DNA of 64,000 nt. It comes from Ophelia neglecta. Lineage: Eukaryota. The DNA is taken from positions 58,342,001 through 58,406,000 of the forward strand of contig OZ260664.1 of the NCBI GenBank assembly GCA_965285935.1, written 5' to 3'. Shown here one piece after another: positions 1-64,000 of this stretch (the first letter of the stretch is position 1; every line of letters starts with the position of its first letter). The notes under the pieces are model-generated. The model had not been told where the DNA came from, did not search any database, and saw only the letters and a program-made list of their open reading frames with translations. The translations under genes and the position numbers were made by a program.

Positions 1-23
1 CCAAGGAATGTCTCCCATTACAG

Positions 24-3000
24 TCTCTGAAGTCTGTCAGTTGGCACCATGAAGGGAAGCAGTTCATGTGTAGTCATGGCGATGGCAGCTTGACTGTGTG
101 GAACTACAGGATGCCGCAGAAACCACAAAGTATCATGATGCCTCATGGTAAGTCAGAAGCTCCTCCTTAGTAGTATAACACTCCAGCTGAATGCACACTA
201 ATCAAACTTATACTACTCAAGCTTTAGCTGTCTAACTTACATGTACATAAATATACAGAGCAAACCATTTACACTAAACTATCATTACTGATAGTTTTCT
301 TTAAATAACTAGTAAATGTCACCATGTAATTAAACAAAAACAGGAGTGTAGGTAAGTTATCTAAGCAGTGAAACTGTATTAGAAATTATTTGAAGGCAAA
401 AATACTGGTATTAAGACTGTATTAAGGTATTAACGTGTATGACATGACTTGAATGTTAAGTATTGTTACTCTTAAACAGTTTGTGTTCATATCACTGTTT
501 TAGCTTATATCAAGATTCAACCTCTGTCTGAAAGTTTGTTCCGCTAAACAGTGCTATAACATCCCAGAAAAGGGCTCTTGGAGGAATCTGAGGGTTTAAT
601 GTGTCATTTCAAATTTACACCTATCTCCTGCTGTGCATACTCTATTATTTAGATGTCTATTAATTTGAAATAATCAAAACACCAGAATGCTGGATCAATC
701 AATTAAGTCATGTAATGACTCCCAGTTACCACGGAAAAAACAAGAAAGCTGTCTGGAAATATTCCTGTCGCCACCAATTATTGGATGTCCAAAACCGTGA
801 TTACTTACCAGATATCTTATATCAACATGAAAAAGACTTCAGTGGATTTTTCATTTCTTTCTCTATATTGGATTAACTAACGACATTGCTGAATAAAATA
901 GAGATGTGAATATTGCAAGAGTGGATGGGGAAATGTAGCCTGGGGCACAAGACTTTGATTTGTCTCACCACTTTCTGTCTTATCATGTGTTTATTCAGCT
1001 TACACTCTGCAATCTGTCCCCATCTTGTTTCAAGCTTGCATTAGAGCTAATGAAGCTGAAAAAGGAAAAGAGAAAAAAAAGGAGGAAAAGGAAACCAGTG
1101 ACCTTGATCAGTTGAAAGATCTTTTTACATTTCCATTTCTCGAAGGTTTGTAGTGACTCAGTAATAAGTTGGTGTTGAATTGCCATGATTTCTGATGGAA
1201 TGGCCTCTTGTGGTCTAAGTGTGTGCCTCCAAATTCTTTTATAGTGCACAGTCACAATTAAATTCATTTTTTTGTTGATAAAATATGTGTTGTTTTCGAA
1301 TGAATTGCCTAGATTTGCACAGTGATGTCTTTCCTATAGCTGCATGAAGCCACTTGGCATAATAACAAGATGTAGATTAGTGAAAATATTAGTTTGCATA
1401 ATGCTTAGCATAGAGTAGAATTTCTTTGAGTAGCAGACGGATGGGTCCTGTGCAGATGCTCTTTTCTTCTACAGCATGTATCAGAAAAAACTTTGTTTGG
1501 AGTAAGTACTGCCAAGTTTGTGAAAATGGGTACTTTTAATGCTTGTGAAACCTGTCTATTAAGGACAGGCAAGGGACTGGCTTAAAGTGACCACATAAGC
1601 AAGGTGCCCTTATTAGGCAGGTCAATTTACATGGTGGCAAATGGAGAAGGGCTAGAAAAGCATGACCTTAATGGGCAGGTGACTTTATTACACAGGTGAC
1701 CTCTAAGGCAGGTTTGACTGTATATTTAAAAAAAAAACATAGTCCTTTGATTTGTTTTGCAAAATTCTTAAGCAAACTTTTATTAGCTGGATGGGCTAAT
1801 CAGCATTGCTGTTCTATATGGATGAATTTTTTTTGGAATTTTTATTATAATATGTACATTGTGCCTAGCTAGTAAGATGTTGTAATTGGTAGACAAAAAA
1901 TATATAAAAGTTGGCTTGGATTTGTCCTTGAGCGTTACCAGTATACTACTACCCTTAACAGGTCTATGCCTTTACCAGTCTGCCTTTACCTTTAGATTTA
2001 GAGCTTGTGGGTTCCTTGCCAGCTTCAAACAAATCGTACAAATTTGGAGAGACAAGGCCCAGTCCAGAAAGATGGTGCTGTACTAGGCTGGTTTTTCGAG
2101 GGATGTGTGCTATGAGCTCCACCAGTTAGGAAAGGGGATCTAGAAAGTGATATTAACATCTTATTCAGTGATTTTGTCTGTCAGCACACCTCCCAAGGCC
2201 AGCCATGAAGTTAAAGAGGTGCATTATATCACATGTATACAAAACATTGATGAGTATGTATGTATACTTTGTATAGCTGTCCCTATAATCCACAAACCAA
2301 GTACCAGGATGGTATCATTTGCAATAGGGGCACTTCTATTTTTCAAATCAGGGGCAAAGAATGCAAAATGTGTAGGCTCCAGCAGAAGGCAGCCAATAGA
2401 CAATATGTGTATGTCTATACGGTATGCATATTGCGCCATATTTCGGTCCTTCATTTGTTTGATTAATCCATTTCCAGAGGGACTGTCAGAGGGAAATAGG
2501 TTTTTTTTCGTTGATTATCTGTCAGTTGCTTGAAACGTAAGCTCCTTTCCAACTCGCTTAGTGGAGAGGAAAATTTGATAGATGAATTTCTGATATTGGA
2601 AAAATGTGCCATTAGCATGCAATGTAGTGTCTATTGAACAAGAGTCCAATTCATGAATATCAAGTAAAAATGAGTATTGTTTTTTAAAAATAGGCAACAC
2701 GAAAGACACCACTGTGCAGTACCCTTGTTCACCTGTTATTTTTTAATTTCCTGCAATATTTAAAAATAATGATGCTCAAAAGTCCCATGATTAGGTAACA
2801 AACAGATAAGTTTATTGTTTACAATTTTGTAACCTTGACCCCTCAGATTTTGTGTCAACATCTAATCAACCAGATAAATATTTCAATCATTTGAAGATAA
2901 ATCTGTCTGGACCATCTAAGTTTTCTGACCAACTGTATCAAGGTTTCTCTTTTCCGATATTTTGCATTTATATGAATTTGCCAATGCATTTTGTTCTGTT

Positions 3001-6000
3001 TTATTGAATTATTATTTGTGATAAGTCCTCACTCATGGAGAGTATATCAATGGATACATTTCTAGTTGTTTTGCATCAGTCATCATAAAGAGCACAAAGA
3101 AATTAGTTTTGTATGAGCTTGGAATACAATCTTTTTATCTTAGATATTTCTATGTGTAGCCTTTCCACGAAGTAGATATACAGATGTTGTGCAAAATAAG
3201 CATTATTCTTGTCATCTTGTTTCTGTCTTCCCCATAAATAATTCAGAAGGACACTTTACCTGCTGTTTGCTTAGTGATCATTCATGTTTTAAGGCCTAAA
3301 GTTACAAAAATTGTACACTGCATGTGGTATATAACAAATGAATAGAAATAATAGAAATATCTTATCCTGAATAATGTTAAGTGTTTTTGTATTCATTGAA
3401 CATTTAAAGAACAAATTGAAGCAATTGTAACCTTATTTTATTATTAAGATTCTGAATGTGTTATGTGCCTGCAACCTGTCTGGGAATTATATAGATGTCA
3501 ATAACAAATTGTGGACCAGCTAGAAATTTATTTTTCACATCAATCATGCTAATTAGTTAAGAACCACTTATTAGCCTGACATTTCTTGAATAAAAGACAG
3601 CTATTTTATTTGGCTCCACAAACAGAGTGGAGGCCAACACAGACATCCCGTGCATTCAAGGGGTGCTGGCGCCTTTGTCCATTCCCTTAGAACCAGTAAT
3701 GGGATCCTTTTGATTTTTGTTACATTTGTTACATACATTTACATGCATGTGTCTAGGAATTTCTAAGGGACTAGTTTTTGAACCATTTTTAATATTGCTG
3801 CAGCTATAGCACTGAGTGGTAAACAAATCAGCTGATAACCCAAACTACAATATTTGTATGTTTCAATATTCCTTCTGTTATAAGCATGGCCATAATATTT
3901 TTTTTTCGGAGGAACTTTATAATCTTTAGTTGTTTTAGCAATGATAACAAAAAAAGGATTTATCTTATGTGCTATATAACTTTGCATTTATCATGTAAAT
4001 AGAGTTTATTGGTGGACTGTGAATATAGTAGGCAACTAAATGTGTTGAATTTGATGGTGCCCTTCTTTATGACCTTGATTTGACTTTTCAAGGTTGGATC
4101 AATAAAATTTATATTTCTGGTTTTAGTTCAATAGCAAAGTTATAAAAAAGTGTGGTGAACTGTTGAAAAAAACCATATTCCCCATAATGATGACATTAAA
4201 ATAATTTGACCTCCATTTCGAAGTCGTATCACATGAATATTCATTTGTGCACAATTATATCTGTGTGGCACGGTTGCTTTGGGGTCAGTTGGAAGCAGTG
4301 GGATAAGTGGGTTATTGCAGAATTATACCCATGTTATATAGTACTGTGCTGAGTACAGGCTGCCCTGTCAGTCTGGGTGTATTTAAACATGATGAAATTA
4401 TAAAATTCTTTAATATTCTGGCCCTTATAGTAGGTGGCTCCATCACACAGCTTATTTCACTGCCCTATAATTACGCATTTTAGGGTCCTCTACATTAGGT
4501 CTCGTCAGTGGGCTCCTTTTTGTGAGCCTTTTAATTTTGCAGTTTTGACCCTACTTTTGTAACTTGCCAAAGGGGTTTGCAACTTATAATAGTTTATACG
4601 AGTTAAAAGGAAATAAAATTTCCAAAGTTTGCCTCTCCCCTAGTTTTTTTGTTATGAATGTAAATCATAATGATCAAGTTACATCTACTGTAATATTGAA
4701 TAAGTTTTTCTTTTCAGGATTCTACCTTTTTCAGTTTTCATTGTCTACTCATAATATTATTGATAACATTGTAAGTTGTTAGATATTCACTGAGCTGTCT
4801 TCTCTCGTTCCAGCTAAAATAGGTAAAGATGGAAAACCTGAGCCTTGCAGACCAGTTAATAAAGTGGAATGGACGTCTGTAAGGAATGGGTAGGTGTTCT
4901 TTCCTACATCCGCTCCAGGGCAATAAGTATCAGGCAAGACCATCTCATGGTCTTAGTGTACACATAAATTGGGGCAATCTTGTGGTATAAGCAAGTTACT
5001 TTCTTACCGTGGCATGGCTAACTACACCGCTGACAGGCTTTCAGACAGATAAATAGCTGGTCCTTTCCACATGGCCGTATTTAAACAATACTTGTGGGCA
5101 TGTTCTAGAATTAGGGATCCCTTTCTGGAAGATATGGCCATTTTTCTGCTGATCTCAGCCAAAAAAAAGTGAGAGTCACCTTAAGTTTTTTTTTCTCCAA
5201 CCGCTGTGTGTATGAAATGCCACCCCAATGGTTTTAAGATGGGTTATTTATGTACAGTTGTAGACTGTACTAAACATCACTTTTTATTGCCTAAGCTTAG
5301 ACCCCTTTACATTTTATCTCTCAATAATCCTATGAACTATGGCTGGAAAGTTGCTGTACCAGAAGTGGGAATACGGCTTATCTGATATTTTTTTTTTAAA
5401 TAATATTTTCTTTGCCCCCCCCCCCTCTGCCTTCTGCAAAAGCTGTCCTTAATCAAAGCAATAGAAAATTTAATGTGGATTCTGGGCCAGTCTGTCTGCG
5501 GTTTGAATGTAGTGCAGAGCTATGGACTTTCTGGTTATAAAGAACCTGACAGCTTGGTTCCTGTGTAATGTGGCTGTGCCATTCATCTGCATTATTGTCC
5601 CAGCTCTAATAGCGGTACACTAAATGTCAAGGAGTGCTGTTGAAATGGAATATGAAGTACTCGAGATAGATCTCACCCGGATAATTGTAACTTCAAATCA
5701 AAATCAACCTTGTTTAGCATCCACCAGAGAAAAGAAAAACAGCTTTAAAAATTCAGACTTGAGCAATCAGGCATGGTCATCATTATATAAAAGTCTTAAT
5801 TTTATCGGTTTGTATCAGCAGAACAGTTTTTTAGCAATTTTTTGTACAATAAAGAGCACATGAAAGATAAAGTCCTGATATTTTATCCTGTTTTACAGTC
5901 TTGCTTTATGGATTCCTATAAGAATGTAAATCCTGTATGGAAATAATTTGTTCTTGACAACTTTCAGTGAGCCCTATGTAATATTTAGTGGTGGGATGCC

Positions 6001-9000
6001 ATTTGACAAGGCAACTCGCACCCCTAGTTTGACTGTGATGCATGCCAAGAACACAACGGTGCTGGAGATGGAACACAATGTCATAGATTTTCTAACATTG
6101 TGTGCTACACCATGGAACAATGGTAAAGTATCCAGGAAGGTTTAGTTATAAACAGTTAATGAGATACTAACATCAATTTTATATAAAGGCACAAAGTATC
6201 ATTTCTGTAATAATTAAATGTAATAGCTATAAGCTATCCCCCACACATATGCTGGGGATTGTAAAATCTCAAAAAAAATTAAGATTGAATTTAATACAAT
6301 AACCAATCATATGAATATTTATTTTAAGAAATTAAAAAAATGCCATCATGCATGTTTAGAATTATAATGCTAGTAAAAATAGTATATTGTGAAAAAATAA
6401 TGAAATTTAAATTGTCCAGCACCATTTTTATTGCAGATAAGCTCATATATTTGTCAAGTTGTACTAGTGCTATGTGGTGCTCTGTGGAGATATATTTTGA
6501 GGAATGATAAGACTTATATCAGCCAGTATTTATTTTCAGACTTCCAAGACCCCTACGGTATTGTAGTCTTACTGCAAAATGACCTGGTAGTGGTTGATCT
6601 CACTTCCCCAGGGTAGGTAGTGCCAATCCAACCGGTCCTCTCGTCAATACTATTGACTGGTACATGCCATGCTTTGCTTAATTACCCTTTAGCTATTCTT
6701 TCAATTGATTTTACAGCACCATAAGTTTAGGAAATCTGCTTATCTTAACAAGCTAGGGATTTTAACAGTCATTTTGTTTATAAAAATATATCCATAATCC
6801 TATAATTGGGAATGGTAATATCCACGGTGTCTCAGACCTGATATTTCTGTACAGCAATAAACATTTTTATTTTAGCTGCCATTTTCTTTTTGATGTAATC
6901 AATGATTATTGACAGAGTATTTTAGGATTTTTTAGCCTGTATTGGTTACACCATTGGATGTGTCGGATGTCTGATGGTTTGCCTTGCGGCTATATAATTG
7001 CTGTTTTGTTTTCCTCCTAAGTTTTCGTTTTATTTTCTCCTTCATTAAGATTGGTTCTTAGAAGGGCCATACATTGTGAACATGCTTGAAAAAATTTATC
7101 CATGTCATTTTGTGTATGCAGCCTATAGTTTGCTTCCAGCTTAATCAATATTGTATCAAATATCAGGGCTTTTTAGACCTGCTTTTTTAGGACTATTTTT
7201 TAGTAGATGGCAACATGGCGCCGGCTGTAGGTAAAGCTGGGCCAAAGAATTTTCTTTTTTTAAAGAATTTCATAGCATGTTTCATCTTAATTCAGTGTCA
7301 ATTTTGTGGCAGTGAAATGATATGTAGGCAGAGCAGCTGTGTTCCTAATTTAGGAAAGGATATTGATTGCTATGTCCAACATGCAATTACCAAAAAAAAT
7401 TCTTCAATTACCATCAAGTTGGTAAATGCTCTTCTCTGTGAGTGTCATTGGGAGTAAACTCCTATCATTCAAATCTGGTCACTTTAGTCTGCACAATACA
7501 AATACCATATTGCTGTCAATCATAATATCTGTAAGTAAAGGAGTATTCAATAACAATTGATTTAAAAGGAATGCACAAAATACGGACTGGCTATGCCTGT
7601 AAAAGGAAACCAGATTACTTCTAAACTCCACTCAAATGAATCACTGGACCATGTTAAGGCATCACCATTTTGGCTCTATCGTACAGTTGAGACATAAGTT
7701 GTTTTTGAATTGATGATACAAAAATACATCTTAATTCTTTCAGCTATCCCTGTTTTGAGAATCCTTATCCGATGGACATACATGAATCTCCGGTGACGGC
7801 CTGCCTCTATCTGGCAGACTGCCCCCCTGATCTGATTCCTGCATTTTACTCATGTGGTTCCAAACAGAAGAAGACTGGTTTTAGTGAGAATGACTGGCCA
7901 GTGAAGGGTGGGGAGTGGGGGACCACCACCTGTAGCTACCCCGAAATCCTCATCACCGGGCATGCTGATGGATCTCTCAAGTTCTGGGATGCATCTGCAG
8001 GCAAGTCACATTCTATAGATATGTCCAAAGGCTTTGGTCGACTAGGGTTCTTATTGAACTCACTTTTAAATGGGATGTTTTAGAAAAATGGAGTATAAGT
8101 GAGAGTCAATCCGACCTACAAGGGGAAGAAGGGTACATTGCATTTCTGAAAGCCTTGTTTCTATTTTCATGTCTTTATGATCATTTATATATATTGAAGT
8201 AAACATCGGTTGCATAATGTGACAGAGATACAGCCTTCAATTTTTATCAACCAGTAAGAATACTTTTTTCTTTTCAGTCACACTACAAGTGTTATACAAG
8301 CTCAAAACTGCCAAAGTATTTGACCGGAGCAAATGTAAGAACCCCGACCCCGACGATGACCCTTTCGCAATACAGCACCTGTATCTTTGTCCAGATAGTC
8401 GTTTACTCTGTGTGGCCGGCCTTGGACATGTCATCCTCTTCAAGTTCAGCAAAACAGAGGGGAATATAGACTGCCTGGTGAGTGTATCTAAACCTAGTCA
8501 TAGAGTAGACCATTCACCCAGTCATAGAGTAGACCATTCACATAGTCATGGAGTAGACCATTCACCTAGTCATAGAGTAGACCATTCACCTAGTCATAGA
8601 GTAGACCATCCACCTAGTCATAGAGTAGACCATCCACCTAGTCATAGAGTAGACCATTCACCTAGTCATAGAGTAGACCATTCACCTAGTCATAGAGTAG
8701 ACCATTCACCTAGTCATAGAGTAGACCATTCACCAGAATCACTTTCTACTCTAGTCAAAATATATCATATAACACCCTTCTTCATGCCTGAAGTGTTAAT
8801 GACTGACCATGACTTTAAACTTGCTATTATCAATCACTTTTAAATGGGATTTTAGGATGCCAATAAAAAAATTAATATATCCATGAGTTTGGGATAAAAT
8901 ATTGTGCTGTTTGCTTACAATACACACATGTTCTACTTGATTCTCATCTTATTTTGATTTTTCCGTGTGGCAGGCTTTGGAGATTTCCATTGTGTATGAG

Positions 9001-12000
9001 ATTTATGATGACCTGGACTCTCCTGAGCTGGAGTACCCTCCTGTACCACCAAAGCCGAGTATTGGCAATGTGTCTCAACAAAGTGGTAGCGTTGGCTCCT
9101 ATTCCAGCACAGCCTCTGACGGCAAGGTGGGAAACTCTCTTGTTATGATACACATATCTTTGCAATAGTTCACCAAAAAATGCATACTGGTCATGGTTTA
9201 ATATTAAGTCAGATGTAAATTTAAACAAGGCTGAAAAAAGTTAGAAATAAATGTTTGACATAAATAACAACAAATGTGCCAGTCTTATTTTGTTTGAAGC
9301 TGCACTTCTTGAATGTTAAGGCTTATTGTGCTGATTATATATTATTGAATATAGACAGTGTTTGTATACTTTGCAGCCTGAAAGGGAGTCGAGTGTAAAA
9401 GTAAAGAGCGGACCAAGAAAATGGTCATCGGGGTACCAGCCCGACTTGACCTGTGTCCTGATGTGGATTGACGGAGAGCCGCCTCCCCCAATCACCAGCC
9501 TCTCTGTCAACTCTAAATATGGACTGTAAGTTAAATCAACACTGGCCTGCTATCCAGCAATCTTTATACAATATCTCTATCAATAGAACAAGCAGCAATG
9601 GGCAGCTTAGGTCATAATTTAAGGTACAAATCTGTATTTAGTAAAAGATGTTGATGTCAATTATGTGTTTATGATTCTATATATACTTATAAAGCCATTG
9701 GCATATGTTTTTTTCAGTCTGGCCTTTGGCAATGATTGTGGTATAGCAGTGGTTGACTTTGTCCAGAAGTCCTGTCTCCTCAACATGGGCACTCCTGATC
9801 TCTATGGTTTGTAAATGCCTTGACAATAATAATTGAAATAAATTCTCCTATATAATTCAACAGGTCAAAAACAGGTCAGCTAACTTGTTAAAGTGAACTT
9901 GTAAAACCTGATCAATTTGCTTAAGTTTACTAAATATTTTGAGATGATGCCTATCATGTGCAGTGCCTGTTAAATGACTCGTCTTTAGGTTCAATGGACC
10001 CATACTCGAGAGCCCCACGGAGCCCAAAGTCTAAGAGTCAGCTTCAGGCAATAGACCTCTCTCAGCCCTACACGTCAGAGGAGTGCAAGTCACCCACCAC
10101 AGATCAGGTATACTTCTCAGTTTTTCTTATCTTTGGCCTGGTTATTACTACTTACTGTCTGGAATAACAGAACCACTTTCAGGTATATAACACGCCCCTG
10201 CCTGGTATATAACATGCCCCTGCCTGGTATATAACACGCCCCTGCCTGGTATATAACATGCCCCGGCCAGGTATATAACACGCCCCTGCCTGGTATATAA
10301 CACGCCCCTGCCTGGTATATAACATGCCCCTGCCTGGTATATAACATGCCCCTGCCTGGTATATAACATGCCCCTGCCAGGTATATAACACGCCCCTGCC
10401 AGGTATATAACACGCCCCTGCCTGGTATATAACATGCCCCGCCTGGTATATAACACGCCCCTGCCTGGTAAATAACATGCCCCTGCCAGGTATATAACAC
10501 GCCCCTGCCTGGTATATAACATGCCCCTGCCTGGTATATAACACGCCCCTGCCTGGTATATAACATGCCCCTGCCTGGTATATAACACTGGTCTGGTTAC
10601 TTATTCTTGCTAGTCTGGTTACTCAGTCTTGCTGATCTGGTTACTCAAGCTGCTGGTCTGGTTACTCTGACTCGCTGGTCTGGTTACTCTGACTCGCTGG
10701 TCTAGTTACTCAGTCTTCCAGGTCTAGTTACCCAGGTTTGCTGGTCTGGTAACTCAGGCTGGCTGGTCTGGTCACCCAGCCTTGTTGGTCTGGTAACTCA
10801 GGCTTGCTGGTCTCGTTAAACAGGATTAGCACTCTGGTAACACAGGCTTGCCTGTCTCCCCTTGAGTGGCTTTCTCACCTGCATAGGCAAGTCATGAAAA
10901 TATGATTCTAAGAAATCCATCTTTACCTTTATGTATAAGAAAAACCACCTTTACTATGATAAAGTTAGAAACTTGCTTATCTTTTGTGATGAGATAATTT
11001 AACAGTATTTTTCCTTGTATTGAAAAAATACCTTCTCTTTTTCTTGAGTGTTATTTTACTCACATTTTGCAGTGACACAAATATTTAAAAGATATATATT
11101 AAGAGGGTTTTCTTTAAGCTTTTGCAAAACTCCCCATTCTATTGTGTGCCTTGAAAATGCTTTAAGTGACCAATTAACACTTTATTCCATTAATCGCTTG
11201 TTGATTTTACACTCTTTAATCTTTATTCATACATTACTATTGCTACAATAATTTCTGGTTCCAAACCTTTGACTTTTGGGGAGTGACTGGAGCTTTTGGA
11301 GTGTGGTTGGAGCTATTTCGGTGTGATTGCTGTAACACAAGCTGTAGTGTTATTCCTGAATTATGGAAATAATTTCAGGTTTCTTGCTGGGATTTTATTA
11401 TAGGAATTCTCCTATGTACATGAAAATGGCCAGCAGTACTCTGTAAATCACTGGCACATAGGCCAATAACTATCTGGAAAGTCATAACTCATTAACCTAG
11501 CTTCCAATTATACTTTTCATAGCCTGATCTAGGTAAGATTTCTGTGTTTAACTGATCAGTGACAGTCACTGGGTACTAAAGCTATTTTTTAATGAAGACA
11601 ATGCATGTATTTTAAAGCTTTCAGGGAATCCTGCAATTTTGATTGGTGTATGATTGTCAAACCATTAGGACCAAGTGATATGTATTTATATTAATGAAGG
11701 ACTTCACATCCTTTCAACCAACCTTGGCACACATTGCATGGTTGCTTCATTGCCTGGCAGTTTTTATTTGAGGGACATTGGATAAGTGAACTGTTGCATG
11801 CCATGTCATCATTGCTTGTAAATTGCATTTTTTATCTATTGGGAAGTGCTTACTGATGCTTCATTCAGTCAGTGATGTTAACTCCGGTATCAGATAGATA
11901 TCTCTGATTGTGACTTCTTTAATGTGCTGTTAAACTGTTATCCAAATGTCAATTTAAATAGAATATATTGTTTAGAGGAAGTCTGCATACCCCACTCACA

Positions 12001-15000
12001 AGCATGTTTATGTTTTTATGTAGTAAACTACTTCAGTCAGTGATGATATTTGTACCTAACTATCTGTAGATTAAGTCTTGGTTTCTTCTCTTGTGTTACA
12101 GCAGTTTTGTTATTTTAGATAGTATGGTTATTATTTTTCATTTGGTTGTGTTTCAGTGTGATAGCACCATATTGCACACCGTTGCTCATAACCAAGAACC
12201 GGGGGAGAAGAAGAACGGCCCTATTCAAAGTACACCGTCATTGGCCAGTATCAAGGAAACTCCCCAGTTCACTATCAGCGTAGTAGAGCAGGGACACAAG
12301 GATGACAAGAGTGATGGTGAAAGTCAAACAAATTATAGCAGGGACAATCTACAAAGCACACACAAACAAGTTCTGTGCAGTAGCAAAACCATTGATGAGG
12401 CGTTTGCAGCATTAGAGTATCTTGAATCAACCAAAGATGAATCATCAGTTTTTTGTGAGAGTGATGAAGAAAAAAGACTATATCTCACCTCGATTAGTGG
12501 AAAAGACCATAAAAATGCTGGTGGAGATGTTCCAGTCAAACCTCCCAGATCTAAAAAGCAGGCCTCTAAAAACTGTAGTAATTCCTCCGAGTCCTCATTG
12601 CAATCCATTTCGCCTCAGAGAAGCTTCTCTAGTCCAGTAGATGAAAGGCAACCCCCTGAGAAGAGAACGGTGTCGCGTGTGGCCTCGGACGGTCCTCAGT
12701 ATGTGAGCGGGCAGCAGGGCGAAGAGCAAGCTGACAACCAGCACAAGCCCAGACGGAGGAGCAGCATCTTCACCTACTTTACCAAAAGAAAAGAAGAAAA
12801 GATTGATAGTGACTTAACAGATGGCAGCAGTGGAGTAGGAACAAGACAGTTTCGCTCTGAAAATGACCTCAAGACATATGCGCATTCAACTAGCAATCAC
12901 AGTCTTGCCAGCAGTACCCTCTCAAGTAGTGGTACCAGCCAAGAGGCATTGGACGAAATAGACAGCAGTTCCCAAAAAAGCGATAATTCATCCAGGAAAG
13001 AAGGATTTGCACGCAGGATGAGTCGGAAAATGCGACATGCAGTGGTCGGAAAGAAATGGGAGGAGACAGTTGAGGAATGCATAATCAGTAGCAATAAAAA
13101 GCGAGGGCACCAGTTCCAATTAATGGACCTCAGCATGGAAGATGTCCCTGAAAACCCACCCGTCAAAAAGATTTTCTATGCAATCTACTGTCAAATGGGT
13201 ATGTGGCATGTTTGTTATTACTAATGGCTTGTCATTTTATATTNNNNNNNNNNNNNNNNNNNNNNNNNNNNNNNNNNNNNNNNNNNNNNNNNNNNNNNNN
13301 NNNNNNNNNNNNNNNNNNNNNNNNNNNNNNNNNNNNNNNNNNNNNNNNNNNNNNNNNNNNNNNNNNNNNNNNNNNNNNNTATCTGTGGGACTTTTGGATC
13401 ATTCTAATGCTTTGGGCTTTTTCATTTTTCAGGATCAGATTGCAGAACAGTGATTCTTGTTGTATTATTAAACTAAACAACTTTTTTTTTTCATTTTGTC
13501 CACATGTATGCCTTACATTTCTGCTATTTTTCTCCCTCCATGCTACCACAGGCTCAAGGAAAGTGTTGTTCTACTTAGCACTAGAGAAATGAAGATTACT
13601 TTCATTTCCCTTATGTAGTGGTAGGACTATGTGGGTGTGCCTCCCGTAGACTGCCTCTTGTCCTCGGCCAGGACTCAACCACTAGACTTCTAACTTTTCA
13701 TCTTTCCTGTTATAGATAAATGGGGTTTGTCTCAGTCCGACAAACGCCAGCACAAAGAGACCATACCGCCCCGAATTGAAACGGACTAAGTCTCAAGGTA
13801 CTCGCAAAATTCAAAAGGCACAAAGTACATGCTCCATGGAGGACACATCATATTACGGTGCTGAATCTTTTTGGTTTCTCTTGTCAATTTTGACTGGTTA
13901 ACAGTTTGTACATCCAACTTAGCAGACTAAGGGTGATAAGATGATGCTTCCTGTGTGTCCTTTATTTGGTTCATTCCAGTTAATATGTGAATTTGTGTAG
14001 AGCTTTAGTTCATGTTGGATTATTTAAATGTGTCATGTTCAAGCTCGGTGGTGTTGTTAATTCTTTTTATTTTTATCTTTTCTATTTTTACCATTTCTAG
14101 TAGTAGTACTCAATTAAGGTTGTAACCAGATGAATATTGACCAATTTATCTGTGAATTATTAGGTTCCTACCTTGTTTATTTGATTATCTTAGTCATTTT
14201 CCACCATTTGATGATGGTCTAAATCACAGTTTCCTACCCAGACATTTTTTTAAAGCCAAGTAAAAATGGCAAGCCAAAGAAACAGTTGGCATACTGTCTA
14301 TTCATTGGTATACATTAAACTTAGTGCATTTCTCCCTCTTGATCATAGAATAGTGATATTTAAGTATTGATGGTTTATAATTTTGCAATAATTCCATTGA
14401 TAAAAACATGTTTAGTTATACTACTAAGCTTGTCAGCATACATGTTATGTGGCTACCTAGGTTAAGAAACTGAAAACTTTTATTTCTTCCTTGCAGTCCC
14501 ATTAGTGATAGACTTATAGTCCAATCTATTGAAATATAGAGTGTGGTGTATTAAATGGTTGATGTGTTAAGTTGTTTATGCAACCCTTTTCTGCAAATGG
14601 TGTTTTAGCAAATAGACAACCAATAAGAGAACTGTATTTCAGTATTTGGACTCACAGACTATTAAGAGTTCATACACTGAAATATACATTTAAGTGTAGG
14701 CTATTTAATATGTCTCCGTGCATAATTATATCAGGACCTACCCATACTGCTTTTATTTGGGATTGTGCCTGTTTTAACACAAGGTTCACAAGTTGGGTGT
14801 ACACTGACCAGTGTTATTCATTGTTTATATTGTGTTGTGTTACAGTTCTGGTTGTTACTAGACTCATCTTAATCTTTTATTACAGTTAAATTTGATGACT
14901 GTAAGGTCCCATTTATTTCATGTACAAGATCAAACAACAGCCATTAAAGAAAATACCTGCTTCATCTTTCCAAAACATTTCAAATCAGTTAAAATATTCA

Positions 15001-18000
15001 CATGAATTATCCGAGATCTGCTCCTATTTGTCCCCTAACTTCAGCCTTCTTGCATGGTTTCCTCTTCTGATACCTAGCCAATCATTTGACAATTTGGTCC
15101 AATTAATCTCCAACTTATCCACTGTGTTTGTTTGTGTCCATCGTGGTGTGTGTATTCTATTCGAACCATAAAATGTCTCAAGTGAACTATTTATCTGATG
15201 TACGGCAAACGGTATGGTGCCTTCTCTCACCTTTTATCAGTGTTGTGCCTGCTCCGATCTACTCACTTTCTGGTTGTCTCCTTCAATGTGTATAGATGTT
15301 CATATACCTTAGATCATAGCTGTATCAACTCTAGTCTCCACATTCATTTATTACCAATCTACCAATCACATAGCTCCTCCACATATGGTACCATAGTCCT
15401 CTGACTGGTCTGTTGTCATGTTACCATAGTACCAGACAACCAGTCTTCCATGTACAGTGAAACTTGTCATAAATACTACCTCTATTTTGAGACCACCTGT
15501 CATATCAGGACATTAATAAAAGCCATACTGTGCAAGTTCAATGTATAATAACACACACAGACTTGTATAAACTACTTATAGAGACTGTTATGTAATCCTA
15601 TGCTAAGATAAATTGTGTATATATATTGTGTGTTTTTTATGGTGCTGTAAATAAACTTTGTCAAAGTTAAGAACTCATCAACCTTGGCCTTTTCAAGCTT
15701 ACCCTCTCTTATGTTTTAAGTCCAGTGCTACGATAAAATAACATATTCAAATAGGCCACCTCCATAATCTTACCTGCATTTTCCAGTCCCTTGGGTGGTC
15801 TTAACAGGTTTCACTGGATTTGATGCTGTCGGCCTATGTCTGAAACATATTGTCATCACATAGGCATTTTGAAAATGCTGGAGCTGTATAAAATTGAATG
15901 GTACTTCAACAGTTGCTTTTTCTGCCTTAAATAGGTGCTAAAATAAATTCTATCACCAGGATATTGAGGTCAGAAAAAACCAACATTTAACAGAAGTGTA
16001 GCAAATTTAAAGCTTTCATTATTGGATCAAGTCTTTGTATATGTCAGTGTTCATGCCACTGCATCACTTACAGATACCGCCAGTAAAAATTATTTTTATA
16101 ATATATAGGTGTGGAAATCCATTCATTATGACAGTCTGCAGCATCTTCATATTGTCTAAATTGTAGTTTCATCTTTTGCACCAAGCATAGTTTTTCTTCT
16201 CATTCCCTGCTCAATAAAATCCAAACTTTAGAGGAGTTTAGGAAGCCTTGAGTGGTCTCCTGCAGCTTTACACAGATCCAAAATGATAATCTGGACCAAT
16301 CATATCAGTCTTTATTACAACCTTATGGAGTGTGATTCTGAAGAAGAAAAAAGTCACTGGAAATGATTTGATTTATTCAAAAATTTCTTCTATTGAGTGT
16401 GCACCACTTTAGTGTGCAATTATTATCAAGTCTTTTTATGAACTTCCTTCAGTGTCAGCTTAAAGCAGAAAAAGTTTTCTACAGTTTCTGTTCTGATTTG
16501 TCAGAATTCCATTTAAATTACTGTTTTATCACATAAAAGGTCAACCCTTTTCAAAGCACATGTCAGTTAAGTTAAAGATCAAAACATCATTTTCCATTAA
16601 ATAAAAGCAAAGTAAAAAAATGGAAGCCACTGCAAGGCCCCTTTAGAATAAACTTGTAGTATGAGAGATTAAGTAATTAGTGGTGTTTTAGCTGGTATTA
16701 TACATTCTTATACAGTCTTATACAGTCTTATACTGTCTTATACTGTCTTAATGGTTTTGCATGGAATTAACTGTGTCTTCTACATGTGGTATGTAGGTGT
16801 AATATATAGAATAACTCCTTAAATATACTGCCTCCTCCTTGGATATACTGTCCCCTTCTTTTATATACTGTCTTCGCCTTAGACAAACTGTCCCCTGCTT
16901 AGTACTCTCCCCTCCTTAGGTATACTGTCCTCTCCATAGATATACTATCTCCTCCTTACATACCCTGTCCCCTCTATGGATAACTGTCCCCTCCTTAGAT
17001 ACACTGTCTCATCCTTAGATACACTGTCCCCTCCTTAGATACACTGTCCCCTCCTTAGATACACTGTCTCATCCTTAGATACATTGTCTCATCCTTAGAT
17101 ACACTGTCTCATCAGATATGCTTTCCCCTCCTTAGATATACTGTCTCCTCCTTAGATATACTGTCTTCTTATTAGATATACCATCTCCTCATTAGTTACC
17201 CTGTCCCCTCCTTAGATAATACTGTCTCCTCCTTACATATACTGTATACTCCCAAGTACCCTGTCCCCTCGGTTTTCCTGTCCGCTTCTTACGTATACTG
17301 TCTCCTCGATATACTGTCTCCTCCTTAGATATCCTGTCCCTGCCTTAGATTATACTGTCTCCTCCTTAGATATACTGTCTCCTCCATAAATACCCTGTCC
17401 CCTCCTTGTTCATACTGTCTCCTCTGTAGATATACTTCCTCTTTCTTAGATATACTGTCTCCTCTTTAGATTTGCTGTGTCCTCCTTAGATATAGTTTCT
17501 CGCTTTCCATAATATTACCTGAAATTGTCTACGTAAAAGGTCATTAATATTGCACAACATTTATCTCGATGTTACCATATATAGCATCTAGTTTGTTTGA
17601 TATTAAAAAATTAATCCATAAAAGAGTGAATTATTGCATTATATTAGCTTAGTCTGTGTTTAGACTTTAGAATTACCCATTCCCCAATAGTTATTCATGA
17701 TACATATCTTAATGGTTATCAAATTATCACTGACACCAGTAATTTGTCCACAATTCTGGGTTAATTAGATGATGAAAGGTTAAAAGAGAGATTATTTGGT
17801 GCTTCTGCTGACACTGTGAGAAAGTGAAAGAGAGGCTTTTCACCAGTACCCACCCAGAGTATTGACGAGTAACCCTTTGTCACAAGGTGGCTTTATAATA
17901 CATGTCAAGTTTTATTTGATCTTGTTTCCAAGTCAGGAGATTGGTACTGATGTCACATGTTTAATTTGGCATGGCTACATCCATTTTTAACGCCGTGTGC

Positions 18001-21000
18001 GCTGGCTTTGCTGGCAGCATCTCACTTGACTTTAGTGTTTGTCGTTGCCATACAATGCTAGGCTCTTCAGCACTCCTCTGTGTACTGTTCTGAGCGTGAT
18101 GCTCGACCGTGGCTCACTTGTCACACTCACTGGTGTCAGCAATAAAGCTCACACTCGAGCTGGGCACTCTCGCAAAGAATGGAGTCCCAACTCCCCAGGA
18201 TGTGTCTGATCAACTCCCCCCATGAACGCTTCAGTCAAACAAAAAAGCAATAATCTGCCTTCCTAAGGAACAACATGAATTATTTGTATGTTGACTATCA
18301 TAAATCATGATTGTGTAGAACAATAATGTCTTTATAGTGATTTTTTAAAAATTAAAAATTGACATATTAATATTTGTATATAGTTACTGATTTCTTTTGA
18401 TACCTATAGTGTATGTAATATTTGATATTATCTTTATTGATCGGGGATACATATATCCTAATCTAACATGTTATTAAATATCTAAAATAAATGTTTACAT
18501 TTATTTTGTTTTTCCAATATTGTCACTACTAATCTAAACAATGACACTACTTGCATATCAAAACATTTAAAAAAAATGGTGATACAAACATATTTCCATT
18601 TTACTATAATTATAAGCTATTTATTCTGAAAAGCCTGATTCTACCTTACTAGATAAAACAGACGGATCCTTTTCTCGGTCCCGATCTTCATCCATGTCAA
18701 GTTTGGAGAATGTTAATAAGGAAGCAATTCAGTGCCTAGCTTTTGCTGATGCCTACACAAGAAAGTCAGGTAGGAATTGACATTTTGTAGTCACCGGGTC
18801 TTCTGATTAAAATACCATCTATAGTCTACCTGCACCTGAAGGGTAATGCAGATAATTTTCATACTTTTATTATTTTTCTGGGGAGGGGGGGGGGGGGGTG
18901 ATAGGAGGGGCAGTTGTTTGAATCACATAAACCTAGAGAAATGTGTAGTAATTTTCAGATAATGTTATTTTTGTAACTTCTTGTCTGTTCTGGTTGACCC
19001 TATAATGATTGTCTCTGAAATGATTGTTTGTGTATGTACATCAGAGAGTTGACCTCTCCCTGCCTGTGGTTTGATTGGGGGTTTGTGTATGTATTTCAGA
19101 GAGTTTGACCTCTCCCTGCCTGTGGTTTGATTGGGGGGTTTGCGTATGTATTTCAGAGAGTTTGACCTCTCCCTGTCTGTGGTTTGATTGGGGGTTTGTG
19201 TATGTATTTCAGAGAGTTTGACCTCTCCCTGCCTGTGGTTAGATTGGGGGTTTGTGTATGTATTTCAGAGAGTTTGACCTCTCCCTGCCTGTGGTTTGAT
19301 TGCTTGTTTGTGTATGTATTTCAGACAGTTTAACCTCACCCTGCCTGTGGTTTGATTGGGGGGGGGGGGGGGGTTGTGTATGTATTTCAGAGAGTTTTAC
19401 CTCTCCCTGCCTGTGGTTAGATTGGGGGTTTGTGTATGTATTTCAGAGAGTTTGACCTCTCCCTGCCTGTGGTTTGATTGCTTGTTTGTGTATGTATTAC
19501 AGAGAGTTTGACCTCACCCTGCCTGTGGTTTGATTGGGGGGGGGGGTTGTGTATGTATTTCAACCCTGCCTGTGGGTTGATTTCTTGTTTGTGTATGTAT
19601 TTCAGACAGTTTAACCTCACCCTGCCTGTGGTTTGATTGGGGGGGGGGGGTTGTGTATGTATTTCAGACAGTTTTACCTCTCCCTGCCTGTGGTTTGATT
19701 GGGGGTTTGTGTATGTATTTCAGAGAGTTGACCCCTCCCTGCCTGTGGGTTGATTTCTTGTTTGTGTGTATATTTCAGAGAGTTTGACCTCTTCCTGCCT
19801 GTGGTTTGATTTCTTATTTTGTATATTTTTCAGAGAGTTTGACCTCTCCCTGCCTGTGGGTTGGCACAAGTCTTGGCTCGGTCCTGGTGATATCCATGAA
19901 CCTCCCAGAAGGAGAGGCTCGCAAAACACAGCCTGTCATAGTCTCACCAAGTGGTAAGCACCCGCACAACGACAAGTATACTGCAACAATACATTTGAAT
20001 ATATCTACCATTTAACTGGGCTAAATACATGTCTAATTTTTGGGACTCCATTTTGGGAGATCATGCATTATGCATCATTCACTGAATTTTAAGGTGTTTT
20101 CCACATGAAATAGAAGAATGGGGACTTCATTGGGAAATGCGATATTGATTTTATCTGTATCTTTTCCAAACTGTTACAGGAACCATATTCAGATTAAAGG
20201 GGGCTATCATGTGTATGTCATTCCTGGACTGTAATGGCATCCTGATACCCCAGATAGCAGAGGCCTGGAAGGAGCAGCCAGAAACCCCCACTGGCTCCTC
20301 GAGGAAGCAATACAACAGTCAGTCCTCACTCCCTAGTCTTCCCTTCTCACAATAACATGTAGAATTAGGATCATTTAATGTTAAACCTTCTTACTGCAGT
20401 TTATAGACATTCTAACAGCAAGTGAAGCATCTCTTCTGTCACTGTGAATTGATATTTCTTGTACTTATAGCTTTATGCATAAATTGCAATATATTTGTTT
20501 GTAGGACAACAATCTACAACTAATATGAGACCCAAAATGTCACCCACTTCTTCCCAAGAATTACAAAGTGACCGACAGTTTGCTATCATTTGTTCAGAGA
20601 AGCAAGCCAGGGTAAGGCGGCACGGCCAGCGTGCTCTATATTAATTTCCTGAAGCTGTGTTGAGTAGTTGATCAGAGTTTATCTACATAGTTTTATACAT
20701 ACCTGTATATGTAAGATGACATCTTTTTTTTTCTATAAAATCCACTTCTTTTTGTATTTTAATGTGAAATGTCAGTTCCATTTAAGGTATAGATTGGCAT
20801 TTTGCTTTGGCACTATGTTACATTCATATCATCATAAATAACACATGAGGAATCTATTTGTACAGATAAGATCCTTAAAAAGTATGAAATGATGTGTTGT
20901 GGGATAGTGTTTGGTTAGACAAGATGGCTGTAGTTGTGTTTGGTTTATAACATTGTCACAGTACCTCATTTTGTGCTCTTCAGGTCATGACCTTGCCTTC

Positions 21001-23825
21001 TCAGTCCTGTGCCTATAAGGTAAAAATCACAGAGACCTCTATTGTAACTAAGGCAGAAGTAATATCACTTAAAGGTAAGATTACTTCATCTTTCAATGGC
21101 TGTACAAAAAATTACCCCACTACATAGAATTGAATATAGACAATATGGCACTATGTGGAGAATATAGCATTTCTGTGCAAAATGAACAAGGCATTGTAGA
21201 TGCATGAGGCACATTCATTTTCTTCCACTAAATCTCTACAATATTTTTTTCTCAATCTGTTCCATAACTTGTGTTTTACAATAAATAGTTGATAATAGAA
21301 ATTGATGGAAACTTTTACAAAGTGTAAGGGATAAATACATTGATTAGTACAACTCTTGTCATAGTTAGTATTTATGAAAAATTCTTGACCTTCTTCATAG
21401 TTAATTCTGCCTTTCAGAAAGTGTTTGCCTAGCTTGCTATGTTGCCAATGGACACGTCATGACATTCAGTCTGCCTAGTCTGAAGCCGCTTCTAGATGTA
21501 AACCACTGCCCCCTGACCGATATAAGGTACTTGATTAACCATGTAAACCACTGCCCTTGACCAATATAAGGTACCTGATAAATTATATAAACCCCTACCC
21601 CTGGATTGATGTAAAGTACTTCATGAACCATGTAAACCACTGCCCCTGATTGAAATAAGGCACTAGATAAACCTTGTAAATCACTGCGCCACTGACCAAT
21701 ATAAGGGTTTTTATAAACTATATAAACGCCTACCTGTTGACTGATGTAATGTACATATACTTGATAAACTGTTTAAACCTCTACCCCTTGACTGATGTAA
21801 GGTACTTGATAAACTAACAACCAACAATCAGCATGTTCCAAATACCAATAGATAATCTGGGTTAGATTTCCAGTAGTAAGCTTGTGAGAATGGTCATGTA
21901 CCATCATGCAATCAATCAAACATAATATCCTGTATTGAAAACTTGTGAAACCTTTTTTTTCAGGATTGCTAAAACATTTTGCTTCGGCAACAATGGACAT
22001 GCTCTGTACTTCATTTCTCCCACAGAAGTGCAGAAGATCACACTCTCAGCTGAAGTCTGGTAAATATCTATCTTTAAATAAGAATTACACACACAATGTC
22101 TTAATAAAAACATTATTAATGTAAATACTTTGTGCGTTGATTCACCTAATGGTTGAGGGAAATAATGCTGTGTGGTCTTGCCAAAAGTATGTTTTATTTA
22201 CCAGTGACAACCTTAACGAGATGCTGGGCGAGCTGTTCCTTCCAACAGAAGCTCCTGATGCACCTAAACAGAGCTTCTTTAAAAACCTATTTGGAGGAGG
22301 CACTGCTATCCTTGACCGCGAGGAGCTGTGTAAGTGGAAAGGAACACTATCAAATCATACACAAATCTCAAGCCAATCAATATATCTCACCTTCAAACCA
22401 AATGAATCCTTCAGCCCAAGGCACCTGCCAGTAACCTGAAGACCTCTCAGTCCTTGAAAAATACTGACAAATGATTTGCAATCCCTCCAAGTACATCACT
22501 ATACATGTCAGTAGAAGAACATCTAAATGTCAGAGTGACAGTTACTCTCTCCTTTACACTCCCTTCTAGTACATAAACATAGTTGACAGAGCCAGATAGT
22601 TTGAGATCACTTTCCACAATAAACAAGGCCCAAATAATCATGTCTAGGAATTAAGGAAAAGGCTTGTTTTTCAGTGGAAATGACAGCAAAACTGGAAAAA
22701 AAGGGCAATTTAAAGGAACATTCTCAAAAAGAGTTTTTAATTACTCTTGAGAGTGTATTGTTACCAGTCATCAAGTTCTGTATCATATCTTAAAAGTTGA
22801 GTTGAAAAGGTCTTGTCTATTAAAGAGCCAGGAAAAGCAAAAGAATTCAATAGTAACGTTACATACTACTCCACTGGCAGGAGCTTGGTTCTTATCAAAT
22901 AGTTAGTGATGAGATATGGTTACAAAATCTTTACATCCCAAACAAGTTGCAATTTAGGTAGCAGAGCCACTGGTAAATTCTAATGTTAGATGATTTGGTT
23001 TAAATAGTGTACATCACTGATGCAACTGTTAGGAAGAGGTTGAAGCGCACCATATGCCTGAGGCCTTAATGGGAACATGAAATCAAGTCATTGTCTTTGC
23101 CATTGATTTAGTATACAGATATATTAAATATTAAACTATGTAAACAGTTAGGAATTTTCATTAGGCACGTGCACTTGGAATACCAGGCACATAGAAAGTC
23201 ATGGGGATAAATAAGTGTATTGATTACCTGGCACATGCCTCCTTAGGAAATAGGTTATGTACTGTACCCAATGCCACCGTGAAGTAGTATAAGTTATGTA
23301 AGCTACATTAAATTTATTTTTACTACACTACTGTAGTAGTCAGTGGTATGCAGATGTAGTGTATCTCGTGATCAATTTTGTGTTTTAGTTGGAGAGGGCA
23401 GTGGGAAGGCTTCCAAAGGTGTAGCCAAGTACTCTGGAGGAACAGCTGGCATGGCAATGGCACAGGATAGGGCAGGAGCAGCCACCTCAGAGATAGGCAG
23501 GGCCAAAATGGTAAGTACTCTCATGGTAACAATTTTTGCATGGGTGTAAATTTTGAATGAATTTTGTGCACACAAAATCCAAAGGTAGAATTCTTAGTAC
23601 AATGGTAACTAAATTTTGTTTTTATTTTTAAATATACTTTGAATTATTATTAAGTATTTGTTTAATTGTTGTTTTCTTCTCTGCCAGGCGGCCATTGAGA
23701 GAGGGGAGAGATTAGGGCAGCTTGACGACACCACTGAGAAGATGAGAATGGAGGCAGAGGCCTACGCTCAGAATACCCACTTACTCATGCAGAAATACAG
23801 AGACAAGAAGTGGTATCAGTTTTAA
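24..23825 (+). CDS. STXBP5: Tomosyn / syntaxin-binding protein 5 (WD40/Lgl-like propellers + C-terminal R-SNARE), 5'-incomplete multi-exon CDS
   Basis: Frame-consistent exons: 24-147, 4814-4889, 5968-6122, 6540-6612, 7744-8000, 8278-8477, 8974-9126, 9377-9525, 9718-9806, 9989-10107, [12157-13198 or 13716-13797/13857], 18653-18769, 19834-19953, 20180-20317, 20505-20611, 20984-21074, 21418-21526, 21964-22059, 22205-22329, 23389-23510, 23688-23825. Peptides match tomosyn as recalled: SWHHEGKQFMCSHGDGSLTVWN, FENPYPMDIHESPVT, ITGHADGSLKFWDAS, SPCLWVGTSLG, AIICSEKQAR, ERGERLGQLDD (R-SNARE zero-layer Arg) and C-terminal KYRDKKWYQF*. Confidence 0.96.
1543..1720. mobile_element. Tc1/mariner (pogo/Tigger-like) MITE, degenerate
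   Basis: GTGAAACCTGTCT...GGCAGGTTTGACTG|TA inverted ends; related to the copies at 15455 and 34293. Confidence 0.6.
8493..8734. repeat. Minisatellite, 24-bp unit x10
   Basis: CCTAGTCATAGAGTAGACCATTCA tandem copies starting 16 nt after the donor at 8477. Confidence 0.95.
10180..10588. repeat. Minisatellite, 22-bp unit x~18-19
   Basis: GCCTGGTATATAACAYGCCCCT tandem copies; accounts for the three repetitive minus-strand ORFs in the track. Confidence 0.95.
10588..10850. repeat. Degenerate minisatellite, ~22-bp unit
   Basis: CTGGTCTGGTTACTCAGTCTTG-like units directly abutting the previous array. Confidence 0.8.
12157..13198 (+). CDS. STXBP5: Large (1042 nt, ~347 aa) Ser/Lys/Glu-rich alternative exon of the tomosyn hypervariable region
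   Basis: Long ORF 12091-13224 with acceptor TTTCAG| at 12156 and donor G|GTATGT at 13198/13199. It enters in phase 0 (matching exon 9989-10107) and exits in phase 1 (matching exon 18653). Confidence 0.75.
13244..13379. other. Assembly gap (136 N)
   Basis: Run of N between the two alternative tomosyn exons. Confidence 1.
13716..13857 (+). CDS. STXBP5: Short alternative exon of the tomosyn hypervariable region (two possible phase-1 donors, 13797 and 13857)
   Basis: Acceptor TATAG| at 13715. Encodes INGVCLSPTNAST...RKIQKAQSTCSME, resembling vertebrate tomosyn-2 VNGHCTSPTS...FRKAQSAACME as recalled. Phase 0 in, phase 1 out. Confidence 0.8.
15455..15816. mobile_element. Tc1/mariner (pogo/Tigger-like) MITE
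   Basis: TA|CAGTGAAACTTGTC...GACCACC and GGTGGTCTTAACAGGTTTCACTG ends. Confidence 0.65.
16825..17495. repeat. Degenerate minisatellite, 20-bp unit
   Basis: TACTGTCTCCTCCTTAGATA-like units, preceded by a short (TATACAGTCT)n 10-mer run at ~16700-16750. Confidence 0.9.
19021..19861 (+). repeat. Minisatellite, ~56-bp unit x15, whose unit is the tomosyn intron/exon (acceptor) junction
   Basis: Unit GTTTGTGTATGTATTTCAG|AGAGTTTGACCTCTCCCTGCCTGTGGTTTGATTGGGG. The last copy (CAG at 19831-19833) is the real acceptor of exon 19834-19953. Confidence 0.95.
21496..21815 (+). repeat. Minisatellite, ~45-bp unit x7, whose unit is the tomosyn exon/intron (donor) junction
   Basis: Unit ATGTAAACCACTGCCCCCTGACCGATATAAG|GTACTTGATTAACC. 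The first copy is the real exon end and donor (21526/21527). Confidence 0.9.
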
Positions 23826-26800
23826 TAAGGATGCATCGTGCCAGGCTCGGTTCAAATCACTATGCTGCAGCAATGCAACTCTGACATTTGCCAGTGACTT
23901 GTGTTGTGCTGGATAGCCTTAAACACAACTGTATTGCATTATTCTGCGCTGCTTGCTTTGCTGCAATATTTGAACATGTTGTCTGCATATATTTGCTGTT
24001 GTTATGGTGATCTCCTCATTCCAGTAGCCACTCAAAATGGCCACTACTACCATTCCAATGTGGGAGGACTAGGTTGCCCAGGGCTAATTTCCATGTAGCT
24101 GCAGGTAGAGAGGGAGAACTGACAGCTCCCGTCTCTGGCCGGTGTCTGGTGGGACCACGGGATAGGAATGTCTGGACTGGCCGTTTAGATGGGTGGATAT
24201 AGAGTGCAGAGATTCATATTTTGAAGCATTCCAAGGATTGTTGTCGTGCACCCTGTGCATTTCTTCCGCCTGATGTCAACAGAGTGATGTTACTACTTAG
24301 TCTCACTGCAGTGGTGAACAGACTTTTTCTTCTATGTGTTGTATGTTGCCCTGGGATGTGTATTATGGAAGTAGTCCCCGTGATTATCCCAGGCTCTTGA
24401 GCTTACATGTAGCAGTGTAGTGCAGAATTGGATATATAAACACGTTACACAGTTATTGTTGCACTATTTTATTGGCTATATTAGATATGTTATACCGTAC
24501 GGGTTGTGATGGTTGCATTATTTTATGTCCTGCTAAGTCGGAACCTCACTTTGTGAAGTTTTCGATGTAACCATTGCAGTATGACATAGTGTGGTGACAA
24601 AGAATTGGTATTAGAATGAAATCTGGTAAGGACTTCTCATTTGTTTTAAACTTTGCTCATCTTCCACCCCTCAAATACTGTTGAGGTCTACAACTCATAT
24701 GAGCCACTGTCATTAGTGGTGATCTGTTTCAAACTCATTAACTTAGCATAACAGTTGTGTCTTATGTAAAAATACACCTCAGTTGGAACTCCTGTGTCTT
24801 GGAACCAGTGTAATCAAATAAGCATTGCTTCCAGTGCTTCGAAGTACTTAAACTTTAGATGTTATCTCATTTAACAGATATACAGGAGGCATAACAAGAT
24901 CAGATCACTGGATGAATCTGTGCTGTCATATTCAAGGTTCAGTGTTAGAGCCGTCTGCTTGAATGTCCCATTTAATTAGTTCATGGTTGGTTTGGTGTTA
25001 TTCCATTAAAGCAATGCATGGCAACCTGAAAAACGTTCCTGTTTCTTCCAAATTTATGTTCTTTGTGTTCATTTGACCAAATCTCATCTGCTGACAATCA
25101 GTGAGAATGTTCCAGACTAAGTTTCCACTAAATACCATATCCTGTACAGATAGATTAAGTTGATATAGGCTCATATTAGCTGTGTAATGTATATGTACTT
25201 TGTATATATGCATTATCCATAGAATCCAGTCTGCTTGGTTTATATCTAACTTCAATATGTATCATACTTTGTAGGTTATAACCAATTATTAAAATTGCTG
25301 ATACTGCTGAATGCGCCAAAGACTGGGTGGAACAATCCGACATGAATAAATTTCAAGCCTCATATGAAAATGGTCACATCTTAGTAATTTGTTATATAAT
25401 ACATTGTTGATTAACACAAGACATCAAAAAGTAGCCTCCTCAGTTGGTTGATCAGTTGTCAGGGTTGTATGTTAGGATGAGACTGACTCCTGTAGGCAAA
25501 CAATAGATGTTAAATTATCATATCTTGTTGAGACAATTGTTGTTTATTTATATGACTTTATATGTATGTTGTGTAATATTGTATGTTGAGTTGAATTTGT
25601 AAAATACTAGAATATAAGTACATCTAATGGCTGTTGATACTGTTCTGATTGGTTAAAGTCTATCTCATATGAAATGTTTTTGTTACTCATGTTATGCAGA
25701 AGTTTACTATTTCTGTTTATTCCACTCCAGTAAAAGAAACTTCTACTACCCCCCCCCCCCCCCCCTTATAATAAAATAACCTGTTATATGGAATAATTGT
25801 AATAACCACATTGTGTTAGATCTGTACATATATTCCACATATTAATTTGTTCTCATACAACTTGAGCTCACAATTATCATACCAGAATTCATAAGAAGGT
25901 CTCTTTCCCTGTTTATGAGTTACTTGTCTAGTCACATTCTTTAACCTTTGTTCAGAGAGCTTGGCGCAATTAGACTGGTAACGCGCTGTAATTGTTTTTT
26001 CGTTAAAGTTAAGATGACACGGAGATTACGACATTGAGACGGAGAAGCCCATGTAGGTTGAACGGAAACATAAGCTGTGCAATATTTGAATAATGCTAAA
26101 GGATATATATATATACATTATTATATACATGAAAGCTGTATTGTGAATGCTAATGGAAGTGCAAGACTGTGTAGGTTGGGGCCCATTCCGATATGTGATG
26201 TACAGATATGGAGTGGAAGGAAAGCTGTTGTGAGAAAGTTCATTTGTGACTATATCATTGTACATTCTAATGCATATTACTCAGTTTTACTTGTGTATAC
26301 ATGTTCCTGTGGACATGCCCCTCAATGTGTATAGGGCACCACATAAATTGTATAAAGCTGTGCATTTGGCTGTTGTTTGTTGTTCATGTCCACCTATTGT
26401 GCTGTATCCCATTATTATGATGTACATAAGTCAACTTATACATAATGACCAAAATGATGTTATTTCATTGCAACATGTTATTACCAGATTTAAATCCTAG
26501 GAAAGTAAGTGTGCACTGGTAGTAGTCATAGTAGTGCCCTCTGTGTAGAAGATAACTGTTTTCTTCGTTCATTATAACTTAAACTTTAGAACTGTACTCC
26601 CTTCTGTGCCGTTACATGTAGCTGTTCTCTAGACTGTGAAATTGAGCACAAACTAGTTTACTGCTTCTAGGGAGGATCTGTATTGACTACCCGTCTGCTC
26701 CTGAAGACAACAAATCAAAGTGACATGTTTGTACTTTTCAATTGATACATATTATATTGTATGTTCCACCAAGCAGCCAACATAAAAATAAGTACAGGAA

Positions 26801-29800
26801 TGTTATTTATTTTCTCAGCAGATTTGTTGCTTAAAGTTAGGAGTGTCAGGACATAGTAATACTGACCTGTTTTAAAGTCACAATATATATCAATTGTTGA
26901 GTGTTACTAGGTGTGCCAGCCTTTTAACCTTTCTTAATACCTCATCAAAGGTGGCTTGGTCTTCAGGAGTTGAGTTTGACAAGGAGGCCTGCTGGTTAGC
27001 TGTATGCCCAGAAGTCTGCTGTTATTTAGATCTGTGTGCTTGGTGATGATGTTATCGTTTAGTAGAAATTTGTTAATGAAACTCATCAGTGTCCATTTAT
27101 GGTTTTCTCCTTTAACTGTGCACCTTGTTTAGTGTATTTGGACCATAATAATTCTAAATAGTGTATAACTGAATATGTATATTACTAGTGGCAGTTAGCA
27201 GTGCTCGGCCATTGCTGTAGCTGTAGTGCTAGAGAATTAATGCACCATCGCTGTTGCTATTGGGTACATGTGCTGCTGCCTAGTGATAGTGTGTGGAAAC
27301 TTGTATTGTCACTTGAACACATAAAATAACATGTGCAGATCTTCTGACATTTCTTGTACATGCATACAAGTTGAAGTCAGATTGTATGTGTTGTAGTTGT
27401 TGTCTCTGTGTATACCCAACACCAACCTGTGCCGGCTACAGTGATAGAACACTTCATTTTTGGCATGTCTTGGTCCACTTCCCCTCTTATGTACAATCAA
27501 ACTCTGTAGGTTACAGCTTTCTGCTAGGCACACTATTAAGTCACAGCGGCACACTCTAATTATTTGGAAGTTCACAGGTAAAATAAAGACTCACAAACCA
27601 CCAAGCAGCAAATATGCCTTTGCTGTAATTTTGTAGAGCAATGCTTATTTTGTCATTCTCTCCTGATATTTTGCCAGGTTTATCACACCAGGTAACAGAG
27701 TATGACCAATGCCAAAGGTAATGTTAAGTGGTTATGTATTTGATAGGACTAAGAAATTAAAAAACTAACAAGAAATTCATTTTGAAGTTGTTGCCTGAAA
27801 GAGCGAATTACATTCAGAGAATGAAATTTACAACCATAGGTTCAAAATGCCTCATCCAGAAAATATAATCCACTAGGTCTAGATGTTAATGGAATTTACC
27901 AATCATTCCCATATTGTGAGATTCTCATCTTCCCCCGTGTTCAATTAATTTTGCTGACATTGCATTTATTTCAGGTTCCGTTGCCAAACTAAATGAATCT
28001 AAGTGAACTAGAGGAAACCTGTTTGTTTTTGACATTGGCAGATCATGTAGTTGTTTATCAGGCTGTAGATATATAGAAGTCAGTAAAGCATGCTGGTTAG
28101 AGCAGCCATGTTTGTCACATGACCACCATGTTCACACCTACCACCCGTCTTGGTTCTCGGGCCCCGACTTTCCTGTCTGTATCTACTTCAATGTGTCACA
28201 TATGTACAGAATTGTAGAAATGACTATATTGGAGAAATTAATAAATATATCGATGTACATCAAGTGATAATAAGTCTCCATTGTTTTTCATCTGTATTTT
28301 ATTGTTCAGCCTCCATTTAAATCAGGGATCTCAAAATACTCTAATGACAAATTTACATCTGTTTAATAAGTGAAAAGTGATGGACAATTTATATTTCTGT
28401 GCTAATTATTTGATTGAATGAATAATTCAGTCAACAACAACATTGTTCACTCCTGAGAAACCTCAAATGTGAGACCAAACATTATTATATGTCTGACACC
28501 TGAAAAACTATTTCTACCAACAACAATGTAGTTGTTTATATTTGATTACGTAAAAAATGCTTAAAAAATTGTGTACAAATATAGACAATATATTGATGAA
28601 TCATTTATTTACATTAAAAATAATCATTTGAAATAATACAAACAAACATGAAATAAAAAATTGCGGCAATGTACATGTAGATCTTTTAAAACTGAATAGA
28701 CTTGACAAAAAATATGGAAACGTAGGGTAAAATTGAATAAATTTAGTCCCCTTTATAGACTATCACAGTAATAAGTACATAGAACATGTAGAATATAACA
28801 AGGAAAATGCTTCATAAACATGAATTTGTTTAATAAAAGAGTTGCCAAATTTAAAAAGTCTGCTGAATAATGTTGGTTGCAACAACCTGACTAAAAAAGC
28901 ATTGATGGCAGCCATCTCAAAATCAGTTAGAAAGCCAGACAATCATGATAAAATACTAACATCTAGTTAAATGTAACGTAATAGGGCCCTTTGACATAGG
29001 GACCAAAGTGGCCGGAACTCTTTCAGAAAAAAGTTGCTTTTCATCGTCCCACTTCCGCTTTTATGGGTAACTTTTATTATGTCACAAAGTGAAAATGAAG
29101 CAAATTGTTTATTAAGTCATGATGGCCACCTGAAAATCATTTTACCAGTCATGTACACAACAAAACTGCACCTCTATGAAAAATATCCCTTGTAAATGTC
29201 TGTGGAAAAGAAAACTATCACAGCGAGCAAAATATGATCAAATCAAACATTGAAGCATGCTTCAAAAATAAAGTTTATCAAATTGAATAAACTCTACTTT
29301 GTTCCCCCCCAAAAAATACTAACACATAGCCGTGGCATAGCTACACTACTACTACTAAGAGTCTGCCAGAGCCCAGCTCAATATGGTGTTTAGACTTCCC
29401 TGTATTCCACTTTTTTCTTAACATTCAAATGTAATATTATGTTCATGTAGGTTGATAATTAAATATGTATCTTTGCCATGGTAAACAAAAATAAAAATTA
29501 TTGACCTTTGGGAACTATTTCACCACTGAAAATTTACATAATTAATTTACTTTCACACATTTAATTGTTCATAATAATTTGGTTAAACCTTGGTTGCTTC
29601 ATTTATATTTAGTGTGGATATCATGTAAAATAACCAGAGGTGACTGTTGGTAACACTCCATGCTCATTTACTGTATGCATGATAGGATCACAAAGTATAT
29701 CATGCACATTTAAAAAAATATTGGCAATAGGCGCCTATTGTGCTGTAGCATCATCTAGTCTTATGTGGCCTATGGCTGCACAGGGATTTTAAGAATAGTT

Positions 29801-29847
29801 AACAGTAGTATACTTGTAAGAAGATACCCAGTAACTAAATATTGTGT

Positions 29848-41331
<11,484 letters not shown>

Positions 41332-41800
41332 GTTGGCAATAATTACAGCACCCTAAAATTACATATATATATATAATATATATACATGTAAGCTTGTGAA
41401 ACTATTAATATTCATACTGTAAGTTGGAGTCTAGGTTTTATTGTTTTCTTATTAATGTTATGTAGTGTATAAGTGCTACTTTTAATTCTTTTATTTCTTT
41501 TTTTAATTGGGAGCATTTTGCAAAGCGCTGGCATCCTAAATCCTGACCATTGCACCTATAAGCCTATTAATACTGATATTAAACGAATGGTCAAATTAAA
41601 AAGGATTAAATCAATCAGAAGTTTCAGTCAATCAATGAATTCTTAAATATATAGCTTTAAAAATAAATAAATAAAAGTCCCTGGTGAAAGCCCCTTGTTA
41701 GTCATTGGCCTTGGTGGCAGCCTTTTATCTATATTTAGGTCTTCCTTTCAGGTGATGATGTAGGGGAAAGATAACAGTTAACAAAATCAGCATTTACTTA

Positions 41801-41819
41801 ACACGCCCTCTGGTGGCTA
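41801..41819. promoter_or_regulatory. Strong CTCF-like motif
   Basis: ACACGCCCTCTGGTGGCTA matches the reverse-complement CTCF core (GCCCYCTRSTGG); it lies about 55 bp from the foldback insertion. Confidence 0.5.
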
Positions 41820-42162
41820 TTGCAGTCCCGGACAGTTAGTGGAGACTCCTGTTGGCGATTTTGTAATGTGATGTGGGGCGTCCCTAAACGGAGGATCTAA
41901 TATAGGAGGATGCACCTGCGCCATGTATAAGCGCGCATTTGGAGGATGCACCTGCGCCATGTATAAGCACATCCGCCAATTGATTTGGAGGATGCATCTG
42001 CAGCCATGTATAAGCGGCGCCGCACTAAACCGCGGATGTTGGTAATATATTAGCAGCCATATATTGGGCGGTCATGGCGGACACTATATATATGTGGGCC
42101 TGGGTGGGATACATGGCGGATGTGCTGGCAGAGTACTGGGCAAGGTATCCGTTTTTAGTTTA

Positions 42163-42468
42163 GGGAGCGTTCATTATTTATGGCCGGGGGGGTGGGGGGG
42201 GGGTGGGGGGGGTGGTCTCAGATCTGAAGTCTCAGATATTAGGGACGGACCATTTGATATTTGGGGGGGGGGGCCTAGAAAATTTTGGAAAAAAATTGTT
42301 TGTTTTCACTTTTGTACAATATATATTTCTAAATAAAATTGCGCACCCTGTGAATAGACTAAAAAAAAACTGTCCCCCCCATGGAAATGGGTTGAAAAAA
42401 AACTGTCCCCCTATGTCCCCCCCCAAATTTACCACCCCCCCCCCCGGCCATAAATAATGAACGCTCCC
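42163..42468. mobile_element. Nested TA-flanked MITE in the left arm of the foldback element
   Basis: TA|GGGAGCGTTCATTATTTATGGCCGGGG ... CCCCGGCCATAAATAATGAACGCTCCC|TA terminal inverted repeats with TA on both sides. Confidence 0.75.
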
Positions 42469-42672
42469 TATACCCAAAAAACGTGTATTTATGGCCAACT
42501 GAAAACAATTTTTTTACATATGGCCGGGGGGGGGGGGGGGGGGGGGGGGTGGTCTCAGATCTGAAGTCTCAGATATTAGGGACGGACCATTTGATATTTG
42601 GGGGGGGGGGCCTAGAAAATTTTGGAAAAAAATTGTTTTCAGTTGGCCATAAATACACGTTTTTTGGGTATA

Positions 42673-42968
42673 GGGAGCGTTCATTATTTATGGCCGGGCG
42701 GGGGGGTGGTAAATTTGGGGGGGGACATGGGGGGGACAGTTTTTTTTCAACCCATTTCCATGGGGGGGACAGTTTTTTTTTAGTCTATTCACAGGGTGCG
42801 CAATTTTATTTAGAAATATATATTGTACAAAAGTGAAAACAAACAATTTTTTTCCAAAATTTTCTAGGCCCCCCCCCCAAATATCAAATGGTCCGTCCCT
42901 AATATCTGAGACTTCAGATCTGAGACCACCCCCCCCCCCCCCCCCGGCCATAAATAATGAACGCTCCC
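42673..42968. mobile_element. Mirror-image copy of the nested MITE in the right arm
   Basis: Reverse complement of 42163-42468 apart from homopolymer lengths and a few substitutions; same TIRs and TA flanks. Confidence 0.75.
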
Positions 42969-43959
42969 TAAACTAAAAACGGATACCTTGCCCAGTACTC
43001 TGCCAGCACATCCGCCATGTATCCCACCCAGGCCCACATATATATAGTGTCCGCCATGACCGCCCAATATATGGCTGCTAATATATTACCAACATCCGCG
43101 GTTTAGTGCGGCGCCGCTTATACATGGCTGCAGATGCATCCTCCAAATCAATTGGCGGATGTGCTTATACATGGCGCAGGTGCATCCTCCAAATGCGCGC
43201 TTATACATGGCGCAGGTGCATCCTCCTATATTAGATCCTCCGTTTAGGGACGCCCTGTGATGTGCAGGTGTCATGGCCGCGATCAGATGTAAACACAGAA
43301 GAACAGGTACGGAGGTAAGCTTGGTTTTTCTGCTTCTAAATGGTCAGCAAGTTATTCAAAAATAACTTAAGCTACAATCCTGAAGCATTTCCCCCTAATA
43401 CCTTGCTGTTTTGGGTTAATATCCAGTGGTTTTGCCGTGGTTGCCCTTGATTTGCCATGGTTGCCCCTTTTAAATACACCCCAATACATGTAGGAATTGC
43501 TTTATCAATAAAAACCAGAAATAATAGTATGTGAACTGTGAAGTCAGATAAAAATTATTTTTGGAGAAAAAATGTACGAAAAAACAAAACAAAAGGGATA
43601 ACGTTTTGGATGCATGGTGTTGTTTTGGTCAAGAGTTGTTATGAAGAACCGTAGAAACATCAATGCCCAACAAGGACCAAATTAAGTGGCAGGAATATAA
43701 TGTCACTAAGGATAAAAAATGACGGACACCAAATAAACAGTGCCTTAAACTGGTGGCACATTAAAACATGGAATAAATGTGCTGGAATCATTAATTTTAA
43801 TATAGATCGTGACTCATTCAATTAGTTATTCAATCAAATTGACATTTTATTGGATTATCGCTCACCAATGGACATTAATCATGTAGATACGCTAGTCCGT
43901 TTTTCAACAAAAAAGTGAATATAACCTTAGAAATTCTGTGTTTGAAGTCCTTGTACTGA

Positions 43960-44330
43960 ATCCACCTACATTTACGAAATGTCATCAGGTTGTCTGAGGA
44001 GAAATGTTGAACTTAGTTGAGTAAACATCGCACAATCCGGAAGAAGTCATTTGCCATGTTGAGGCATGTTGATGCGTTTCAGCCTCACCGGGTCTGACCA
44101 CCAGATGGCGACTAGTATCCGATTCTGGGCTCGCTGGTTCCCTGCGAGATGTAAGCTAGAATGCACGGAATATGCCCCGAGAAAAACTTCACGGGACCCA
44201 TATGACAGTTGTCAAACAAATTTAACTTGTTTAGAATGGATACGAACGAAGTCAATCCGAGCGTAACGAAAAATGAGAAGCAGACTAGTGCTCTTACTAT
44301 GTTATGCACATACACGAGTTTAAGGTAAAT
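43960..44330. promoter_or_regulatory. Candidate bidirectional promoter / non-coding first exons of HACE1 (-) and GLTP (+)
   Basis: CpG-retaining patch with ETS-like CCGGAAG (44037-44043), YY1-like AGATGGCG (44103-44110), a minus-strand donor GTAGGT at 43969 and a plus-strand donor AG|GTAAAT at 44324/44325. Both genes have acceptors upstream of their ATGs (41353 on -, 46488 on +). Confidence 0.45.
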
Positions 44331-45059
44331 ACCTAAAACAGAAAACAAATTTATTTGTTATCTAGCCTAGATGTTATGATGATCCAGAACAAAAAGCATC
44401 ATTTGTATATATATCCACAAAATGAAAACGCTCCTATCAGGTTTCAAAGTTTATAAACACTGTGTGGTTATTGCATAGGCAATATATTGATATATGCCCT
44501 CGTAATCGGCATTCCCGGAATCTGCTACTGTGCTTATTGGCAGATTGGTCAGTTTGCTGGTTGGTGCCATCAAAAAAATTCCCCTGCATGGCGGTGAGTT
44601 TGTGAACATTTCTGGTTGCAGGGATATTATTAAAATCCTATCACGTACATGTGTTAAATTGCGTGAATAGTTTTTTTTCAACTTTTCCCGATATTGCTTT
44701 GGCTTAGCTGCTGTGTTTCACTTAAAGATACTAGTATAATACTCGGTATTATAATAGCTAATTGGTAGCTCGCCTTACAGCTATACCCCCCCCCCCTCCC
44801 CCCCCCAGCTATATTTGGCCAGCTTTTTTGGTCAATGACAGGCCAGATAGGCAGATACTTTGGCGGTCCTGAATGCTCTGGAACACCCCAACAGGGCATT
44901 ACTGCATGGGCAAAGTCCTATTACGTCACAACTGCCTTCTCATCCTAGCAGTCTGGCTTAAAGTCATTGCGGCTGGTAGTTATCAGCACTGTTAGGGTAG
45001 CTGTAGCGTGCTGATATAAGCACAGGGTCTTTCTGTCTGTCATCACCAATTGTGAACAC

Positions 45060-45470
45060 TGCAGGCATCCATACATACATACATACCAAATGAGTAGTAT
45101 GAAAGGAAAATTAGTACTCCACTTTCTACAGGTCGCAGTTTTAACAGATCGCCTTCAAACTTTCCCACATTGCTTAGTTTTAACAGATCGCCTTCAAACT
45201 TTCCCACATTGCATATATGACCTAGATCTTGAAGGTATGAAAATGTTCTCCTGGCCTTGGGAAAGGAGTATGTTAGTCGTAGCCATGTAGTCCCAAGTGA
45301 AGGCTTATGTTTTCTGCCCAAACTTTCGGAAGTTCCTAGAAATGTGCAATTGATTAAATCAGAAGTAGAATTCGGAAGCTTACTCTCAAAGCTAAGTTTC
45401 AGAGTTTTTTCGGTCAAAGGTCAGGGTCAGGAGACTAGGTCAAACTTTGACCAGTCTTTCAAGTGACGTA
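45060..45470. mobile_element. Possible non-autonomous Helentron/HINE-like fragment
   Basis: (CATA)n microsatellite, a direct duplication of AGTTTTAACAGATCGCCTTCAAACTTTCCCACATTGC (~45137-45212) and GGTCAAAGGTCA/TGACC motifs typical of such elements; ends not defined. Confidence 0.35.
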
Positions 45471-46654
45471 CCCTCAGGGCCAAATTTAATCCTCTAAGGG
45501 CCTATTTAGGATCAGAAATTTGGGCAATCTGCCTACCTTAAGAACTAGAAGAAAAAACATTGGTGTATTTTTTTATTGCCACACATTTCCTTTTACATCC
45601 GCCTTTACTACTCACACATGTTATTTACCCTCGGGGGGGGGGGGCCATATCTCCGGAACTGGAAGTCTACACAATGTTTGGACCAAAAAATTACATTTGT
45701 CTTGGACTACCATCATTTTGAAAAGTTAAATCTAAATAGAAAATCTTCAGAAAAGCAAAAACTACTCTTTTGTGTTTACAAATAGAAGCAGCAAATTTAA
45801 ATTTTGGTTCAATTTTTTTTATGCCTGACTTAATCAGTCACAATCAGACTAGTGTTTCAATAAGTTCAAGCCAAGATGTTACAGCAAACTATATTAATAG
45901 TTCAGAAATATGCTATGCACTAACTAAATTATGACAGATAATGTTAATCTGCAGGTATTGTCATGTGTTCTAATTTAAGTTGACAAATTTGTTTCCTTAC
46001 TGTTTGTTAGTGGTTTATTTTATTTTTTATGACGATGTATATGAAAACATGTGCACAATTCATTTTGCAGATGACTAATTGTATATTTTGTGACTACCAT
46101 CAGAGATAATCACATATTCATGATACTGCCAAATCAATATTGCACATTGAAAATGCACAAACATCTAGCACCAGCTGGTTTACAAGCCCTACCAGTTCCA
46201 TTGATATTAAACAGTAAATAGTTGATAGATCCTAGGGGTATATATAGCTTGTTATATAACCACATTATATTAGAACAATATGAAGTAACAACAGCTGTCC
46301 ATTTTAAAGTCTGCTCGCAATATATTCATGCAGGTGTATGATCAACCTAGTTATTGTCTTCACACATACCCTCACGTTGTCTACTGGGTGATCAGTCTAG
46401 CTTTATAAAAAAGGTTAAGGCTATTTGATGTTTCAATGCTTATTCTGTCAGTTGGAAATAATTCTCTCATGATAATTTATCTTTACAGATGAAGAGAAGG
46501 AAAGGATTTTTCATGAGTGCAATGTGACGTGGGAGAATTAGTTGGTCAATCTTCCCACAAACCTACTGAAACGTCATCACTTGAAGTCCTGGTACTTCTG
46601 ACAACCTGTACTTACCAACAGAAAACCAGAAATTTTGTGTTAATAAGCTGAGTA

Positions 46655-47302
46655 ATGCAGACAACAATGGCTTGGGCATCATATTTTAGGAGATTGGATC
46701 CTCCACTGGGTCCTGTGCCTAGTGATAACAAGGTGGAAGCTGCTCCATTTCTCAAAGCAGCCAAACAAATTGGTCCTTTCTTGGACCTACTGGGCAAAGC
46801 TTTTATCCCAGTTAAAAATGACATTGATGGAAATGTGAAGACATTGCAGAAGAAACTTTACTCCAATCCAGAAAAGTACCGCACCTTTCATGGCATGCTG
46901 ACTGATGAACAATCTGAGAGCACCAAGGCTCGCCCTTCAGCAATCTTATCTCTGTTGTGGTTAAAAAGGGCTCTACAATTCGAGTGTGAGTTCCTTTCTT
47001 TAATCATTGAAGACCATCAGACTGGTGTCCATTCTGAGAATATGGGACATCATTGTAGAGTGGCATATGACAGGACTCTTAAGCCTTACCATAGCTGGTG
47101 GACACAAAAAATATTTAGTTTGGTGTCCAGAGCACTGCCGTGGCGTAGGAGTTTCTTGAAAGCCTTGGCATACAATGTGGAAGGCAAAGATGATGAAGTT
47201 ATCGCCGATATGGCTGACTTCCAAAAGCTACTCAAGTCAAACCTTGATTCCATCCAACAGATGTACACAGATATGGGTTTAGATTTCCCTGACAAAGTAT
47301 AG
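46655..47302 (+). CDS. GLTP: Glycolipid transfer protein (GLTP-fold), single coding exon, 215 aa
   Basis: Motifs typical of GLTP: FLDLLGKAFIPVKNDIDGNVKTL (D-x3-N-x2-K sugar-recognition residues), LLWLKRALQF (Trp stacking plate), AYDRTLKPYHSW (His). Acceptor CTTTACAG at 46488 implies a 5'-UTR intron. The true start could be the ATG at 46667. Confidence 0.92.
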   Translation: MQTTMAWASYFRRLDPPLGPVPSDNKVEAAPFLKAAKQIGPFLDLLGKAFIPVKNDIDGNVKTLQKKLYSNPEKYRTFHGMLTDEQSESTKARPSAILSLLWLKRALQFECEFLSLIIEDHQTGVHSENMGHHCRVAYDRTLKPYHSWWTQKIFSLVSRALPWRRSFLKALAYNVEGKDDEVIADMADFQKLLKSNLDSIQQMYTDMGLDFPDKV

Positions 47303-49299
47303 TCAGTGGTAGGAATGGTTTAAGGAAGCCAGAAGGATTTATAACCATAATTTTTTCTATTACTTGGCTCAATGTACAAACTTTTTTAGAAATGTTTTGT
47401 TTCTAGTTTGATTTTATAATGTACATTGATAGAAAAATTGATTTTGGTCCTAATATTTTTTTTACCTTTTCCATCATTTATGTTTTGCTCTGAGAATTAA
47501 GACCCATTACTGTGTGTGATATTTAAGCATATGATTTTTTAAACAATTTAGAATTTAAAAAAGTAATGCAAGGCTAATAGTGTGTAATCATGCAGGATCT
47601 ACTGCAGGATGTGTTGTTTACTGATCCAATACTCAGGTATGAGTGACAGGAATACATTTTATTAATTTTAACAAATACCAGTATTGTCTTATATTTGCCT
47701 GTTAAGTCTGTTAACAAAAGAATTCACTGACCTAAGATGTTTTGCACTATATTCCATTGAGTATTGCACTATTACTGGTGAACTTATTATTGTGTACTAT
47801 GGTTTCTTCATGTATTTATCGCTCTACCTTTTAATCCTCTTATGTTTTCATTTTAAATGGCTTTTATTTTATGACCAATGCTATGTATTTTATGCTATAA
47901 ATCTTGTCTGCTATCCCAAATTGTTCAGACTTTTTATTGCATACCAGAAGATTTGTGTGTGATGTGTGTACAATCATGAATTGTTCTAACCCTATTTGGC
48001 TAGAAAATCTATATATTTATGAACTTAAACAATGTTACTTAAACAATATCAGAATTTTTTTTGCAACAGGAAACATTTTATTGCCAACTTGTAGTCCTTT
48101 GCATATATATTAGATATTTTTCTACCCTAACTTCAAATTCTGAATTTTTTTCGACCCCCCTACTCTCGAATTTTGAAAAGGTTTCCTCCCCCCTGCGCCC
48201 TGCCACCTACTTTTAACTAGATATAGTTCTCCAATAGATTCTACAAGGCTTTATTTTTTAAATGCTTATTGCATGTGCAAGGGCAAGTCCCGTTCAAAGG
48301 AAGACCATGATGCCTTGAGTTTAAAAGTGTTCTAGGATATTTAAGGCTCTACTACCATTTGTTATTTTCATTTCTTTTTAAGCTCTCCCTTGTTAAGAAA
48401 TAAAGATAAGACGTTAAAACTCATAGAATACAGTAAGTAAAATGGAAGAAGTAATCACTGAGTGACACGCCAGTAGTTCATAATACAGAACTAGATGTAT
48501 GTGAATATAGGACGTCGACATTTATTAAATGAAAATAAGTCCAGAATTTATATTAGAGAACCAACAGCATTTCATGTTTGACACATGCAAAGCTTGTACC
48601 AAATAGAAATTAATGAATATAAAAATCTCAGAAAAAAAACTTGGAAGAACCAGAGCATGTTCAAAGTAGGCAAAAAAGTTTTAATTCTTTACAGGCCTAT
48701 AAATGCTGAAAATGAGTTGGCTAGGGTCACTGCAAAATACATTCCTTTTCAAAAAGAGAAAAACACGAATTTAATATGTCTATACTCGTTTGGTAGTTTG
48801 TGTTCAGTGGTTGAGTATAAGGTGGTAAGGAACACCCTTATATGTAGAAATATCCAAAATTTCAAAAAAACTCTGCAGGTATCACTTGGATCTTAAATAC
48901 TACTAAGTTACAATTCATACCACTGGTACCAACTCGAATCATCAGGGCAGGGAACCAGTGTAATCAACAATATCAGGTTGGGTCTAAATAGCGGAGGTTA
49001 CTTCCAGGTGGTGTTAAAAAGGCCGGCAGTGGCAGAGTTGAAGTATTGACTTTCATGCAATCGCACCTCCGCGCGGAGTTATTAACTACAATGCATTAGA
49101 CAGGAGAAACCGCGGAGGTATTATAATTACATAGGCTGGCACTTTAGGCACATTTCTTCTTCTTTACCCTTTCAGCTTTTGGATTTTGTAAATCAGCCAC
49201 ATAAAGTCTGGAGACTTTCAGAAAAAAAGGTTTAAAATCATACGATGCTAGAAAAGAGTGTGCACAAGCTACTGCTGACGCACATAATGTCTATGTGTA

Positions 49300-50080
49300 A
49301 TTGGTGTGTTTAAAAAAAGGCTGTTTCTAATTGGTTTGCTATGTATGAGGTTTGACCTATTCAAACCCGAAGGCCAGTGACGCGTTTTGCCAGGGCACTG
49401 TGTCCCTGGGTGCCGCTGCCTGCTGGTGGTGACGTCATCGCCGAAAGCAGGCAAAGCGTCATTTGCTTTCTGGGCCAATCAGTGTTAACCATGTGAGCGC
49501 GTCACACATGCTTAGATTACATATTTGATGCTTCGAGTAGGTTTTTTTTCGCACAACTAGTCTCCAGACTTTATTCCACTGGTATGAAGAAGTGCAACAA
49601 AACATTTTAAAACAAAAACTGCTTCTTTGATAACTTTAGAAGGCAGTGAAATAATTTGTTACAAGTTCCCCAAACGTCGAATCCGCCATAAATAATTAGC
49701 AACTAATGATTATAAGGTGACATCTCGACATCCTCCTGATGGACGTGTGTTAAACTATTTTTTAATGGTTTCTTTTTTAAGTGCAATGCAGGCTGATGAG
49801 TTTATATGCTAACAATGTTAGCAATTAAAGTAGGCCATAAAAATACTATGCCAGAAACTTGTCTAAAATTCCGGCATATGTATTCGTAATACCTCGGCCC
49901 TGTCTCTAGTTTTATGCATGTATTAGTGCATGCCGCCTTGAAGTCACCTCCGCCGTTTAGTCCATAGCACATTATCACGTGTCTCAAAACTATATGTCCT
50001 TTTCCCGGATATTCACGCTTCCGGGATCAGAACTTGTAAATACTGTAGACCTGTTCCATAGTTTCCATTTTAAACCTTTG
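49300..50080 (+). promoter_or_regulatory. Candidate promoter and non-coding first exon of the Tec kinase
   Basis: CpG-rich island with a full CRE TGACGTCA (49430-49437), CCAAT boxes and ETS-like TTCCGG. Donor TG|GTAAGT at 50080/50081; the coding exon has an acceptor at 53913. Confidence 0.45.
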
Positions 50081-52174
50081 GTAAGTAATAACCACATTTA
50101 TTCAAATCAGTGTCAACATATTCAAATTCTAAATTAATTACGAAAGATATTTCCTTGGGGCAGTCTGGCCTTTTTCCACTAAGGTGCCAAACAGTTTGCC
50201 CCTGAATATTAGGTATATAAGAAAGCATCAATTGAGGCATGAGCATTAAAACGGGTCATACTCTTTTTGAAGAGTGCCACAGTGTTTATGAATCGCCTGC
50301 ATAGTCGCGATTCTATCGAATCATCAGATTTTGTTTATTTCTAGTCAGTATATGATTTGTACTTGTATGTGATTGTAGGTGGTTGGCATTTGTTCCTTCG
50401 TATTTACTTGGCATGTTGTTGTATTTAATACTGATTGAGACCACTAACGTTATAGAAATGGGACTCATTTTAAAGATTTTATTGTGTCATCCTGTTTTGT
50501 ATGAAATATTGTGCCAACAAAGGTATTTCCCATGTGCTGGGGTTTACTGCTGTAATATGCTTGCCTCCTTATTGGAGATTTTATGTGTTTTTATTCTTAT
50601 GAAATTAAAAATCAATCAATCAATAAATGAAATGGAGTCAAAGTGTTAAAATCTATAGATCCACCTTAGATGCCTAAGCTTATCATAAGTAAATAAATAT
50701 TAATTACTTTCAATAGTCAGTGATGAGAATAACCAATCAATAACAACTAACTTTATACTTAAGCCCCAAACTAATGCATATATACAGCAGAGAAGATTCA
50801 AAAGAGATTCTAGTAGGTGGCCTTAATTCTATATAAAACAGATAATTTATTCCTCCTTTGATTAATAGCTACTACAGTGGTGGACATTCACTTGTCAAAA
50901 TTCTTAGTGGCACAAACCAAGCCCAATGGACTCTTTTCATACATTAAAATTTAAATAACACCCAAAGGTAAGCTAAGTCCCAAACATGAAGTCCAAGGGC
51001 TTTTTTTCATTTGAATAATGTTATCCGCTGTATTCCAAGATTGTTCAAAATATCAGCGGCACAAGTAAAAAATCATCGGGAGCATTATATTTGCTGGATA
51101 ATGTAAGCTAAAGAAATCAAATGTTTGTGTATACTGTATACCACTGTTTTGGTGTTTAGTTGTTATTTGCACTTCCTGTTTAGAAAGCTTCACAGTATAC
51201 TGCATTTTTTCCAATGAAGCCACATGCAGAACAACACATGAGAGTGGTCCACAGTCAACAGACAGCTGACCAGAATTGTGCAATAAATCTTTTAAAAATT
51301 CATAAGCACATTAAAAGTGAATCGGTATGGGCAAAACCTTACTTAACATGTTTGAAAATATTTCATTTTGGATGGCATTAGACTTGCACAAGGTAGTCTT
51401 AGTGGTTTATGCAAGGCCTTTGCAGAAATGTACTGTCCTTATAGGATGTAGCATTACCATTGTGTCATTCAGTACATTGTAGAATGTCTTTCTTGTAAAT
51501 TTGAAGCTTAGATAAATTACATTAAACAGCTGTTAAACCATCTCAGTTTGTTATCACTTACTACAGGGGCTGGGGATATAGATCTCCATTTTGCCCATGC
51601 TGGCTTACATTATGTATACTTCATAGAATAATGTATTTAAAAGGTTTCTTACTCTACCTTTAAGACACAAAGTTTTCAAATATACTTGCCTGTATGTACA
51701 AATGATTTGGTCTGTGTCTTCCATTCGATTATAGAGAAACAACAGACTCAGTAACGAATCCAGTGCAATCCACAGTATCTGTTTCTGTGTTGAAACTTCA
51801 AAAGAGGCTTAGAGGTGTTTGTTGACATGGCTGGGACTGGAAGCCACAACCTTGCTGTACCTTTCCCTAGCCCAAAGATCCAAACACCCCAACCATCTCT
51901 GCTTCACCCCGACCCCAAAAAAGGTTGATTCAGTAGTCCTGACATAGTCCCTGTTTTATCCCCCTCTCAAAGTGTGCCAGGATTGAAGATATACAGGGGG
52001 AGGGGCTGATTTTTTGCCAGAACTGAGCTCATGCTCTGAAAGCAAACACTGGCTGTCAGATCATGATTTAACAAAGCCTTGCAAAAAATAATCGGCAAAT
52101 TATTAAGTGCTAACGACAAAATAATTAGCCAATAGTTACGTTGAGATCTGTCTCATGTTGGCTGGGTTCTATCA

Positions 52175-52417
52175 TTCTGTCCTACTGCACATTCTGGCCA
52201 CGCAAGGTATTTCAGGGGTAGTATTAGGAATGGTCAACCCGATGTCAGTATAATATGGCTGGGAGGGGTTCCCTGTCTGGTGTCTATGGCAGGTACTCCA
52301 GTGAGGCAGCACTATAAAGAGGGCGTTTAGCCCAATGTCACAAGTAGGCACTGTGGTGATATGACCATATTTAGGTGTTTGAAGCCTCGTAAAAACCCCA
52401 AACAACCAACCAACCAC
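52175..52417 (+). mobile_element. 5'-truncated SINE (MetaSINE-like central/3' domain) with (CAAC)n tail
   Basis: Contains GATGTCAGTATAATATGGCTGGG...CTCCAGTGAGGCAGCACTATAAAG...CAAGTAGGCACTGTGGTGATATGAC...GTAAAAACCCCAAACAACCAACCAACC, resembling widespread lophotrochozoan SINEs as recalled. Confidence 0.7.
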
Positions 52418-54117
52418 ATAGCCACCAGTGGGAGAGACCAGTGGGAGACACCAGCATAGCCCATGGTAGACAGCTCACCTCTCCACATAGTGGAGACCCC
52501 AGCGTAGCCTCATGGTAGCTTTAGCTTACTTCCTTGTGTTCATCAATAATATTTGAGTAGGCACTTATTAAGGATTTTTGACATTTAATTAGCTGGCTGG
52601 AAAATAAAGAGCTGCGTTTCCTGTGGCATGCGTATACATTGTGTAAAAACATGCCAATGATTGACTTATTAATCACACTACCATGTGATGCTATATTTTG
52701 GAGTCCACTTAGCACCACCCATTATGCTTCTTTTTTGAGATGCATGATATATACAGTGGTCCCAAGACATCATGCTCATCTTTGACCCTCATGGTATACC
52801 TCCAGTTGGACTGTGATGAGATTCAAGCCGTGTAGGGTAATCTGTTTCATTCCTTTAAAACCACCAATACAAACAGTGAAATAAATGTTATTTTGCATAT
52901 TATTTTTTTGTAAAATGAAAGAAAATATTAAAAAATATGTTTAAAATGTGGCAAAAGTTAGCCTCTGGTAGCATTTGCATCATTTGGCAGCACTTAATAT
53001 GCCTGAAATATTGAGCATGCCAAAATGTCTATTCACATTTATTTTGTGTTTTATGATATACATGTCCTGTCTTCCTTGAAATAGATACTAGTATACTTAA
53101 TTTCTTAGGACCATTTTATAAACTTGTTGTGCATGTCGTGACTCAGAAATTACTATGTACACAAACTGGCACTGTCAATATATCATGTAGTAGCCATTCC
53201 TTTGGCTGTCTACTTTGTCTGAAGTCAATATTCTGACAGAGCCAAGGTCCCACGAAGAACATTTAAATGTGTGCACAGGGCTGTGTAATTTGTTTGTCCT
53301 AAAGAGTTTTTAAGTGTCATGGGCAAAACCCCCATGCCATTGTGGCAGAATGTGCCCTAAGACCGGTGATGCAATTGACATGAAAATTTTAGGAAGTACT
53401 GATGAAATGTGAGCAAACTGCATACCAATGTGAGTTTTTTTTTAATTTGAAATTAAATTAGTTTTATGTTCGGCGCAAAAATGAATATTTTTCCAACTAA
53501 AACATCCTTATGTGCAAGGTGAGAAAATTGAAGGAAGAGGGGAATCAATGATTATCTATATGAATCCAATGTCTTGTTACCGGTTTTTTCAACATTTTGG
53601 CCGGGATGCAGCGAAAGCACTGGGATCCCCCAGTACTTTACATGCACTCATAATAATGCGTCCATGCATACTATTGCTCATATATTTTGCATGGGTTTCT
53701 ATTTTGTGTGGCATAAGGCTGAGGCTGAAAAGGCATGTTAAGAACTACAATTAAAACACTGTGTAATTTGAATTCTTATTGGTTTTTTAATTAAAATCAC
53801 TGAGGTAAGAGAAGCAGTGCTGTTTTATAAGTATTATAATATTATGTTTGGAACTTTGACAGAATGTTAACTGGCTAAATATCTTATGCTTTAAGTTTTC
53901 CTTTTTTTTTCAGTAGAGTAGTCCAGTCACTATGTACTCCCTTTCTCCTGCCTGGAGTATATCATTGGAATGACCGGCACACCAAATCTTGTTTGATAAA
54001 CATTTTGTGTTCTAAACCAAGAAGCGCATGTATTTATGGGCTGTTTGTCCATTCATGCGAATAAGTTGATAAACAAGGAAGAAGACGAAAGGAAAGTAAA
54101 ATAAGGAACTGCTAATC

Positions 54118-57100
54118 ATGGCGGGAAATGATGTCATAAAACTTTCATACATGCAAAAACGTGCTCAGATGAGGAGCAGATTCACAACAGAAAATTATAA
54201 ACACAGATGGTTTGTGCTGACTAAAGAAAAGTTAACGTACCATGATGGCGGATGTGACGTAAGTTGAATGTTTTCTGTGAGAAGAGGTTTTCCTTCTTCT
54301 TCGATGTCCTGTCATTATGAATTGCATAGTAGTAGAACTATTTAATGTTGTTGAAATTGGGGCATCTAATAAATCAGTCCGTGAATATGAAACTTATCAA
54401 TAACAGTATGTGAACCCTACATAAATTAATAAGATAAAACAATTAACATAATTTGTATGATGTATGTATGCAGTTAAGATTCATGATTATAACTTTTTCC
54501 TCCAGGACCTGAAACCTGGGAAAGCAAAGGGCAATCCTATCCTTATGTCATCAATTAAGGCCGTAGAAAAAGTAGAGGCAGAAGCTGTTGGCAATAAACC
54601 AAATGCATTTCAGGTAACTGAATGGTTTGTTTAATTTGAAAATAGCTTCATTAAGGATTGCCAGAAGTTAACTTGGCTAACTATTACAGTGTTAGGTTAG
54701 CTTTTTTTTACTCTTTCAAGCTAGCCAGACCAAGTTTGTGGTAAAGCATGTGGTTTCAAGATGGTGGAGCTACTAATTCATCAACATAATTAATGGCTTA
54801 AGGTGGGGTGGAGTGAGTGTGCCTCAAAACACAACACTCGAGTGCACTTCAACAGAATTTCTGAAGTATATCTCTGAAGTTCAAATGTCCTTAAGGAGGG
54901 ACCTCTGAAAACTCTTGCTAAAGTCCCCTCCCTATTTCCATTTTTGGACTTTTAAATATCTGATTTGAGTTCTAAAAATTTGCTCACCTAATTCCTTGTT
55001 TTCTGACTAAACTGTTATGTGCCTCTGTGGTAGGCCTATGCTTTTGCCTGCTGGAAGAATATGGTTCCATCTCTAAAACACTCTAAACATTTTCATATAG
55101 ATATGGTGCCTAAAGCATTTGGGCAAAAACATCAATTCCTCCCTTGAGACTATATTACATCAACCATGTGTCATGATAGTGTGATGGCACAGGAAAAAGA
55201 GTCCCCAGATTTAAAAGGGTTTACAAACAATTACATTTTCAAATTAGCTTTATCATTGAAGGAATTTTATTCGGTCCCCAATCTTTTATTGACTAAGAGC
55301 TACTAAGCCTAGAAGAAAATACACATAAGCTGATACTGTTTTTTGTTCCAACCACTTTCAATGGTGTACAAAGACCAATGTTAACTTGCTGAATATATCA
55401 AATACCTGTAGGCGGCTAATCACGAGCTACCAAACGAGGAGCACCCAGGGAGCTCAATGGTCATGAGTCAATGGGGTCAGTAGGTATGTGTATATTATTA
55501 TAAGGACAGCTGTATGTCTGGGGTTATTGAGGATAGCAGGCATGGAAAAGAGTCTTAAGAAATGCCAAAATGGCACAAAATGGCCCAAGCCTATGAGACC
55601 CAATTGAACCAACTCGGTTGGTCTATTATATTATAGAGCAAAACATTGTCAATAGTGCTATTCTCCCATTTTTTACACCATTTTTGTCCTTGACTGGCAT
55701 CACAGGACTGTTGAAATGATTATTGAACATAATAGAAAGTCGGGCACTTGTCCTTATCAAGCGCATGAATGAAAAATTCAACTGTCGATTAAATGGAAAT
55801 GTTTGTTGATGGTCAGCAGTATCAGATGGTTTCTTTTCCAAGTTGAAGCTATGAATTTGCTTTGCTTTTGCAAAATAAAAGATACTTTGGATAAAAATAT
55901 AACTATTGATACTTTAATACTGTGACGTCTGGCTGCTTATCCTTGGAATTTTGAAGTGTTCGTCGTACCTTCTTCTCGCCGGAGAGTGCATGGCTTCTGC
56001 TGATCTTTCTCTGGGCCTATTCCTATCCTCTCCTTGCCTTGGTGCCCTTGGTGGTGATTTGTTGCTTGTTGGTTGAGTTTCTCTTGACGTTACCCTGTCT
56101 TCCTCTGGTGTCTTCAATCTTTTATTAAGGGAGGATGATGGTGCCGCTATACCCTGCCCTTTCTCCACAGAACCCGATGACAGAGACGACCCTGATGAGG
56201 ACGATGAGGAAGATGAGGATGACGACGATCGTGCCCTTTTCTGTGATGGGGGTTGGTGTGGGGTTTGATCCTGCACCACAGGCATGTTGAGGATATGTCT
56301 TACCGTACTGGTAAGCATACCTCCCCTCAACTCATCCTCTATCAAGCCGGCGAACCTGTTGTTAACGGCTCTAAATGCCTCTCCTTGCACCTTTAACTGC
56401 TCAAGTAGCATGCCCTGCTGGGTGTTCAGGCACTGCACAACTCCCTTCAGCTGGTCTATACTGGCCGCAAAGGTGCTGGCCATAGTTGTGAGGGCCTCCC
56501 TGTTCGCCTGAACCTCCCTTCTCAACTCCTCCACTGTGGGTGCCAGTGGTGCAAGGCTTCCCGCCATGGTTTTGAGCACGGAGGTGGCTTCGGCATGGTA
56601 CTGGTTGCCTGACATTCCAGTGTGGTAGGCATCCAGGCTCCTCCGCATCTCGGCAAGTTCCCCACCGACGATTCCAAGCTTCGTGGAAAGCATGTGGGCT
56701 GACTGGTCGGCAACAGGCCTGAGCCTATTGCCGCCACAATGGCGCTGGTCACGCTTGTGATCGACACTCGCACGCTGTCCCTCACGACAGACTTGATGAG
56801 CTCTGTTGCCCCAAGGTTTAGTGCTCCCCCAGATGGGCTGCCTTCCTGTGGTGCAATGTCTGCGAGGCCATCCTTGCCGATCTCCTGGAGGTGGCGGGCG
56901 CAATTCAACAAGCCCTCAGGGGGGGGGGGGTATTGATGAGCTTATGAGATCTGCAATGTCTGGCTCCGCGGCCATCTCTATGGGCAACTGAGCCTCGCTG
57001 ACGGGGGTCTGGGCCATCCTGGCCCCTGTGGCCGGGGCGGGGTCTCCTATACAACCCGACACACTCATGGATGTGTCAGTGACCCCCATTATGGTTGAGC

Positions 57101-60100
57101 GGTTCCCCGGTACCACAGGGGTGGCGTTGCCTGTCCCCGCAGCGAAACTCTTCAGTGCTGCCTCTCCACCCTCACTGTTTTTCCGGACACTCCTGTCCAC
57201 CTGCGTATCAGCGGCAGTTGTGCAGTCTTCTTTTCTAGTGTTACTGCGGCTTCTCCTCTCCCCTGTTCTCCTCCTTCTGTTGCTGCTGCTCCTCCTTCTC
57301 CTCCTCCTTTTCTCAGTAGTATGATTAATGAATGATTTCATTTTGTTATGTATATAACAAAATGAAATCATTCATTAATCATACTTATCTATCATTTAGT
57401 TAGGTATCCAACACAAATGTGTAATTTAATTCAATTATTTCCTGGTAATAATCTTGCCTGTTGCTACATGCGCAAACTGATTATATGTGATGATTGATCA
57501 GTTATGTACAACCAATGATATAAATGGGGAAAAGGTCTAATAAAAGGGCAGTTTAGGAAATACTAGATAAAGGAGGCAGTATTATGAAATTTATGCAATA
57601 TTCAAGCATGACTGATGCAGATAGTGAACCTGTGCAATTTTTCGGAACACAAATCTGACATTTAGAAAAGTGATCACTATACTTGTAATATAGTATATAC
57701 TGTTTTATAGTTCTATTTGGGTAGTAAATAGTTATACTATTGATATTTGGGACCTACTAGTATGCTCTGTACTTGTGATTGCTAAAATACTGTTACTTAT
57801 ATATTACTGTTATCAATCATGATTGGCTTGCCTATATGGATCTGAAATTCTTAAGTACATGTAACTATGAATGTTTTGGTACAACTCAAGAAATAAATAA
57901 ATATATATATAAATATATACCCTGATGAATGGCTGGCTAAGCCAGTTATGAAACTTGAAGTAGGAACAAAGATGAGCAATATTTGAGATTGTTTTGTTTT
58001 TATTTATTTATTTATTTATATAAATATATATATATATTACCTGCAGATTGTGTAAAATAAACTTATCAGGGCCACCTTTATGTAGGACTTCTTACAGGCC
58101 ATTCTCTTTTTCCTTTTATTGTTATGAATTTTTCCGAAATCCAACGTATGCCGTTACACATATTTTTATCATAATTATTTGCCATCATAAATGTTAAGTA
58201 GGAGAAGTTTCCATAGTCGAAAATTGCAGTCTTAGAACATTATACTATTAACTTTGAAGAGAGTTTGAAGCTAAGACTGGATATTGACATGGCCTCACTT
58301 GATTGGCTAGCGTATGCATTATAAATGTACATATATACTGGCAATAAAGTAGGTCTCTGATTTATAGCACTCCCATGATATATTTGAAAACTGTGCAACA
58401 GTGGTGAATTGTGTAAATTCTCAAGGAGTAGTAGTGATATATGGTGATTCCACCCTCAGGTGCGTGAGGGGGGGGGGGGGGTTACACATGTTTGTTACCA
58501 AAAATTAGTAGTCCAAACACACATATATAATAGGTAAATGCTGACTGCTGCCTGTTTTATACATTTAGCTTCCCTTGTACAGTAACAAGATAATGCTGTT
58601 ATAAATAGTGCAAACAAGGAAGTTTAAAGTGGTGGATTCAGTATGTACGTGCATATTTAATTGTGTCAACTTGCTTGAAAATAATTGGACTGATAATATA
58701 GACAGGCTTAGGACTAGAGGTGATCATACTGTATAGATAAATAAGTGAGGAGAGTCACATATATTGTGATCATATTAGGTAGCCATGAATGTACAAAGCT
58801 GTGAAAACATATATAATATGTGAATAAACATACCTTTATAAATAATCAATATTATTTTTGTATAAATCTTGTATATATATATATATGGATACATATTTGC
58901 TATTATTTTGAGAGCAAGTGGCCAAGTGATCCACTTTTACATACAATAGACATATAATGCCTATATACATATACAGTGTATTGACATCTGTATAGACATG
59001 TATATAAACATGTATATTAACATATATATATATATATAATGCCTTTATACCTATACAGTGTATGGACATGAAGACACCCCTTATAAATGGTGGCTAAATG
59101 ATTTACCAAAAACTTGCTGGATTTCAGGTTTTCAGACAAATTGATCATACTGGCTAGTGAATGCCTCCAAAAATGCAAGCTATCAAACAGCAGTGCCTAT
59201 GTCAAGATAGCTCTGACACAACATTATTGTACTTTGTCCTGTCTGTCCTGCATATTACTCAGGAGGAAGCCTTTCTAACAACATCACATTATATCAGATA
59301 TATCAGACAACTGACCAATGTAGCTCCATCTGCTGTAAACCCAAAGCTCCTGAGCCATGAGCAGTTAGTGCATATGCCAAAAGGGCTCATACATGTATTT
59401 CCCATTGGCCCAGAAATAACTGGCAAGCACTATACTCTTTTATGTATTATAATTATTTTTGTAAAACATTGATGAAGCACCTTTCCAAAAGTATCTCGAA
59501 GGGCTGTACATATATACATAAACATGGTATGCTAAATATATAATATGGATTATTCCATACAAAAGTTAAAAACATTTCTTGTTACAAAAAGGTAAAACTT
59601 ACTGATGTGCAAAATAATAAGACTTAAATTGATACAGATAACAATACATGAGAGATAAATCTTTATGAATTTATAAAAACGACTACACTAATGATATGCC
59701 TGTATGCTTTATATCATAAGGACACCTGGATAAGCATTTCTTTAGTTTGGATTTAAAATACATACAGTTAAACTCTGACTAGATCTTAAGTCATATGAGA
59801 GTTCCAAAGAGCTGATACACTAGTGGTAAACCTGCATGAGCCATATGTTACTGCCCTCGACCTAACATATATTTTACCTCTTCCTGGCTCGAGTCACACA
59901 ATCATAATAGCCAGGTTTTCTGCTCTCTGATCGAAGCTCTGAGTGGTCTTCACAAATGTAGCGAATTTTTTGAGCACAGCGCTTGTTGCTGGTCCCTGTC
60001 ACTGTCTTGAATCCTTGATTTGGTCCTACTGAACAGGTGGACTTGAATTTGAATCAGGTGTACAGAAGTTGACCCTGTTGTCATAAGAGATGAGTAGGCC

Positions 60101-63100
60101 CTGGGATGAATGACACGAGATCTCTGCCCCTCTCTCCCCCTCTCTCCCCCACCCCTACCCCTCTTGGGCAGTTTGGGAAGAAATACACTCCTTGTGTGGT
60201 CTTAAAGTACCAGAAGTTGCCTATTATCTTAGTGATTTAATCACACACAAAATTAATATTAACTTATGATGGTAACCTGTGCATGCTGTGGGAGAGTTAA
60301 GTAAGTTACCAGAGTTTGTTTGTATAATGGTAGAATTGATAGGTAACCAGACACTGAAGTGCCTATAGATGATCTTGTACAGTGTTCATATTTGCTATTA
60401 TTTGGAGAGCAATAAAGGTCAGCAACGAAAGGAGGTGTGCGTAAGGTATGTCTTCCCTGAAGCTCTGTCGGGGACCGATGGGTCAGAAATCCTGATGAAT
60501 GCTGTTCACACCATGTATAGTCTTAGACCGGTCAACACTGTCCAAGCTAGCAGTTCACAGTTAGCGATCTCAGCAATGGGTGTGAAAGAATACTAAAAAA
60601 GAAATAATGAATACACTTGTTCATTGAAACTTGATATGGCCAAGTGATCCACTTTTATCTAAGCTGAATGAATTATTACATGGAACCTTTGAAAAAGAAT
60701 ACTCTATGTATTAAACTGCTTTTTCCTTTATTAAGTCTAGTGTCTTTATTATTTGTAGATTGTGTATAAAGATGAAAAACTTGGAGAGACCTTCATTTTG
60801 TATATAGTGGCAGTAACTGAAGAAGACCAAACTGAATGGATCAAAGTACTTAAAAAAAGTAGGTTTATGTTCTACTTTTCTATATACATCAGACATTACA
60901 TTTTGACCTGATCACAAAAGCAGGATGGCCAGCACAATTTGTTGGGTAAAATGAATCGAATCTGAATCTCGACATCGGCCGATCATATAGAATCCTCAGA
61001 TTTGACCTTGGTGCCCTTTTTCAAGGTCATTTCACTAAAATCATGATTTCTGCCTTCACTTTAACAGCGAGCACCCAAATCCAAAATGGTAACCTATATG
61101 AAAGTATTTCTTGGGCAATGGATACCACAGATGTCTATACTTGGACTTCAGGATAGAGAATAATTTGACAAAAATATATTGCATTTTATTCCATTCCTTC
61201 CCTGTCCCGTACTGATAAATTCAATAAGTTTGAATACTATTAATTATTTATTAGCTGCTAAAATTTTGGGTAATTGAATGAAATTTCACTTTAATCACTA
61301 AAATGAGCACATTATAACTTGCTAAAGACTAAAAAACCGTCAGTTACCAGTAATCAATGATTTTTTTACATAAATTGCCATTATTCATTAATAACTAAAC
61401 CCCATCCAACCCCACAAACACATTTATGTAAGGGATGTCATCAAATTATCAATGTGTAGCAAAAGAGGAACATTGCTTTTTTCTTTCCAGACCCTCCTTC
61501 ACCCCCTAAAAGAAAAAAAAAAAGAAAAAAAAGATTTTTTATTTGGTTTTCAACATTTTTAATAGGTCTCACTTTAGGTGAAATTTAGGCTGTCCCTAGA
61601 TTTGGATAATTGGCATTTAAAACAAGAAAATGAAGTAGTTTTATTCAATAAGTAGTTGACCAAGCATACTTGATATAGATCTAGGCTTTTAAACTTGTAT
61701 TTTGTCCAGTTCAGAAAGCCATAATCCCTTGGCCACGATCGACAGCAGCAGGTTTGGATCACAGCCAAAATCCATTTCATTCAAGATAATAATGGCACGG
61801 AAAATCTTCTTCATAATACAGATTTTTCCTGCTGTTTTAAGTGCAAAATAACCATCTAGTAATTTGTAGTCAGCAGGGCATTTTTATATCATTAATCAGA
61901 AAGAAAGAATGTGGAACGAATTACCTTAAAGTATGAACTTATTTTTATTATGACATCACATAATATGAAGCATGATGTCCTCATGCTAAGCTTGTCCTAG
62001 CCATCATGAAGAGATCAAGTAGGGTAAAGAGGATGGTAAGTTGATGAGGGTGTGTATGTAATGCAATTATTGAAAGTTATAACTGGCAAATTACTTGCCC
62101 AATGTCTAATTTATTTGTTGATTATGCCAAAAATTTGAAATTTTCTAGTTAAGTCAATATATAGTGCCTTCGATTTTTGCAAACAAAGTTTAAATTATTC
62201 TCTTCATTCGACATCTGCCTATGACCAGTCTTATAGGCTGGGGCCTGAAATTAAAATTGTGGGCATGCAACTGATTTCATATAGATACGACAAATTTGAG
62301 GTGTTACACCAGGTATAACTGATATATACACATACAACCTCTACCTTTCTTTTCTTGTTAAACATTCTGCACCCATGTATGCATGTGTACACCTATAATC
62401 AGGTGTCTACCTAGGGCAATATTTGAGCGGGCAAAAAAAATCTAACATTCTTAAAATTAGTACAATATTTCAACACCAGTACCCAAAATGTGCAACAATT
62501 CACATGTAGTGATTCGTAAGATAAAGAAACTCCCCTTTCGGAAATATAAATGAGATTTTGCAAATCCAGTGAGTAAATATCCCCATGTCTTTCGAAAGCC
62601 CCATCTTTCTCCCTAGTGTGATCTTTGTATAACTGGTATGTCTGGTAGCCTTTGAAGCTTTCTCATCTGACAAGATGAAAACAAGACATGTTACCAGCTC
62701 TGGAGTAATAAAACTATAATATTCACTCTCCTTATTGCCAGCTGCACAAGACAAGAATGCCAGTTTCAATGACAAGCATCACTGTGGAAGTTGGGACACA
62801 AAGAAAGGACACTACACATGTTGTAGTAGTATCAACAAGAGAGACGAAGGATGTGTGAATTGTACAAACGGCACTCCTCAAAGCAATAACCCTACATTTG
62901 GTTAGTAGTATACTTAACATTAACAAATTACTGATGTCATACCCTTCAATCTTGACCAATTCACAAACAGAAAGCTTTCATGTTAAGAATCCTGTGTATG
63001 ACATAGATAGGTGTCAAAGAGGTGATGGATTAATCCTATGTATTTATATGTAATATTTCAATGGTTAGGCATTTATTTATATGTTGGACACTTTTTGGTA

Positions 63101-63831
63101 TCCTGAACCTACTTGTAATTTACTATTTTTTGTTAGCATTTAGGTGGAAAAAGATTTACAAAGGGCAATAAAAACAAAAACTATATAGTATAATTAAAAC
63201 ACCATACATGAAGCTATGTGTATTTGGCCACCATTCAACTCTGAGATGTGATTTACTGGTACACATGCTTCAGGTCTGGTTTAATACTGGCCCAAAAAGT
63301 GTTTCAACATTGACAAAAAAAGGAAGTCACATGTTCAGCAGTGTCAATTGTGTTCTATGATATTGTAGTTAGCTCTGCACACAATGGACAAGTATTGCCA
63401 GTCAGGGGGGAAGACAACAGTAACAAGTCATCTCCACAAGGCTATAGTCAGAGCCGAAAGCTGCCCCCTCCACCAGTAGCAGCTAAACCAGGGGTAAGCT
63501 GATAACTTATATAGTGTATAATGATTTATTGACACTCTCCCTCTGTGTGCCCTGTTATGTAGTATTAATAGATAAGGTACTTCAGTCATATATAGCACAG
63601 TCTGACTCTATGGTTTATTATTATGGCTGACATGTTATAAACATTAGGGATAGATTGGTTTTGTCACCTGCAAATTTTACCGGGCATAACTTGGTACCCT
63701 GTTTAGTGCAGTGATCATTGAGGGCAATACCTGTAGCTTATAGACAATCTGTGATGTTTCAGAACCAGGATAAAGTCCTGGCATTATATAACTACACGAA
63801 GGCAGAAGAAGGGGATCTTGAACTTGTAAAG
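54118..63831 (+). CDS. Tec/Btk-family non-receptor tyrosine kinase, 5' part (PH, Btk zinc motif, proline-rich region, start of SH3); continues beyond the window
   Basis: Frame-consistent exons 54118-54258 (MAGNDVIKLSYMQKRAQMRSRFTTENYKHRWFVLTKEKLTY), 54506-54613 (...IKAVEKVE...NAFQ), 60759-60858 (IVYKDE...LYIVAVTEEDQTEWIKVLKK), 62742-62900 (KHHCGSWDTKKGHYTCCSSINKRDEGC, Btk motif), 63369-63493 (RKLPPPP), 63763-63831 (KVLALYNYTKAEEGDLELVK, SH3). This domain order is diagnostic of Tec kinases (Btk29A-like). Confidence 0.93.
55914..57317 (-). pseudogene. Disrupted, intronless, GC-rich orphan coding sequence (disordered N-part, helical/coiled-coil core, Ser/Arg-rich tail), antisense in Tec intron 2; probably TE- or virus-derived
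   Basis: Three overlapping ORFs (57371-56916, 56911-56522, 56903-55914) join into one protein-like sequence with a frameshift at the G12 run 56919-56930 and a compensating shift near 56700. GC and CpG content are visibly higher than in the surrounding intron. No recognisable domain. Confidence 0.6.
57318..57385. repeat. Perfect inverted repeat (32-bp arms, 4-nt loop)
   Basis: AGTATGATTAATGAATGATTTCATTTTGTTAT (57318-57349) - GTAT - ATAACAAAATGAAATCATTCATTAATCATACT (57354-57385). Confidence 0.95.
59450..59870 (-). mobile_element. Degenerate 3' remnant of an L2/CR1-clade LINE
   Basis: The minus strand encodes broken VTYGSCRFTTSVSALWNS...DLRSSQSL...FKSKLKKCL, like the C-terminal TYGxRxF..LWNxLP..FKxxLKTxL motif of L2/CR1 ORF2, followed by a typical 3' tail segment. 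Confidence 0.55.
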
Positions 63832-64000
63832 GTAAGTTAATAGATTATCATGTTAAGGTTAATTAATTAATAGAATTGGCAAATGTCAAACTGAACAATC
63901 ATATTCTTGTAAGTCTAGACATGCATCTTCACTATTTTTTTGAAATTAATTATGTTAAAATATAATAATTTGCCATTGCATTAAGGTAACAGGGTGCTAG

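Follow-up and report, generated by a model that had tools for sequence, protein, structure and literature searches.

Minisatellites that overlap a splice junction form a known class, the mirages, in which an intron/exon boundary has been duplicated in tandem, and the cases on record come mostly from amphioxus, with a few from human genes. The first was described at amphioxus Adh3 in 2002, as cited in PMC3087553 and PMC3902484, and further amphioxus examples are found in TnC, in the globins BflGb6 (acceptor side) and BflGb9 (donor side) and in PGBD5 (PMC3087553, PMC3902484). At the Adh3, TnC and globin loci splicing is normal by RT-PCR despite the duplicated AG and GT dinucleotides (PMC3087553, PMC3902484), and in amphioxus mirages the interior units evolve in concert while the boundary units are divergent (PMC3087553). 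In humans, the 37-bp VNTR in intron 7 of the F7 gene has a first unit that spans the donor of exon 7, and its pseudo-donors are silent although functional (Borensztajn et al. 2006, PMC1557585). Tandem duplication also underlies the Rogers model, discussed in PMC3087553, in which introns are gained or grow by the duplication of segments with proto-splice sites, and potato RdRp appears in PMC4974935 as a case of intron gain or growth by such a route.

In the window analysed here, a stretch of 64,000 nt from Ophelia neglecta, positions 19021-19859 (+ strand) are occupied by a 56-bp minisatellite of 15 units that lies in an intron of tomosyn (TRF: 19026-19863, period 56, 14.9 copies, 81% matches, score 998). 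Judged by its sequence, the array belongs to the mirages. These comprise at least three head-to-tail copies of a unit of tens of base pairs, as is the case here; the unit spans a genuine boundary, with the end of the intron, the splice signal and the start of the exon; the authentic copy stands at the edge of the array that is contiguous with the exon, all others being intronic; and the interior of the array, boundary units excluded, shows concerted evolution. We consider it probable (about 0.8), in part by analogy with the systems above, that this mirage is a by-product of a genome prone to repeats, either neutral or mildly harmful in effect, and that it is spliced out and does not act as a regulator.

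Host gene and repeated junction

The host gene, on the + strand, is assigned by homology to tomosyn (STXBP5), in agreement with the first-pass annotation. It combines Lgl-like WD40 propellers with a C-terminal R-SNARE motif, the last exon matching the Synaptobrevin R-SNARE entry of Pfam (26.7 bits, cut-off 26.4); a profile-free search with a single exon retrieves proteins named syntaxin-binding protein 5, and orthologs of this name, of which P0002 from Nucella is the nearest in full length, align exon by exon over positions 21-23822 of the window (tblastn). Exons were searched singly, and joined-exon coordinates were used only for frame and stop checks. Exon 19834-19953 alone has no match in Pfam and a weak match to Lgl2 among PDB sequences (E 0.0027, residues 4-35); its repeated residues SPCLW align with CPSLW of human Lgl2.

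At the junction, the G at 18769 is completed by AG to a Glu codon, and the product reads ...YTRKS-E-SLTSPCLWVGTSLGSV... (start SLTSPCLWVGT). Orthologs follow the pattern ...YTRK[ST]D-xxTxPCLWVGTSLGSV at the same length and with no insertion, and the spacing from YTRK to CLWVGT is equal in molluscs, annelids, arthropods and a tunicate, from which it follows that an insertion from a decoy has no place in the protein. The residues encoded by the repeat are ancestral: since they are kept in the orthologs and in Lgl2, the units derive from the exon and not the reverse. The candidate that an intronic repeat already present gave rise to the start of the exon was rejected on the same conservation.

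Cutting the array at the invariant CTGTGG yields the 15 units, in each of which roughly 30 nt from the end of the intron lead up to a CAG, followed by AGAGTTTGACCTCTCCCTGCCTGTGG, the 26 nt that also start exon 19834-19953. Together with the TRF result and the orthologs, this unit split bears out the original description of a 15-unit array built from the intron-exon junction with the real acceptor last. The CAG is kept in 14 of the 15 units, that is, in 13 of the 14 intronic copies that lie upstream (units 1-14) and in the last (unit 15), which holds the authentic acceptor; the deleted copy that had been reported is unit 10 (19529-19575, 47 nt), which has lost its AG together with the rest of some 14 nt of internal sequence. 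According to a distance matrix, the interior units are near-uniform (u2=u4, u5=u8, u7~u12, u6~u11) and the edge units the most divergent, u1 and u15 showing 9-15 differences from the other units, and TRF detects an additional higher-order period of 178, corresponding to a three-unit repeat. Where unit 15 departs from the consensus, it does so in the intronic half only (0/26 exonic differences). A 225-nt query of four units, searched against the 762-Mb assembly, matched solely the array in the tomosyn intron.

The decoys carry a branch-point-like TTGAT, the CAG and a donor-like TGT/GTATGT, from whose GTATGT only 13 nt remain to the next CAG. GTATGT occurs 13 times within the array and never after the real AG. 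The first-pass annotation placed it about 43 nt after the AG of most decoys and found it lacking in the real copy; the latter is correct, and the former describes 11 of the 13 intact decoys, where the first GTATGT lies 42-53 nt past the AG, but not the last two, which have GTGTGT or GTATAT instead. Every CAG of the array continues as AGAG or ACAG, and the authentic acceptor, CAGAGAG, offers further AGs 2 and 4 nt past the real one. G runs of 5 to 16 nt are present in nine of the 14 decoys. An older, pyrimidine-rich form is kept in the units nearest to the exon (u14, u11), and G runs abound in the blocks of recent duplication.

Table 1. Features of the two splice-junction arrays and their flanking exons (window coordinates; a slash marks the splice site).
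Feature	Position	Strand	Remarks
Upstream tomosyn exon	18616..18769	+	End secure, donor G/GTAGGA, phase 1; start uncertain, ~18616-18640; from tblastn with orthologs P0002 and P0206 plus splice refinement
Intron, 1064 nt	18770..19833	+	Array = 813 nt (76%)
Intact decoy acceptors (n=13)	19042..19778	+	CAG starts 19042, 19097, 19154, 19210, 19266, 19322, 19388, 19444, 19500, 19603, 19665, 19721, 19776
Longest G run (G16)	19358..19373	+	
Other G runs of the array	starts 19077, 19133, 19190, 19246, 19424, 19536 (G11), 19639 (G12), 19701	+	
Authentic acceptor CAG, last copy	19831..19833	+	Pyrimidine content 0.80, top of array
Tomosyn exon (E)SLTSPCLWVGTSLGSV...VSPSG	19834..19953	+	Then donor GTAAGC; first 26 nt = exonic half of repeat unit; from orthologs and Lgl2 alignment
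Tomosyn exon, four exons downstream of exon 19834-19953	21418..21526	+	Ends AAG/GTACTT
Donor-side mirage, 45 bp x 7	21496..21816	+	First unit = last 31 exon nt + donor AAG/GTACTT

The closest tomosyn found is that of the annelid Capitella teleta (~71% amino-acid identity over the exons), whose orthologous intron has the same position and phase, measures 54 nt and is without the repeat. In the clam Tegillarca, the intron position is kept and the junction is single-copy. A junction array is thus absent from both orthologous loci examined, neither of which belongs to a close relative, and for this reason the tomosyn array appears to be lineage-specific and young. It is also what made this intron long, given that it makes up 76% of the 1064 nt, as compared with the 54 nt in Capitella, and the earlier view, that the intron grew as its junction was duplicated, is a fair one.

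Tegillarca tomosyn contains repeats of its own. An unrelated 41-bp array is located about 140 nt upstream of the junction, and in Tegillarca granosa CM056596.1 (28269-38091 of the extracted piece) the tomosyn exons past the variable region are on the strand opposite to the N-terminal exons, with a 29-bp array (>200 copies) and a 41-bp array (51 copies) between these exon groups. Tomosyn falls into separate gene models there, which suggests a misorientation or a real inversion.

Decoy acceptors and the choice of the last copy

As had been noted at first pass, splicing to the nearest decoy inserts 55 nt with a change of frame, and the second nearest runs into a stop; the latter adds 110 nt, and the stop comes after two codons. 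Our reading-frame check extends this to all 13 decoys, each of which results in a frameshift or in a stop within 60 codons, on which ground in-frame alternative isoforms made through the decoys were rejected.

The tract of the real copy, TTCTTATTTTGTATATTTTTCAG, has a pyrimidine content of 0.80, and 11 real acceptors of tomosyn range from 0.55 to 0.80. At 0.45-0.50, the G-run decoys lie under the minimum of these 11 acceptors. That most decoys have a G run is accurate for nine of 14 (up to G16 at 19358), and four have none (AG ends 19324, 19502, 19605 and 19778); the latter, with pyrimidine contents of 0.60-0.70, fall within the range of the real acceptors, which means that tract weakness cannot explain the silence of all decoys. 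AGGT does not occur in 19000-19860, and the juxtaposition that defines a recursive site (YAG/GTRAGT) is consequently absent from the array, which tells against the idea that the units serve as classical recursive sites. RNA folding of four array segments, as compared with shuffles, revealed no extra structure (z -0.46 to +0.73), and the masking of decoys by RNA structure, with G runs paired to the C-rich, exon-derived part of the unit, was rejected because the folds are no different from those of the shuffles.

Over the whole window, with a GC content of 37%, poly-G/C runs of at least 10 nt outnumber poly-A/T runs by 18 to 6. Individual examples are G24 at 42526 and C17 at 25749 and 42929, and a G14 at 18885 lies just upstream of the array.

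A pseudo-exon of ~43 nt with a TGT/GTATGT donor would be poorly defined in terms of exon definition. We infer that the last copy is chosen over the others because a full exon, of 120 nt and with a good donor (GTG/GTAAGC), follows this copy and no other, and because its pyrimidine tract is the strongest of the array; most decoys have a G-interrupted tract and, as their sole donor-like site, one that would yield such a pseudo-exon. Any leak into a decoy would produce a premature stop, and the transcript would probably be degraded by NMD. From the amphioxus and F7 cases we assume, by analogy, that the decoys are silent and that the gene tolerates the array without making use of it.

A second mirage and other repeats

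Tomosyn carries a second junction array, which lies on the donor side of an exon further downstream (Table 1). At the end of this exon, orthologs read ...LPSLKPLLDV..L.TD.R/IAKTF. Its decoy donors follow positions 21570, 21615 and 21801, the last of them equal to the real donor over 9 nt, and all would add out-of-frame sequence with stops. The gene as a whole measures ~74 kb and contains 12 minisatellites. The 60 kb upstream of the window (58282001-58342000) hold tomosyn exons one to six, which extend across ~50 kb, and six more large intronic minisatellites (e.g., 37 bp x 65, 39 bp x 36 and 51 bp x 26), none of which is on a splice junction. The two junction-spanning arrays observed in tomosyn compare with 0.32 expected (Poisson P ~0.04) under a rough null of random seeding that is biased by the gene having been picked for the feature. 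An array of similar kind is found 23.5 Mb further along the chromosome (81931879-81932541), where 17 tandem 39-bp units, each with a GTAAGT, come directly after an open frame that follows an acceptor-like CAG.

Other repeats of the window lie close to tomosyn exons. Two adjacent 22-bp arrays (10182-10588, 18.5 copies, and 10588-10851, 12 copies) begin 75 nt past the donor CAG/GTATAC at 10107; the first unit repeats CWG/GTATATAAC and shares CAGGTATA with this donor, and the arrays may represent the decayed remains of an old donor mirage or a chance resemblance. A 24-bp x 10 array (8492-8734, 96% matches) lies 14 nt past the donor of the exon that ends at 8477 and includes no exon sequence. In the variable region of tomosyn, an open frame of 384 codons (12070-13221) runs into a stretch of 136 N (13244-13379).

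Beyond the gene, positions 42000-43000 contain G-rich and C-rich open frames mirrored on the two halves, with repeated GGGGGG...FGKKLF motifs, a pattern that suggests a repeat element, inverted or tandem, in the interval from tomosyn to its neighbour. By eye, a 216-codon open frame at 46652-47299 resembles glycolipid transfer proteins and 54100-54264 a PH-domain exon; both probably represent neighbouring genes.

Origin of the array and its place among known systems

Under the mirage reading, slippage or unequal exchange would have produced a tandem duplicate of a 56-bp segment over the 3' splice junction. More rounds of unequal exchange, the later ones in blocks of three units, would then have extended the array into the intron. 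The copy contiguous with the rest of the exon would have stayed the acceptor, leaving the 14 others in the intron to be removed with it. It is extremely unlikely that the array, or its length, was instead expanded by the assembler. Contigs assembled from k-mers of three short-read DNA runs of one sample, perhaps the assembly's own, reproduce both edges of the array and most of its distinctive joins (u1/u2, u5-u7, u8-u10, u10/u11, u11/u12, u13/u14 and u14/u15) with 0 differences, and one of 121 nt leads from unit 13 through unit 15, crossing both final decoys to reach the real copy. The edges and most joins are upheld in this way, whereas the number of near-identical units 2-5 is beyond the reach of the contigs, which give no copy number, and rests on the assembly (bins 19149-19270 are without unique contigs). 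The contigs of this one sample also differ in G-run indels and include a variant first unit.

The composition of the array bears on two further readings. The amplified interior units are mainly of the G-run variant, which speaks against pure neutrality, and selection against competent decoys could be the reason. An array neutral in origin, in which such selection shaped which variants were amplified, would explain both the dominance of G runs in the interior and the presence of the best tract in the real copy, and it is compatible with the mirage reading, to which it adds a filter. It is supported by the nine G-run decoys, whose pyrimidine content is below that of every real acceptor measured, by the older pyrimidine-rich form of u14 and u11 next to recent blocks rich in G runs, and by a real unit that differs from the consensus in its intronic half alone. 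We nevertheless regard it as rather unlikely: four decoys persist without a G run, two of which (u6, u9) are inside recently duplicated blocks, and a single array provides no statistics. Moreover, poly-G/C tracts are general in the window, at three times the number of poly-A/T, and G-run lengths vary between contigs as slippage predicts, so that slippage suffices without selection; the proposal that the G runs are selected silencers loses its footing on the same points. Far less probable still, and to be considered very unlikely, is a regulatory array, in which controlled use of decoys and GTATGT sites would feed transcripts into NMD and copy number would tune tomosyn dosage. The branch-point-like, acceptor and donor-like motifs of the decoys are plausible, and all decoy products would carry premature stops. 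However, the array is not conserved in Capitella or Tegillarca, which weighs against the dosage tuning suggested at first pass; recursion has no AG/GT to act on; and the 13 nt between GTATGT and the next CAG would make unit-to-unit splicing sterically impossible, which, with the poor definition expected of ~43-nt pseudo-exons, also tells against poison mini-exons. The same kind of array elsewhere in the genome (39 bp x 17, 23.5 Mb away) points to a mutational process, the amphioxus mirages that have been studied splice normally, and the RNA folds are no better than shuffles.

As a single locus, the array matters little, since it adds one further case to a class already described. Such arrays appear to be frequent in this lophotrochozoan-like genome, with two in tomosyn, and those on the acceptor side are the harder case for splice-site choice, because out of many near-identical sites it is the last that has to be chosen. 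A species rich in acceptor-side arrays and provided with RNA data could serve as a natural test of exon definition versus scanning. More tentatively, and with doubt outweighing confidence, splice-junction minisatellites may be a recurrent, genome-wide class in this non-chordate whose internal make-up is filtered by splicing, such that only variants with a disabled acceptor (here by G runs) are amplifiable; if so, they would constitute natural saturation experiments on splice-site silencing.

Among the known systems, the Rogers model shares with this locus the duplication of splice signals, the use of the outermost pair and the intronic fate of the duplicated material, but here no new intron has arisen, and an existing, conserved one has been lengthened from tens of nucleotides to ~1 kb. 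Recursive sites and NAGNAG acceptors likewise offer several AGs to the spliceosome; the tomosyn array, however, is without the AG/GT juxtaposition of the former, and its AG spacing of 2 nt, not 3, sets it apart from an in-frame NAGNAG. The amphioxus mirages resemble it in their junction-spanning unit, intron-side array, authentic edge copy and many retained AG or GT dinucleotides, as well as in their homogenised interior and divergent edges, and in both hosts 3' and 5' boundaries are affected. BflGb6 is of the same acceptor-side type, albeit with 3-6 copies as opposed to 15. The tomosyn array differs from these in the prominence of its G-run variants and in a host that is not a cephalochordate, and amphioxus splicing is known from RT-PCR, whereas the present reading is drawn from sequence. 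The F7 VNTR, also a minisatellite on a splice junction with identical pseudo-sites, which in F7 are silent, is the direct counterpart of the donor-side mirage at 21496-21816. In F7, the most upstream donor wins by 5'-to-3' scanning, while in the acceptor array of tomosyn it is the last copy that must win; simple scanning offers no explanation for this choice, and exon definition combined with tract strength would be the likely reasons.

Follow-up and report, generated by a model that had tools for sequence, protein, structure and literature searches.

Results

The intron and the inserted piece

The window analysed here is the whole 64,000-nucleotide stretch of Ophelia neglecta DNA, and the features of the locus are collected in Table 1. 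A Tec-family kinase gene on the plus strand hosts the insertion; its PH and BTK-motif exons lie within the window, both below the Pfam cut-off, and SH3-, SH2- and kinase-like exons, recognised by motif, follow downstream. The preliminary description had placed a GC-rich, coding-like reading frame antisense within an AT-rich intron of such a gene, and this was confirmed: the inserted piece lies on the minus strand, with a GC content of 52–59% in positions 56001–57000 against 30–38% in the flanking bins. Three overlapping minus-strand frames (151, 139 and 333 codons) contain the peptides quoted there.

Alignment to an open copy showed that positions 55926–57320 correspond to codons 247–710 (464 codons) of a 765-codon ORF3. 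The two frameshifts reported earlier, one of them at a G-run, were recovered in this alignment as breaks at ~56918–56930 and ~56730. Since the piece has no ORF3 start, zinc fingers or end, and carries two frame breaks, it is ordinary retrotransposon debris. The span first given for it (55914 to 57385) held only approximately, as the true end is at 55926 and the last four residues of the frame originally read derive from host and junction sequence; the Met at 57371 sits in the hairpin and host repeat, outside the gene.

The nearest relative of the piece is copy A (G000:C7:38588258-38589656), on the same contig as the window, with 96.6% identity and a frame likewise broken at the same G homopolymer; identity to the full-length copies B and C is 93%. 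Neither frame break of the window could be assigned to the locus from read contigs (three runs, one sample). The junction at 55926 was spanned by a 581-base contig in all three runs of this one sample, which is possibly the assembly's own. In one run, the junction is also crossed by a contig with 7 differences, so both haplotypes may have the insert. Nine synonymous and 13 non-synonymous changes are private to the window piece (P=0.08 against neutral), which alone is no proof of neutral decay.

Table 1. Position of features at the insertion locus (window coordinates)
Feature	Position	Strand	Basis or remark
Intron of Tec-family kinase gene with the insertion	54615..60758	+	Between PH-domain exons; ends approximate
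Host repeat, left half	55708..55920	.	Contiguous with right half in other copies
ATAC beside LTR tip, candidate 4-bp integrase target	55917..55920	+	Inferred; family 4-bp duplications
LTR U3 tip, TGTGACG	55921..55927	+	Family LTR bases 1–7, opposite orientation to ORF3 piece; last 2 bases shared with piece
ORF3 internal fragment (Ty3/Gypsy LTR retrotransposon)	55926..57320	-	Identity to copies A, B, C
ORF3 poly-Ser and Arg/Ser-rich basic tail	55926..56282	-	55 codons missing
ORF3 helical/coiled-coil core, ~codons 415–591	56283..56813	-	Alignment, dN/dS, all-helical model; F.GLIEDE.RGG motif at end; split by ~56730 break
G homopolymer with frame break	56918..56930	+	Length differs between copies
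New hairpin arm, inverted local copy of adjoining host repeat	57318..57349	+	2–3 bases shared with ORF3 piece
Hairpin loop GTAT (reverse complement of ATAC)	57350..57353	+	Flipped relative to host-repeat norm
Host repeat, right half, including original hairpin arm	57354..57520	.	Old ~430-bp dispersed repeat

The parent Ty3/Gypsy element

A search of the genome for further copies, suggested in the preliminary description, yielded copies A, B and C and allowed the element ends, the 4-bp duplications and gag-pol to be defined. The parent is a young 12.4-kb Ty3/Gypsy element. Two full-length copies (B and C), located elsewhere in the genome, are 98.8% alike over 12.4 kb, have LTR pairs with 0 and 1 mismatches, and keep gag, pol and ORF3 open (597, 1317 and 774 codons). 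Pfam domains occur in the Gypsy order zf-CCHC, protease, RVT_1, RT_RNaseH and rve. The layout is LTR-PBS-gag-pol(PR-RT-RH-IN)-ORF3-PPT-LTR, with a sense-oriented ORF3 lying between pol and the 3' LTR; the direct LTRs have TG...CA ends, and PBS and PPT are present. The PBS is presumably of the tRNA-Leu type. An exact 4-bp target-site duplication flanked six of the eight insertions with both ends seen and one with a single mismatch flanked the other two; the duplications of the family mostly start with ATA. LTRs measure 1.9–2.2 kb, and tandem arrays are found in two families.

Four ORF3 subfamilies are present in this genome. Of 14 finger matches, 11 lie directly downstream of a substantial gag-pol, one follows a pol remnant only and two follow neither; both additional loci of the fourth subfamily (2/2) also have gag-pol upstream.

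These results alter the initial classification of the locus. The frame had been called an orphan, and an open homologous ORF3 exists in full-length elements of the same genome. Lack of a reverse transcriptase or integrase nearby holds for the window and fails for the parent element, which has both. The piece is mobile-element coding DNA as proposed, from an element that is recognisable as Ty3/Gypsy. A Gag/ORF1-like nature was not supported: the element has a separate gag, profile comparison with that gag gave a probability of 0.7%, Pfam found in ORF3 no capsid, RRM, esterase or CCHC domain of Gag or of a LINE or DIRS ORF1, and the core model contains only long helices. For the suggested viral structural or phosphoprotein nature no match was found (BFVD, E<=0.001), and the piece is a fragment of the third ORF of a Ty3/Gypsy element. 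An endogenous virus gene and a host processed pseudogene were rejected, and a LINE-made processed copy was discarded on the lack of a poly(A) tail and of a flanking direct duplication.

Junctions, hairpin and origin of the insertion

The perfect 32-bp hairpin noted at the locus was confirmed (57318–57349 / 57354–57385; z = -14), and none of 200 shuffles folded equally well. The proposal that it caps the element or gene was not. The hairpin is a by-product of the junction and not part of the element, and consists of an old host repeat together with its inverted local copy. Two substitutions are common to both arms and occur in 0/13 other rows of the host repeat, none of which has a hairpin or insert at this site. 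An element terminus or TIR element was rejected, the hairpin being absent here from copies A, B and C as well as from the 13 host-repeat rows. As this junction shows, insertion can generate a perfect hairpin as a by-product, which may then mislead a scan.

The 8-mers of the 55926 junction match copies A and C at one place, the PPT/LTR boundary. The LTR tip comprises 7 bases, 5 of them not otherwise explained, with a rough chance expectation of 0.002–0.006 for a match that was noticed post hoc. Overlaps of 2–3 bases occur at both ends of the insert, no poly(A) is present, and loose ends occur at 57354. No second copy with the same ends as the window insert was found in the genome search.

We give an aberrant one-ended integration as much credence as doubt. 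A template-switched cDNA retaining only the U3 tip would have been joined by integrase, through that tip, to one strand at ATAC. At the opposite host end, which carried a 4-base overhang, sealing would have formed a hairpin; after reopening ~36 bases from there, this end would have been ligated to the second cDNA end via 2–3 shared bases. The LTR tip, the ATAC flank and the flipped loop support this model. For the target-site reading, the host repeat must have lost 8 bases in a deletion private to this locus (0/13 other rows), and none of 13 distinct flanks of the family is ATAC. In the available text of PMC5041404, HIV and ASLV integrations with one normal end and a truncated end with host inversions are described. 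These one-ended integrations and the fold-back insertions at breaks in PMC11724301, as far as the sources are drawn on here, have in common with the window one LTR-type end, a truncated other end, either orientation, host inversion and short overlaps; the window insertion differs in that only 7 LTR bases are left and a germ-line retrotransposon event is read from one junction.

A realistic possibility, which we would stop short of calling probable, is insertion by repair of a double-strand break. The hairpin would then stem from a strand switch of DNA synthesis at a short inverted match within the host repeat; 1.4 kb would have been copied from cDNA or a genomic copy before the ends were rejoined, and the LTR-tip match would be chance filler. 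This course would suit the short overlaps without poly(A), the 4-base inverted match that some host-repeat copies have at the site, and the presence of the nearest relative on the same contig; templated inverted duplications of 5–34 bp and capture of retrotransposon cDNA at breaks in yeast are described in the portion of PMC11724301 considered. However, a simple fold-back would leave the loop in the host orientation, whereas it is flipped, and the filler matches the LTR terminus exactly. Domestication of the piece as an expressed antisense gene, or its capture by a hairpin-ended element, is most improbable: a 333-codon frame remains open and both haplotypes may carry the insert, but the piece lacks a start, acceptor and fingers, has two frame breaks, and neither hairpin nor insert recurs in the host-repeat rows or with these ends elsewhere.

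Architecture and conservation of the ORF3 protein

The intact ORF3 protein has two C2H2 fingers, a disordered linker, a long helical core (180 aa) and a Ser/Arg-rich basic tail. Two C-x2-4-C...H-x3-5-H motifs were present in eight of 11 family proteins and one in the other three, with Cys and His conserved in the alignment. The fingers start at residue 5–21, i.e. at the N-terminus, and scored 0.94–0.95 against C2H2 clusters in the protein atlas, falling under the Pfam C2H2 cut-off. The core gave an all-helical predicted model (pLDDT 84); a mildly hydrophobic helix precedes the heptad region. No 19-residue window reached a hydropathy of 1.6 in any of the 11 family proteins (maxima 0.73–1.59), and the hydropathy peak is not C-terminal in the three proteins from this genome. 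Basic NLS-like runs occur in the family proteins. A polypyrimidine tract plus AG, resembling a splice acceptor, lies 0–7 bases upstream of the ORF3 ATG in all four subfamilies; a strict pattern detected no splice donor between the 5' LTR and the gag start in three elements.

The dN/dS ratios were 0.07–0.09 for the fingers, 0.085–0.11 for the core (0.085 for the window core against copy C) and 0.21–0.53 for the tail. Values of about 0.1 indicate strong purifying selection on fingers and core. The layout of the parent with its 4-bp duplications, the domain order of ORF3, this selection and the copying of the hairpin from the flanking host repeat we regard as practically certain.

ORF3 belongs to no Pfam family, in keeping with the absence of a catalogued family anticipated earlier. 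Elsewhere, 25 hits were obtained at E<=0.001, leaving 23 relatives without the repeat proteins P0018 and P0026, several of them with the same order of fingers, linker, core and basic tail; their linkage to Gypsy elements in other organisms is assumed. Word-indexed searches gave 0/7984 homologous candidates for the full ORF3 and 1/2024 (P0002) for the finger alignment, and the core alignment matched 0/7985 proteins of 1135–3240 aa, a length range that is uninformative. Viral contigs gave 0/64 and 0/132 pattern hits, and metagenome contigs 1/585 (L091, which at 2.4 kb is too short for context). At E<=0.001 the core had no match in PDB by Foldseek, searched with a weak model, or in BFVD. The best hit of the VIA fold search (Z 10.1, 3% identity) is in the generic range for helical models, and PDB sequence matches were generic coiled coils. 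The missing fold match is not evidence for a new fold. Bornavirus P24 scored 0.77 in the protein atlas, below chance level.

Discussion

Possible role of ORF3

Taken together, the window piece is very probably the truncated, frameshifted mid-part of a Ty3/Gypsy ORF3, left by a likely aberrant insertion from which the hairpin also arose; the intact parent ORF3 is a predicted nuclear regulator, likely of its own LTR. ORFs behind pol are usually taken for env, and few have a tested function. A conserved finger/coiled-coil/RS family that is strongly selected in young elements and apparently LTR-coupled provides a test of Tat-, Rev- or anti-silencing-type regulators in animal Gypsy elements.

One important question is whether ORF3 is coupled to the LTR or to gag-pol. 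Element I has gag-pol DNA 96% identical to that of copy C, yet its own LTR and an ORF3 merely 40% identical, which argues that ORF3 travelled with the LTR and not with gag-pol. This cassette swap is a single, decayed case (n=1), and as its second finger lacks the last His it may be a dead-end recombinant.

ORF3 is probably a nuclear self-regulator of some sort, and it may quite possibly be directed at the LTR. It is predicted to be translated from a spliced subgenomic RNA and to oligomerise via the helical core; the fingers would bind LTR DNA or LTR-derived RNA, and the basic Ser/Arg tail would recruit host transcription or RNA-processing factors. More speculatively, and with considerable doubt, it could represent a widespread and undescribed class of accessory genes occupying the env slot of Gypsy elements, encoding a zinc-finger/coiled-coil/RS LTR-specific trans-activator or anti-silencer on a swappable LTR+ORF3 chassis that takes gag-pol cassettes, with the window junction as a fossil of integrase-driven hairpin sealing. 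If so, a simple retrotransposon would have a regulatory circuit like that of a complex retrovirus.

A Rev/CERV-like factor that exports unspliced genomic RNA by binding an RNA element within the gag-pol intron seems rather unlikely. The acceptor-like sequence before ORF3 would imply a need for such export, the basic Ser/Arg tail and the predicted oligomer-type helical core would suit it, and CERV of Cer1 is a precedent for a protein of this kind made from a spliced mRNA, in the available text of PMC10309623. However, a response element within gag-pol fits poorly with element I, where gag-pol is the same and ORF3 is 40% identical, and CERV's C4-type loop and its H, M and G domains, compared by description from that text, are unlike C2H2 fingers and long helices.

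ORF3 is likely neither Gag nor Env. An Env-like or fusogenic protein, which the env slot, the splice acceptor, the heptad region with the mildly hydrophobic helix ahead of it, and weak profile matches to coronavirus heptad mimics (amid many generic coiled coils) might suggest, is very improbable given N-terminal zinc fingers with no signal peptide (judged by motif and hydropathy), no transmembrane-grade segment in 11/11 proteins, no C-terminal anchor, NLS-like basic runs and the lack of a match to any viral fold at E<=0.001.

Comparison with known systems

In the literature searched, including the available parts of PMC6238403, PMC8556966, PMC8220671 and PMC12440569, a Gypsy ORF3 with C2H2 fingers and a coiled coil is undescribed; Repbase, subscription journals and supplements may contain such elements. 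The bdelloid elements Vesta, Juno and TelKA likewise carry a family-specific ORF3 on the sense strand, located between pol and the 3' LTR and expected from spliced RNA, and show modular exchange (PMC5408684, main text). Their ORF3s are fusion glycoproteins, TM proteins, GDSL esterases, DEDDy nucleases and plain coiled coils, whereas here two C2H2 fingers, a 180-aa helical core and a Ser/Arg tail are combined; the word "zinc" is absent from that main text. CERV of the C. elegans element Cer1, as presented in the part of PMC10309623 drawn on, resembles ORF3 as a Gypsy nuclear accessory protein from a spliced mRNA with an NLS, a Cys-based finger and a predicted oligomeric state, these features being predicted for ORF3. 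By description, CERV is set apart by a leucine zipper in common with Gag, by H, M and G-protein-like domains and by a C4-type loop, in contrast to the separate ORF after pol, C2H2 fingers and all-helical core of ORF3. Plant Grande gene23 and PvRetro13 ORF2 are also conserved extra ORFs of unknown function between pol and the 3' LTR; some plant additional ORFs are nuclear, one has an SMC-type coiled coil, and a role like that of retroviral accessory proteins was proposed (PMC7264820, in part). The plant nuclear examples in the same source are antisense with their own promoter, whereas ORF3 here is sense with a putative splice acceptor.

Origin of the window piece

The window contains the GC-rich island of the preliminary description, whose quoted peptides are encoded in three overlapping frames of the minus strand, as well as the G-run and a perfect hairpin of 32 bp. 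The piece was also confirmed to lie antisense within a Tec-family kinase intron, since the exons of the host gene place this gene on the plus strand (in the window, PH and BTK-motif exons with Pfam scores below cut-off; further downstream, exons of the SH3, SH2 and kinase type, recognised by motif). A DNA search of the genome revealed 10 further loci similar to the GC-rich part (74–97%); similarity ends at both limits of the piece, beyond which the other copies keep matching one another. The proposed search for copies, element ends, target-site duplications and an autonomous partner yielded two full-length elements, B and C, 98.8% alike across 12.4 kb and flanked on both sides by ATAT. They are organised as LTR (1.9 kb, TG...CA), PBS, gag (597 codons), pol (1317 codons), ORF3 (a stop-to-stop frame of 774 codons, 765 of them from Met onwards), PPT and LTR. 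This is a Ty3/Gypsy element, because Pfam detected a PNMA-type gag with CCHC followed by protease, RT, RNase H and integrase; its primer is presumably tRNA-Leu. The LTR pairs of B and C differ by 0 and 1 substitutions, array length aside, indicating that both are young. The suspected mobile-element origin thus held, but not the Gag/ORF1-like kind, as the piece is ORF3 of an element with its own gag.

The window locus is a dead ORF3 fragment with a junction hairpin. It corresponds to ORF3 codons 247–710 (96.6% identical to its nearest relative, copy A, and 93% to B and C), is broken in frame at two places, and has no acceptor, ATG, fingers or stop.

Coordinates of the features (window positions, or contigs of the genome searched, G000)
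Feature	Location	Strand
ORF3 piece (copy W)	55926-57320	-
Frame breaks	~56918-56930; ~56730	
Host-repeat halves	55708-55920; 57354-57520	
New hairpin arm	57318-57349	
Hairpin loop (GTAT)	57350-57353	
Original hairpin arm	57354-57385	
216-codon open frame	46652-47299	+
Copy A (L021-L022)	C7:38584092-38591816	
Copy B	C2:98277510-98289890	
Copy C	C1:148937998-148950308	
K-type copies, ORF3 open, gag and pol broken	C1 46.8, C2 38.7, C2 62.0 (two), C8 56.6, C8 72.9 Mb	
Distant Gypsy element (L033:3640-4344)	C1 ~31.584-31.590 Mb	-
LINE-like ORF in element I (L076)	C12 ~73.620-73.624 Mb	antisense
Two GRQC ORFs (L027-L028)	C7 ~43.49-43.50 Mb	-

Architecture, relatives and selection of ORF3

In ORF3, two Cys/His fingers (residues 5–58) are followed by a disordered linker containing basic stretches, then by a core of ~180 residues, a poly-Ser segment and a basic tail of the Ser/Arg type. 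From a 23-row alignment, the core was predicted to fold into five helices (mean pLDDT 84, pTM 0.48); the suggested fold search retrieved only generic matches. Finger and core searches revealed subfamily I (contig C12, 619 aa, 40% identical), the K-type subfamily (7 loci, ~670 aa, 29–32% identical) and subfamily R/S, with a core match in R (E 1.5e-6) behind a stop. Directly upstream of the finger matches, gag-pol was substantial in 11 of 14 cases, a remnant in one and absent in two. A pyrimidine tract plus AG lies 0–7 bases 5' of the ORF3 ATG in all four subfamilies.

The core profile retrieved 25 proteins at E≤0.001 among 1.84 billion, two of which were discarded as repeat proteins. In several of the others the same succession recurs, namely fingers, then a linker, a core that ends in F.GLIEDE.RGG and a basic tail; none of these relatives has an informative name or a Pfam family above cut-off. 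Rotifers and plants are known to have Gypsy elements with a non-env ORF3 (PMC5408684 and PMC7264820, respectively), and no published account of the finger/coiled-coil/RS family was found in the openly accessible articles searched. Judging from sequence, the parent gene would be a non-env ORF3, an already known kind, in an apparently new form.

When copies W, A, D and E were compared with copy C (B being too close to inform), dN/dS was 0.07–0.09 in the fingers, 0.085–0.11 in the core, 0.26–0.36 in the linker and 0.21–0.53 in the tail. In six K-type copies, disruptions numbered 6 across 11.7 kb of ORF3 and 57 across 32.7 kb of gag-pol (P 0.001); this is only a hint of selection, since it was by their ORF3 that these copies, which are related to each other, were detected. 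The same ascertainment bias remains for the tabulated K-type copies with ORF3 open.

Possible function of ORF3

The gag-pol of element I is 96% identical in DNA to that of C over 5.9 kb, from the final ~37 LTR bases to a purine tract ~130 bases past the pol stop, whereas LTR and ORF3 are different. Hence, gag-pol was swapped, and ORF3 remained associated with the LTR. This one decayed element (n=1) suggests that the partner of ORF3 may be LTR DNA or LTR-derived RNA rather than Gag, Pol or a gag-pol intron. The LTRs are long, with arrays of 28-bp units in C and 59-bp units in K that could be ORF3 binding sites; no tandem array was present in the scanned part of the element I LTR.

The reading that we tentatively prefer, at somewhat below even chances, is that ORF3 is an LTR-directed trans-regulator. 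Tat, Rev and Tas serve as comparison for the readings considered here. Position, selection, architecture and the acceptor-like site are observed; we infer that ORF3 would be expressed from spliced RNA and that its protein would be nuclear, oligomerise and act on LTR DNA or LTR-derived RNA. An exporter resembling Rev or CERV, the latter a tested nuclear regulator (excerpt of PMC10309623), ranks second and is rather unlikely. That ORF3 is an Env is very improbable, as no ORF3-family protein scanned has a transmembrane-grade segment.

Junctions and hairpin

On either side of the piece lies one half of an old dispersed repeat of ~430 bp (581 candidates, 40 scored, mostly 70–81% identical); the halves are contiguous in other copies. 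The 55926 junction was spanned by a 581-base contig in all three runs (one sample, possibly the assembly's own). The right repeat half was copied in inverted orientation to give the new hairpin arm, which is joined to the ORF3 piece via 2–3 shared bases; both arms share two substitutions seen in none of 13 other repeat rows (two duplicate pairs among them), indicating that the copying was local. At the other end, ATAC on the plus strand is followed by TGTGACG, identical to the initial 7 LTR bases, and by antisense ORF3, which shares CG with it, and the sole match of the junction 8-mer in copies A and C is the PPT/LTR boundary. Target duplications of the Gypsy family are 4 bp; 8 of 13 distinct left flanks begin with ATA and none is ATAC. 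The loop is the same 4-mer as ATAC, flipped relative to the repeat norm, the outcome expected of sealing a 4-base 5' overhang.

These junctions fit an aberrant one-ended integration, in which an integrase-type LTR-tip end would have been joined at ATAC and the 4-base 5' overhang of the host sealed as a hairpin. Excerpts of PMC5041404 describe aberrant integrations with one normal and one truncated end, element DNA in either orientation and host inversions, which the window junction resembles in its single putative LTR-type end and host inversion. Against this, the LTR tip is only 7 bases, the match was spotted post hoc and a private 8-base deletion is required. Break repair with an inter-strand switch, a process described in part of PMC11724301, is a nearly equally plausible origin of the insertion.

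Other observations

Copy A is aberrant: the 5' LTR is missing, a 129-bp pol piece is copied at the 5' end and an A-run replaces 2 kb of pol. B and C, unlike A, carry a tandem duplication of ~147 bp within the linker (ORF3 codons ~150–245) that preserves the frame. B, C, D and I have a second polypurine tract ~110–140 bases past the pol stop, where C and I diverge; possibly this tract is a recombination hot spot and represents a central or relic PPT. In element I, the LINE-like ORF (1181 codons) lies between ORF3 and the 3' LTR, with a perfect 138-bp direct duplication on both sides. The more distant Gypsy element (RT 46–57% identical) has a different ORF of 235 codons past pol that encodes two C2H2 fingers of the classical type (Pfam zf-C2H2, E 2.6e-8); nested just downstream is a fragment from the studied family. 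Two ORFs of 258–264 codons adjoining ORF3 remnants contain a GRQC motif, which we take to recall herpes-tegument-type cysteine proteases. The 216-codon frame in the window presumably resembles glycolipid transfer protein.
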